From Mobula hypostoma (taxonomy: Eukaryota), in NCBI RefSeq assembly GCF_963921235.1, contig NC_086097.1, positions 139,564,001 through 139,628,000 of the forward strand: 64,000 nucleotides of DNA, in the 5' to 3' direction. This document shows, one piece after another, positions 1 through 64,000 of this stretch (the first letter of the stretch is position 1; every line of letters begins with the position of its first letter). Below the pieces are notes generated by a model, which saw only the letters and a program-made list of their open reading frames with translations, searched no databases and was not told where the DNA came from. The translations under genes were made by a program, and so were the position numbers.

Positions 1-1234
1 AATAGCCAAGTCCAATTTTAAAACTAGGGTTAAGAACCTGCACAGTACATAAAATGAAACTTAACTTAAATACACTTCATTGCAGAACACTTACACACAA
101 AAGATTAGCGAGAGTGGCTGGCAGGTTTAACACAAAGTTCTACTCAAATATTCACTGGTTCAGCGATGGAAAATTAAGCAAGGGATAAGGTTGCTTGACA
201 GTTATGTTTAGTTAAGTAGCCCAGTCTACAAAAATTTGTCGACACCACAAATACCACTTCCGCTGGTCAGAACTGCAAATAGAAGTTTGGTTAATGATAG
301 TTGGCAGTCTGGCTGAATAACTCCATTGCAGTTTTACAGCAACAAATTCCAATATTTACAATATAACATCCTACACATTCCACTAATTTTGGTGCCATTT
401 AAATTTCACAACTCAAATCATCAGTTGCCACAACCCATGTGGAAATTAAAAGGAAGGATACCAAATATGATAAACTTCAAAAAAAAACTGCAGATGCAGA
501 AAATCTAATGAAAGATAGTGGGGCTGAAAAACTAGTTCCTTCTCTCTCTATACACTGCCCGATCTGCTGATCATACTAATGGTGTATTCCTTCTGAAATA
601 GAATTTTCAAAAGCTTTGTGAACCACAGCCATCAATTTGCAAGTCATATTTTTCTGTATTTATCCGGGATAAAAGTTATCCTAGTTATCAGATCATTGAA
701 TGGTCCCTGGAATAATAAGATGGTCTCTTGAAGTTCTGGCCTGTAATTTCTGTGTAACACTTCACTTTGCATTCAGTTATTATTTTCTCCTGTACCTCTA
801 TGCATTGTGTTGAAATGATCTGTTATGGATGGCATACAAAATAAAGTTTTTCACATCTTTGTACATGTGAGAATAATAGACCAATTTACCAGTTATTGAG
901 GTAGATAAATCTCACTCCTTGGAGGATTATTTTATTATATATTATACAAATGCAGTCTTAATCTGTCTCAAATCACATCATTCAGACTCGATTTCTGAAA
1001 CCCACCAAATGTAAAATTTCAAACAAAACATACAACTTCATAAAATTCTAAGTCAGTGGAGAAGAAATGAGAAATTAACTCAAAGATACAACTGCTATGA
1101 GGAATAATGGAAAATGTTACCAATTGTAATAGCACTCAAAACATTTTTCACGGGGAAAATACAAAACTATACAAAAGTGAATGTGGAGAACAGATTAAAA
1201 TAAAGTAGCTTTTTAAAAAGCTGAGAGAACTAAA

Positions 1235-1420
1235 GCCCAGGCAGCATCTATGGAGGGAAATGAACAGTTAATGTTTCGGACTGAAAACCATCATCTGAAG
1301 GGTCTTAGGTTGAAATGTCAACTGTTCATTTTCTTCCATAGATGCTGCCTCACCTACTGAGTTACTACAGAAATTTGTGTAGTTGCTCAAGTTTTCCAGC
1401 ATCTAAAGAATCTTGTGTTC
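1235..1420. mobile_element. Decayed Penelope-like terminal-repeat fragment in inverted arrangement
   Basis: ggcagcatctatggagggaaatgaacagtt is followed by its reverse complement aactgttcattttcttccatagatgctgcc. Same family as 26418-26643. Confidence 0.7.
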
Positions 1421-1589
1421 AGAAAAGAAAAGGCTAAGCTTTGATAGATACAGAAATAGCTTTAACAGAAAGTTTGAATTGCTAACTGGCATGGTCTTCT
1501 GATGAATAGTATCCCATCATATTGGATCATTTCCTTGGTTGATATACTGGTACAGGGCCAATGTTTCACAGTAAGCTTGGCCAGCTTGT

Positions 1590-1720
1590 GCAATTATTCC
1601 CTCTGGGATCAGCTTTAGCATATCACGCCTTTTTAATCTGTACATCAATGAACTGCCAAAATTCAGACTGCAGCTATCCACTTATTCTGGTGACTCGTAC
1701 CATTGTGACTCAAGCTCGTT
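1590..1720 (+). mobile_element. Ancient non-LTR reverse transcriptase fossil
   Basis: Frameshifted FPLGSALA / LFNLYINELP resembles the PQGSVLAPxLFNxYxNDLP RT motif. Confidence 0.45.
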
Positions 1721-2409
1721 GCTTTCCTATCCCAGAAATTATGCTTCTCAACAATTTGAAACTTAATAGATCATTGCACAAAATGCACTGTCAAGTACCA
1801 AAACCATTCCAGCTTCCCTGGAATTTCTACTAAATGGTAAACTTCAGTCTACATGCTATTACCCAGAATTGGTCACCAACACAAAAAACTTACTGAATAT
1901 GTACGTAAGCTGGAACCAGAAATTATCTATCTTTCAACACTCGATCTATCAAGTGAGCAAGTGCTGAAAATGACACCGCACTTCCATTTGAACTTGCTTA
2001 CACACCAAACTAGCAGATACTCATCTATATACTGCTGTGTCCCATTTCAGGTACAGTACACCCCACAGTACAGTACCACTGGCCTGCAATATCATCCCCG
2101 CCACCTTGAATTTTCTGATTTTGTAGAAAGTGCAAGACAGTAATATTTGACACCAGTTAGCTTGAATCATTCACTACACACCACTTTTAGACACAACAAA
2201 TAAGTCAGTCCATTGCCATTCCCCGGTCTTTGCCAACAGTGACAAAAAAGAAAGTGGACAGAACTCAAGTGATTTTTGAGCATGGTTGGGGCATTCATTG
2301 GAAGTGGATAAAAAGGGTAGATATTGAAGTAATTGTAAAGTCGCAAACAAGAGGAAATAACTACAAAAGAAGCAGCTGGTCCTTTTAAATTAGCATAGAT
2401 AGCAAGACG

Positions 2410-2775
2410 GTGGAGAATCTCTGGAATTCTTTAAGACAAGGTTGGAAAGATTTTTGCATATTAGGAGAACTAAGGGTCATGGGGAAAGGCAGGTAGGTGG
2501 AAATGAGTCCATGGCCAGATCAGCCATGATCTTATTGAATGGTGGAGCAGGCTTGACAGGCCAGATGGCCTACTCCTGATTGTTGTGGAGGCCAGATCAT
2601 TAGACACATTTAAAATGGAGATAGATATATATTGAAAGATCAAACTGTTGAGGGTTATGAGGAAATGGCACACAGAAAAGGAGTTGAGGCTAACGTAGAT
2701 CAGCCATAAACATAGCGTATAGTGGAGCAGGTTTGAGGGTTCTGTTAGTCTACTCCTGTTTAATTTTTCTTGTGA
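2410..2775 (+). mobile_element. Two CR1 LINE 3' ends
   Basis: CR1 3'UTR hallmarks gatcagccatgatc...gaatggtggagcaggc...ggcctactcctg, as at 13305-13379. Confidence 0.75.
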
Positions 2776-5379
2776 TCTGATTGGTCATTTAGACAAACTA
2801 CGGTCTGTTATATTGTGCACTTAGCTGGACCAAAAAAATTTCAAGTCACTTCACAACCTGAAAAAATATCCAACCTTGCTAATAATTATTAAGTTAGGCA
2901 GCACATCCAGCATGAGAAGTAAAACATTGTAAAGGACATTCATTCAAAAAGCAGTTAATAAATTATATGTAAAGAATCAAACACATTATCTGTAATAAAA
3001 CTTTGTATATCACTCTAGAAAAAGACCAGTAATTTAAATGGATCTCTAGCAAATAAAAATCACAAACATACACTGAAGGGTTGTTTCCAATTATGTCTTG
3101 TTTTTGTCAACAGCTACATTCATTTGACAAGTTGGAAATTCGAAGACAATTGGTGCTGCAAGAATTTTAAGTACGAAAGCAGTTCATTGCTACTTTCTGC
3201 AGGCTGGCACTGACAAATCTGGCTAGCACAAAAACTAACTATTGTATCCAGACTGATAGGTTTTGTTTGTTCTTCAATCAATACAGTGAGACCCTTTATT
3301 GCTGGAACATTACAATATTTCACTTCATCATGAACAAACTAATGAATATTCCTGTCATTTGAAATCCTGAAAATATCGGCTGGTATTCATAAAAACTATG
3401 GGCCTTTATTCAACTGAAATCTTCAGATAAGCTATATAGTTTACAGGTAGTTGTTTATCTTCCCAAAGATGGAACACAAATACAATCACAAATAAAAGCA
3501 TGACAAATTGTGAAATAAAACACCATTTACACACAATATTTAATTCCACCCTCCTTGCTATCCTATTGCACACTCAAAAATTAAATTTTCCGTATCACTC
3601 AAGTAGAACTGGCAATTCACAACCAATTTGGGCTAAGTAATTTTTTTGGTAACACTCAGAAGCTTAATTTCATGTTAACTCAAAGCACTGAATCAAATTC
3701 ACAAAAATCAGAAGACACTAACTGCACTGAAAAGCCATGAGTCACAACAAATAGTAACATGAGCTGGCTGGATAATGTGGAAGAATAATAAAATCCAAAC
3801 CATATAGCAGATAATTGAGAAATGCAACGTGATCTAAATTACAACACAGAACATTCATGTCATTCTGATTTTTTAATGAATAAGAAATCTTCAACAAAAC
3901 TCACAAGCAGCACTGAGAATCCAGATGTGAGTTAATCCTTGGGAAACTTCAGGACCGACCATTGCTGCTGCAAGTAGGGATCAAGCTAAAATACCCTGTT
4001 ACTTAATTTCAAAAGTCCTTCAGTTGTGCAAAAAAAAATTATTCATGTCACTTTTTCAAGATGCAGGTAGTTTTAGTTATTTAAATTGCTAAGCATAAGA
4101 TCATACTTCCTGACAGCAATTTTTTCACTGCATAATTACCCTCCTTTAGGAGTCATTAAGTTTCATTGTATTTTCAATTAATACCTACAAATTATATCAA
4201 AACATGTTTTGCCTGGTATTTTTGAACCAATGTACCAAGACCTCTGACTAATCTTGTTACCTTGCATTCTCGGCACAAAATTAACCAGAATGTACCTCAG
4301 TTGTTTCCTTCACACAGGAAGTAGGAACTGGGGAATCTGACTTTTCTGCTCAAATCTGTTCATTGTCAATCTTCTGTACATCACAAAACTAACAAATTTC
4401 CTTGGCCATGTTGTTGTCTAATAAAAACCTATCAAATTCAGCTAGCATCTCTCAATTTTTTATGACAGTATATTCTATACTTACCTCCTTTCGTGGTGTA
4501 TTTTCTAACTTCTCTTCTGGATGGCTTTGCCCATCTCGGCTACTAAAGTTACAGCAACTTGAACTGGATTTCTCACTGACATAATGCTTCAATTTACCCC
4601 AGTAATTACTGAAAATTTAAAATATGACAAAACTCTGAAAGTCTTGTAATGCTACAGTCCAGACGTGGTCTAAGGGCAATGCAAAGCAGCAAAACTAAAG
4701 CTAACATTCTATTATGATGAATTATTTTATGATTATAAACTTAACATTTAACAAACGTCAAATGTGTTCCTCTTTATTCCAATTAGAACCAGGCCACAAT
4801 TTTGTTCACTCAAACTTTGTAACCTTCTGCGCCATTCACATAACTGAATATGCCGCTAACCTGTGTGCTGATTTTCAAATTTGGTTATGTGCCTCCGATG
4901 AATAACCAAGTCATTATAGTGAATATTTGCAGTTCCTGCATAACGTTGTGGTCACCTTTAAATCACTTCTTTCCCAGTAAAGCCCATTCTATTCCATTAA
5001 CCATCTAACTCATGTCCTACCCCAGGTTAATAATCTGTTTTTAATTACTTGGATTTCAGACTTAAGTAACAGATTCCTCTGTGCAGTCTTGCTAAGTTCG
5101 TTTTGGAAATCAACATCAGCAATGGCCAAAGACATCTTTCTCCACTACTGTACATAGTTCCATTAAGTAATTATGGTACTCACTTCTTTACAATTCTACT
5201 TTGGCTCTAACTAGCATTATTTTTTTTCCTCAAGGACTAACTGATCACTAAATTTCATTAAAAGTTCAGCGACTTTTTCTTCCTACTTTTTCCGAAGACA
5301 TGTAGCTGCATTTACTACTTTCTTAGATAAGAGGAGAAATCCTTATTTAAGGGTAGCATAGAAACTACTGCTTAGCAGT

Positions 5380-5725
5380 TCAGAGGAGATCTGAAAGAGG
5401 TATACAAAATTATGAGGGGTATAGATAGGGTAAATGCAAGCAGGTTGGGTAGGACTATAACTGGAGGTCATGGGTTAAAGGTGAATGGTGAAATGCTTAA
5501 GGGGAACTTGAGGAGATCTTCTTCAATCAGAGGGTGATGAGAGTGTGGAACAAGCTGTTAATGCAAGTGGTGCATGTGAGATCAATTTCAATGTTTAAGT
5601 CTGGATAGCTATACGGCCGGTAGGGGTATGGAGGGCTATAGCCACAGTGCAGGTCAATGGGATGGCTCAGCATGGACTAGATGGCCCAAAAGGCCCGTTG
5701 CTGTGCTGTACTTTTTATGACTATG
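5380..5725 (+). mobile_element. CR1 LINE 3' fragment
   Basis: Decayed RGDLIEVYKIMRG...TRGH-like ORF2 end plus a 3'UTR tail. Confidence 0.7.
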
Positions 5726-5729
5726 TTAC

Positions 5730-6230
5730 TTCCTCTGCTGCTCCCCTTAAAGCAAAAGATGGAATACAACAGACCATGGCAATTTGCCACTCTTTAATCT
5801 CATTAATCTTTCTAATATTGTCCTCTTACATACTTCGAGTTCCAGCCCATGGTTTATTATTTGTTCCTCTCCATCATCAGATATGTTAGCTTCCTCTTCT
5901 ATTGTGCAGATGAAGTAATTATTCAACAAGTCTGACATTTCCTCACTTTCATTTGAAATATTACTTGCATCTATTTCCAAGAGGCTCTATATTACCTCGA
6001 ATACAACTGAAAAATGCTAATGTTGGAATTCATTGCATGTGGCCCTGCTTTCAAAGTCCTTGATTGTCTGTCTTCCATGTCCTTTATCTCTGCCCCAGTA
6101 CAAGTCTATACTTCCTTCATTACCTTTACAAAGTGGAGCTCTATCAACAAGTACAGAATAGTCTTGAATGCAAGTAAATTGGTTTGTGAACTCCTCCCAA
6201 CATTTAACTATATTTTCTCCCATTAAAAAT
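5730..6230 (-). mobile_element. Old CR1 ORF2 fragment
   Basis: ORF 5747-5980 contains EEMSDLLNNYF, homologous to KEMADELNDYF in the CR1 copy at 9542. Confidence 0.55.
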
Positions 6231-7409
6231 TGGTGAGAATTTAGTTTTGTCAGCTTCCATCACACCCGCTTAGACTGCATTAACAGCTAGTAAGTCCAGA
6301 TTTTGGTAAGTTTCTCATCTTTAAATGTTAATAAATGTTGCCAGATCAGATTAACAGCAGTCTTTTGCATCATCTGTCAATGAAACTAACCTGGCTTGAG
6401 GTCCTTCTGGTTCCAGCCAGCACATAACACTCTCAAACACACTCAAAAGAATCATTACATATCTTTTTTGTGATGCATTGTTCTTCCATTAAAACAAATT
6501 AAACTTTACTACAAGCCTTTTTGATTGACATTCATATATCACGCCCCTTAGCAGCTGCTAACAGGAAGTCTGTAGACACCTCATGAAGCACTTTAAAGCC
6601 CTTCTATTCCTTCATCTAAACCATTCTAAAATGAACAGATGGAATAAAAACTGAAAAATGCCCAGGGATACTTGGGTAAATATGTTTTACCCCCCAAATC
6701 AGAGACCACTTTTCAGATTGTTACTTATTCGACTAAAAGGAAAATCACATCTCTTCACCTTGCCAAGTAACAAACTTGGTAGGCCGGATTTAAAACTGGT
6801 TAGAGAGCAATATGAAAAAGTCTTGAAACTATTCCAAATCTGTTGGTTTACAAGTTACAGTGAAAATTTGACATTTGGTTTTATTTTTAAACTACAGAGA
6901 AACCTCCAGCAATGCCACAGGCATTGGAAGAAAGACAACATGAGTAAAATGAATTTAATCTTTCTTGGGTTGAAGCCGACTTGTGCCAGACAGACTGATG
7001 TGAGGAAACTGCACAATGAGGCAACATGTGGCAAATACAAACAAGGGGTTTGTGAATAAGAGAGGCCCTACTAAGTGGTACAGTGGCTTGTATTTTGACA
7101 CCACTCCTCCAAATGGACCTTGAAATCAGGTGAATCCAAAGCACAAGAAATTTCAACATCTGGCATCTTGACATTCATTATGCCTCTACCCTTTGGGCAT
7201 ATTTACATCAAGCACTCACTTTATAGGCATATGCCTTTTTAATCAGAGAATCCCAAAAGTGAAATAAATATTTAGTCTACATAACAAGCTCAACAGTTAA
7301 CTTTTAGACTCTAGTAAATATTGGCACTTTTGTAATAATCTTTTAATACCCAAATGGAGAACTTGGATAGCATTTGAAATCTACAGCACAGCAAGCTTTC
7401 AAAATGTTA

Positions 7410-7760
7410 TAATGGTTCAGGAACAGTTATTACCTCTCAAACATCAAGATCTTGAACCAGAGGGATAACTTCACTCACCCGCATTACTCAACTATTCCCA
7501 CAACCCATGGATTCACCTTCAAGGACTCTTCATCTCATGTTCTCTATATTTATTGTTTTTTTTTCTCTCTTTCTTTTTGAATTTGCAGTTTGTTATTTTC
7601 AGTTTGCACGCTGGTTGTTGTCTGTCCTTTAGGGTGGGCTTCTTCAAAGATTCTAATGTGTTTCTTGTATTTACTGTGATTGCCCACAAGAAAATGAATC
7701 TTAGGGCTGTATATGATGAGAGGTATGCACTTCAATAATAAATTTTACTTTGAACTTTGG
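7410..7760 (+). mobile_element. Rex1/Babar LINE 3'UTR
   Basis: ggttcaggaacagttattacc...aataataaattttactttgaactttg is the same tail seen inverted at 24250 and 62565. Confidence 0.7.
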
Positions 7761-7945
7761 AGTAATATATTCTAACTTTCAGATTATATTGGGTTGCTTC
7801 ATCCATTGCAGACACACTGGAGATTTATGTCAAAGACAACCGGCCAACAAATTGAAACAGAATCCCAACCCCCACCTCAGTACTCCATGTATGGATACAT
7901 GTATGATCATTGTTGCAAAAAAAAAAGCGCAAAACATGTTGAACG

Positions 7946-8736
7946 CAGTGGATTTCACTGACCATCAGTTAACCAGGGCAGCCACTTATTTGGGACAAAC
8001 CTTAGGATTCCCTTCGTTGATTTATGACACTATGCTGTTTGACTGAGACAGGAGACTGTAGCCGAACAGTTTCTAACTAGCATCAGTTGAGTGCATTTGC
8101 ATGGCCGTTAGACACTACACTATGCTTAGAGCGAACAGGTTTTAAATAGTATCAGTTGAGCGTGTTTGTGTTCAAATAGCAGTGATTTTTGTCACTAATA
8201 GTTGGAAGGAAATAAGCAGTAAACAATTTAGAACTGATTTGCTCACTGTGGTTTCAAGTATCTAAGCTTAGAGATGCCAGAAAGGGGCAGGACTGAAAAT
8301 GAAATTATTTCACTACTTCAAGTTAGGAACTACGAACAATTTGAAGGTATTGACGATTGTCTTGGAAGTTACAATGAAAATGAAGATTTGGAGTTTACAA
8401 TCATCAAAAGCATTGTATGAAGGCAGTCCATTATCTACACACTGTGTCTGCGTTAATTTTGTTCATTTAGAACATGAAAGTATATATTGGATGAATTCCT
8501 CAGTCAATAACTATTAGGTATCAATACACAGTTTCAGAGTACTACAATAGTATTGATAGTGCTCTAATTTGTTCTGTATTTCATTTAAATACATAATTCA
8601 TTACTCAGTTAAATGGTAATTTCTCTTTTTTATACCTTTTTAATTACTTCCACGAAACTTCAGCTTATTAGGACAGCTGTTTAACTGAACCAAAATACAA
8701 TGGTCCTGATGTATCCCAATTAACTGGAATTCATTG
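7946..8736. mobile_element. Putative Tigger/pogo-like non-autonomous DNA transposon
   Basis: Imperfect terminal inverted repeats cagtggatttc... / ...ggaattcattg. No ORF. Confidence 0.4.
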
Positions 8737-8813
8737 CCACTTCAATTCAACACAAGTACAAACACTCATTTTAAAACTAAACCAGCCATACATTTTGCAG
8801 ACTGAAGACATAC

Positions 8814-8920
8814 CATGACTGTTTTTTTGATCCTATGTGAAGGGCCGGGGTACTCTGATGAATACAAATCTGTCAGAAACAAAGAGTTGATGAGCGTCGA
8901 CTTTCCTAATCCTGATTCAC
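8814..8920 (-). CDS. SEPTIN7: Septin 7, exon 4 ([36 protein letters not shown]), GTPase G1/P-loop
   Basis: 107 nt with acceptor tatgttgcag| and donor |gtatgt. The phase-1 start fits exon 3. It carries the [10 protein letters not shown]-loop and the SEPT7-type [12 protein letters not shown]. Confidence 0.97.
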
Positions 8921-10369
8921 CTGCAACATAAAGTTAAGAAAAAGTTCAGTGTCAGGCAACACATTCTACAACTTACATGCATTCCTAAATGTTGTTAAGA
9001 GTCTTCACCCTCTTGCACTTCCGACATGAAAAACATTGTTTGCCGCAGTGAGATTATTCAAGACCTGTTAAAGCGATGTGAACAAATAAATTACCAGAAT
9101 TTCACTGTGCATCCAAAACCAGCAATTTAAACTAATCAATAACCAAACTACTCTCAGAGTTTTCAAATTAATTATACAAGTTCTGTCAAACAGCGCAGTG
9201 AAGGCCATCAACCTGAAACATTGATGGTTTTCCCCTTCACTGATACCAGATGATTTGGCGTGCATTTCTGGGAAAAATGAGGAAGGTACAGGATATGTGT
9301 ATTCCAAAAGTGAAGAAATACTCAAATGGCAAAATAGTACAACCGTGGCTGACAAGGGAAGTCAAAACTAATGTAAAAACAAAAGAGAAGGCATACAACA
9401 AAGCAAAAATTAGTGGGAGTATAGAGGATTGGGAAGTTTTTAAAACCAACAGAGAGCAACTAAAATAATTATTAGAAGGGAAAACATGAAATATGAAAGC
9501 AAGCGAAAATATCAAAGTGGATAGTAAAAACTTTTTCAAGTATGAAAAAAAACAAAAGACAGATGAGAGTGGATATAGGACCGCTAGAAAATGAGGCAGG
9601 AGAAATAACAACAGGAGACAAGGAGATGGCAGATGAACTAAATGATTATTTTCCATCAGTCTTCACTGTGGAAGACACTAGCAGTGTGCCAGATGTTGTA
9701 GTGTGTGAAGGAAGAGAAGTGAGTGCAGTTACTATTACAAGGGAGAAGGTGCTCAAAAAAGCTGAAAGACCTAAAAGTACATAAGTCACCCGGACCAGAT
9801 GAACTGCACCCTAGGATTCTGAAAGAGGTAATGTTAGAGATTGTGGCGGCATTAGAAATCTTTCAAAAATCATTAGACTCTGGCATGGTGCCAGAAGACT
9901 GGAAAACTGCAAATGTCACTCCACTCTTTAAGAAAAGGAGGAAAGCAGCAGAAAGGAAATTATAGACCAGTTAACCTGACCTCAGTGGTTGGGAAGATGT
10001 TAGAGTCAATTGTCAAGAATGAGGTGACACTGGACAAGATAGGACAAAGTCAGCAAGGTTTCCTTCAAAATCCTGCCTGACAAATCTTTTGGAATTCTTT
10101 GAGGAGATTACAGTAGAATAGATAAACAGGATGCAGTGGATGTTGTATACCTGGACTTTCAGAAGGCCTTTGACAAGGTGCCACACAAGGCTGCATACCA
10201 AGTTAAGAACCCATGGTATTACAGGAAAGTTACGAAGCTGGTTAGAGTATTGGCTGATTAGAAGAACGCAGCAAGTGGAAATAAAAGGATCTCTTGTCTG
10301 GTTGGCTGCCAGTGACTAGTGGTGATCCACATGGGTCGGTGTTGGGACCACTTCTTTTCATGCTGTATC

Positions 10370-13300
10370 TCGAGGAAAAGGAGCCACTAGGAGGTAGTGA
10401 CCATAATATGAAAAGTTTTTGAGAGGGAGAAGGGAAAATCGGAAGTGTCATTATTATAGTTGAACAAAGGGGACTATGGACCCTTGAGGGAGCAGCTGGC
10501 CAAAGTTGACTGGAAAGATACCCGAGCAGGGATGATAGTGGAACAACAATGGCAGGTATTTCTGGGAATAATACAGAAGGTACAGGATCAGTTCATTCCA
10601 AAGAGGAAAAAAGATTCTAAGGGAAGTAAGGGGCGACCGTGGATGACAAGGGAAGTCAAGGACAGTATAAAAATAAAAGAGAGGAAGTATAACATAGCAA
10701 GGATGAGCGGGAAGCCAGAAGATTGGGAGACTTTTAAGGAGCAACAGAAGATAACTAAAAAGGCAATACGGGGGGGGGGGGGGGGATGAGGTACGAAGGT
10801 AAGTTAGCCAAGAATATAAAGGAGGATAGTAAAAGCTTCTTTAGGTATGTGAAGAGGAAAAAATTAGTTAAGACCAAAGTTGGGCCCTTGAAGAAAGAAA
10901 CGGGTGAAATTATTATGGGGAACAAGGAAATGGCAGACAAGCTGAACAGGTACTTTGGATCTGTCTTCACTAGGGAAGACACAAACAATCTCCCAGATGT
11001 AATAGTGGCCAGAGGACCTAGGGTAACGGAGGAACTGAAGGAAATTCGTATTAGGCAGAAAATGGAGTTGGGTAAACGGATGGGACTGAAGGCTGATAAA
11101 TCCCCAGGGCCTGATGGTCTGCATCCCAGTGTACTTAAGGAGGTGGCTCTAGAAATCGTGGACATATTGGTAATCATTTTCCAATGTTCTATAGATTCAT
11201 GATCGGTTCCTGCGGATTGGAGGGTAGCTAATGTTATCCCACTTTTTAAGAAAGGAGGGAGAGAGAAAACAGGCAATTATAGACCAGTTAGTCTGACATC
11301 AGTGGTGGGGAAGATGCTGGAGTCAATTATAAAAGATGAAATAGCAGCATTTTTGGCTAGCAGTAGCAGGATAGGTCCGAGTCAGCATGGATTTATGAAG
11401 GGGAAATCATGCTTGACTAATCTTCTGGAATTTTTTGAGGATGTAATTATAAAAATGGACATGGGAAAGCCAGTGTACTGGACTTTCAGAAAGCCTTTGA
11501 TAAGGTCCCACATAGGAGGTTAGGGGGCAAAATTAGAGCACATGGTATTGGAGGCAGAGTACTGACATGGATTGAAAATTGGCTGGCAGACAGGAAACAA
11601 AGAGTAGGGATAAATGGGTCCTTTTCAGAATGGCAGGCAGTGACTAGTGGGGTACCGCAAGGCTTGGTGCTGGGACCGCAGCTATTTACAATATACATTA
11701 ATATCCAGAAATAGTAAGGGACAGAGGGTCCAGTGAGATGGAGGAACTGAGTGAAATACATGTTAGTAGGGAAGTGGTGTTAGGTAAATTGAAGGGATTG
11801 AAGGCAGATAAATCCCCAGGGCCAGATGGTCTGCATCCTAGAGTGCTTAAGGAAGTAGCCCAAGAAATACTGGATGCATTAGTGATAATTTTTCAAAACT
11901 CGTTAGATTCTGGACTAGTTCCTGAGGATTGGAGGGTGGCTAATGTAACCCCAATTTTTAAAAAAGGAGGGAGAGAGAAACCGGGGAATTATAGACCGGT
12001 TAGCCTAACGTCGGTGGTGGGGAAACGGCTGGAGTCAGTTATCAAGGATGTGATAACAGCACATTTGGAAAGCGGTGAAATCATCGGACAAATTCAGCAT
12101 GGATTTGTGAAAGGAAAATCATGTCTGACGAATCTCATAGAATTTTTTGAGGATGTAACTAGTAGAGTGGATAGGGGAGAACCAGTGGATGTGGTATATT
12201 TGGATTTTCAAAAGGCTTTTGACAAGGTCCCACACAGGAGATTAGTGTGCAAACTTAAAGCACACGGTATTGGGGGTAAGGTATTGGTGTGGGTGGAGAA
12301 TTGGTTAGCAGACAGGAAGCAAAGAGTGGGAATAAACGGGACCTTTTCAGAATGGCAGGCAGTGACTAGTGGGGTACCGCAAGGCTCAGTGCTGGGACCC
12401 CAGTTGTTTACAATATATATTAATGACTTGGATGAGGGAATTAAATGCAGCATCTCCAAGTTTGCGGATGACACGAAGCTGGGTGGCAGTGTTAGCAGTG
12501 AGGAGGATGCTAAGAGGATGCAGAGTGACTTGGATAGGTTGGGTGAGTGGGCAAACTCATGGCAGATGCAATTTAATGTGGATAAATGTGAAGTTATCCA
12601 CTTTGGTGGCAAAAATAGGAAAACAGATTATTATCTGAATGGTGGCCGATTAGGAAAAGGGGAGGTGCAACGAGACCTGGGTGTCATTATACACCAGTCA
12701 TTGAAAGTGGGCATGCAGGTACAGCAGGCGGTGAAAAAGGCGAATGGTATGCTGGCATTTATAGCGAGAGGATTCGAGTACAGGAGCAGGGAGGTACTAC
12801 TGCAGTTGTACAAGGCCTTGGTGAGACCACACCTGGAGTATTGTGTGCAGTTTTGGTCCCCTAATCTGAGGAAAGACATCTTTGCCATAGAGGGAGTACA
12901 AAGAAGGTTCACCAGATTGATTCCTGGGATGGCAGACTTCCATATGAAGAATGACTGGATGAACTGGGCTTGTACTCGTTGGAATTTAGAAGATTGAGGG
13001 GGGATCTGATTGAAACGTATAAGATCCTAAAGGGATTGGACAGGCTAGATGCAGGAAGATTGTTCCCGATGTTGGGGAAGTCCAGAACGAGGGGTCACAG
13101 TTTGAGGATAGAGGGGAGGCCATTTAGGACCGAGATTAGGAAAAACTTCTTCACACAGAGAGTGGTGAATCTGTGGAATTCTCTGCCACAGGAAACTGTT
13201 GAGGCCAGTTCATTGGCTATGTTTAAGAGGGAGTTAGATATGGCCCTTGTGGCTACAGGGGTCAGGGGGTATGGAGGGAAGACTGGGGCGGGGTTCTGAG

Positions 13301-14295
13301 TTGGATGATCAGCCATGGTCATAATAAATGGCGGTGCAGGCTCGAATGGCCTACTCCTGCACCTATTTTCTATGTTTCTATTAATGATTTAGATGAAGGA
13401 ATTAAAAGTAACATTAGCAAATTTGCAGATGACACAAAGCTCGGTGGCAGTGTGAAATGTGAGGAGGATGTTATGAGAATGCAAGGTGACTTGGACAGGT
13501 TAGGTGAGTGGGCAGATGCAGTTTAATGTGGATAAATATGAGGTTATCCACTTTGGTGGCAAGAACAGGAAGGCAGATTACTATCTGAATGGTGTCAGGG
13601 TGTCCTTGTTCATCAGTCACTGAAAGTAAGCATACAGGTACAGCAGGCAGTAAAGAAAGCTAATGGCATGTTGGCCTTCATAACAAGGGGAGTTGCGTAT
13701 AGGAGAAAAGAGGTCCTTCTGCAGTTGTACAAGGCCCTGGTGAGACCTCACCTGGAGTACTGTGTGCAGTTTTGGTCTCCAAATTTGAGGAAGGACATTC
13801 TTGCTATGGAGGGAGTGCAGCGTAGGTTCACAAGGTTAATTCCCGGGATGGCGGGACTGTCATATGTTGAAAGATTGGAGCGACTGGGCTTGTATACACT
13901 GGAATTTAGAAGGATGAAAGGGGATCTGATTGAAACATATAAGATTAAGGGATTGGACATGCTAGAGACAGGAAACATGTTCCAGATGTTGGGGGAGTCC
14001 AGAACCTGAGGCCACAGCTTAAGAATAAGGGGTAGACCATTTAGAACTGAGTTGAGGAAAAACTTTTTCACCCAGAGAGTTGTGGATCTGTGGAATGCTC
14101 TGCCTCAGAAGCCAGTGGCGGCCAATTCTCTGGATTCTTTCAAGAAAGAGTTAGATAGAGCTCTTAAAGATAGCAGAGTCAAGGGCTATGGGGAGAGGCA
14201 GGAACAGGGTACTGATTGTGGATGATCAGCCATGATCACAGTGAATGGCTGTGCTGGCTCGAAGGGCCGAATGGCCTACTTTTGCACCTATTGTC
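10370..14295 (+). mobile_element. CR1 LINE B (middle), split at 11702/13380
   Basis: Starts at the endonuclease end (EPLGGSDHN). ORFs 10460-11523 are CR1 ORF2. It breaks at tacattaat, resumes at attaatgatttagat and ends at the tail cctattgtctat. Confidence 0.88.
11703..13379 (+). mobile_element. CR1 LINE C (inner, youngest), 5'-truncated
   Basis: 419-aa ORF 11738-12997 has NYRPVSLTS, YLDFQKAFDKV, GVPQGSVLGP and KFADDTK. One frameshift leads to ORF 12970-13299. The tail is ttttctatgtttct, and attaat is duplicated on both sides. Confidence 0.95.
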
Positions 14296-15954
14296 TATCA
14301 ATGATTTACACTGATGAAATAGATGGCTTCCTTGCTAAGTTTGCAAATGATATGAAGATTGGTGGAGGGGCAGGTAGTGTTGAGGAAACAGGATGCAGAA
14401 AACTGAGATAGATGAAGAGAATGGGGAAGAAAGTGGCAAATGAAATACAATGTTGGAAATTGCATGGTCATGCTCTTTGGTAGTAGAAATAAATGTGCGG
14501 ACTATTTCTAAACAGGGAGAAAATCCTAAAATCTGAAAAGCAAAGGGATTTGGGACTCCTTGAGCAGAACACCCTAAGGGTCAACTTGCAGGTTGAGTCG
14601 GTGGTGAGGAAGGCAAGTGCAATGTTAGCATTCAGTTCAAGGTATAGTTAAGGCAGACACTGATAGGTTCTTAATTGGACATGGCATCAAACATTACAGG
14701 AAGGAGGCCAGGAAATGGGGTTGAGGAGGAGATGAAAAGCATCAGCCATGATTGAATGGCAGAGCAGACTCGATGGGCCAAATGGCATAATTCTACTCCA
14801 ATGTCTTATGATCATATGATTTGCTGAGCTTTTTTAGTTGCTTGTGTTTAATTTTACATTCCTAGCATCTGCAGGTTCGGCATTTGGATTAATGCATGAT
14901 TATAAAATGGTCAAATATCCTAAACACCTGCACAAGCAAAATCAAAATCCTTGTCTTACAACAAAGGTCTTCTTACTACCCGACTTCTTTCAAAGCCCAA
15001 ATGATTTATTTGGTGCTTTACCTCAGTTATTTAACTTCAATGTAAGACCAACAGGTGAACAAAGTGTTACTGCCAAAATAAATTTGTGATCATATCCATT
15101 CCACTGAAGGCGTATGATTAACTTTTAGCCAGGATATAATATTGATAAGCAACAGTGCCTGGAACTAGGAGCACCAGTCATCCAGTCCAAAGCTGAAGCA
15201 GAATGTGAACAATGTTTTCCATTCCCTTTCCTCCCTACAACGAATATCCCCAAGTGAGAAACAGAAAGAATCGCATCTTTTTACACCTCTCATTATTTGA
15301 CAAGGTAATTCAAAGATTCCGCGCATTGATAAAATACACTTTTATTGAGAAAATTCACTTAAAGGTGAAGAATGGAAAAAACTAAGGAGGAAGGTTTGTT
15401 GCAAGGGTAAGTAGCAGATAGAATGGAAGTAAATGTGCAGAACAGCAGTACCAACTTAGATTAGCTGGGCCACATGGCTTCCTCCTGTGGTACACAATTA
15501 TTAGTACTGCCATAGATCTCTGAGTGTTTGTTTACCTCTTCAGTGCAAAGAAATATTCCACAAATATTATTGGAATACTAACACAATGAAAAGGCCCACC
15601 ATTTTTAACTTCCAAAACATAGAAATAATTCCAAGGTTTGCTAAGACTCCGCTAAAGCTTTGCCACCTGATCATCAATCCCAATGTTTTAAATTGCTTTA
15701 GCAAATTCAGTACCTGCCAAGCCTAAAGAATCGCAGACCCTATTTCATGCTGCACAACTATGACCAGCATTTTTTTTTTACCTTTCCCTATTTAAAAACA
15801 CCATTTTTCTATTTTCCCCCACTAGTCAATGCCACGTTTTCTCATCTTCTATTCCATTTGTTACCTCCTTGCCAAGAACTACCCAAGTACCCCTCCACAT
15901 CTTCCTCAAAGCCCATTCCATCCTCTGAAAACTTCATCCAGATTCAGATTTTTT

Positions 15955-16720
15955 TTTAAATCACATGTATATTGAAGCATACAGTGAAATGTGGTGTTTG
16001 CATTAATAACCAACACAACCCAAGGATGTGCTGGGGCAGCCCACAAATGTTGACACACATTCCAGCCCCAAAACAACATACAAACAATATTCAGCAGAAC
16101 AAGCCATTCTCCCACCCACACACAGACAGGCCACCACCCACCAGTCCTTGGCCACAGACTCTCAGACATCAGGCCTTTAATGTTCTATCCCAGCCCAGAC
16201 TCTCAGACCCAGGGGCTTTGACCTTAAGCTTCAATCTCCTGACTTGGCTGACCTCTGGGTGTCAACACCAGGACTCACCAACCATAAAACTTAACTTTAA
16301 CCTCCAAGCCTTAACCTCTGGACTCGCATGGGCCTTGACCCCAGTTCACAGGGACTAGTGGGGGTTACCTGCCCTCCTGCCCGCATGGATGTCCGAGACT
16401 GGATTCTCCGAACTGGAGGTCATCAGCTCTCATCATAAGGGCCCGTTGCCCTTGGTCATTGACCAAGGTGCCTGCTCACCTGACATCTATCCACGGGGAC
16501 TGCTGGCCTTCAACTCTGTAGTGCTCTGAATGTTGGCTTTTGCCTGTCTTTTCAATTACTGCCTGACCTCTAACTCCATCTTATCCCTGTCCCGATACCC
16601 TAACATGACCCCAGCTCCCTGCACTTACCGCAAAACCATCCGTCCGAACCTAAAAGTCTAAGCCAAAAACTCCACAGACATCACACCTCAGTGCCATATT
16701 GACTGGAAGGATGGACAAAG
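15955..16720. repeat. Unclassified dispersed repeat (shared end also at ~18930-19020, ~50415-50520, and inverted at ~23600-23990)
   Basis: The motif catacagtgaaatg...cattaa...caaggatgtgctggggcagccc recurs four times in the window. Confidence 0.55.
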
Positions 16721-17384
16721 TTAATGAAAAGCCACAATCCTTAAAATGATCTTTTGATTTGATGAAAGACCTCAGCCCAAAATGTTCCTCCAATATTTTG
16801 TGTGTTGCTTTTGATACTACTGCTTTGTTTCTGTTAACTAATCCTCAATCAGTGTCAGTATATTATTCCCCCCCCCCAATGTACTCAAATTTTATTTAAC
16901 TCCTTTTATGTGGTACCTTTTTGAAGGTTTTCTCAATGTGCAAATACTTCATTTGACTGAAATTAAATGTAATCACAACCCTTATCATTTGAATTAAAAC
17001 ACTTCAGTTACCCATATGGAATTCTGTTCTGAAAATAAACCCTGTATTAACCTGTGAATGATTAGAGTGCCACATCTGAAGTGGAACAAGTTCCCACATC
17101 TCCACTCTAAACTTCTACTCATTACTCTAAAACATTTCCAAAGTAAATTGTTACATGCCTGACATCAGAAAATAAAACATTAAAATAGAAATAAATATAG
17201 GTCGACCTTCACTAATCCAGCACCATTGGGACCTGAGGAGTGCCAGATTAGTGAAAATGCCAAATTACAGAAGGATCACATTAAGCAATAGCTAACCTTC
17301 ACTAATCCGGCACCACTGGGACCTGAGGAGTCCCGGATTAGTGAAAATGCCGAATTACAGAAGGATCACATTAGGCATAATCAG

Positions 17385-17667
17385 TAGCAAACATAAAATG
17401 CTGGTGGAATACAGCAGGCCAGACAGCATCCATAGGAAGAAGCACAGTCGATGTTTCGGGCTGAGACCCTTCGTCAGGACTAACTGAAAGAAGAGATAGT
17501 AAGAGATTTGAAAGTGGTAGGGGAAGGGGGAGATCCGAAATGATAGGAGAAGACAGGAGGGGGAGGGATAGAGCTAAGAGCTGGAAAGTTGATTGGCAAA
17601 AAGGATACGAGGCTGGAGAAGGGAGAGGATCATGAGACAGGAGGCCTTGGGAGAAAGAAAGGGGGAG
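17385..17667 (-). mobile_element. Penelope-like 3' terminal fragment
   Basis: Same terminal repeat as 26418-26643, plus the pyrimidine-rich 3' region also seen downstream of the GIY-YIG remnant at 35230-35500. Confidence 0.8.
17446..17481 (-). ncRNA. Minimal type I hammerhead ribozyme motif (Penelope terminal repeat)
   Basis: AGTC-CTGACGA-A-GGGT CTCA GCCC-GAAA-C-ATC-GACT: stem I AGTC/GACT, CUGANGA and GAAA cores, stem II, and an AUC triplet. Confidence 0.7.
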
Positions 17668-17883
17668 CCTAATCGGTGCTGGATTATTGAAGGATCCAGA
17701 TTACAGGTAGTCGGATTAACGAAGATCAACCTGTACTAATACTGAGCTATCAGGTAGGAAGGTGAAGAATGGTGCCTCATGCATGTTATTCTATTATAGA
17801 ATAAACTTCACAAGCCACTTTGCAGCATTATAAGCATACAAATTAAATATAATTGCTGAAAGCTTTTCTGGAGCACTGTAATT

Positions 17884-17923
<40 letters not shown>

Positions 17924-17934
17924 TACATACATAT
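17884..17934. repeat. (TA)n(CA)n compound microsatellite
   Basis: Read directly from the sequence. Confidence 0.95.
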
Positions 17935-19009
17935 AGTTTGCTTTCACACTAAAAACAAAATAACTTTGCAATCAACTATAGGAGGTGAAGATATCCACTC
18001 AATATACCCACTCATTACTAGGATGCTGTGATTAAGACTAGCAGTTAACATGTAGTCCCAAAACTAAACTGCATTATAATGTGAAAATGCAATTTGAAAC
18101 TCCATAAACAGCTATCAAGAGCAAAACAGCACCAAATGCTAAAATCATCTTTAAAGCAACCTCTTTTGTCAAGGCACATGCACACACAAAAGGCAAATAT
18201 TCACCAAGTACCCTTGCTACAGCATTCCAAAAATTCTTTCATTTTTATCAGTGCCAAAACATCCATGTCTATCCAGCAGCAAGTTTGCAGGAGACATTCC
18301 TGGAACAGATTACCAGACCAGATTCAGCCATCGATACTTGAAAATCCAAACAAAACTTGCATTCTTATGTGGTCAGCATCTTGACCTATATCATGAAGTA
18401 ATGACAAGTGGTGATGCATTATCAAAAAACTGCTAACAACCCTCATTAAACTATCGAATGTATTTCAGCAATTTCAGAAACACTGTCTCGGCATGGATCA
18501 ACTTGTTAGTTTAACCACCGAACATAAACAAAATCAGTAGAGCTATTTTAATGCTGGTTAGCAATGCTATGCAAAATTTTGCACATACATACACCAAATC
18601 AGCTACCCTACCAGTACAGCATTAATGAGTTTCATGAAGTCAGAGAAACTGTACTGTGAGTACTGCAGCAAAGAGGAGGCCTTACTTGCAACCACAGCAG
18701 TGGACGCAGATTAGGACAAAAATCAAAGACAGCTGACAAGAGTCTGTTTAAGCTTGAATATACTACATGCTAAAATTATCTTAATATTATTAATTGATCT
18801 TCTGTCTAATATCTCTTTACTCATCAGATACCCAGCATGTCAGAGTTCTACAAGTCTCATGCCACAGGCTTAAGTGCATACTTCAGTGCAATGCTCACTA
18901 ATGTTGCTTGTTGCAGGCAAAAAATTAGCTTTATTTGTCACACGTACATTGAAACATCAATATATAGTGAAATGTGTTGTTGGTAATTGATGCAAAAGAA
19001 TGTGCTGGG

Positions 19010-19175
19010 GGCTACGCCAACTCACTAACCCAAACCGATGCATCTTTGGAATGTGGATGGAAGCCGCAGCACCCAGAGGAAACCTGCACAGTCACTGGGA
19101 GAACGTACAGTTGTGGGAATTGGTCATTGCTGGTACTGTCAAGTGCTGCACTAACCGCTACACTGCCATGCCATC
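19010..19175 (-). mobile_element. V-SINE (HE1-like) fragment
   Basis: Reverse complement of the tgtacgttctccc...tttcctctgggtgc...tccaaagatg core seen at 57943-58212. Confidence 0.6.
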
Positions 19176-19648
19176 CCCTTCTTTCGCCATTCAAACATAT
19201 AAAAATAGGCTTCATTGCACTGTTTGAAGGGAAGAGCAGTTTCTCTCCACATCCTGGTCAAAATGCCTCAAATACAGAATTGATATATGCAGTTTGTGGA
19301 ACCTGTATGCAAGATAATTGCTGCATTGTCATGTATTACAACCATAGCTAGATTTCAGGAATAAAGCACCTGTTTGTTCCAAGATTGAGAATAACACTAC
19401 TGCATGTGGCTGCATATTCCAGAAGATGGTTCACAACTTAGTCACAGTGGGAAAGAATCAACCTGCTCATTATTGCTACAAAGAATGAGGCAGTTGAAAA
19501 GGAAGTACCGACAGGGAGGAAGTTTGAGTCAAAGGTAGGGTTTCCAAATACAATGATAACTACATGCAGCACGTATGGATTCAAGCTGTTGTTCAACTCA
19601 GCTGTGTCATGCCCAGTTGGCTTGGGTAACTCATCCCTTCAAAGGAAT

Positions 19649-19737
19649 CCACACAAAATGCTGCCTGGCCTGCTGAGTTCCTCCAGCATTTTGTGTGTGT
19701 TGCTCAGATTTCCAGCAGCTGCAGATTTTCTCATTTG
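19649..19737 (+). mobile_element. Short Penelope-like terminal insertion with 13-bp TSD
   Basis: TSD ccttcaaaggaat at 19636-19648 and 19738-19750. Confidence 0.8.
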
Positions 19738-19927
19738 CCTTCAAAGGAATTCATTCTTTTCTGTTTAACATTCCATCAGTTTCTGTACTGTATACAAAAA
19801 TTACTTGCTGAATGGAGTTATAAAAATGACAGTAAAACAATACATTTTGAAGTCTTTTTTCAAACACCAATGGCATTTTCTGTTTCTATGTTTTAAAAGA
19901 ATGAAACAAACAGCAAAAAAATTTTAA

Positions 19928-20185
19928 AACACACATGAAAGTTGCTGGTGAACGCAGTAGGCCAGGCAGCATCTATAGGAAGAGGTACAGTCAATGTTTC
20001 GGGCTGAGACCCTTCGTCAGGACTAACTGAAAGAGCTAGTAAGAGATTTGAAAGTGGGAGGGGGAGGGGGAGAAACGCCAGCTGTACCTCTTCCTATAGA
20101 TGCTGCCTGGCCTGCTGCGTTCACCAGCAACTTTTATGTGTGTTGATTGAAATTCCAGCATCTGCAGATTTCCTCCTGTTTGCGT
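19928..20185. mobile_element. Penelope-like inverted terminal-repeat insertion; hammerhead motif at 19989-20024 (minus)
   Basis: Left arm acacacatgaaagttgctggtgaacgcag... and right arm ...ctgcgttcaccagcaacttttatgtgtgt. The minus strand reads AGTC CTGACGA AGGGTCTCAGCCC GAAAC ATT GACT. Confidence 0.8.
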
Positions 20186-20639
20186 TTTTTAAAAATTTTT
20201 AAACTCAGTTTAAGCAGTATTCACAGAAAGAGAAAAAGTTAATGTTTCAGGAACAACAAGATCTACTCAAGGAACCTGGAAGGTTAAGCAACATCCATGA
20301 GGAATGAGAGGTTAAGATGATGAACAGAATGAACCAGGTAAAAGAGGGAGGAAGGAATGGATAAATGGACGATGGAAGCAGACAAAAGGAGCAGGCGGAG
20401 CCGGGGGTAGTTTGGAAGGGAAGGAAGATAAATGGTGGAGACAAGTGTTGGATCATGATAAGCGGGAACTCAGGGGGTACCAGTGCCAGAAACTGACAAG
20501 GAAGGCAGGCACAGGAATCATTAAGTGAAAGGAGGAGGAACAAGGAGGGGGATGGGGAGAAGCAGGGCCAACGGGCGAAATGCGTGGGTGGTAGATGAAT
20601 AGAGAAGTGTATGGAGTGTCCGGGGAGGGGTACCACCTC

Positions 20640-22200
20640 TGATGAAGGGGCTTTGTGTGTCCATTCTGGGGCAACTCATTCACTTTTGGTCCCCATTGGA
20701 CACTCAGCTCTCACCTGTGGCTCCAAGAAGCTGTTTGCATGCGACAGTGGCCACACACTGGTACACTACTTTAACAGGTGGGCTAAACCAGGGGTCCCCA
20801 ACCTTTTTTGCACTGCGGACCGGTTTAATATTGACAATATTCTTGTGGACCGGCCAACGCAGTGGGGGGGGGGGAGGGGGCAGGTAGGGTTGCCGACGGA
20901 CAAGAGTAGCAGTCAAATACATTGTGTTTACCCAGAGAAAGACTACAATAACCATGAAGCCTTGCGCGGGCACCAGTGCGCATGTGTGTCGTTGACCGGC
21001 CAATTTTTTTCCATCTCCGCAAATCCTTTTTGACGATTCTGTTCGGGGGGGGGGGTGTTAATCACGACCGGAATGTCAGTGGTAAGTGGCTAATACACTC
21101 AATTTCGTTTCTAAAAGGGTTCTAACGAATTTAATATTAAACACACAGTGCATATTTTCCTCACATGAATATACTGATAAGTCAATTATCAGGGGAGCTT
21201 GAAGCAAGTGTTGAACGAACTTCCAGTAGAAGTGGTAGAGGCATGTTCAATATTATCATTTAAAGAAAATTTGAATAGGTATATGGACAGGAAAGGAACG
21301 GAGAGTTATGGGCTGAGTGCAGGTCGGCGGGACTAGGTGAGAGTAGCATTTGGCACGGACTAGAAGGGCCGATATGGCCTGTTTCCGTGCTGTAATTGTT
21401 ATATGGTTATATAAGTAAGTCAATAGCATCATAACATTTTAAGAAACGTTTGGATATTAAACACACAGCACATATTTTCCCTGTTTGAACATATGCAATC
21501 ATTGCAACGCACCAATATTGCTGAATCAGTGGGAGCCCTGGGTTTGTTTCCCTGTAACAAGACGGTTCTATCAAGGGGTGGTGGGAGACAGCGATACTCG
21601 AAGGGAGCTCCTTATGTCCAGTCTATTCCGCAATTTAGTTTTCGTTGACTTTGATCCAGAATGCCGGCAGAGATGTTATGTCAAACATTTTTCATCCCAC
21701 CGTCATTTGCAAGTTCGAGGAGTTGATCATCTTCCCGCGCTGACATGGATGACGCGCAGGTAATGACCTCGCATGCGTATTGGCTCAACAGTGGCCGTGA
21801 CAGGGAATGAGGAAAGGTGCAGCTGACTCCTATCGCAAAATCATATCATTTCCTCAGGGCCCGGTAGCACTTGCTTTGCGGCCCGGTGGTTGGGGACTAC
21901 TGGGCAAAACCAAGTAAAGGTAGGCGGCAGCCTCATATCTCGGTGGGATAAGGACATGCTTGTCCTAGCATGCGAAGTCAGCTCTAGCAGACTGGGCAAA
22001 TAAGAACCACTAGCCAGGAAGGCAGTAATGCAATGCTCCATGGAGAGCGAAGGGCCTGACAAAGGCACTTAACTCCTCATGGTCATCCACTGCAATCAAG
22101 ACACCAGTTTATGACGCTTGTTCATACCACTGGACCCAGACTTCTGAGGTCAAGAGAGTGGAACTGCCCCATTTGATTTCCAACTTTAAAAACTCTCTTG
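20640..22200. repeat. Unclassified interspersed repeat (possibly an RTE 5' region) interrupted by the hAT element
   Basis: GC-richer non-coding sequence that continues across the hAT insertion site. The family assignment is recollection only. Confidence 0.3.
20789..21902. mobile_element. hAT (Charlie-like) non-autonomous DNA transposon
   Basis: TIRs caggggtccccaacc / ggttggggactactg. The 8-bp TSD is ggctaaac (20781-20788) / ggcaaaac (21903-21910). Confidence 0.85.
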
Positions 22201-22689
22201 CCATTGAATGACATAAGCTTCATAACCATCAGTATCCATCACTCCAAAATGAAACAAAGCTGGGATGGGGATGAAGCCAGGAACACTGAGATTCCATGTT
22301 AAACTTGGAAATCTTAAGCCTCATTTCCCAATGATAACACTCCTAGATCGGTTATTATAAAGTTAGGTGCAGAGAAAGCATCATAGATATTGGAGCTTTT
22401 TTTTTTATAAAAAAAGACACATTACTCTGAATGAGTGACAGTGAAAACTATTGCCCAATCAATTTGCACCACAGTTTAGTGCTCACCAGAAATAGGTTAA
22501 GACAACTTCAACTTTTCACAAAGTATCTTTTGAACCACAAGGATCTTGGATCAGATGGGTTCTGATGTTTCAAACATAATTTCAAGTATAGCCAGCGTGC
22601 CAAGTCCATGATTTAATCATCCCCTTCAACAAAATACACACGTTTCACAGAAAATCCCAGAGGGAAGAAAAATGGATTTGTGACAACAC

Positions 22690-23330
22690 CTTGCTCGTAT
22701 TATACTTTACACATAGCAGAAAAATCAAGGGCAATTAACCCCCTATTAACTACTTACTGGTCATGACTGTCTGAAATTCCCTAGATAGTGAGAAAATTAC
22801 AACTATTAGGAAAACCAAAAATCTAACATCCAATTCAAGAAAGGATGGAGACAGAGAGCAGGATACTTGGGCCAATTAATCTGGCATGTGTCAGTCACAA
22901 AATACTGGAATCATTGTTAAACGAATAACAGCAATATATTTTGAAAATCGTCAAGTAGAGTCAGTATGGTTTTATAGTGAAATAGTGTTTGCCAAGTTTG
23001 TTCGAACCCTTTGAGAATGTATTGAGAAAGCAAGTGTAGGAAAGAACAATTTCATGTATTTGGATTTCCGAAAAGCATCTGATAAACTGCTACTTAAAAA
23101 GTTGCTATGCAAGAAATGACGGTGTTGTGTGTTACAAGGATAATTGTGTAACAAACCAAAGAATTGGGATAGATAAGTGATTTTTCCAAGTAGGCAAGCT
23201 GTAATAAGCAATGCCCCATACTAACAAGCTCTGAAACCACAACTATTTGAAATCTATATTGATTGTTTAGATTGAGGAGCAAGCACATTGCTTATGATAC
23301 GAAGGCAGGTGAAAAAGCAATTGGTGAGAA
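22690..23330 (+). mobile_element. Old, decayed CR1 RT fragment
   Basis: YLDFRKASDK-like motif (tatttggatttccgaaaagcatctgataaa) at ~23057. Confidence 0.55.
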
Positions 23331-24249
23331 GGATATTATTTCTAACAAGCTTGTGAGATAGCTGGTATACAGCTATCCAGACAAAATCCACTTTACAATA
23401 GGAACACCTGGACTTGGAACATGCAAACCTGTATGAATAATCCAAATACCAAAGTGCCTAAATACTGTTCATCGCCAGGACACTCAAAGGCTTTTACATC
23501 CACATTGTTGCATCGAGTAAGAGAAAATCAAGAGATGAACAGTTTTAGGAGCAAGGCAGTAGTACATCCAGATATCAGATCAAGGTTCTGTGTGGGAAGG
23601 TGACACATGAGCCAGTGAGGTACTAGAGTCAGTGAGTCAGTCATTCAAGGCCTATGGTTCAGGGTTCCCATCATAGTTCCAAGGCCTAGCTTTGGGGTCT
23701 CTGTCATTGGAGAATCCTGGGGCCGACAACAAAGAGCAACCAGATATCCGGAAGTCGAGGCCAGATGGCTGGAGCCCTGGTCTACGAGACCACTGGGGAA
23801 TTTGGAGGCTGCATGTCTGCGAATCCATTGGACACACAGTGGCTGTCTCGCCTGGATTTGGAGGCAAGGTTGTGTGTGCCAGAAGGTATAGTGACACTTG
23901 GGGTTGCCCCCAGCACACTGTGTTGGTAGTTAATGCAAATGACACAATTTACTGTATGTTTTGATGTACATATTATAAATAAATGAATCTGAAGGTACAA
24001 ACCAGAAGACCAGCAACCTTCACAAACTAAGTTGGTCATTAAGAACAAGCCCCAGTAATTCTCCTTGTGGTTATCAGCAAATGCCTCTGACCACTTAGCT
24101 CAACAAAAGAGAAATAATATGCTATCATCAACACATACACTGCACAAGATGGGAATTAATTTAGATTCACATCTTTGTAATGGAATGGACAGGGCTTGGG
24201 GGAATGAAGTTAGTAACTACCAGGCATACATTGAGCAGCAGTAAGCTAC

Positions 24250-25340
24250 AGTTCGAAGTAAATTTATTATCACAGTACATATATGTCACCATATACAACG
24301 CTGAGAATCATTTTCTTGCAGGTATACTCGATAAATCCATAACAGAATAAGAACCATAGTAGAATCAATGAAAGACTGCACCAGTTTAGGCGTTCGACCA
24401 GTGCGCAGAGGACAACACACTGTGCAAACACAAAAAAAAATAATGAAAACTAAATAACCCATGAATATTGAGAAGATGAGATGAAGAGTCCTTGAAAGTG
24501 AGCCACAAGTTGTGGGAATATTTCAGTGATGGGGCAAGTGAAGTTATCCCCTCTAGTACAAGCGCCTGACAGTTGAGGTAATAACTGCTCCTGAACCTGG
24601 TGGTGAGAGCCCCAAGGCTCCTGTACCTTTTTCCAGGTGGCAGCAACAAGAACAGAGCACGACCTAGGTGGTGGGGGTTCTTAATGATGGATGCCGCTCT
24701 CCAACGATACGACTTTGTGTAGATGGCTCAATGGTGGGAGGGTTTATCTGTGAAGGATTTGGCCATATCTAGTATTTTTTGTAGAATTTTCCATTCAAAA
24801 GCATTAGTATTTTCATACCAGGCTGTGACGTAGCCAGTCAGTTTATTCTCCACCACACATCTATAGAGGTTTGTCAAAGTTTTAGATGCCACGCCAAATC
24901 TTCGCAAACTTCTACGTAGAGATGCTGCTGGGCCTTCTTCATAATTGCACTTACGTGCAGGGACAGGTCATCTGAAGTTACAACAGAAAGGAATTTGAAG
25001 CTGTTGACCCCACCTCCTCTGATCCCCAATAACGAATGGCTCATGGACTTCTGCTTTCCTCCTCCTGAAGTCAATAATCAGCTCCTTGGTCTTGCTGACA
25101 TTAAGTAAGAGGTTGTTGTTAAGACACCACTCAGCTGGATTCTCAATCTCCCTCCTATATGCTGATTCGTCACCACCTTTGATTCGGCTTATGACAGTGT
25201 CAGCAGCAAACTTGAATAGGGCATTGGAACTGTGCTTAACCAAACTCTTACAAGTGTAAGGCAAGTAGAGCAGGGGCTAAGCACACAGTCTTGTGGTGCA
25301 CCTCTGCTGATGGAGATGGTGGAGGAGATGTTGTTGCCAA
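24250..25340 (-). mobile_element. Rex1/Babar LINE, 3' part
   Basis: ORFs contain GAPQDCVLSP, FKFAADT...DESAYRREIE...LNVSKTKELIIDFRR and LLPPGKRYRSL. The 3' tail is at 24250. Confidence 0.88.
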
Positions 25341-26417
25341 CAGCACAAAGTTGTGAAGAAACCTCCATGTGATGTACCAAAGGAGGAGAGGTTGCTGACA
25401 TTCTGGTGCTCTTGAAGTGTCATGTTATTATATTTGTAGGTTGGAAAGCTCTTAGTGATCCTTGTAACCATAAAAAAATGTATGTAAAACCAGTTGCATT
25501 TTAGCCTTAAAAGGTGAAACCTACACAGAGTAAAACAGCATTTGGATTAATACACAGACGATTTGCTTATGTTTAACAAGATACAAAATTTTAGGTTATT
25601 CCCATTCCAGATACCAGCAGCAATCTATCAGATGTCAAAATATTATGTCAGAGTTCCAAAATACAGTCTTGGCTCCTTCATGGCAACATAAGAATCGCTG
25701 GACGCAAAAACACCAATCCATCTGGACAGCTGCCTGCCATCTAAGTAATTCAAATACCAACACAGCAAAACAAGCAGACTTGAAACTTGATAGTCCATAC
25801 AAGATTGCCTACACTGATAAATTCTCAATATGAACTCTCACAGCATTAAGAGCCCGGAAACTTATATCAATTTTACTCATGTTTCTCACAACCTTCTGGT
25901 TTACAGTATTGGCAAGATTAAATGTCCATCAATTCTGCCTTTTCAACTTACACTGTTATTTTAGAAAGCCTTTCGTAGCCATAATAAAGATTTTGAATAA
26001 ATCTTGAAGACTATTCCATGGACAATTCTTTGCTGTAGACCAAAACTGTCATTCATAGTCAAAGTCACATTCTAAGATATGATACGCAGATTTCAAAAAG
26101 CCATAAAAAAAAGTGCATTAGTTGCCTTAGAGTCTGCCTGCCTGAGGTTGAGTTCAAAAGCCATGGGACTCCTTTCAAAACAGAACCACAATGGTTGGGG
26201 ATGGATGAGCCAAACTTCCAACAGTTGCAGAATAGTCATGAGGTTGTTAAAAAACTAATTTTAATATCCAGTTTATATTTATTCCAATAGAAATTAAATT
26301 TTGTTAACTACAGTTCTGTAAACCAGTTTTTTTGCCAAGCTGGTCACAATTGCAATTTCTAGTTTAGCACTGCTTTCCATCTTACATCAGAACGGAAATG
26401 ACACTCCAAAATTACTC

Positions 26418-26643
26418 AAACACGAGGAGTTCTGCAGATGCTAGAAATTCAAGCAACACACATCAAAGTTGCTGGTGAACGCAGCAGGCCAGGCAGCATC
26501 TCAAGGAGGAGGTACAGTCGATGTTTCGGGCCGAGACCCTTCGTCAGGACTAACGAAGGGTCTCGGCCCGAAACATCGACTGTACCTCCTCCGAGAGATG
26601 CTGCCTGGCCTGCTGCGTTCACCAGCAACTTTGATGTGTGTTG
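26418..26643. mobile_element. Young Penelope-like palindromic insertion with 14-bp TSD
   Basis: 93-bp inverted arms at 26452-26544 and 26553-26645 with 2 mismatches. TSD ctccaaaattactc at 26404-26417 and 26644-26657. Confidence 0.9.
26516..26551 (-). ncRNA. Minimal type I hammerhead ribozyme motif
   Basis: AGTC-CTGACGA-A-GGGT CTCG GCCC-GAAA-C-ATC-GACT on the minus strand. Confidence 0.7.
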
Positions 26644-27319
26644 CTCCAAAATTACTCTTGGCTTTCTCCCCATAAACTCAGGATATTAAAAGGTTATATT
26701 CCCCTCAAAGGCAAACACAGTGTGCACAGGCAGGGAAGCAAAAGCTAGCCTTAAAGAACTTACAAATTCACCAATGGCCTCAGATTTTGTTATACATTTA
26801 ATATAATATGAGTAATATTGTAAATATATTGCTTAAGCATTTTTTGGTGTTTACATAATGATTTATGGGTTATATCCAAAAGTATGTATACGGCATATGT
26901 CATTACATCCCCACATCACATGTACATGCCTCATTTAAAGTAAAAAGCAAAACTAAATGTGCATGAGTAATCTCCTAGCTCTGTGCTTTTCTTTTAATTT
27001 GTTTTTATGTAACGAGGGATGAACAATTGCCAGCAATTGACATACGTATGAAATTTTGAAAATTGCAAATCAATGAACCTGGGTTAACTCAAATTCTCAC
27101 AATGGACAGGAAAATCAGTCTACCATTTATTACTACAAACACAAAATGCTGGAGGATCTCAAGTCAGATAGAACGTTATGGAGGAAAATAAACAGTTGAT
27201 AATTCAAGTTGAGACCCCTTCATCAAGACTGAAAAGGGCTGTGACCAGAGCCTGAATAATTGGTTTTGGGGGGGGGGGGGGGGAGCTGGCAGGTGATAGG
27301 TGAGGGTGAGTCCTGGAAT

Positions 27320-27615
27320 CTGCCCTCTCAACTACCTCGCATATAGTAGGAACGAGAAGGGGGCATTTCCTTGGTACTGAGGATACTAATGATGGATTCC
27401 ACCTTCTTGAGGCACCAGCTCTTAAAGATTTCCTGAATGCGGGGAGGACTGTGCCCGTGATGGAGCGGGCTGAGTCTCCAACACTCTGCAGCCTCTTTCG
27501 ATGCTGCACATTGCAGCCTCCATATGATGCAAGCAGTGAGAATGTTCTCAACAGTACATCTGTAGAAATTTGCCAAAGTCTTTGGTGACATTCTGATTCT
27601 CCCAATTCTCCCCAA
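27320..27615 (-). mobile_element. Rex1/Babar fragment inside a Penelope-like fragment (~27135-27710)
   Basis: ORF MSPKTLANFYRCTVENILTACI. The flanks carry Penelope terminal-repeat sequence. Confidence 0.7.
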
Positions 27616-27719
27616 ATCTTAACAAAGCAGAGTCAACAATTCTTTCTCCAAATCCCCCTGATGCTGCTCAACCCACTGAGCTCCTCCAGCAGATTGTTGA
27701 TATCCAAACAACTTTCCCT

Positions 27720-28190
27720 TCCATGAGATGTGTCCTTCAACACCACCTCTTTGGCCAAGAGAGCACCGCAGCGCTTCCACTTCCTCAGGAGACTGAGGCG
27801 AGCGAAGGTGTTAACCACCCCACTCCACGCCCCCCCCCACATTCTCACCACATTTTACTGAAGCACCAGAGTGCATCTGACCAGCTGCATCACCATCTGA
27901 TGGAAACCACAGTCATCAGATCACAAGATCCTGCAATGGATACTAAGGATTGCTGAAAATATCACTGGGGTTCCTCCATGCCCTCCCACACCTCCATTCA
28001 GGATATATATCAGAAACATTGCAAGTGCAGTGCCTCCAGTATTTGCCAAAGACCCTCCAATTCTTCCCACAATCTCTTCGACCTCCTATCATCAAGGTAC
28101 CACAGTATAAGAACCAGAACTGTCAGGGTGGGTAACAGCTTCTTCCCCCCACCCCCAAGCTGTTAGATTTCTTAACAGCATGCTGCCATG
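27720..28190 (+). mobile_element. Rex1/Babar fragment
   Basis: AKRAPQRFHFLRRLR-like segment and RYHSIRTRTVRVGNSFFP. Confidence 0.65.
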
Positions 28191-28469
28191 TACTCCCTGT
28201 CTAAATGCCTTACAGACCCCTCCTCCCCCCATTCTCCAGCTCATAGACACACTTCCATTCTGCAATGGTAACTTTTCATCTTTTAATGCTTCAGCTTCAT
28301 GTGTACTATTTATTTTGTTATTATAGTGCCAGTAACATTATAATGTCTTACACCAACATGCACCTCTCACTTTATGTAAGCCTGTAAATCTTCAGGCCAC
28401 ATCCATTGATGTAAATAGTGGTTAGCCTGTCTCCATTCTTCCTGTAATCCACAACCAGCTCCTTTGTTT

Positions 28470-29560
28470 TTGCATTTAATTAGTTAAATGTTTTAATTGA
28501 TCATAGTAAAAATATACCTGTATCTGGAAGGGCCAACAGTGAGTGACCATGCAAGAAGGGGACTAGTGAGGTAGGCCACCAAAAGACTTACGACAACTCT
28601 GGAGGAGGAAAAGCTTCAGTGGCTGAGATGGGAGAGACTGTGCATACAATAACTGTTGCCCAGATGCTTCACCAATCACAGCTTTATGGGACAGTGGCAA
28701 AGAGAAAGCCACTGTTGAAAAAAAATTCACCTGAAATCTCGATTAGAGTTTGCCAAAAGGCATGTGGGAGACTGTGAAGTCAGGTGGAAGAAACTTCTAT
28801 GGTCTGATGAAACCAAAATTGAGCTTTTTGACCATCAGACTAAACACTATGTTTGACGTAAAGCAAACACCGCACAGCATCCCTACCATGAAGCATGGTG
28901 GTAGCTGCTTCATGCTGTGGGGATGCTTCACTGCAGCAGGCTCTGGCTGGCTTGTGAAGGTAGAGGTAAAATGAATGCAGCAAAATACAGGGAAATCCTT
29001 GAGGAAAACCTGACGCAGTCCGTAAGAGAAGAGCGACTTGGGAGAAGATTTGTATTCCAGCAAGGCAATGACCCCAAGCATGAAGCCAAAACTAAACAGG
29101 AGTGGCTTAAAAACAACTAAGTTAATGTGCAGGAGTGGCAAAGTCAGAGACCAGACCTCAATCCAATTAAGAAATTGTGGCTGGGCTTGAAAGGGGTTTT
29201 TCACTCATGATCCGCATGCAATCTGACAGAGCTTGAGCAGTCTTGTAATGAATGGGGAAAAATTGCAGCTTCCAGATGTGCAAAGCTGATAGAGACTTAT
29301 CCACACAGACTCAAGGCTGTAATTGCTGCCAAAGGTGCATCTGCTAAATTCTGACTTGAAGGGGGTGAGTAATTATTTTGTGTTGAATAATTGTAAGAAA
29401 TTTAAGCCAATTTGTAGAAATATGTTTTCAATTTGAAAAGGAGTCGTCTTTTCTGTTGATCAGTGTCAAGAAGACCAAACTAAATTCACTGTGATTCCAC
29501 GTTGTAAAACAGTAAAACATGAAAACTTCCAAGGGGGGCAAATATTTTTTATAGGCACTG
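28470..29560 (+). mobile_element. Tc1-family transposon, decayed DD34E transposase
   Basis: Frameshifted (W)SDETKIELF, KHGGSCFMLWGCF, FQQGNDPKH and PDLNPI motifs. The 3' end is ...aggcactg followed by TA at 29561-29562. Confidence 0.9.
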
Positions 29561-30049
29561 TATCTACAAATCAGACTGGCGAAAATACATGATGCAAGTG
29601 AAGGTGAAGAGGCAACACTTTTCTGTCGCTACTCTTTCCGTCGGTGTTTCCAGGCAGTGTGGACTCTCACTCTTTTCTGTGAGGATTACATGTGAACTAG
29701 CAGCTTAAGAAAAAAAAATATTCACGGAAACAACCCTCTCTGCCTCTTCCAATATCTGCCAAGTGTTGGCAACAAAACAAATATATAGATCTCATACCAC
29801 ATGGCATGCTCAATGAATCAGTGGCGTCAATTCTGCATATAATTAAAACCATGCTCTAGCCTACAGTAGTTGCAGGTTTTGACCTCAAAATCGATTTTTA
29901 AATAAATGCTCGGCTCATAATGTATTGTAAATTGACATTCATATTCCTCATATTTCCTTAAAACATGTGAGAACATTCTGTTCATATGGTTCAATGGCAG
30001 TTCACACCACAAACCCATTCCTCCACTTAAACATTTTCTTCATTTTCTT

Positions 30050-30265
30050 TATATTCACATCAACTCCCTGCGTTTGTTGGTTGAAGAGCAATTAAAAGTA
30101 GCCAACTAAGCCAACAATTCGCTTGTCCTTGGTATATGGGGTGGGGGTGACCCATGTAAGCACAGGGAGAATGTGCAAACCCCACAAGCAGCACGAGAGC
30201 TCAAGGATAAACCCAGGTCACTGAAATGTGAGGTAATAACTCTACTGGCTGGTCTTTAGTGCCAC
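30050..30265 (-). mobile_element. V-SINE fragment
   Basis: cagggagaatgtgcaaac...aacccaggtcactg is the reversed V-domain and tRNA head. Confidence 0.5.
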
Positions 30266-30633
30266 CCTTATCTAAATTATGTTACAAATAACACTGGTAA
30301 ATTTCAAAGAGTTCTTTGTTCTATTTACAGTATGACATAATATTGGATATTTTTAGTTCTCTGTCATTGATGGGGTGGGGGAAGGATTCAAGTGTAAACA
30401 GTTCAGTTAGTGGAATGCTATCCTAGCAAAATTAGTCTTTGTGTTGAGTTGTTAAGCAGCGACTAGACATGAAACTGGGCAGAGGAAAGCTTCATACAGA
30501 TATTAAAGATGTTGTGGAATTGTTAAGACTAAGGGAGCTCTTCCGAGAGCGTAACAAATGTGCCCAAACCAACAGCCAAGAGACAGAGTTTTCATATGGA
30601 AACTTGTTATGGCATAAATTAGCTGCTATCTTT

Positions 30634-30843
30634 AACAAAAGAAAATCTGCAGATGCTGAAAATCCAAGCAACACACACAGAATGCTGGAACTCAGCAGTC
30701 CAGGCAGCATCCGTGGAAAACAGATGCTAACTCATCTTCATTTCTCCAGTCCTGCTGAAGGGTCTTGGCCTAAAATATCAACTACACTCTTTTCCATAGA
30801 TGCTGCCTGGCCTGCTGAGTTACTCCAGTATTTTGTGTTTGTC
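30634..30843. mobile_element. Penelope-like inverted terminal insertion with 12-bp TSD
   Basis: TSD gctgctatcttt at 30622-30633 and 30844-30855. A degenerate hammerhead core lies at ~30747-30783. Confidence 0.8.
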
Positions 30844-32469
30844 GCTGCTATCTTTCCCATGTTACAATTTTAAAATGTAGTCACTATTGTAACAATGTGG
30901 CTGCAATGTACTTTGCAGCACACAGGATTGGGGAAGGTATTACACAAGAGAAAACAATGTTTACTTTAGTTGTAGCCACTAGAAACAAATCCAAGAGACA
31001 TTTGTAGCACAACATGGGAACCACTGTAAATGAGTTACTAGAGTACAAGGTGAAATTAATTTAGGGAGGAGAGTAAAGAACTGGTCAAATTACTGTACAT
31101 CAAACAGAATGAGTAAGCTTCTAACTTCATACAAAAATATTGAAAAGACAATCTATATTCCTGGAATTTCAGTGCTTAAAATTGTAATAAAAGAATTAAA
31201 TTGTAATGATAGAATTAAATACTACTTGAAAAGAGAGAAGTGGCCAACTCGCCAATATGTTCAATGTTACTTTGAGTCTGAAACTGAGGGTGTTTTAACC
31301 AGACAAGTTGGCACAATAGGAAGTATCAGTACAAGGGTAGAATGAACAAAAAATCTGCATATACTCAGCAACAAAACATGATTTCTGAAAGTGTAGATCA
31401 TGGTGCATTGGTGTACAGAAGTTTTACAAATGATTTTCTAGCCATTAAACCTATCCTGAAGAGATTTTGAGAACTGTAAAGTAAAAGGGCAAAGGGACTG
31501 AGACCACTTCTGCTCACCACCAAGTCTGGACTGTGCCAGAGTCCAGTCCAAGCCTTCCATTTTCTGCATGCAGTTACACCCGCCTCCCCCCCCCCCCCCA
31601 CACACACACACACTTCAAAGACACTTGAGAAGTTCAGTTTCCATATACAGGCAGTCCCCAGGTCATGACAGGGTTATGTTCTTGAGGACTGCTTGTGGGA
31701 AATGAACAGTATCTGAGAATGAGTCATAGAAACAGCTGTAAATGGAGTGCGAGTGGGCTTTGGAAGAGTGGCCACCAGCTGACCTCACCAACTGAGTGAG
31801 GAAGCATGCTCAACACATCCAACTCAATCCAACAATCAGGTTGTTGGATTGTTGTAGCTTAGGAAGGATTGGGATGGGATCGGGGCAAGGGAGCAGTGTT
31901 CACGTGGAAATGCTCCATTCCCAGCTTGAAGATGCCAGCAGCAGGAAAATCCATCTCGTCTCTCAAACTTGTTTGTATGTATGGGACATTCATTTGCTGG
32001 GGAAGACGTGTACCCAGCCAAATCACAATTCCACTTTCCCCCACTCTGGATCTCTACATTGTCTTATCAGATTGGCAGTGTGGGCAATGAACCAGGGAAA
32101 CACTTCTGAACAAGTTGCTCATCTCCCCCACCCCCTTACTGAACATCAGCTCAAGCCTGGCATCAAATTTGGCCAATTATACACAAATTGCTTTGGAATG
32201 TCCCCCTCCCACCAAGTGGAAAGACATGATACAAGTCTTTGTTGCTCCAGTAGCTTTTAATAAACACATTCAGCATTTGTAACAAAGATTGAATATGGAA
32301 GCTCCAAGGACAAACAGCCTGGTCAGTTTGCCAAACATTTGTACTCCTGGCCTCTGGCATTTTTAAGCTGTATGTGTTTTCACTACCCACATAAATTTCA
32401 TCTGGGATAAAATAACAACATTTATAGAGATGTTTTCTGTTATGACAGTGCTTAACATCAACTGATCAT

Positions 32470-32942
32470 CTTTTCACGGTCACCTCTTGTGCCAAGATGA
32501 GGCCACCCTCAGGGTGGAAAAGCAACACCTTATGTTCCATCTGGGTAGCCTCCACCCTGATGGCTTGAATATTGATTTCTCCTTCCAGGGAAAAAAAAAT
32601 TCCACTCCCTCCCATTCCCCACTCTAACCTTTTACCTCTTCTCACCTGCCTATCACTCCTCTCTGGATCCCCTCCTCTTTTCCTTTCTCCTACAGTCCAC
32701 TCTCCTTTATCAGAATCCTTCTCCAGCACTTGGCCTTTCCCATCCATCCAGTTTCACCTATCACCTAGCCAGCGTTTTTCATTCCACCCACTCCCCAACC
32801 CACCAACACTTGAATTCTGCATCTTCTCCCCTTCCTTCTCAGTCCTGAAGAAGAGTACTGGCCCAAAACACTGACTGTTTATTTACTTGCATGGATGCTG
32901 CCTGACCTGCCAAAATTTCTTCCAAAATTTTGTGTATGTTGC
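32470..32942 (+). mobile_element. Penelope-like element 3' end (GIY-YIG C-terminus and terminal repeat)
   Basis: Translates CQDEATLRVEKQHLMFHLGSLHPDGLNIDFS, followed by a pyrimidine-rich UTR and a decayed hammerhead motif. Confidence 0.8.
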
Positions 32943-33319
32943 CAGAGAAAATTAAAGTCATCAATAATGTTTTAGTAAAATTAGTTTCAAATACAAGTAA
33001 TCATTTCAGAAGGTAGTGAGCAGGAATTTCTCCTCTTGAAGTACAATGACACTTGAATTCTCCACAACAAATTCAAAGAATACAAGGAGAGTAGGAAAGT
33101 TGAGGCCACTTTACTGAATGGTGGAAGAGACAAAGAGGTGACGAGACAATGTAACTCTTGCTATGTTCTTGCCCAGGGCGGAATACCATTTTCAGAGCAT
33201 GTGCCCAAATTGGCAATAATCTTCTAAGAAATTCTCAACCGATGTTGAGCAAAGATTTTCATGGAATAATGAATAACAATAATTATGGACAGTTTTATAT
33301 TAAAAAAAAAGTGATTCCT

Positions 33320-34395
33320 GTTCAAAGTACATATGTCATCATATACTACTTTGAGATTTATTTTCCTGTAGGCCTTCACAGTAAAACAAAGGAATGCAAT
33401 AGAATCAATGAAAACTATGCAAAGCCTGAATCAATCACTGTGCAAAAGACAAACTCTGCAACTTATAAAGCAAACCAAATAATAATAAATAAATAATATT
33501 GAGCATGAGTTGCATAGTAGTTGAAAGTGAATCCGTAGGTTGTGAAATCAGTTCAGTGTTGAGGTGAGTTAAGTTATTATGCTGGTTCAGGAGTCTGATG
33601 GTTGAAAGGTAATAAATGTTCCTGAACCGGGTGGTATAGGACCCAAGAACTCTGTACCTCCTTCCAGTTGGTAGCAGCAAGAAGAGAGTATGGCCCGCAG
33701 TGTGGAGGCCCTTGATTTTCTGTGGCAGTATTCCTTGTGCTCAATGGTGAGAAGCCTACTTTTTGTAGGCTTCTCTGTTCAAGGACATTGATATTTCCAT
33801 ACCATGCCATGATACAACCAGTCAGGATACTCTCCACTGTAGATCTATGTAAGTTTGTCAAAGTTTATGACATGCCAAATCAGCACAAACTTCTAAGAAA
33901 GAGGAAGCACTGCTGTCCCCTCTTTGTAATGGCATATACGTGCTAGTTTCAGGATAGATCCCCTAATGATGACGAGCTCATGGACTTCCAGAATCCTCCA
34001 CCTGTAGTCAATAATCAGCTCTTTGGTTTTGCTGGCAATGAGAGAGGTTGTTGTTATGACATAATTCAACCAGATTTTCAGTCTCTATCCAAATGCCCAT
34101 TCGTCAGCACATTTGATTTTGGCCAACAACAGCAGTGTTGCCAGCAAACTAAAATATGGCATTGGAGCTGTAATTAGCTTCACAATCATAGTATAAAGCA
34201 AGTAGCGCAGGGGGCTAGGCACACAGACTTGATGGAGCCTGCGGAGATATTGTTGCTAATCCGAACTGACTGGGGTCTGCAAGTGAGGATATCAAGGATC
34301 CAGTTACTCAAGGAAGTTTCAAGGCTGAGGACTTGGAGCTTAGTGATATGTTTCAAGGGAATGATAGTGTTGAATACTGAGCTGTAGTCAATGAA
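33320..34395 (-). mobile_element. Rex1/Babar LINE, 3' part
   Basis: ORFs contain STVESILTGCIMAWYG and LLPTGRRYRVL. Confidence 0.85.
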
Positions 34396-34469
34396 ATCAT
34401 GGTTATGCTTATTCTTATTTTACTATCAATAAAAGTATAAAGATTACAGATTGAAATGAAGCAATTAGT

Positions 34470-34775
34470 TTCCTATTATGGAAAAGTCTATGACAAGAGG
34501 ACAAAGCCTCAGAATAGAGGGGTGCTATTTTAGAATGGAGATGAGGAATAATTTCTTTAGCCAGAAGGTGGTGAATCTGTGGAATTCTTTGCCACAGGCT
34601 GCTATGGAGGCCAAGTCTTTATGTATATTTAAGGCAGAGATTGATTCTTGATTGGACAGGGCATGAAAAGATACGGGGAGAAAGCAGAAAATTGAGGCTG
34701 AGAGGAAAATTGGATCCGCCATGGTAAAATGACAAATGACCTAATTCTGCTCCTTTATCTTATGGTTTTATGGTC
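34470..34775 (+). mobile_element. CR1 LINE 3' end
   Basis: EMRNNFFSQKVVNLWNSLPQ followed by the tail cttatggttttatggt. Confidence 0.8.
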
Positions 34776-34888
34776 TATATTAGTAAGCCTTTTCAGAAAT
34801 CAATATTGATCTTTTTAATTTGAAAAATAACCATTTCTAAATAGTACCATTATTGTAAATATTTAGTATCGAAATACTGATGTGTACA

Positions 34889-35600
34889 AACATGAGAAAA
34901 TCTGCAGGCGCTGGCCCTAAATAGTCCTTCCAGGTGAGGCAACACTTTACATGCGTGTCTGTTGGCATCATCTACTGTATCTAGTGCTCCCCGTGTGGGC
35001 TCCTATATATTGGTGAGACTTGACATAGATTTAGAGACTGCTTCACCAAGCACCTCCATTCTATCTGCCACATAAAGCAGGATCTTCCATTGGCCATCCA
35101 TTTCAATTCTGCTTCCCGCTCACAATCCAACAAGGCCTCCTCTACTGCCAGGATGAGGACACACTCAGGTGGGAGGAGCAACACTATGTTTCATCCAGGT
35201 AGCCTCCAACCTGTTGGCATGATCATCAATTTCTCGAACTTCTGGTAATGCCCGCCCCTTCCACCATTCCCTATTCCTGTTTGCCTCTTTCACCACATCT
35301 CCTCAACTACCATTATCTAACTTTTGTGGTCCACCCCTTCCATGGTCTTTGTCTTCTATCAGATTCCCCCTTTATCTCCTTCACCAATCAACTTCCATAT
35401 CTATACTTCACCCTCCCCTGATTTCACCTATAACCTGCCACTTTGTACTTCATCCTCCCCTCACCCCACCTTCTTACTCTGACCTCTCCCCCTTCCTTTC
35501 CAGTCCTGTCAAAGGGTCTTGGCCTGAAACATCGACTGTACTGTTTTCCATGGATGTTGCCTGGCCTGATGAGTTCCTCCAGCATTTCATGCACGTTGTC
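34889..35600 (+). mobile_element. Penelope-like element with a GIY-YIG endonuclease remnant and 13-bp TSD
   Basis: Translates FQVRQHFTCVSVGIIYCI*CSPCGLLYIGET*HRFRDCFTKHL. TSD actgatgtgtaca at 34876-34888 and 35601-35613. Confidence 0.9.
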
Positions 35601-37349
35601 ACTGATGTGTACATCAGGTCTGCAAGTATTTCAAAATATACTCATCCAATGTCATGTGTTCTCATCACTGTCTAGCTGGCACCAAGCCTGCGTGAGACAT
35701 TTCCTATGAAAACATCTCACTGCCCTTTGGTTGTAAAAAGTCATTTGCTGTTTCAACTGGCAGCATGGATAATCATTATGTACTTTTTTACTATGGATGG
35801 GGTTTAAAGAATCGAGGGAAAGCACTGCATGCTAAATGGCAACTAATTTTTTGCACAGGTAATCTTGAGAATGTGTCATAAATTCATCACCCGTTTCATA
35901 GACGAAAGGTAGAAACTCAAGGTCAAGTTTCATAACTGCTTGAAAAGACTTTTATGTTAACAACTGTGGATATGGTGATGCAGTTAAGAACAGGCTTTGC
36001 CACGTGATCCCAGCACAAATCAGAGTCTGTACCATAACTGTTTTGCCGTGGAATGGCTTTGCCAAAGAGATGACCATCAGGAGCAAATGAAAATTAACCC
36101 ATCCTGACATGACTTGCTTCTTCATACATCTGGACAAAGCTCTTTATTATGTCACATGGGAAGGGTATCAAGTGTTATCATCCATACTAAAATAAAAGGT
36201 ATGGCTAACCTATACACTAAGTTAAGCAACAGCCAAAAAAAATAGCAAAACCTCTTGGCTTCCAATTACATTTGCCTACAGAAAATCAATCTGAATCTGT
36301 CAAGGTTGAACAAAAATATTTTTATGAACTACCTACATAGCCTACAATTAATGTGACTCGTTACCAAATTTTGCTGGTCATCATTTACAAAAATGTTACT
36401 ATTCTCAATCCTTTCTCTGCTAAATACCCATACCAGGACCAGATACTCATAGAATTTCAAGATACAAAATAAATTATTTTAACACAGAAGGTTGCTCAGA
36501 TACAAGTGTCCTTAAAAGGATGTAATGGAAGGCGAATGTTTAATAGGATTTTAAAGAAACCCAAGATTAATTTCTTTAATTTATATTGAGAGTTGGAATG
36601 CTAGTTCAACTTGACTCCAAGACTTCCATTTTCATTTCCTGACAACCAAGTGATAATTTTTTGTTAATTTAAATTATTACAAACCAAAATATATTTAAGA
36701 AAACCATATACTTAAATCACACCAGAAGAAAATCAAATTGCCGAAGTTTCAAGTAAGTAGTCTCCAAGCACATTATTTTACTTCAGCAGATCTTACCTCA
36801 GGTCCAGTTAAAGAGCTGCCAGTGTCTAACAGCTTCTAAACACAATTAATAAAGTTCCAGCTCTCCTCCGGCCTCTGGATATCCTTGCTACTTAAGTACA
36901 AAAACTTTCCCAAGTTCTGAATATTCCACAGTAGATATATATAGCATTTCATTGCTGACTTCCATTCAACTCAAAAGACCACATTATAGCTACTACAAAA
37001 ACAAAACATTTTAATAAAACAATTTTAAATCTTCCTCCAAATAAAAATGGAACATCTTGTTAGTAAAATCACTTCCTGAAAGAGTACATCATCAAAATGG
37101 CTTAATCAGAAACCTAATCTTTCTACTATCAACAGGTCTTCACCGAGAGGTAGACAGTCTTAATTGGATGACGAATAACTAAGCATATTTCCTTTAAAGG
37201 AAATTTCACACAGCAAAGGAAACCACAAATTCTGGCGACTAGTAAACCCATTTTTGCTTCATAATGTGGAGGGGGAGGGGCCAGAAGCACAGAGGAAATG
37301 CAAAAACAGACAGAAAACAGGATTTCCCTCAACTGCTATTAATGCAGCC

Positions 37350-38190
37350 CTCACCTGCATCTGCTCGATTTCTTGCACATCTGCCCTCGCCCCATGACCA
37401 TGCACTCCAACATAAGGGGGCTAGAGTTATGCCACCCCATAAGCCTCTGTATCCAACATATCATTCTCTGCAACTTCCACCATCTTCAGTCGGATCCCAC
37501 CAGGCGCTCACCTTCCCTTCCCCACTTTTCACAGGGATTGCTCTCTCAGCAACTCCCTCATCACTTCCTGGTGTCCAGACATTTTCATCCCTTTTCCCAT
37601 TCCCACACTGGCATGTCGGCCCACAAACTCCTCTACTGCTGAGATGGCACGGTGCAGATGAGAAAAACACCTCATATTTGATTTTAATCTGCACCCTGAA
37701 GGCATCAACATCGATATATCTAACTTCTGGTAACCACTCCCCTGTCTCCTTTAACCCCTCCCCTTGTTTTCCCTCATTCCTCTGACCGCTTTATTCAGGA
37801 TATAGCCATTACCCCCCACCTTCCTCCCTCTTGTTCCCCACCTCATTCCCCCCCCTCCACAGTCTACTGCTCTCTCCTTTCAGATTACATCTTGTTCAGC
37901 CTTTTGCCTATTCTACCTATCATTTCCCAGCTTCTCACACCATTGCAACTTACTCCCACCTACCCATTCCCTCTAACCTGGATTCACCATTCATCCACCA
38001 GCTTGGACTTCTACACCTTCCCTCACTCTTTATTCTGACTTCTACCCTCCTGAGTTCCTCCAGCACTTTTTTTTTGTATTGCTCTAAACTTCCATCATCT
38101 GCAGTCTCTGGTGTATCCACAAAGCAAAGGAACTTCGTTTTCAGCATTTTCTAGTTTTATTTCAGATTTCCAGCATCTGCAGTCTTTTGC
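37350..38190 (+). mobile_element. Decayed Penelope-like element
   Basis: TYHP...IQHIILCNFHHLQSDPT-type linker, a GIY-YIG C-terminal remnant and the tail ccagcatctgcag. Confidence 0.7.
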
Positions 38191-41100
38191 TATTCAATTT
38201 AAACACTTGTCATGAATATCCATAGTAATGTTTTGTTCAACATCTTAAATTTCATACTGTTATTTAAGGACAACTTGGCTTTCAATATTTTTTTCAGAAG
38301 GCCACTGAAAACAAGCTTAAATTTTTAAGATTACAATGAGTGGAATATTGTTCCAATAGTACCAATTTCTCATGGTACGATAAGATTTCAATGTTAGTTA
38401 AGACTTTGCTAGCTTTTTTAAAAAACGGCAGAAAGGGGAATCAACTCCTCAATTAAGATCCACATTTCACTTGGCGACTCTTGCCTCACCCCTCCCCCTG
38501 CCTCTTCATACTGGCCATCTTTCCTCTAATTTTTCAGGGCAGATGAAATGACTTGTTCTAAAATGTAAATTGTCTATTTCTCTACACAGGTGCTGCCTGT
38601 CCTGCTGAGTTCCTCTAGCAACTTGTTTTTTATTTCAGTCTATAGCACAATATTCATGTGGCTAGTCCATTTAAGCTTCTATTAAACCGGTTTATTTTCA
38701 GCAGAGTTACAAATGGAATTGAACATTGTGCCATCATAGATCTTCCCGCTGCCATTCAGTATTTGTGGATAGTTCCCCCCAGTTCACTCTTTCGTCTCTA
38801 CCAATGTTCACAATCCTTTTCACCCACCTAACACATGCAATTCTATCTCCCATGCCACTTTTCAGACACTAACACAACTTCTAGGCAACACAGTAACTTT
38901 CTGTTTATTACATGGTATTCAGTCTTCATACTGTGAAATCTAATTCTACAGAGTGACAACTCAGAGGTTCTAATTGCTGATCTCCATTTCCGGCCTCCTG
39001 CACTGATCCAACAGTATAACAGCACAACAGAAACCTACAGAATAAATTTACCAATTCAGTATATGACAGACTTAATATTAAGTGCACCAATTACAGATAT
39101 CAGCCATTCACCTTACATTTCACATTCCTAGCATCTAGTTTCCCTCCCTCACCTACACCCCCCCAACCTCAGATTTTATTCATCTGGGAATGACACCTTC
39201 CTCAAACATAGCTTTTACCCTTCATAAGCATTTAACTCTGTCTGTCATCACTCACCTCACCAAGTTGCTGTCTTCCTAGTTTCACTCCACTGTTTTTTGT
39301 CAGTTTTGAATTAAATTTTAACTTTACCCAGATCTAATAAAAAGATAACCACCTGAAAAATAAATAATTTCTCACTCCACAGATACTACACGAGCAGTCT
39401 CCGCGTTTGCAGTGCTTTGTTTCTGGATTACTGGCAAATGCTTTTATTATAGTGTCAAAAGACACCTTCCATGTTACTCATAATTTTGAGTAGATCATTT
39501 GGATGGGAGTTAACCATAACTGGACCTCTCCTGCTTCTTATGTACATGATGTAAATATTATTAGCTATTATAACTGCACAGCAATAGCTAAGCTAGAAAC
39601 AGAGCTAAATCTTCAGCAAAAATGCCAACTGGTCCCATGATCTTTTCTGTATCTTGCGCTCTCAACGACTGTTTGATATCAGATGCAGTTAGTTGATTGG
39701 ATTAGACTGGCAGCTGTGACAAGGTCATTGGGAGAAAAAGCAATAGATAATCCACTTGTAACTTCCAGATAAAGATGGATGAAAATGCGTTAGCCTCATC
39801 TTTGGCAGATAGGGATATCCCTGGAATTGCCAAGTTCAATTAAATGTAATATGTCAAGCGACAAATTAAATTTCAAGAAGTTCAGTTGAACATAATGGAG
39901 AGCCAGGAACAAAGTACTTGGAAACAGTAATGATCAGGATTGGTTAAGATGATTTTGAACTAATTGTACTGATACATTGTACTGCGAAATTAGCACATTT
40001 GCTATCAGTAGCCCTTTCTACAAGTGCAAATAAAACTCCCTTTTAAACTACAAAACAGAGGGCTAACCTACACTCCAGTCACTCTTTAATTCTACTCCAA
40101 GCTTGGCTATGCTTGGTAAGTACAAGATTAGTTTGAGGAACAGCACTCAGTTTACAAACATTCACATACTATACTTCCTGGGTAAATGTTGGCTTCAGCA
40201 ATTTCTAGCTAATAATAATTCTAGCTTAATTCTGAGTGGCATTTTCAAAGCGCCATTTTGTTCCTAATCCCAAATTGATGACCTGCATGGCCTGTTTTAC
40301 ATTTCATTTTCCCAGCCTTTCTTCCCATCTGTGAGATGGTGTTGTGCTGTCTCATTCTCCACCACTTCCATTTCTGGTGAATAAAAACACAACTGTTTCT
40401 CACTGCACAGATGCTACCTGACTTGCACAGTTCAAGCATTTTTTGTTCTTATAAGACCATTAAAAAAACAGTAGCAGAATTAGGCCATTGGCCTATTGAG
40501 TCTGCCGTTTAAAAAAAACACTGAGCAACTCAATCAATTATTAATGCACAACTGAAACAGAATCAGGCAAAATATAACCTACCCTCTCAAACTGAACCTG
40601 TGAATGGATCCATAATCCACTCAAGAACCATTTAACATCTATTGTTCAAACAGGAAATATCCATGTTGTTTTGTTCAGCTTTAGCTACTTAACATCTGAG
40701 ATGTGACATTTGACAATCTAAAAATGCAGGAAGTTTCTCCACCCAGAATACTGAAATCAGTGCCAAAGGAAATATATCAGAACCATTGTGCATTAGGGAA
40801 AAGTTAGCATCAGATTCTTAATGAATCTGAATTTTTTAAAAAATCAAGAATTACATTGGGCTTTACCTAAATATTTATAAAACATGTAATTTTGATTTCA
40901 TCTTTGCAAAATAAAGGATATGACCAATATGATATAATATTACTTTGCTTTAGAGTTTGCCCTTCAAAAGTTTACATTTGGAATGTGGATGGCTGCTTTA
41001 AAATAACACTAAGTGACCATGCTCAGGTATCTGAGAGCATCGGAAAAATCAGATCTAACACACACAAGATGCTGGAGGAACTCAGAAGGTTAAGCAGAAA

Positions 41101-41492
41101 CTATGGAGGGGAATGAACAGTCGATGTTTTGGACCAAAACACTTCAAGATTTCATTGGAATTTGAGGTGATGAAAGTGAATGCAGCCACAAGAACAAAAA
41201 TGATGCAGTTTCTAGTTTCTTTTAGTTTTTTTCCCTTGTGACCCTAGCTACAAGTGCATCAAATATGATGCAGACTCATTTATTTAGCCTGCTCTCATAT
41301 CTTTAACAATTTCCTTCATTCGTCAATTTAATCCAATCTCAAGTTTCTGATTTCATAATCCAACTCCAAATCAGAATCCCTTCCAGGTATCTTATACTAT
41401 CTTACTCTCCCCACAATTGCTACAGACAGTCTGCTATCTAGATAGCCTCATCCTTTCTTAACTTAAAGCAATTACATTCACAGCTTTAGTAC

Positions 41493-41529
41493 CAGATAGT
41501 TAGACAGATAGATAGATAGATAGATAGAT
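41493..41529. repeat. (GATA)n microsatellite
   Basis: Read directly from the sequence. Confidence 0.9.
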
Positions 41530-41534
41530 CAGTT

Positions 41535-42150
41535 GGTTGAGTGATGCCACAACAAGTTTGCTCTCAACATCAACAGGACCACAAAATTTATTGTGGACTG
41601 CAGGAAGGGGAAGTCAGGAGAACTTATTGAAGGCTCAGCAGCTTGAAGTTCCTCAGTGACAACATCTCAGGGAATCTGTCCTGGGCCTAACACATTAATG
41701 CAATATCCGGGTAGCATTCAAGCAGATCTTTGCTCAGATTTTGAAGAGGTTTTGCACACAACCAAAGACCCTCGTAAATTTCTACAGTTGTATGGTGGAC
41801 AGCATTCTGACTGGTTGCATCACAGCCTGGTTTGGGGCTTCCAATGCAAAGGATCACAAAAGGCTGCAGAGGGTTGCTGCTCATGAACTCCATCATGGGC
41901 ACAAGCGTCTCCACCATCGAGAACATCTTTAAGAGGTGTTGCCTCAAGAAAACAACATCCATCATTAAGTATCCTTACCATGCTGACAACACCACCTTCT
42001 CCTTCCAATCATTCGGGAGTTGGCACAGGAGCCTGAAGACACACACTCCGTGTTTCAGAACAGTTTCATATCTAGAGGATTTTTTGTCTTTAAACTGTAT
42101 TGCTGCTGTACAACAAATTTCCACATCATATCAGATTGTGATAATAAACC
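41535..42150 (+). mobile_element. Rex1/Babar LINE fragment
   Basis: ORF KTLVNFYSCMVDSILTGCITAWFG. Confidence 0.85.
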
Positions 42151-42859
42151 TCGTTCTCAACTGAGCAAAGCCCAGTATTCAATTAGATTTTTCTCATCTA
42201 CTTTTCTCATAACACACAGCTTTCCCAGACAAAGTGCCTCCTACAATCTGCCTGGCATTGCTAGTCAAATAGATAGAACCTGACCACATCATTTTAACTG
42301 GAAGTGCAGCAGGGATTCAAGGACCAATCAGATCACAAACTATGTTCAAGTATTTGTCATGCACCCAAAATCAAAAATGTTAGCGATAAACTAGAGCTTA
42401 GTTTATGAAATGCACATTTCTCACTCTCCCCAAATTAATGCCCAAATGGAATGTTACAAACTAAAATCAGTTGATAAGGATCTGTGACACATGGATCGAG
42501 ATAAGACATTGCTCAGTTCTGTCTCAAAATATCTCATGCTGGTCAGGGTTTTCTAAAGCTGCCAGCTTTGCCCCTCAACTCTAGCAGGAAAATGCTGCCC
42601 TTAGACTGTTGATATTATACTTTTAAAAGCTTCTCGATTGCCAGTCATCCCTTTGTCCGCAAAAAGTCCCTGCAGGACACCACAAAATTGGGCCTATCCC
42701 AGTTTAGGACTTAACCTATGGACCTCTCTTACCTTTCTCCATAACTATTTAAAAACTAACAGAATTATGGTCACTGGTCCCCAAGTTCTCCCAGACAAAC
42801 ATTTCAGTCACTTGTCCTACCTCATTCCCCAAGAGGTCATTCGAAAAATAGTCTTGCAA

Positions 42860-44500
42860 ACAATTCATACAGATCAATTCATTTCCATAGGGCATGGAGG
42901 TTGTACAATGGAAAATAATAACAGAGTGCAGAATAAAGTTTTATGGTACAAGAGAAAATGAAGTGCAGGTAGTCAGTAAGTGCAAGAACACAACAAGGTA
43001 GAATGTGAGGTCAAGAGACCACCTTGTCATACTGGGAAACATTCAATTGACTTATAACAGCAAGACAGTAGCTGTCCCTGAACCTAGTGATACATGCTTT
43101 AAGGCTTTAGTACTTCCTACCTAATGGTAGGGGAGAAGAAAGAGAATGCGCAGGGTGGGTGAGGTCTTTGATTATGCTGGTTGCTTTACTGAGGCAGTGA
43201 GAAGTATAGACAGGGTCCATGGAGGGGAGCCTAATGCTGTTATATGCTCAGCTGTGTCAAGAACTCTGCAGTTTCTTGCAGTCATGGGCAGAGCAGTACC
43301 AAGCTGTGATGCCTCCTGATCAAATACTTTCTATAGTGTATTTATAAAAATTGAGATTAAAAAAAAAATGCGGAACTGGAGCCAAATTTGTAAAGAATAC
43401 TTAATCACAGGATATAGGTTTAAATTAACAACTTTACCTAATTGCATAGGTAAAGGAGCTCCCAATAACGAGGTTAAATAAAACTATTTTACAACTTTCA
43501 GTTCCAGGTCTACCCAAATTGGCTGATCACTCTTATCAACCCAGTATAACCAAAAAGACATATATCGCAGATTAACAGCCCAATAATACATTCTAAAATT
43601 AAAGATTATCTAAGATTAAACAGGATTGGGAAAAGGAACTTAATTTGACTTTTACGACAGAGGATTGGATGCGGACATTGAAGTTGGTTAACTCTTCTTC
43701 AATTTGTGCTAGCCATTCATTGATTCAATTTAAAACTGTACATCGTTATCATTTGACGAAGGAGAGACTTTGTAAAATCTTTCCTAATGTTGATAGTCAT
43801 TGTGATAGATGTAAAACTGAGATAGCTACACTGACACATATGTTTTGGTCTTGTTCTATATTGGAACAGTTCTGGAAGTCGGTTTTCTCAACAATTCTAA
43901 AGCACTTAAAATTAATTTACAACCTAATAAATTAACTGTGCTTTTTGGGATAGTTCCTCAAAATATTCATGGTATTTCTGTGTCTGACCAACATGTTATT
44001 GCATTTGTTACATTGATAGCTAGGAGGGCCATTTTGTTGAAGTGGAAGGATACATAAAAATTGAGGGTGAAAGTGGACATGCTAAATTTCTTTACTGAGC
44101 AAGTGGAGGTGACAGTGAGTTTCCTTGGTTGTGGCATCCATATGACTGGACCAGAATAGACTATTGGTGATGTTCACTCAGAAACTCTCAACCCTCAAAC
44201 TCAACACCAACCCCATCCTGAAGTCAATGATGAGCTCTTTTGTTTTGCTGACACTGACAGAAAGTGTATTGTCACGACACCTTATCACCAGGCTCTCCAT
44301 CTCCTTCAACATATTATTTGAGATATTGTCTTCTATACTGGTAATATCAGCAAACTTGTAAATGGAATTAGAGCAGAATCTGTCTACATAGTCACGACTA
44401 TACAGGGAGTAAAGTTGGGTGCTGAGGACACAGCTTTATTGAGGGCCAGTGTTGAGAATAATTGTGGTGGAGACATTGCTGCCTATCCTCACCAATTAGT
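42860..44500 (-). mobile_element. Rex1/Babar LINE fragment interrupted by an L1 piece
   Basis: Rex1-type sequence lies on both sides of the 43356-44053 insertion (atcagcaaacttgtaaat = YKFAD on the minus strand). Confidence 0.65.
43356..44053 (+). mobile_element. L1-clade ORF2 fragment with 5' inversion, 12-bp TSD and no poly(A)
   Basis: The plus part encodes KQDWEKEL...IQFKTVHR...CDRC...HMFWSC (CCHC). The minus part (43356-~43600) encodes FRMYYWAVNLR...IWLQFRIFF. TSD ataaaaattgag at 43344-43355 and 44054-44065. Confidence 0.85.
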
Positions 44501-45074
44501 GCCTTTCTTAGTGACTAACAATACTTTCTTGGGCATATTTAACAAATTTCACACTGGCCAAGCCTTTTGCAGCTATGAATAATCCAGTAAATATCAGGGA
44601 AGTTAAAATTTCCCATTAATAATATTCTATCTGTAATCTCTCTCTATACACCTGCTCCTCTAATTCCCACTGACTATTGGGGTGGGGGGGGGGGGGAGGA
44701 CTGTTACAACATAGTCCCATCAAGCCGAATATCCCCTGGTTTCTAATCTTATCCATATGGTCTCTCTGGATAAGAGATTTCACAGGCATACTGTAGTATA
44801 TAGACATGTTAGTAGTATCATGGTCAATCACCCCATAAATTGGAAATCATCCAATTTCAAACTGTAAGCAGTATTATGATTTCACTCACAATGCTAGTTA
44901 CAGCCAAGCAATTATCAATAACTTAGCAACTACCATATAGATTACCTTTACATAAATGTTCCACAGAGCACAGAAAACTATTCTAATGTTAAGTTCCCAT
45001 GTAATAAAGTCATTGCCCCACCTCAAAGATTTAAGACAAACGTGCCAAACAGAACAGACATCATTTATAAATTC

Positions 45075-45695
45075 AAGAAACTAAAGAAATTTGGCCTGTC
45101 CCCTAAAACCCTCACTAATTTTTATAGATACATCATAGAAAGCATTCTTCTAGGGTGCATCACAACCTGGTATGAAAGTTGTCCTGTCCAAGACCGAAAG
45201 AAGCTGCAGAAGATTGTGAACACGGCGCAGCACATCACACAAACCAATCTTCCGTCCTTGGACTCACTTTACACCGCACGCTGTCGGAGCAGTGCTGCCA
45301 GGATAATCAAGGACACGACCCACCGAGCCAACATACTTTTCGTCCCTCTTCCCTCCAGGAGAAGGCTCAGGAGCTTGAAGACTCGTACGGCCAGATTTGG
45401 GAAAAGCTTCTTTCCAACTGTGATAAGGCTGCAGAACGGATCCTGACCCGGCTCTGGGCCGTACCCTCCAAATATCCGGACCTGCCTCTCGTTTTTTTTT
45501 TTGCGCTACCTTGCTTTCCATTTTTCTATTTTCTATTTATGATTTATAATTTAAATTTTTAATATTTACTAATTTTTACCATTTTTAATTATTTAACATT
45601 TGTAATCCAGGGAGCAGGAAGTGCAGAATCAAATATCGCTGTGATGATTGTACGTTCTAGTATGAATTGTTGGCGACAATAAAGTATAACGTATA
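45075..45695 (+). mobile_element. Young Rex1/Babar LINE 3' end
   Basis: Uninterrupted ORF (TLTNFYRYIIESILLGCITTWY...SFFPTVIRL) with CpGs retained and the tail caataaagtata. Confidence 0.9.
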
Positions 45696-46289
45696 GTTAA
45701 ACGAATGTGGCTACCCTGTCTGACCCAAACCCCTTTTCTCAGATATTACACCATTATAATTATCCACTGCAGTTAACTTTCAAAGTCAAATCAATATCCC
45801 ACAAAATTAATTTCAGCCTGAGATATTCTGAATGTTCCAATAGTGCCAAGTTTGCAGTGGTGTAATACAGCTCAAAAACAGGCCTCCTTGCACCCAGCTG
45901 ATCTCTGCCAGTGTTTGTGCTACACAAAAAGACTAAATGCTAGAAACTGGAAAAAAAAAATGCTGTAAACACTCAAAGTCAGACAAACTTTGTGTAAACG
46001 GAAATGTCTCAGGTTCAAGATCCTTCATCAGAAGTGTTTCTAACATTCTGTTCCTTCCTCCACTCACTTTTTAAACCCCTTTCAAAACATCTTTGTGTCC
46101 TTTCTCATATCAACTTGAAATTAGAAACTTTAGACTGATTTAAATAATGTAAAGCAAAACAGAAAAATAGGAAGACAAAGGCAGATTAAAAATAATTCAA
46201 GTGCTTTGAATTTAAGAGGCAAAATGGAAAATATATCATGAGCTTCATCAAAATTATATGGCATGAGAGAGTGAGGTCTATGCCCATTG

Positions 46290-46540
46290 GACAGAGCATA
46301 GTAAGTAACTTGACACTATGACAGCTCAGTCACCGTTCTGGATGGAGTCTCTGTACGTTCTCCCCATGGAATGTGTGGGATTTCTCACGTCCTCCAGTTT
46401 TCTCCAAAGATGTACCAGATAGGTTAGTTGGTCACTAAATTGTCCCGTGATTAGGTTAGGGTTAGTTGGGTTTGTTGGGAGTTGCTAGGTTGGCATGGGG
46501 CCAGAAGGGCCAACTCCTCAGTGAATTGCTAAATAAATAT
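46290..46540 (+). mobile_element. V-SINE (HE1-like), decayed
   Basis: tgtacgttctcccc...tccaaagatgtacc...aaattgtcccgtgattagg core, as in 57943-58212. Confidence 0.65.
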
Positions 46541-47117
46541 GAAGTTCTCTTTAATCATGTCTCTTTTCAGGATCATAATATCCAGTTTAATGGAATTATT
46601 TCCTTTCTTTTAGCAGAGTCATCACAAATATCTAACACCGTCTATCACTAGGAATGATCCAACTTGAACCGTTTATACTCCTGGAGTTCAACGGTTTTGC
46701 TGATCTGAAAAGTACATTTGTTTGATTACTATCTTGCTTCAAATAGAATGGGGTTCCAATGACTCAGTTGTCAATAAATTTTCACCTTTAGCCACAAGGT
46801 ACATCTCCTGTAGGCACTATTCAAGTGACAGGATAAATTTATCTCTTCATAGAGGTTTCAAAAAGGAATCTATCCTCAGTCAACAACCAAACATGGATAA
46901 CCGACTTACTTCCTTTAATTCACAGGGATGTGAGCAGAACACTCTTAGCTAAAATTCATTTGTTGGGGAAATAAGCCTGAGATATTCAAGTATATGATTC
47001 AGGATTACATACTGCATATACTCCTCAACCTTTCCACCAGTTTCTCTTCAACAAGGTCTCTAATAACAAAATGACAATTAAATGATTTCCATTTTCAATA
47101 TATTTTAAATTACTTAC

Positions 47118-47220
47118 CCACAACCATCAATGTGAATTCAAATCCTCTCTTCACAGACTTTCTGTACACTTGATTAGGTAGGTTTGCAAACCCCACATAT
47201 CCTTCAAGATTCTTTTGTTG
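47118..47220 (-). CDS. SEPTIN7: Septin 7, exon 3 ([34 protein letters not shown]+G)
   Basis: 103 nt with acceptor ttatgttatag| and donor |gtaagt. The translation matches the SEPT7 polybasic region leading into the P-loop. Confidence 0.97.
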
Positions 47221-47412
47221 CTATAACATAATTTAAAAAATTAGTTTCTACAGCAGAAACAATTAATATAACACTGACATCAAAACAAACTCAGGAGTAG
47301 AGAGCCAAAACTTAAAATGACAATTCACATACAACACGCTGTGTCAAGAAAGCCAGACAACTTCGCATCGAGTATAGTTGGAAAAAAGAAAGGTCAGGTT
47401 TCAAATACTTAC

Positions 47413-47414
47413 CG
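47413..47414 (-). CDS. SEPTIN7: Septin 7, candidate 2-nt microexon (exon 2, CG)
   Basis: Minus strand reads tttacaacag|CG|gtaagtat. It joins exon 1 (phase 1) to exon 3 (phase 0) as ATG G|CG|CAA CAA = M-A-Q-Q. There is no AG for ~133 nt upstream, and a CCTAAC branch motif plus pyrimidine tract sits at 47528-47549. Confidence 0.75.
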
Positions 47415-47549
47415 CTGTTGTAAACCCATAGGTCCAGAGTCCAGAGATGGTCATGAAACATCCATGTGGCACAGCAAGGATTGGAAATAAGATGCAGTAT
47501 AATAACCAGCATCATCACCAACAGCATGAAACAAAAAGAAAATGTTAGG
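47415..47549 (-). promoter_or_regulatory. Distant branch point, polypyrimidine tract and AG-exclusion zone upstream of the microexon
   Basis: Minus strand CCTAAC (47544-47549) is followed by attttctttttgtttc. There is no AG between 47550 and the acceptor AG at 47415-47416. Confidence 0.65.
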
Positions 47550-47609
47550 CTTCAAATATAACTACTGTACATCACTTACTCTATATTTAAACATATCAAA
47601 ATCACTCAT

Positions 47610-48155
47610 ACATTTCAAATGTCTGGAAGTTATGTTGGAACTTTATAAAACTCTAGTTAAGCCCCACCTGGAGTACTGCATACAGTTCTAGTCACCCCAT
47701 TATAGAAAAGGTGTTGAGGCTTTGGAGACAGTGCAGAAGATTCACCAGGATGCTGACTGGATCAGAGGGGGTTTACTCTGGAGCGTCAGAGGCTGAGGGG
47801 GGAGATCTGATAGAGCTTTATAAGATTATGAAATGCATAGATAGAGCAGACAGACAGTATATTTTTCCCCAAGGTTGAAATATCTAATACCAGAGGGCAT
47901 TCATTTAAGGTGAGAGGAAGTAATTTCAAAGGAGATGGGAGGAGCAAGTCCCTCCCCACCCCCACAGAATGGTGGGTGCCTTGAATGCACTGCCTGGGGT
48001 GGTGGTAGAGGCAGATACATTAGGGGCTTTTAAGAGACATTTAGATAGGCACATGAATGTAAGGAAAATGGAGAGATATGAAGAGATTAGTTGATCACTT
48101 GATTACTAATTTAATTGATTCAAAGCGCCTGTTTCTGTGCTGTACTGTTCTATGT
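47610..48155 (+). mobile_element. CR1 LINE 3' fragment
   Basis: LELYKTLVKPHLEYCIQF and TRGHSFKVRG motifs, plus the tail ctgtactgttctatgtt. Confidence 0.85.
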
Positions 48156-48534
48156 TTCAAAACGACAGTAATTTATATAAATTTTAAAATGAATTCTCTT
48201 ACTCCTCATAATAATTCACAACACAATCCAGTTCAAATTAATGAAAGTCAGTCCTACCCCTCATCTGCAATACAGCAAGATTTAACAAAAAGAGTAACCT
48301 GAATTTTCATTCTAGAAGGGACCTTTTAGCTCTGGATTTGGATGAAATCATTCACCGGAACAGCTGTACATGACTGGCATTTTGCAGACTACCTGCTCAT
48401 AACTTCTTAATCTTACACTTCCCTAACATTCCACCTTGAATTTCTTGAGCTAATATGTTAGTCATTCTATTCTGGAATGAACCTGGAACCACAACAGCAA
48501 GAAAAGGTTTTAGCCAACACTATGGACCTTTAAG

Positions 48535-48797
48535 CCGGCTGGTGGCGCAGTGACATCAGCGCCGGACTCCGGAGCGAAGGTTCCCGAGTTAGAATCCAGT
48601 CGGGCCGCTCCCAGGCATGCTTTCCATCTGTGCCAGGTTGAGTGTCGAGCTCGCAACATGGCTTCATAAAAAAAAAATCTGCGCTGTGAAAAGTACGTGG
48701 GGGACCACTCACAAATCTTTCCTCCAAGACAACCACTTGAAAAAGTGGTCGCCAAGGCTCTGGTACTCTGGTAGAGTATGGCACACCAAAAAAAAAA
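48535..48797 (+). mobile_element. Young tRNA-derived SINE with A-tail and 11-bp TSD
   Basis: A-box tggcgcagtga, B-box gagttagaatcc, CpG-rich head and A10 tail. TSD ggacctttaag at 48524-48534 and 48798-48808. Confidence 0.85.
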
Positions 48798-48919
48798 GGA
48801 CCTTTAAGGACCAATGTCACACTGGTTCTTTTTAAAATCACCATTTGTTAAGTGCATATACAATGTTAATGTGCATATTTGCTCCATTAGATCCAAGATG
48901 AAGAGCTCCAAAAGTATTA

Positions 48920-49640
48920 AGAATGTAAGAAATAAGAATAGGAGTCAGCCATTCTCTAACTCAAGACCACCATACACTACAATCAAAGTTGAATCAATTT
49001 TCTGTACTCCCCTATAAACAGAAAACTGGAAGTCACAAGCAAAATGCAAGCAGTAGGCCATTCAACATTCAAGCCTACTGTCCTATGCAATACAATTCTG
49101 TTTCATCATCCAAACTTAGATCCTACTTTTGCCTTATAATCCTTGACCACTTTTGCCACAAAATGCAACTTCAACTGCCCTCTGTGGTTGAGATTAAGAT
49201 TTTCGCTCTCCAGTGAATTTCTCATACTACTTAGTTTACTTGGTAGACCGTACTTGGTTTACCCCTTGTCCTTGGGCTATGATGGCCCCTAATGGATCGT
49301 TATCAGAAGTTGCATAGTAAGTTCCAGTATCTAATCGGCCCGGTCTTGTTAGAATTTTGTAGGTTTCTATGAGATCCCCTCGCAGTGTTCTAAACTCCAG
49401 TAAATCAAGCCTAAATGATTCACTTTTTCTTCATACAACTGTGCTACCACCCCAAGGACCGGTCTAGTTAAATTTTGCTGCACTTCCCCAACAGCAAGAG
49501 CATCCTTCCTCTTGGAGACCACAACAAATTTTCACAGTATGACCTCACCAAAGTATTGTACAGTTGCAGTAAGGCAGGCCTAATCCCGTAGCCCCTTCTC
49601 TCACCATGAAGGCCAACATATCATTTAGCTTCTGAACTGC
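48920..49640 (-). mobile_element. Old CR1 3' fragment
   Basis: Reverse strand gives LEFRTLRGDLIETYKIL-like (ggtttctatgagatcccctcgcagtgttctaaactccag) and MLAFM-like segments. Confidence 0.65.
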
Positions 49641-50959
49641 CAGTTTCACCTCCACATGCCACACCATACTTTCTACTTTGTCCAATGGACCACATGGTCA
49701 CCTTCCTTCAAGTGCCATAAACTCCCACTAGTCGCAATATTGACTAAAACTAGTATTCCACACAGCCAGATAATAGTAAGGATAAAACGCCTAAGGAATT
49801 TTTAAAACTCAAACAGAAGTTCCTTAAAAAGAAAGGAAAAGCTCCCCATTCTGAATCACTGCCAATTAGCTAGTTAGCTTCGTGTATACAAATCAAATCC
49901 CACATTGTGAAGCAAATTTCTTCCACTCAGAAGTTTTCTATAATTTGTTACCATACTGCTAACTTTGGCTGACATTTTTATGGACAAAAGGACCTTAGAA
50001 CTGAAGAAATCACCTCATCTGCCAGTTGTTTTTCTCCAATAGGCTAAAATCACTAACATCTAACTGCAACATTCATCTTCTACTATTACAAATATTAATA
50101 CAGATTACCTGAAAAATCTGAATAATTAAGATGCAATACAAGCTGCTGGAAATTTTGACAAATGAATTGAGTCAGAAAGTTGAAGACTAATGAAATAAAT
50201 ATAAAAAATGAACCAAACTGATCCAATCAATTATTTCCCTTGGTCTATTCAATTTCCTTAAAATACAAAATTTCATAAATTTCAATTCAAGGTTACTTAA
50301 GGTAGGAGAAAGGCAGATGAATATTTGAAGATGTTTTTGAGGCTACATGTTCCAATTAGAAGCTAAATTTTCCATCAATGTAAGCTTTTCATTTGTTCAA
50401 ATGTATTTATAATATATACATTGAAACATGGAGAAATGCATCATCTGCATTAACTAGCACACCCGAGGATGTGCTGGGCCAGATCAGAAGAGTGGCCACA
50501 CATTACGGCACCAACATTGCATTTATTGACAAGGTTTAGCAAAAATTAGATGATTCAACCAAAATCTTGTTTGAACTACAGAAGCTGAAAGCTTACAGCA
50601 GGGAAAGGCAACAATAAATCGTTGTTAGCACTAGAACAAACTTGAATCTAATGTATATGACGACAAACTTCCACAATTCACAAATTCGATATGCTTCTTT
50701 AACTCTTCAGTTTATTGCTGGTTCATGATTTTGATGGGCCACATGGATTAAACACAGGAAAAGAAACTGGTACTGTCCATGTGTTAATTGTGACTTTGAA
50801 TGGGCAACGTGTCTCCCAAAAATTACTAAGCTTCTGACTCCAAGCTCATCCTCCTCGCAACCCAGCCATAACATTTCTGTTTTGCCCATCATTCAGTGCA
50901 CTTTCCATTTGATTGGGAGCAGACACTTATCCAAAAGCCAAGGTTTAAGAATCAACAGT

Positions 50960-52190
50960 TATTAATCAGAATCAGGTTTATAATCAGTCTTATTATGACG
51001 TGAAATTTGCTGTTTTGCAGCAGCATAATGCAAAAGGATTAACATGATAGTGCTCACATGTTCATGAACAGCTCAAAAATCTATTGACAGGGATGAAGCT
51101 GTTTTTGAATCCGAGTGTGGGTTTTCAGGCTCTTGTAGCTTCTACCAGATGGTAGTTCCGTGAAGAGGGGATTTCCTGGATGGTGAGAGTGCTGAGTGGA
51201 TATCACCTTCTTGAGTCACTAACTTTTGAAGATATCCTTGAAAGGTGGGTGGGGGGGGGCAGGGATAAGGATTGTACCCATGATGGAACTCAGCCTACAA
51301 TTTCTGCAGCTTCTTACGATCCTCTGCATTGGAGGATCCATGTGATGCAACCATTCAGAATGTTCTCAAGCATACATATATACAAATTTGCAAGTGTCTT
51401 TGCCAACACACCAAATCTCTTAAAACTCAAGCTGCTGATGTGTCTTCTTCATGATTGCATCAATGTGCTGGGCCCAGAACAAATCCTCCAAGATGCTGAC
51501 ACCCAGAAACTTAAGGCCATTCATCCTTTCCACCACTGACCCCTCAATGAGGATAGGTACATGTTCTTCCAAATTTCTCTTCCTTAAGTCCACAGTCAAT
51601 TCCTCGGTATTGCTGTTACTGAGTGCTTGAAGTTGGATTTTTGCAACACCACTCAACCAGCCAATCTATCTCACTGCTGTATGTACATCACATTGCCATC
51701 TGAGAATACCAACAACAGTAGCATTATCTGCAAATTTATTGATGGTGTTTGAGCTGTGCTTAGCCACACAATGAGTGTACAGAGGGCAGATTAAGCACAC
51801 ATCATTGAGCCATGTCTGTGTTGAAAGTCAGGAAGATTTTAATCACCAATCAGTACTGACTTGTCCCCTGTGAAGAAGTCGAGGTCTTGGTGCAGACGAA
51901 GGTAGTGACCCAGGTTTAGAAGCTTAGTGGTTAATACTGAGGGAATGATGGTATTGGACACCAAGCTACAATCAATAAACAGCAGCCTAACAAGCATAGC
52001 TTGTTGCATAGGTGCTCCAAAGCAGAGTGGACAGCCAGTGAGCTTGCATCCACTATAGATCTGTTGTGGTGGTTGGTGAATTATAGAGGGTCTGAGTCCA
52101 AGGCCTTGCTGAGGAAGGAGTTAATTCATAGCCATAACCATAACCAACTTCTCAAAACACTTAATGGTAGTTGTGAGTGCTACCAGTAGA
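50960..52190 (-). mobile_element. Rex1/Babar LINE fragment
   Basis: ORF 51420-51656 contains TEELTVDLRK...FLGVSILEDLFWAQHIDAIMKK. Confidence 0.8.
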
Positions 52191-55100
52191 TAATCACTGA
52201 AGCACACACATCATGAATTGAGACAATGGACAAGTAGCCAGATTCCTGACACCTGCCCACTGAGAACTATCCTTGCAACTGGTAATCCTGAGTTAAGATT
52301 AGAGCATAAGCGTTCCCTCAAAAACTCTAGCACAAATGATCAAAGTACTGGTACACAAAAGCTCGACACAATTCGGGCCTCAATTATTTCCAAGAGACTA
52401 CTTCTGTAAAAAGTGATCAGGTTTCCCACTCTGCCTCGAACATTCCTGAGTAAACAACCCAGGTTTGTCCAACTTCTTGTTAAAGGTCATACCCTCCAAT
52501 CCAGGCAACATCCTGGTGAAGCTTCTCTGATGCCTCGACATCCTGCCTGAGATGTTTTTCTTTTTGCTGTCTCAATGGACTGGATGGCATGCAAACAAAA
52601 GCTTTTCATTGCATCTCAATACATACAACAATAATAGACAAATACCAATAATACATGAAAGTATTGCTGAAATGCATAACCAAGGGCAAAACTGTGCCCA
52701 AAACATGCCAGGCTTCCTTTTGTTTCTACTTCGTTATTACAAACACGTAGTAAATTACAAAAGCTTGAACTTGAGAACTCCTTTGAAAATGTAAGAGAAT
52801 TTGTGTGACATTGGATTGTCAAAGTCAGGTGTTCTAGTGAACCACCATATTAGTTACAGAAAAGTGGGGCAGCAGGTAGTGCCGCTGCAGTCTCAGAGCT
52901 CAAGTAACCTAGGTTCAAACCCAACCTGTTTTTCTGTCTCTGACAACTTAAGATATTCATCGTGTCCTCCAATTACTTCCCATATCCTAAAGCTTCACTG
53001 GTTGGTAGACAATAAATGTCGGTTAGAAGTACAATATAATATAGGCAGATGGAAGTACAATCAGGGTTAAGTTGATGGGTATGAAGGGGAACAGACATAG
53101 GGAAATAATTATGAATGCCAGTGTAGATCTAATGGGTCAAATTGCCACTTATGTAAGGAACAACAAGAATCATAGGTAATGTGATATGATTGCTTTTGCT
53201 GAATTTTATCTATTTAAATCTGGACTGTATTTTTCTGTAGAAAATAATTTCTCAATTATAATTAGGCTTCTTTTAGTTTTGCCATTAGACAAACTAAATT
53301 AATACACACTGCAAGTCCAACTACTCTGTTGGGATATATGAAACCATTAATTAAAATCATAACCCCATTAAGAAATTATTTAACTGAAAGCCAAGTCCTC
53401 TGCAATCATCCTTGCACAAAGTGATCTGCCAAATGTATGGCCAGAGAAATTTTGTTTTTGTAGTCAGAGAAAACAATGCCAAACCATACACAGAAGGACA
53501 TTTACAATGCTTAAGGATTCTTTAGTACATAAAGTTTAAATGTAACCAAAAGAAAATCCACCTGAAATCCTACACTGCTTGAATTAATTTACTACTCAAT
53601 CAACCTAACTGCCAACTTAAACATTTATAATCTGTCTTAAAACTAAAAGTGACATTCTCTTTCACTAGCCAGCTGAACATAACCCAATTTCCAGAATAAA
53701 GATTAAAAAAAACAGAATGTAATCTACCGAACAACGGCACATTGAGGATAAGGGAAAGCTTAAGTCATCACTTAAACTGGCAATGATAGACATGACCTGA
53801 AAGTTTTTTTGCAAGACCACAAGTGAAGCATCACAAGAACTGTTTATTCAAGGCAGATCTACTAAAGGATACCATTTCAACATTCTGCAAGGACTAACTG
53901 CAGAAGTTTTCCCACCCTGTACAACTCAGAACCTCTCAGAATCCCAGGAACACTCTGCACTTCAATTTTGTCAGCTACCAGAATGAACATTCATTAGTAT
54001 TGTTACCAAGTGCCACAAAATAGAATGCAAGACAACAGGCCCAGTATAATCTACGTCTTCAACCCCCACAAGATTTTTACTGTGTGAATGTCAAGGAAAT
54101 AACCAGCCTGAAGAAGAGATGGCGAATAGTCAGGGACTAAGATCAAGAAAGGAAAGGAGAAATGAAACCAGCAAAAGGGAGGTTGAAGGGGATTGTGAGG
54201 CGGCCAAAAAGAAACAAGGGGGGAGAGAGAAAGGAGAATAGTAGGGTAGAGAAGAAAGTTTTGAGAGTACAGGGAGGGATTCTGGGCCAAATTAAGCAAA
54301 AACTGTTACCCAGGGAATATTAATAAAACCATTGGTGCATTTGAGTAAATCCAGAGAAGTAGTAAAAGGAACAGATGAAATGCTGCCAAAGTTAAATGAA
54401 GGATAAAGACTTATATGGAACATTAATGTTGGCATGGACTGGCTTCTTTTTAAACGTGCAAATGTTATTTTTTAGTTCATAGAATATTTAGAGTATAGGA
54501 GATAATTTAGCCCATGCAGGTCTCTAATTCCATCCTTCAGCATTTTCTCCATAACCTGCAGATCTTTCTTACTATTTATTCAATTTCTTCTTGAAGACTA
54601 TATTAGAGCCTTTCTCCACCATGCCTGCAGGTAGCAAGTTCCAGTTTTCAATAATTTTCTTCCAAAATGTTTCTTCGTGTCACTATGAATTGTCTTCCCT
54701 TTATTTTGTGTCTATTTTGCTATTCTCACAAAACCCAGCCTGATTATTCAGATGATATTATTACTATAATTCTAATATTTGAGAGGTCAGTCTAAAATTT
54801 GAGACTTATTATAACCACTCAAACAACTTAAGTAGGGCTTTATATCTAAATGAATACAACTCTGATCATCCTAACCAACATTTACCAACCACTAATTCTC
54901 TTGCTCCCAAACCGAATAAAATTATACCCAGGATTTCATCTATTGAAATTTTTGCCATTGAAGACACAAAAATGCTCTTTAACTACTTATTTTGCATCTT
55001 ATGCTTCCTTAAGTTTTGCCTTAAATTTCATTGCATCCTGATGGATTTCTCGTAATGAGCAAACAAACTAAAGCTTCACACCATTAAGCAATATAATAGA

Positions 55101-57942
55101 ATTTAACCAGATGGAATGGTAGAACTTTGTATCCTCATTTCAAAAATGGCTCATGCTACCAACCCAACAGAATCTACATGTGCACGGTAACCCGAGAAAC
55201 ACTGGCATGGAGAACAGAAGCATTCAACAAACTGGCACAAGTTCCACTTAACATAGCAATAATGTACAAGTATGTTATAAAATTAAAGCTGGCATTTTAA
55301 TGGGGGCATTTTGCTTAAGAACAACAGGTAGAAAGTTTCAGGAAAAAAATCCGAAAGCTCAACCTTAACATCTGAAGGGAAATTGCTTATTTTTTTTTAG
55401 AAAGTCCAAAACAAAAACTTGATCAACAAACTTATGGCTGATTGAATCACTGTGTCTCTAAAATCCAAAGGCAACAAGTCCAACAAAAAATGTCCAGTTA
55501 TTCAAACCTAACTGTAGTAGTTCAATAAAGTTACCAATCACATTTGATTTCCCCACTTTTATAAGGAAGCTCTTACACAGATCAGATTGGACAGGGGTTC
55601 AAATATAGACCATCTCACAACTAACCTTTTAGCTATATTGACAACTTGCAAGGAGAAAACTTTCAACATAATGCCCCAATTCTAATGTAGTATCTCAATA
55701 ATAAGACCAGTTAATGAGTATTTCCTTCTAGTGCCATATATCTAGTTATAGTGGTACTATGGTCAGTACACCTCTAAGGTTTAATAAATCTTCATTCTAT
55801 TTTCACTGTCTTCAATTATACAATATACTCTTAACTTTAATCATCACTGATAGACCAAACGTAAAATTCAAACTCACATTGGCTAAATAACAAGACCTCA
55901 ACTCTGCCAAGAATTCAAATATTGCACTCTACCTAAGATTGCCAAGGCTGCTGTTTTAGGTAGTGGATCTTGAAGAATTTAGTTCCAATCTGAAACATGC
56001 CACCAACGAGAGAGAGAGCCTCCAAGCGAGAAAGAGAAACCAGATTTTAAGAGCACAAACAAAAATGCTGGTTTACAAACAAACTGCCTATTCCCACATC
56101 TATTGCTAGTGCAAAAATGCCAAAAGGAAAGGTGCTGCAGCTGGTCTGCCAGACATCACAGTTTAATTTCTACAGCTGTACAAGCTTCATACAACTGCAC
56201 GACTACACAAATTGAACATGCCACTACTGCAGGGAGCATTTTGCTATATAAACTGATCCATTGTCTAGCTTAAAGACAAAGAAATATGTTGAATATTTTG
56301 ATGAGGCCCAAGACTGTTTATTTTGTAAAACCTACATCTTGTATCTGGCACAACTATATACCCTTTCAGGTACCGGAACGTATAGGAAATAAAATGCCGC
56401 AACCCAATTAATTCCTTTTAAAACTGAATCTAACTACTCTCCTTGTAAATAGCTACATTCAACCATAACATCTGCATTGATGAGTTGATAGCTTGTTATA
56501 ACTATGAAACTAAAGCATATTACATTGTAAGAAATTGACATAATAATCAAAACTATAACCTACTAGGTACAAGAAAAAAACATAAGGCAAACTAGGAATT
56601 TGGTTTTGCTGAGCCAGAGACTGCAGATGCTAGAATCCAGAGAAACAAACAATCTGCTAGAGGAACGCAGTAATGATTGAAACCATAAGGTTGAGCAACA
56701 TCTGTGGGCAAGGAGAAATCATCGACATTTTGGACTGAACCCTACAACAGGATGGGTCATAACCCTATTTTAAAAATTTAATTAAAATATTTTAGTACAG
56801 TTAATACTAAAATTGGAATCTCTGAATCTGGAACTGTAGATGCTGAAAAAAAATCAGTTAATGAGTACGTATTTTACACTTGAATGATCATTGTTTAGCA
56901 TTAGGATGGCCCTATTGAACAATACAGTTTAAAATATGAAATAAGAGAGTCATCTGCATTGACTTCAACATGAGATGGCATATGAAAAAGTAAATCTTTT
57001 AAAGAAATCAGTAACTGTAGCAGAATGGCTCAAGATTTGTTTTACAGATAGATAAACTGAAGGAAGTCATGTGGTTTGCTATGTCTCAAATGCTTAGCAG
57101 GTCTCATAACTGCAGCTCTCCACTGCATTCACATTTAACATTCTTTCACAGCATACAGAGTTTAAACATTTTCAAAGAATCAATGTGGACTAAAATAATG
57201 CAATATTTGAAAATCTGATCAAGCAATACTTAAAAATCACGATAGCTAATAATCAATAAACCAAATCCTTCATAGGCTGCACAACTACCACAGGAGGCCT
57301 TTCATGACGACAAGTTGATTAGAATTCAATAAGCATATGGGCTAACATACACACACACACACACAAAAAGAGGTTGTATAAAATCTTTACAAATCAAACA
57401 TTAGGTCTCCTCGCCAATGCTCTTTGCAGTTCATGGTGGATATTTCAGGAAGGATGTCAAAGTCTTAAATTTGCAGAGGATTTGCCGAATGGATGCAAGA
57501 TATATTAAAATTCATTTATATGGAAAAATAGAGACATTGGCAAAAAACTTAAGATATATAGATAGGTTAGATGGGCGAGCCAATCTGACAAATAGAACAC
57601 AACATAATACTGTCCACTGTAACAGGAAAAACATAAAGGTTATTCACTGCAGAGTTGAGAGATATGGAAGGATTTGGGTAACCCAATTCATGATTCACAA
57701 TGATAAAGTAAAACAAGTATCAGGGAAGCTAACACAACTTCTCATTAACTTTTGAAGTAAATTGAATAGAAACGCAGGGAAGTTGCACTTAAGTTGTAAA
57801 CAGTACTGGGGTGCAAACATTCTAGAGTATCATATGCAGTATTTTAAAGGGAGGATGTTAATGCACTGGAAGTGGTGAGAGGTTCACTGCAATAGTATAA
57901 AAAACAAACTGCTGGAAGAACTTAACAGGTCAAGCAACAACA

Positions 57943-58212
57943 GGGTGGTACAGCAGCATAGTGGTTAGCACAATGCTTTACCGTACAGGCGATCAGGGTT
58001 CAATCCCTGATGCTGCCTGTAAAGAGTTTGTACATTCTTCCCATGAACTCGGTTTCCTCTGGCTTCCTCCCACAGTCCAAAGACATACTGGTTGGAAGGT
58101 TAACTCGTCATTGTAAATTGCCCTGTGATTAGGCTAGGGTTAAATTAGTGGGTTGCTGTGTGGTGTGGCTCAAAGGGCCGGAAGGGTCTACTCCACACTT
58201 TATCTCAATAAA
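57943..58212 (+). mobile_element. V-SINE (HE1-like), near full length, nested in Penelope and old LINE debris
   Basis: tRNA head (agcatagtggttagc, gggttcaatccc), V-domain ggtttcctctggcttcctcccacagtccaaagac, and tail tatctcaataaat. Confidence 0.85.
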
Positions 58213-59075
58213 TCTGCCGGGGGTGGTAGTGCTAGTGGTTCGGGATCTGACAACATTTCACGCCACAGCCCTGCATTGACTGGACTGATATCCAGAATGA
58301 GCAGGTAGTCTTGTGATGATAGGTTGCACAGGCTCGGCCTCTATCTGCAGGAGTTTAAAAGATCATGAGCTACCTTGGAAAAAAATACAAAATCTGGAAT
58401 GCTCTGGGCAGGCTGGATGTGGAGCTGATTCTTGTGAAAAGAACTGAGGTCACTGTTTAAAATCTGGTCACCTATTTAAGTCAGAGACAAATCAAAAATT
58501 CTCCATTTGTGAGATGCATAAGATTCTTGCTCTAAGGGTGGTAAAACCAGAGACTATAAGACTTTCAAAAGTCAATAGTAGAAACATTATTGGTAAGGGG
58601 TTGAAATGTTAACTAAAGGGAGACAGGGATGCAGAGTGGAGATTACTGTCTGATGAGACTACTACTTCCTTCTTCTCATTTGAATGTTTGCAGCAGTATT
58701 GCTAGAGAAGGCCAAGGTAAATTGGGGCATTCAAAACTAAAAGAATTTGTGAAATGTTAAGGAAAGCGGAAACCATTTCTATTGACAAGGTGGTTGAGAT
58801 AATGAGAATCACCAAGAACAGAGATTTATGAATATACTTAGTCTGAGAAACGGCATAAAATGTACTTTTAATAAGAACTTTACAGAAAAAAATTGGATTA
58901 CTATTGGACAAAAAAATCACCAGATTATGGGAAAGCACAGGGCAATTGGAGAATTCTGCAAAGATTCCAATGGCCTCCTATATTGGAAGATACCACAATC
59001 TAAAATGTTAAGCTATCAAATTTACCACCACTCCATCCCCCAGTAAAAATTACAAACATAAGAACAGCAAATCAT

Positions 59076-59139
59076 AAACACAAGAAATTCTGCAGATGCT
59101 GGAAATTCAAAGCAACACACCCAAAATACTGGAGGAATT
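59076..59139 (-). mobile_element. Penelope-like terminal tail fragment with ~16-bp TSD
   Basis: cataagaacagcaaat (59057) and cataagaacaacaaat (59140) flank aaacacaagaaattctgcagatgctgg... Confidence 0.75.
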
Positions 59140-59897
59140 CATAAGAACAACAAATTCATTACATAGTTTCACTAACAAAGAAATCATAAAAAAATCAACA
59201 TACAGACTTCGTAATCAGATAAAAATAGGCATGTCACTCACTAGCAACTAATTCATTCATAAAATGTAAAGGGTTAGAGACAGAGAAAACTTCGCGGAAC
59301 GGACTTTGGGCTGATTTAAAAGAAGGACCTTTTCCTATCTTAAGTCTACACTTCGAAAACCGGTTACAAGTTGGGAATCAGAATGAAACTGTTCTTGTTT
59401 TTACGAGACCGCTTCCACGTTAAACAGGAAAGGAGGGAGGTATGGGTCTTCCCGGTGCGGAACTCACTAAGCTGGTCTCACTCTGAGAGTCAACTCAAGC
59501 GCAACGGACCGAGTGGCCCCTTCCTGAAGCCGCAGCCACACATCATGCAGCCTGTAAGGAATAGACGGCTGGGTGGGTCCCGCATTGCCGCCTTCACCCG
59601 GGGTACAGCATTCCGACCCAGCCACGGCCCTGGCGCAGAGCCATTCCACCCCGCCGCCCGCTCTGACCTCAGCGGTTAGGACCGTGAAGAGTGTGGGGAG
59701 ATACCCAGGCCCGAGGGCGCACCGGACTACGCAGGGCCCGGCCCCTCCCAGAGCCGCTACTCTCCGGCTCGCCGACAACAGTAGTAGCCGCCCGCTATCC
59801 AGCCCCGTTTCCCCCCCGGCGTCTGAAGCCACACTTAGCGCCCGGCTGAGCTCGGAGCACCCCCTGGACGCGACGGTCGTCCACCGGCAGTACTCAC

Positions 59898-59934
59898 CCA
59901 TGCTGGCAGCCGCAGATCTGTCACAGCCCGACAT
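59898..59934 (-). CDS. SEPTIN7: Septin 7, coding exon 1 (MSGCDRSAAASM + G, ends in phase 1)
   Basis: ATG at 59934 lies in a CpG island. The 37 nt are followed by the donor G|gtgagt (plus actcac, 59892-59897). The peptide resembles the vertebrate SEPT7 N-terminus as I recall it (MS...RSAAA...M). Confidence 0.88.
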
Positions 59935-59950
59935 TGTGCTCTACATCACC

Positions 59951-60021
59951 GCCCGCCAACAGAACTCGCGACAGGTCCGACGCCAAACGAGAGTTCAGCG
60001 ATGAAACTCGCTCTCGCGGTG
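59951..60021. promoter_or_regulatory. E2F-like site and two BANP-like (TCTCGCGAGA-type) motifs
   Basis: gcccgccaa at 59951-59959, actcgcgaca at 59964-59973 and tctcgcggtg at 60012-60021. All are imperfect matches inside the CpG island. Confidence 0.4.
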
Positions 60022-60033
60022 TTAGCGCGTACA

Positions 60034-60055
60034 GGGCATTCTGGGTACTGTAGTT
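60034..60055 (-). promoter_or_regulatory. ZNF143/STAF (SBS) site with ACTACA extension
   Basis: Minus strand AACTACAGTACCCAGAATGCCC matches the ACTACA-n-CCCA-nn-ATGC housekeeping promoter motif, 100 bp upstream of the ATG. Confidence 0.75.
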
Positions 60056-60080
60056 ATTGTGGTCAATGCTGAACAACGTT

Positions 60081-60210
60081 TTTGATGAAGGGTCTCGGCC
60101 CGAAACGTCGACTATTTACTCTTTTCCATAGATTCTGCCTGGCCTGCTGAATTCCTCCAGCAGTTTGTTTGCGTTGCTTTGGATGTGCAGCATCTGCAGG
60201 TTTTCTCGTA
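60081..60210 (+). mobile_element. Penelope-like terminal repeat inserted in the SEPTIN7 promoter region; partial hammerhead motif at 60082-60113
   Basis: ttgatgaagggtctcggcccgaaacgtcgact...cagcatctgcaggttttctcgt. Confidence 0.8.
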
Positions 60211-60289
60211 CCTGTGACCAAAATTCCAGTCTGCTTTGCGCCAGCCCGCCAAACCAGGTCTGCGTTTGCGCAGTGACTAAATTTTCAGC

Positions 60290-60785
60290 GCAGGTTGAGG
60301 GGAGATAGGAGATTGAGGTTTGGGGCGGGAGGAAGGACCTCTGTGGAGGGAGGGGTGTGTTTTGGGGAGTGTAGGGTGAGGGAATATAGAGGAGGGGGCA
60401 GGGGGTTTAGGGTGGATGGGAGGAGATTGGGGTAGAGGGGAGGGGAAGTGTTATGTGAGGGTTGGAGAGTGGAAATCGGGGAGGTGAATGCTTGAGGAGG
60501 TTGGGGTTGGGTGGAGGAAGACACGAGGAGGGAGACAGGTGGAGAGGAGGCAGAGGTTGGGCTATGGAATGGTTGGGGGTTAGAGGGGAGGGGTGGGTTG
60601 GTGTAGCGGATAGGTGGATTTGGAGGAGGGTAATGGGAGGAATAAGGGTAGTGATAGAGAAAGGCTGGTTTGGGCAGGGGGTGAAGAAGGGATGGGGAGG
60701 GATGGTTTCGGCAGAAGAAGGGATAAGATTGGATGGTTTGGTGGAAGAAGGTTGGATGAAGTATAGAGGGTGTAGGTAGGGAGAA
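60290..60785. repeat. G/A-rich low-complexity tract
   Basis: Dense GGG/GGGG runs and almost no C on the plus strand. Confidence 0.8.
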
Positions 60786-61179
60786 CTTCTAAGGAGTGTG
60801 TTGACAGCAGGAGAGTGTCTCTGGGGTAGGTTGGGCAGTCGGCTGTCCTGACAGAAGCCATCGCCTCAGGACAGCACGCATCAAGATCCCATGAGCAGTT
60901 GTGAGGACGAATCAGGACCTCTGATTCCCTATCATGATACTCAGTACTGCTCCCCTGTCATTGTAGTGCTCCCTTGCTACCAATCCTCCCCAAGGTGCAG
61001 CGCTCACTCGGTACTGACTCTCCCACAGTGCTTGACCTATTTCAGATGGGATATTAAAAACCTCAGGCTCCCTCAAGTGGATGTAGAAGTAGAGCAGTGT
61101 TTGGGAGAAAAGCAGGAAGTTGCTCCTGTAGTGATGGCCCTTGGTCAATAAGCACTGAAGCAGTATCTCATCTTTCTTT

Positions 61180-61280
61180 TGATGGATGGAGGGTCTCGGC
61201 CCGGAACGTCGACTGTACCTCTTCCTATAGATGCTGCCTGGACTGCTGCGTTCACCAGCATTTTTTGTTTGTGTTGCTTC
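61180..61280 (+). mobile_element. Penelope-like terminal repeat fragment
   Basis: gagggtctcggcccggaacgtcgactgtacctcttcctatagatgctgcctgg. Confidence 0.8.
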
Positions 61281-61659
61281 TCATCTTTATTGGTGGATTT
61301 TGCAGTGCACCTTCCCCTGGCCCCAGCGTTCCTTTGTTTTTGATATGTCATTGGGAAATCCCATCCCAATCAATAAATATTTCCATCTTAGTACCAACAT
61401 TTGCTGATATTTGCAAACTCTTTAGCATGCTGATAACAAGCTCAACTATTGAATTTCTGCTCCACTCATCATTCCCTCTGTGTTGACTGTCACTGCAAAT
61501 AGTTGTATGGCATGGTACAGAAATGCATTTTTCATTGCCTTTAGATTTTTAGACCAACAGCAACACCAGTATTATTGATTGGCTAATCAATGGTTGTGAA
61601 CTCTTGTTCTGTTAAATAAATGTTGTTGCAGCCTGTTAGTCATCAAACCAATCCATGAA

Positions 61660-64000
61660 ATATTAGAATTAGGTTTGATATCACTGGTAATTATCGTGAA
61701 ATCTGTTGATTTACAGCAGCAGTAGATTGTAATATATAATAATAAAAACTACACAATAAGGATATATAACAAAGAAAATTAAATACGTAGTGCTAAAAGA
61801 GGAAAAATTACTGAGATAATGTTTGTGGATTCATTGTCCAATCAGAAATCTGATGGTAGAGGGGAAGTTGTTTCTGAAACATTGAGTGTGTCTTCAGGTT
61901 CCTGTACCTCCTCCTTAATGTTTGCAATGAGAAGCCATGTCCTGGGTGATGGGGGTCCTTAATGATAGATGCCACCATTTTGAGGCATCACCTTTTGAAA
62001 GTGTTCTGGATGCTGGGGAGGCTACAGCCCATGATGAAGCTGGCAGAGTTTACAACTTCCTGCAGCTTTGTCTGATCCTGTGCAGTGGCCCCTCCGTACC
62101 AGATCGTGTTGCAACCAGTTAGAATGTTCTCCACAGTACATCTGTAGGAATTTGCTACAGCCTTCGGTGACATACCAAATTTCCTCAAAACTCCCAATGA
62201 AATATAGCCACTGTTGTGCTTTTTTGTAATTGCATCAATACGTTGGGCTCAGCATAGATTCTCAAAGATGTTGACACCCAGAAACTTGAACTTCTCATAT
62301 TTTTCACTTCAGATCCCTCAATGACGACTAGTGTGTGTTTCTGCGACTTCCCCTTCCTGAAATCCACAATCAATTCCTTGATCTTAATGACATTGAGTGG
62401 AAGGTTGGTGCTGCAACACTACACAACCAGCTGATCTATCTCACTCTTGTATGCCCCCACGACACCATCTCAAATTCAGCAAACAGTCGTCTCATTAATA
62501 AAGTGAAAGTTGACATTTGAGCTGCCCGTAGCCACACAATTGTGGATGTAGAGAGAGTAGAGTAAATTTCAAAGTAAGTTTATTATCAGAGTACATATCC
62601 GTCACCATATACATCTCTGAGATTCAGTTCCCTGCAGGTAATCACAAGTACAAGAAACACAATAAAATCAATGAAAGACCACACCCTACTGACTACAACA
62701 ACCAATGTGCAAAAAAAACCCACAAATACAAAAAAGAAAATAATAAATAAGCAGTAAGTGTTGAGAACGTGAGATGAAGAGTCCTTGAAAGTGAGTCTAA
62801 TTCGCGGGAACAATTCAGTGATGGGGTGAGTGAAGTTGAGTAAAGTTAGCCCATCTGGTTCAAGCCTGATGGTTAAGAAGTATCAGCTATTTCTGAACCT
62901 GGTAGTGCAGGTCTTGAGGCTCCTGTACTTTCTTCCTAGTGGCAGCAGTGAGAAGAGAGAAGCCTGGAGGTTGGGCATCCTTGATGATGATGATTGCTAC
63001 TTTCCTTTGGCAGAGCTCCATACAGATGTCCTCAGTGGTGGGGAGGGCTTTACCCACTACTTTTTCTAGGCTTTTCCATGCAAGGGCATTGGTGTTTCCA
63101 CACCAGCCCATGATGCAACCAGTCAATATACTCTCCACCACACATCTCAAGAAGTTGTGGGGTCATCAGAGTTTTAGATGAAATGCGAAATCTTTGCAAT
63201 CTTCTAAAACGGTAGAGATGCTGCCACGCTTTCTTTGTAATGGCATTTAGGTTCTGGACCCAGCACAGATCCTCTGAAATAATAACATCAAGGAATTTAA
63301 AGTTGTTGGCCCTCTCCACCTCTAATCCCCCAATGAAGACTGGCTCATGGACCTCCAGCGTCCAACTCCAGAAGTCAATAATCATCTCCTTAGTCTTGCT
63401 GATGTTGAGTGAGAGGTTATTGTGGCATCACTCAATGTCCTTCCTATATGCTGATTTGTCACCACTCTTGATTCGGCCATTGACAGTGGTGTCATCAGCA
63501 AAGTTAAATATGGCATTGGAGCTGTGCTTAACTTCAGTCATAAGTATAAAGCAAGTAAGGTAGGGAGCTAAACACAAAGCCTTGTGGTGCACCTGTACTG
63601 AGGAAGATTGTGGAGGAGATGTTGATGCCAATCTGAACTGATTGGGGTCTGCAAGTGAGGAAGTCGGGGATCGGGTTGCACAAGGAGGTATTGAAGCCTA
63701 GGACTTAAGGCTCATTGATTAATTTTGAGGGGATGATAGTACTGAATGCTGAGATGTAGTCAATGAAAACCATCCTGATGTATGCTTCTTTGCTGTCCAG
63801 ATGTTCCAGGATTGAGCGAAGAGCAGATAAAATGGTGCCTGCTGTTACCCTGTTGTGTTGATAGGCAAATTGGAGTGTATCCAAGTTGCTTCTCAGGCAA
63901 GAGTTGATACGTTTCATCACCAGCCTCTCAAAGAACTTCATCACCATGGCTAAGCACACATCCTTGAGGAGAATCAGTATTGATTGTCAGTGAAGAGATG
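61660..64000 (-). mobile_element. Rex1/Babar LINE (outer), interrupted at 62563/63948
   Basis: ORF SYRCTVENILTGCNTIWYG. The sequence resumes as gctaagcacacatccttgagg (PQGCVLS on the minus strand) at 63949. Confidence 0.8.
62564..63947 (-). mobile_element. Rex1/Babar LINE (inner), RT through 3' tail
   Basis: ORFs contain VMKFFERLVM...LQFAY...FIDYISAFSTIIPSKL, FNFADDTTV and CVVESILTGCI. The tail is at 62565. Confidence 0.9.

Follow-up and report, generated by a model that had tools for sequence, protein, structure and literature searches.

The window, which is the whole 64,000-nt stretch of Mobula hypostoma DNA that was analysed, contains on its minus strand a SEPTIN7 coding exon with a length of two nucleotides. 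This microexon, CG at 47414-47413, is real and is spliced into the transcript. With a probability of about 0.88, we read the site as SEPTIN7 exon 2, a 2-nt coding microexon flanked by two introns, orthologous to the human 2-bp exon 2 and included in the main, probably constitutive, form of the mRNA.

The host gene is an intact SEPTIN7, with collinear exons along G000:C1 that have 70-96% identity to septin 7 queries, and it runs past the window to G000:C1:139496773. In particular, the residues of exon 3 are identical to those of the Septin-7 chains 2qag_C and 7m6j_C in the PDB (34/34), and three C-terminal exon matches have identities of 88, 90 and 96% to a Callorhinchus query versus 85, 88 and 88% to a teleost query, which points weakly to a cartilaginous fish. 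The transcript extends to at least 60100, as a contig of run X1 covers 59898-60100 with 0 differences. The interval from exon 1 to exon 3 is 12,677 nt in all, and its parts are listed in Table 1. Further downstream, intron 3 carries broken LINE-like reverse transcriptase frames on the plus strand (9200-14100; the family is named by resemblance), the longest of which has 431 aa (11702-12997).

Table 1. Features of the SEPTIN7 locus in the window, with positions counted from the first letter of the stretch.
Feature	Positions	Strand	Description
SEPTIN7 exon 1	59898..60100	-	coding part 59934-59898, 37 nt, phase 1; donor gtgagt
SEPTIN7 intron 1	47415..59897	-	12,483 nt, with interspersed repeats
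Candidate distant branch point	47524..47550	-	predicted; CCTAAC, A at 47545 (-131), followed by a 16/20 pyrimidine tract
AG-free zone	47417..47549	-	upstream of the microexon acceptor; 135-nt gap between AGs
SEPTIN7 exon 2	47413..47414	-	CG, 2-nt coding exon; with the last G of exon 1 gives an Ala codon
SEPTIN7 intron 2	47221..47412	-	192 nt; donor gtaagtat
SEPTIN7 exon 3	47118..47220	-	103 nt, phase 0, starts CAA; QQKNL...MVV, in-frame Met close to its end
SEPTIN7 exon 4	8814..8920	-	107 nt, P-loop GKST exon

The original prediction stated that exon 1 ends in phase 1 while exon 3 starts in phase 0, and that the reading frame needs the microexon; the mismatch was confirmed, and the need holds for the product that joins these two exons. 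Exon 1 ends in ATG-G at 59898, which is 12 codons and one base from the in-frame ATG at 59934. Joined directly to exon 3, it meets a stop at codon 18, with 86 nt of exon 3 still to come; when CG lies between the two exons, the frame is open through exon 3. The CAG acceptor and consensus donor that had been placed two nucleotides apart are present on the minus strand as tttacaacag-CG-gtaagtat, 192 nt upstream of exon 3, and the acceptor does have a single AG, as was claimed. The nearest AG upstream is so far off that there is no tandem acceptor giving a 5-nt form at this locus, and only the 2-nt form is usable here. In human SEPTIN7, tandem acceptors reportedly lie behind the 5-nt form. The lack of that form here marks a different variant of the exon, not a lack of orthology.

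The site is single-copy in the genome, and the pattern YAG-NN-GTAAGT occurs once in the interval, at 47414; by chance, with any NN, 0.087 instances are expected, and 8% of 300 Markov shuffles contain one. The motif alone is thus only moderately beyond chance, and the microexon is judged to be real because RNA contigs carry the CG. Contigs from four of the 22 listed runs (X1, X3, X11 and X14, with four organism codes and from four studies; the runs are presumed to be RNA) were compared with positions 46900-60100. The junction between exons 1 and 3, which the original prediction had named as the place to look, was recovered with two extra bases in all four runs, as one contig each, and the two bases read as CG in three of them (X1, X3 and X14). 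Each contig follows exon 1 as far as 59898 and, after a single unplaced letter, resumes at 47221 and runs through exon 3, with all four covering 47221-47116. The unplaced letter in X1, X3 and X14 is a plus-strand G, or C on the gene strand; because position 47221, the G of the acceptor, supplies the second base after this C, the insert is CG.

The depths of the junction contigs in X1, X3, X11 and X14 are 495.9, 1607.3, 16 and 297.5, respectively. At exon 3 position 47179, the junction contig makes up all of the depth in X1, X3 and X11; in X14, a second contig lies over exon 3 at a depth of about 28, for a total of 325.8 versus 297.5 for the junction contig. A direct join of exon 1 to exon 3 is absent from the joint matches listed for the four runs, all of them assembled contigs, which drop rare forms; the microexon may be strictly obligatory. 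The X1 contigs have 0 differences over the displayed exon and unique intron pieces, and X11 and X14 have one differing base in exon 3. Moreover, a genome search found no intronless SEPTIN7 copy able to yield such contigs from DNA.

Two other ways to rescue the frame were rejected. Phase-1 acceptors near exon 3 (-53, +19, +52 and +76) are used by none of the four junction contigs, and a moderate phase-0 donor at 59667 is unused, as exon 1 stops at 59898 in all four. Run X1 also has an intronic contig (47283-47542, depth 5.75, 0 differences) that extends across the microexon, its first base 3 nt downstream of the candidate branch A; it was not counted as evidence, because contigs cannot show RNA ends and because other intronic pieces are scattered along intron 1. 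The DNA runs X21 and X22 share 26% and 21% of the words in 46900-47700, a larger share than exon 3 could account for by itself, and were likewise not counted as evidence.

The microexon's donor matches U1 at 9 of 11 positions, contiguously from -1 to +8, and is the best U1 match of the 789 GT sites in the interval (a list without the exon 1 donor). Gaps between AGs as long as the one upstream of the acceptor are rare, accounting for 2 of 772 gaps within intron 1 and 6 of 3980 across the window. Of the 20 nt just before the microexon's AG, only 45% are pyrimidines. Eight branch point candidates tie at 6/7 on a crude consensus; the CCTAAC at -131 is followed by the best pyrimidine tract and sits at the far end of the AG-free zone. 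RNA structure around the microexon is nothing special (z = -0.13). An AAG acceptor at 47212, 9 nt into exon 3, would leave the frame intact and remove QQK; M-A-NLEG stands in a trout record (P0044), and two macaque records (P0181 and P0218) are without QQ, so that annotations differ at the exon 3 acceptor as well.

These data were weighed against other origins of the two bases. The CG could stem from some other intron 1 site or a non-canonical event, with 47414 being coincidental: the interval holds two AG-CG-GT sites, of which that at 59411 is preceded by a pyrimidine-rich stretch, and three AG-CG-GC sites, and two bases are not uniquely mappable, in keeping with a statement in the accessible text of the MicroExonator paper that exons of 1-2 nt cannot be mapped with high specificity (PMC7821500). 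Such a source is very improbable, however, as the donor at 59411 matches U1 at 3 of 11 positions, its acceptor is AAG rather than CAG, and the pattern YAG-CG-GTRAG has a chance expectation of 0.003, appearing in 1 of 300 Markov shuffles. The kinship with recursive AG/GT sites that the original prediction had suggested comes down to likeness only, since the two bases stay in the mRNA, as the contigs indicate, and the interval is only 12.7 kb, which is short for vertebrate recursive splicing, whose sites lie in very long introns. A true recursive (ratchet) point, at which intron 1 would come out first and the regenerated donor would be re-used, leaving the two bases as an offset left-over, is decidedly unlikely: although the removal of intron 1 would leave the donor context unchanged (position -3 is G both ways) and two-step splicing persists in MPC1 constructs whose exon has 0 bp, re-splicing close to a newly made junction is inhibited by the exon junction complex (both from the available portion of PMC9929638).

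A less remote, though still unlikely, reading is that of an alternative exon, where a regulated share of transcripts skips the microexon or uses another first exon; either would then yield a decay-bound mRNA or an N-terminally shortened septin 7 of about 392 aa from the Met of exon 3, and the exon would act as an expression switch. Among the 301 fetched proteins, 21 start at this internal Met, human SEPT7 microexons are called alternative in a passage of PMC9929638, and the upstream part of the minor X14 contig over exon 3 is not displayed. Nevertheless, the listed matches include no direct join of exon 1 to exon 3, the contig with the insert takes up the entire exon 3 depth in three of the four runs, and the short database proteins may themselves stem from a missed microexon.

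For a constitutive SEPTIN7 exon 2, the following mechanism is proposed. A 2-nt exon is too small for signals of its own, so the flanking introns would define it. U1 would bind the near-perfect donor, while U2 and U2AF would bind a branch point and pyrimidine tract far upstream, with -131 as the best candidate, and so avoid crowding with U1; the acceptor would be the first AG reached by scanning through the AG-free stretch. Intron 2 would probably be removed first by intron definition, as its short length suggests, creating a 105-nt composite exon that would then be spliced to exon 1. Any rare products of skipping would undergo nonsense-mediated decay, or translation would restart at the Met inside exon 3. 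Both the distant branch point and the order of splicing are predictions drawn from the sequence. In SRRM4-dependent microexons, inclusion tracks donor strength more than the length of the AG zone (10.1101/2024.09.17.613571, in its accessible part), and the AG-free zone is therefore given less weight here.

The genome has a second, complete-looking septin-7-like gene (G000:C55:1170316-1082106; L003, L006 and L007), with about 71-88% identity per exon. Its predicted first coding exon is 39 nt long and in phase 0, it lies 11,699 nt upstream of the phase-0 equivalent of exon 3, and its N-terminus resembles the fish records P0001 and P0245. By this predicted phase-0 direct join, the paralogue would do without a microexon, which points to a microexon specific to SEPTIN7. 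Further, at three paralogous loci (L002-L004), the pattern YAG-N(0-8)-GTRAG does not occur in the roughly 1.5 kb upstream of the corresponding exon. A zero-length CAG/GTAAGT in the first intron of the C55 paralogue (L006, G000:C55:1161198) was considered as a recursive site and put down to chance, because it lies in a high-copy repeat (5076 candidates) and its chance expectation is 0.06.

A wider evolutionary reading is put forward tentatively, as one that we consider possible and still rather doubtful. The microexon would be fully obligatory, a 2-nt coding exon that an essential gene would have retained ever since jawed vertebrates arose, and its definition would come entirely from outside, through a branch point some 130 nt upstream and an AG-free scanning zone. 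It would have arisen in SEPTIN7 alone, through the gain of an intron or the shift of a donor next to an ancestral phase-0 intron, an origin proposed because the phase-0 first exon of the C55 paralogue can be joined directly to the following exon; the 5-nt form of other lineages would either have been added later or have been lost here. If true, the locus would be a natural minimal model for exon definition versus recursive splicing.

The protein start of M-A-QQK that was originally put forward stood in part. The Ala codon is borne out by the CG in the contigs; the first Met probably is not, as the in-frame ATG at 59934 lies 11 codons further upstream. The N-terminus is therefore probably longer, and probably reads MSGCDRSAAASM-A-QQK, as in the longer N-termini of zebrafish and mammalian records. 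The start codons at 59934 and 59901 are in frame with each other, with the stronger Kozak context at 59901, and two N-terminal forms of the protein are possible. Exon 1 also has two upstream ATGs in the main frame of the minus strand, at 60039 and 59946, both covered by a contig of run X1 and both closed by stops; one opens an ORF of 5 codons and one is a bare ATG TAG just before the first main ATG. Control of SEPTIN7 translation by these upstream ORFs is possible.

Across 301 fetched proteins, a biased sample with fragments and other septins among them, the N-termini were M-A-QQK in 41, M-V-A-QQK in 23, M-G-QQK in 12 and M-other-QQK in 7; besides the proteins that start at the exon 3 Met, 108 have other leaders and 89 are without the motif. 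The M-A-QQK records come from teleosts and mammals, and the M-V-A-QQK records from mammals, a bird, a snake and cyprinids. That annotation pipelines would miss the microexon was borne out: all 12 M-G-QQK records are UniRef-only, and the junction of exon 1, microexon and exon 3 is absent from the Callorhinchus models (0/7). We infer that the M-G-QQK records arose where the reading ran two bases past exon 1 into its donor. For example, the NCBI records of guppy (P0165) and brown trout (P0069) have M-A-QQK, versus M-G-QQK in the UniRef-only records of the same species (P0177 and P0067, respectively). The protein searches behind these 301 records returned no named shark or ray SEPTIN7, and only Callorhinchus models.

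The 2-nt SEPTIN7 exon itself is already known, as it is the orthologue of a tabulated human exon and M-A-QQK proteins are on record. In a literature search that had most subscription papers outside it, the human exon was found as a table entry with a short remark, and no study of its conservation, splicing or mechanism was found. The locus adds RNA support in a distant lineage, the 2-nt form on its own, a testable layout with a distant branch point, a set of annotation errors, and a paralogue that would need no microexon. A species with the 2-nt form as its only possible and main product shows that splicing in a coding exon of 2 nt is routine for the spliceosome; moreover, the locus would allow distant branch points and the order of splicing to be tested cleanly in a minigene, and the missed microexon explains many wrong SEPTIN7 N-termini in databases.

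Among known systems, recursive sites share the near-abutting acceptor and donor in one interval and the two splicing steps; they have zero bases between AG and GT, in contrast to the two retained, frame-needed bases of SEPTIN7, and the microexon is not a member of this class. The neural microexons of SRRM3/4 have in common with it a tiny size, a weak tract beside the AG and a long branch-to-AG distance, which is a feature of neural microexons in the accessible text of PMC12871342 and a prediction here. Unlike the SEPTIN7 exon of 2 nt, they are mostly a multiple of three in length and have a UGC close upstream of the AG; the only UGC within 60 nt upstream of the SEPTIN7 AG is at -57, and a skipped SEPTIN7 form is not among the joint matches listed. 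The microexon is not of the SRRM4 class.

The human SEPT7 exon 2 agrees with the Mobula exon in gene, rank and length, and its product is M-A-QQK as well (macaque P0159 and mole rat P0248). The tiny human exon 2 that the original prediction mentioned is in print in both forms: exon 2 is tabulated at 2 bp as the shortest human exon (PMC5199132 and PMC6549324), and SEPT7 is also among the genes with 4- or 5-bp exons (PMC9929638), each according to the available portion of the source. The 2-bp exon is described in the same part of PMC9929638 as alternative and in the 5′ UTR, whereas it is coding here; the M-V-A-QQK records noted above fit a 5-nt form, in contrast to the 2 nt of this locus. An RNA-only C insertion reported in SEPT7 (103 of 146 reads; accessible part of PMC8632122) may be the same mapping effect as the unplaced C of the junction contigs.

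The MPC1 microexon is a constitutive exon of 4 bp, with branch points at -68/-64, that is still spliced when reduced to 2, 1 or 0 bp; it is also an exon 2 that follows an intron of about 12 kb, and together with the microexons of TNNI1, TMEM237, KSR1 and MUSK it resembles the SEPTIN7 exon in having a length that is not a multiple of three, a coding role, a strong donor and, by prediction for SEPTIN7, a tract set back from the AG (available text of PMC9929638). The SEPTIN7 exon differs from this type by being shorter, by a downstream intron of only 192 nt, and by a predicted branch point about twice as far away. In the accessible part of PMC7821500, constitutive microexons are described as having stronger splice sites. 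Overall, the SEPTIN7 microexon probably works like a constitutive microexon of the MPC1 type, and its use is probably constitutive as well.

What the first reader, a model, noticed from the sequence alone, without database searches (positions are those of the whole stretch)
47415..47551. Distant branch point and ~133-nt AG-free zone serving the microexon
Seen: the minus strand has no AG from 47549 down to the acceptor at 47415-47416. The zone opens with CCTAAC (branch A at 47545, ~130 nt from the acceptor) and then attttctttttgtttc, while the acceptor itself has almost no pyrimidine tract. The spacer has several TGC/YGCY motifs and a ctctgga tandem. Established: a long AG-exclusion zone with a remote branch point and tract marks distant-branch-point introns, where the spliceosome scans to the first AG. 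Inference: moving U2/U2AF 130 nt away avoids a steric clash with U1 at the donor, so a 2-nt exon is defined like a ~130-nt one.
Basis: partly seen in the sequence, partly recalled or inferred. Interest (0 to 1): 0.7.

Follow-up and report, generated by a model that had tools for sequence, protein, structure and literature searches.

The report
Distant branch point, SEPT7 2-nt exon
The septin-7 gene of this vertebrate splices in a two-base exon that keeps its reading frame, and the 133 bases in front of that exon contain no AG and open with a predicted branch point, a layout repeated in a distant vertebrate, which likely lets the splicing machinery assemble far enough away to recognise so small an exon.

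Summary
Observation confirmed. The gene is SEPT7 (minus strand). Exon 2 is two bases (CG, 47414-47413). RNA contigs from 4 of 4 runs join exon 1-CG-exon 3; skipping would shift the frame. Upstream, 47549-47417 has no AG (133 nt; shuffle P 0.003; 13 AGs in the 134 nt before it). The best U2 match (branch A 47545, -131) and strongest U-tract sit at its 5' end; the acceptor tract is weak. A distant vertebrate (L002) has a CT exon with a 125-nt AG-free zone, best U2 match at -102 and adjacent tract, although the sequences do not align. Four close relatives keep the zone (low power). Branch use is not mapped: a -37 candidate exists, and one contig ending beside the predicted branch is only a hint. 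YGCY/TGC motifs are not enriched; the ctctgga tandem is dispensable. The steric rationale is published for MPC1 and neural microexons, and the human 2-bp SEPT7 exon is catalogued; no paper on its branch point was found. This scan noted similar layouts before in placozoan and protist genes. Verdict: new, extreme member of a known kind.

The parts
59898..59934 (-). SEPT7 exon 1, coding part (37 nt from the first ATG; ends one base into a codon)
   Evidence: RNA joint at 59898 in 4 of 4 runs
59892..59897 (-). intron 1 donor GTGAGT; intron 1 spans 59897-47415 (12,483 nt)
47550..47551 (-). last AG before the zone; lost in one relative, which lengthens its zone to 145 nt
47544..47550 (-). predicted distant branch site GCCTAAC, branch A 47545 (-131); best U2 match in the zone (5 of 7)
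   Evidence: -3 base C>A in 1 of 4 relatives, core TAA kept in 4 of 4
47528..47542 (-). U-rich polypyrimidine tract directly after the predicted branch site
   Evidence: no difference listed in 4 of 4 relatives
47417..47549 (-). 133-nt AG exclusion zone
47450..47456 (-). rival proximal branch candidate TCATGAC, A at 47451 (-37), 4 of 7 U2 match; a TGAC with A at -37 is also present in L002
47432..47446 (-). 7-nt tandem repeat; one copy missing in one relative, so likely dispensable
47415..47416 (-). acceptor AG of exon 2 (CAG, weak tract)
47413..47414 (-). 2-nt exon 2 (CG); completes an Ala codon with the last G of exon 1
47407..47412 (-). consensus donor GTAAGT of intron 2 (intron 2 = 47412-47221, 192 nt)
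47118..47220 (-). SEPT7 exon 3 (103 nt); 34 of 34 residues identical to Septin-7 chains in PDB
8814..8920 (-). SEPT7 exon 4 (107 nt), used only to check the frame

Best explanation
SEPT7 intron 1 ends in a 133-nt AG-free zone before a 2-nt coding exon that is spliced into the mRNA, and it likely branches at the distant A47545, where U2AF65 and U2 would assemble on the adjacent U-tract about 130 nt from the exon 2 donor, after which the spliceosome would take the first downstream AG. Shown: exon identity, its presence in RNA contigs, frame dependence, the AG-free zone with its sharp upstream edge, and the same layout in a distant vertebrate. Established knowledge (Gooding 2006; U1 pairing to donor positions -3..+6 is recalled): long AG-free zones with a 5'-placed branch site and tract mark distant-branch exons. 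With a 2-nt exon, donor position -3 is the G of the acceptor AG, so U1 and U2AF35 would need the same nucleotide. Inferred: the distant strong branch site plus tract makes early recognition independent of the AG and restores a U2-to-U1 span of 133 nt here and 104 nt in L002, near the roughly 150 nt of an ordinary exon (median internal exon 124 bp plus median branch distance 28 nt). AGs are purged from the spacer because any would capture the second step and add frame-shifting sequence.
For: Exon real: exon 1-CG-exon 3 joint in 4 of 4 RNA runs, 3 organisms, 3 studies; skipping gives a stop within exon 3. Zone: 0 AG in 133 nt versus 13 in the 134 nt upstream; shuffle P 0.003. Best U2 match and best tract lie at the zone's 5' edge. 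Independent ortholog L002 (19 of 34 third codon positions differ in exon 3): CAG|CT|GTAAGT 1991 nt before exon 3; 125-nt AG-free zone, the longest of 351 gaps; 15 AGs in the 135 nt upstream; TACTAAA (6 of 7) at -102 with 17 of 20 pyrimidines behind it. Only 838 of 67,334 human exons have AGEZ >=100 (PMC1431707). The layout 'gap >=100 + branch match >=5/7 + tract in the first 40 nt' occurs in 2 of 10,149 AG intervals examined, both SEPT7 exon 2 acceptors (thresholds chosen after seeing the data). Zone AG-free in 4 of 4 close relatives (126-145 nt). Precedent: lariat-mapped branch points at -68/-64 before the constitutive 4-nt MPC1 exon (PMC9929638). Weak hint: one mismatch-free unspliced contig of run X9 spans 47283-47542 and stops 3 nt 3' of the predicted branch A.
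Against: No lariat is mapped in any species; none found for the human intron in the readable, truncated parts of three branch-point catalogues. Proximal candidates exist: -37 in the window and -37, -23, -12 in L002. Gooding estimates that only one-half to one-fifth of AGEZ >=100 reflect distant branch points. In three minigenes with both sites, deleting the distal branch had only a modest effect (PMC5378181). The L002 zone alone is pyrimidine-rich, so its shuffle P is only 0.05. The close-relative test has little power (P about 0.48 of no new AG from 7 substitutions), and one relative weakens the branch -3 base. The distant comparison rests on one locus with no RNA evidence; 2 of 3 loci did not reach a microexon. 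The steric step is untested.
Confidence: 0.6

Rival explanations
1. The distant branch site is used, but as a timing device rather than a spacer. It slows intron 1 so that intron 2 is removed first; the CG is fused to exon 3, and intron 1 is then spliced to an ordinary-sized composite exon.
For: [quoted passage not shown] Intron 2 is short here (192 nt) with a consensus donor. Not exclusive of the best explanation.
Against: Intron 2 is 1991 nt in L002, so shortness is not conserved. Delaying intron 1 invites exon 1-to-exon 3 skipping, which is frame-shifting, and no skipped joint is among the 15 of 221 joints shown.
Confidence: 0.2
2. A proximal branch point (TGAC, A at -37) does the productive work; the upstream CTAA plus U-tract acts as an enhancer or a minor branch site, and the lack of AG follows from composition or from constraints on protein-binding sites.
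For: TGAC with A at -37 in both window and L002, kept in 4 of 4 relatives. Distal sites contributed modestly in three minigenes. L002 zone shuffle P 0.05.
Against: With a branch at -37 there is no reason to exclude AG from -37 to -135, yet both species do and AG density jumps right upstream of the distal site (13 and 15 AGs). The window zone is 19% A and 19% G, with 4.7 AGs expected. The proximal sites match U2 less well (4 and 3 of 7) and have weaker tracts.
Confidence: 0.15
3. The zone is a chance AG-poor stretch with no role in splicing.
For: 5 other minus-strand gaps in the window are longer; the sequence does not align between the window and L002 (global P 0.22, local P 0.69).
Against: Recurrence at the orthologous acceptor in L002 as its longest gap; none of the other 24 gaps >=100 nt has the branch-plus-tract opening; most of the longer gaps are purine-poor.
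Confidence: 0.04

Closest known systems
Distant-branch-point exons with AG exclusion zones (Gooding et al. 2006, PMC1431707; PTB exon 11, GABBR1 exon 23, alpha-tropomyosin exon 3)
   Same: AGEZ >=100 nt, best branch consensus and tract at the 5' end of the zone, layout conserved without alignable sequence.
   Different: Those examples are ordinary-sized and often alternative exons; here the exon is 2 nt, frame-essential and the dominant form in the RNA contigs. The branch is not mapped here.
MPC1 4-nt constitutive microexon (PMC9929638)
   Same: Non-triplet ultrashort exon, long upstream intron, distal pyrimidine tract, same steric hypothesis.
   Different: MPC1 branch points are mapped at -68/-64; SEPT7's predicted site is about twice as far (-131, -102) and the exon is half the size.
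Human SEPT7 exon 2, 2 bp (PMC6549324; PMC9929638)
   Same: Same gene and exon number, 2-nt length.
   Different: PMC9929638 describes the human 2-bp exon as alternative and in the 5'UTR or as giving N-terminal variants, and gives no branch point. Here it is coding and needed for the frame from exon 1.
Neural SRRM4-dependent microexons with extended branch-to-AG region (PMC12871342, PMC10250204)
   Same: Branch point pushed upstream, weak acceptor, strong donor, proposed relief of steric clash.
   Different: Median predicted distance there is 45-47 nt; those exons are mostly frame-preserving, neural and UGC-dependent. Here there is no TGC within 56 nt of the exon and no TGC enrichment.

Membership tests
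Distant-branch-point (AGEZ) exon | AG exclusion zone of 100 nt or more before the acceptor | tested here: met
   133 nt; 125 nt in L002; 126-145 nt in 4 of 4 relatives
Distant-branch-point (AGEZ) exon | best branch consensus with adjacent pyrimidine tract near the 5' end of the zone | tested here: met
   -131 (5 of 7; 16 of 20 Y) and -102 in L002 (6 of 7; 17 of 20 Y)
Distant-branch-point (AGEZ) exon | no good branch candidate in the usual 18-40 nt window | tested here: inconclusive
   weaker candidates at -37 (window) and -37, -23 (L002)
Distant-branch-point (AGEZ) exon | zone conserved in orthologs and not due to a repeat | tested here: met
   L002 and four relatives; only a 15-nt tandem inside the zone; one distant locus only
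Distant-branch-point (AGEZ) exon | branching at the distant A shown by lariat mapping or mutation | not testable with these tools
   only contigs were available; no human record in truncated catalogues
Constitutive non-triplet microexon (MPC1 type) | exon under 10 nt, not a multiple of 3, present in mRNA | tested here: met
   2 nt, in 4 of 4 RNA runs
Constitutive non-triplet microexon (MPC1 type) | inclusion near 100% across tissues | tested here: inconclusive
   only the included joint is listed, but contigs drop rare forms, 15 of 221 joints are shown and tissues are not on record
SRRM3/4-dependent neural microexon | UGC motif close to the acceptor | tested here: not met
   nearest TGC at 47471 (-57); no enrichment
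SRRM3/4-dependent neural microexon | neural-specific, SRRM3/4-dependent inclusion | not testable with these tools
   tissue not on record for the runs; frame dependence argues against tissue-restricted inclusion
Structure-bridged distant acceptor | stable hairpin bringing branch point and AG together | tested here: not met
   folding z -0.44 and 0.11 in L002

The most novel reading that the evidence does not exclude
SEPT7 intron 1 branches at the distant A and then waits as a lariat intermediate with intron 2 still attached, because U1 on the exon 2 donor covers the acceptor AG; the second step follows only once U1 has left or intron 2 is gone. The vertebrate-wide 100-130-nt spacer would then be an obligatory ordering device for the shortest natural coding exon, and a portable module for defining exons of near-zero length.
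Probability: 0.15. Interest if true: 0.7.

Novelty: new member of a known kind. Interest (0 to 1): 0.38.

Why it matters
How the spliceosome recognises exons far below the usual size limit is an open question. This is a natural, deeply conserved extreme: a 2-nt coding exon whose donor footprint overlaps its own acceptor, with a predicted branch point two to three times farther away than in the published microexon cases. It gives a clean minigene test of whether branch-to-donor span, not exon length, is what exon definition measures. If the human intron has the same layout (not tested), AG-creating variants up to about 130 nt into SEPT7 intron 1 would be frame-shifting and lie outside the usual splice-region windows. 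The concept itself is not new.

Tried and rejected
No genome is held for the window, so there is no genome-wide AGEZ background. The exon 3 pattern gave 3 loci in metagenome contigs and none in genome or viral contigs. L001 (335 nt upstream) and L003 (1293 nt upstream) end before any AG-NN-GTRAG microexon candidate with a long zone and are uninformative. Sequence-level conservation between the window and L002 is not significant (global P 0.22, local P 0.69; a shared 10-of-11 match near -57/-61 has P 0.31). No stable fold. No Rfam match in 45000-60500 and no tRNA in the window. TGC/YGCY enrichment rejected. Two other AG-NN-GTRAG strings in intron 1 (55623, 51679) have other 2-nt contents than the RNA insert and are not the exon. 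Human branch points, searched with gene ids and hg19 coordinate prefixes that I recalled: Taggart Table S1, cut at 4 MB, no hit (one search covered only figure files); Pineda File S2, cut at 4 MB, 23 of 23 rows starting 3587 are not on chr7, while two chr7 rows at 35903194 and 35913222 appear (one search found nothing with a phrase search); Mercer Data S2, no hit; no supplement for PMC6549324. The unread parts of these files, and bioRxiv supplements such as CoLa-seq, could hold the answer. Protein representatives: of 35 hits with residues before QQKNLEG, 28 look like read-through of the exon 3 acceptor, 6 end in another A and 1 ends in MVA; this is of little use. The X9 contig end at 47542 also coincides with the end of an A-rich tract on the plus strand, and X9 has other mismatch-free intronic contigs (53157-53334, 54684-54897), so it was not counted as branch mapping.

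Full report
Gene context. The exon at 47220-47118 (minus strand) translates to 34 residues identical to Septin-7 chains 2qag_C and 7m6j_C. Exon 1 ends at 59898 one base into a codon, exon 2 is CG at 47414-47413 between CAG and GTAAGT, and exon 4 lies at 8920-8814. With exon 2 the frame is open through exon 4; without it a stop follows within exon 3. The organism is a vertebrate; that it is a cartilaginous fish is my guess from recalled repeat types and was not tested.

The microexon is real. In contigs of 4 of 4 presumed RNA runs (organisms A, A, B, I; three studies) exon 3 joins exon 1 across 12,676 nt with one extra G on the plus strand. Together with the acceptor base absorbed at 47221 this reads CG on the minus strand. 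Limits: RNA status is a guess by the tool, contigs drop rare forms, 15 of 221 joints are shown, and in three runs other contigs also cover exon 3 with partners not shown. Constitutive inclusion is therefore likely but not measured.

There is no AG from 47549 to 47417; 6 of 3980 minus-strand gaps are 130 nt or longer, and 0.3% of shuffles of the zone lack AG. The 134 nt just upstream hold 13 AGs, so the zone has a sharp edge. The best match to the U2 consensus (recalled) among all As in the zone is GCCTAAC with A at -131, followed by 16 pyrimidines in 20 nt; the next candidate with U at -2 is TCATGAC at -37. The acceptor tract has 9 of 18 pyrimidines. The TGC and YGCY counts are within chance, and the strand has no unusual fold.

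Conservation. In DNA contigs of 4 related organisms the exon, the donor, the tract and the core TAA are unchanged. Seven substitutions and two deletions in the zone create no AG, and zone lengths are 126-145 nt. This test is weak (P about 0.48), one relative changes the branch -3 base from C to A, and one lacks a copy of the 7-nt tandem. The stronger test came from a metagenome scan that returned three vertebrate SEPT7 exon 3 loci. In L002, which differs at 19 of 34 third codon positions, a CT exon flanked by CAG and GTAAGT lies 1991 nt upstream; it would complete the same Ala codon. It is preceded by a 125-nt AG-free zone, the longest of 351 gaps on that strand, with 15 AGs in the 135 nt before it and TACTAAA at -102 followed by 17 pyrimidines in 20 nt. 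The two zones do not align significantly: the layout is conserved, not the sequence, as Gooding et al. describe for distant-branch exons (PMC1431707; passages, section 6). L001 and L003 did not reach a microexon. The combined layout occurs in 2 of 10,149 AG intervals (2 of 26 gaps of 100 nt or more), both at SEPT7 exon 2; the thresholds were post hoc.

Mechanism. Shown: exon, frame, zone, conserved layout. Inferred, probability about 0.75: branching at A47545 and selection of the first downstream AG. Inferred, about 0.5-0.6: the purpose is spacing. With a 2-nt exon the donor's -3 position is the G of the acceptor AG, so U1 pairing (range recalled) and U2AF35 binding overlap. A strong distant branch site and tract would let U2AF65 and U2 load without the AG, 133 nt (L002: 104 nt) from the donor, compared with about 150 nt for a typical exon (124 bp median internal exon, PMC6549324, passage; 28 nt median branch distance as cited in PMC9929638). 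Against: no lariat is mapped; proximal candidates exist in both species; only one-half to one-fifth of AGEZ >=100 are estimated to be true distant branches; distal branch deletion had modest effects in three minigenes (PMC5378181, passages). A timing model, with intron 2 removed first, is compatible with the same anatomy. One unspliced contig of X9 stops at 47542, 3 nt 3' of the predicted branch A, as a reverse-transcription stop would. It is a single contig, the tool states that contigs cannot show ends, and the end also coincides with a plus-strand A-rich tract, so it is only a hint.

What is known. Human SEPT7 exon 2 is catalogued as one of the two shortest exons (PMC6549324). PMC9929638 (passages; Discussion) mentions it as alternative or 5'UTR, maps branch points at -68/-64 for the constitutive 4-nt MPC1 exon and proposes the same relief of proximity. 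PMC12871342 (abstract and introduction; passages) reports predicted medians of 45 versus 34 nt for neural microexons with the same rationale and does not mention SEPT. PMC10250204 (passages) discusses steric hindrance and splicing order. bioRxiv 10.1101/2024.09.17.613571 (passages) finds donor strength more important than AGEZ length for SRRM4 microexons. PMC8632122 (passages) reports a C insertion in 103 of 146 human SEPT7 reads, which may be this exon misaligned (my inference). Nine literature searches listed no paper on the SEPT7 intron 1 branch point or zone; subscription journals are not covered, and the catalogues PMC5378181, PMC5959240 and PMC4315302 were searched only in single, partly truncated supplement files. 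Earlier AI notes of this scan record the same microexon on this window and similar layouts in placozoan and protist genes; they were not used as support.

Verdict. Real, conserved and most likely functional. It is a new and extreme member of two known kinds (distant-branch exons; ultrashort non-triplet microexons with an upstream-shifted branch point), and it is not an SRRM4-type microexon by motif. Interest 0.38.

Noticed in passing
window:47283-47542: A mismatch-free unspliced contig of run X9 covers the intron 1 end, exon 2 and most of intron 2 and stops 3 nt 3' of the predicted branch A (1 nt 3' of A47543). It may be a reverse-transcription stop, A-tract priming or chance.
   Followed up: partly
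window:47461-47471 and L002 at -61 from its exon 2: A 10-of-11 match at a similar distance from the exon in both species; not significant alone (P 0.31) but a candidate spacer element.
   Followed up: partly
window:47248-47249: A second TAG lies 27 nt upstream of the exon 3 acceptor and would be in frame; the predicted branch at -21 lies downstream of it and would exclude it.
   Followed up: no
window:59940-59945: An ATG-TAG start-stop element lies 5 nt upstream of the first SEPT7 ATG, and a second in-frame ATG sits at the end of exon 1 (59901-59899).
   Followed up: no
L001:336-438 and L002:2562-2664: Two different SEPT7-type exon 3 copies under one assembly prefix (24 of 103 differences), as expected for teleost paralogs; whether the L001 copy keeps the microexon is unknown.
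   Followed up: no
window:8921-47117: Intron 3 is about 38 kb; the stretches read (40000-64000) hold many LINE-like reverse-transcriptase fragments (identification recalled, not tested).
   Followed up: no
window:47220 (exon 3 start), protein library: 28 of 35 database proteins with residues before QQKNLEG appear to be read through the exon 3 acceptor, so gene predictions commonly miss exons 1-2 of SEPT7.
   Followed up: partly
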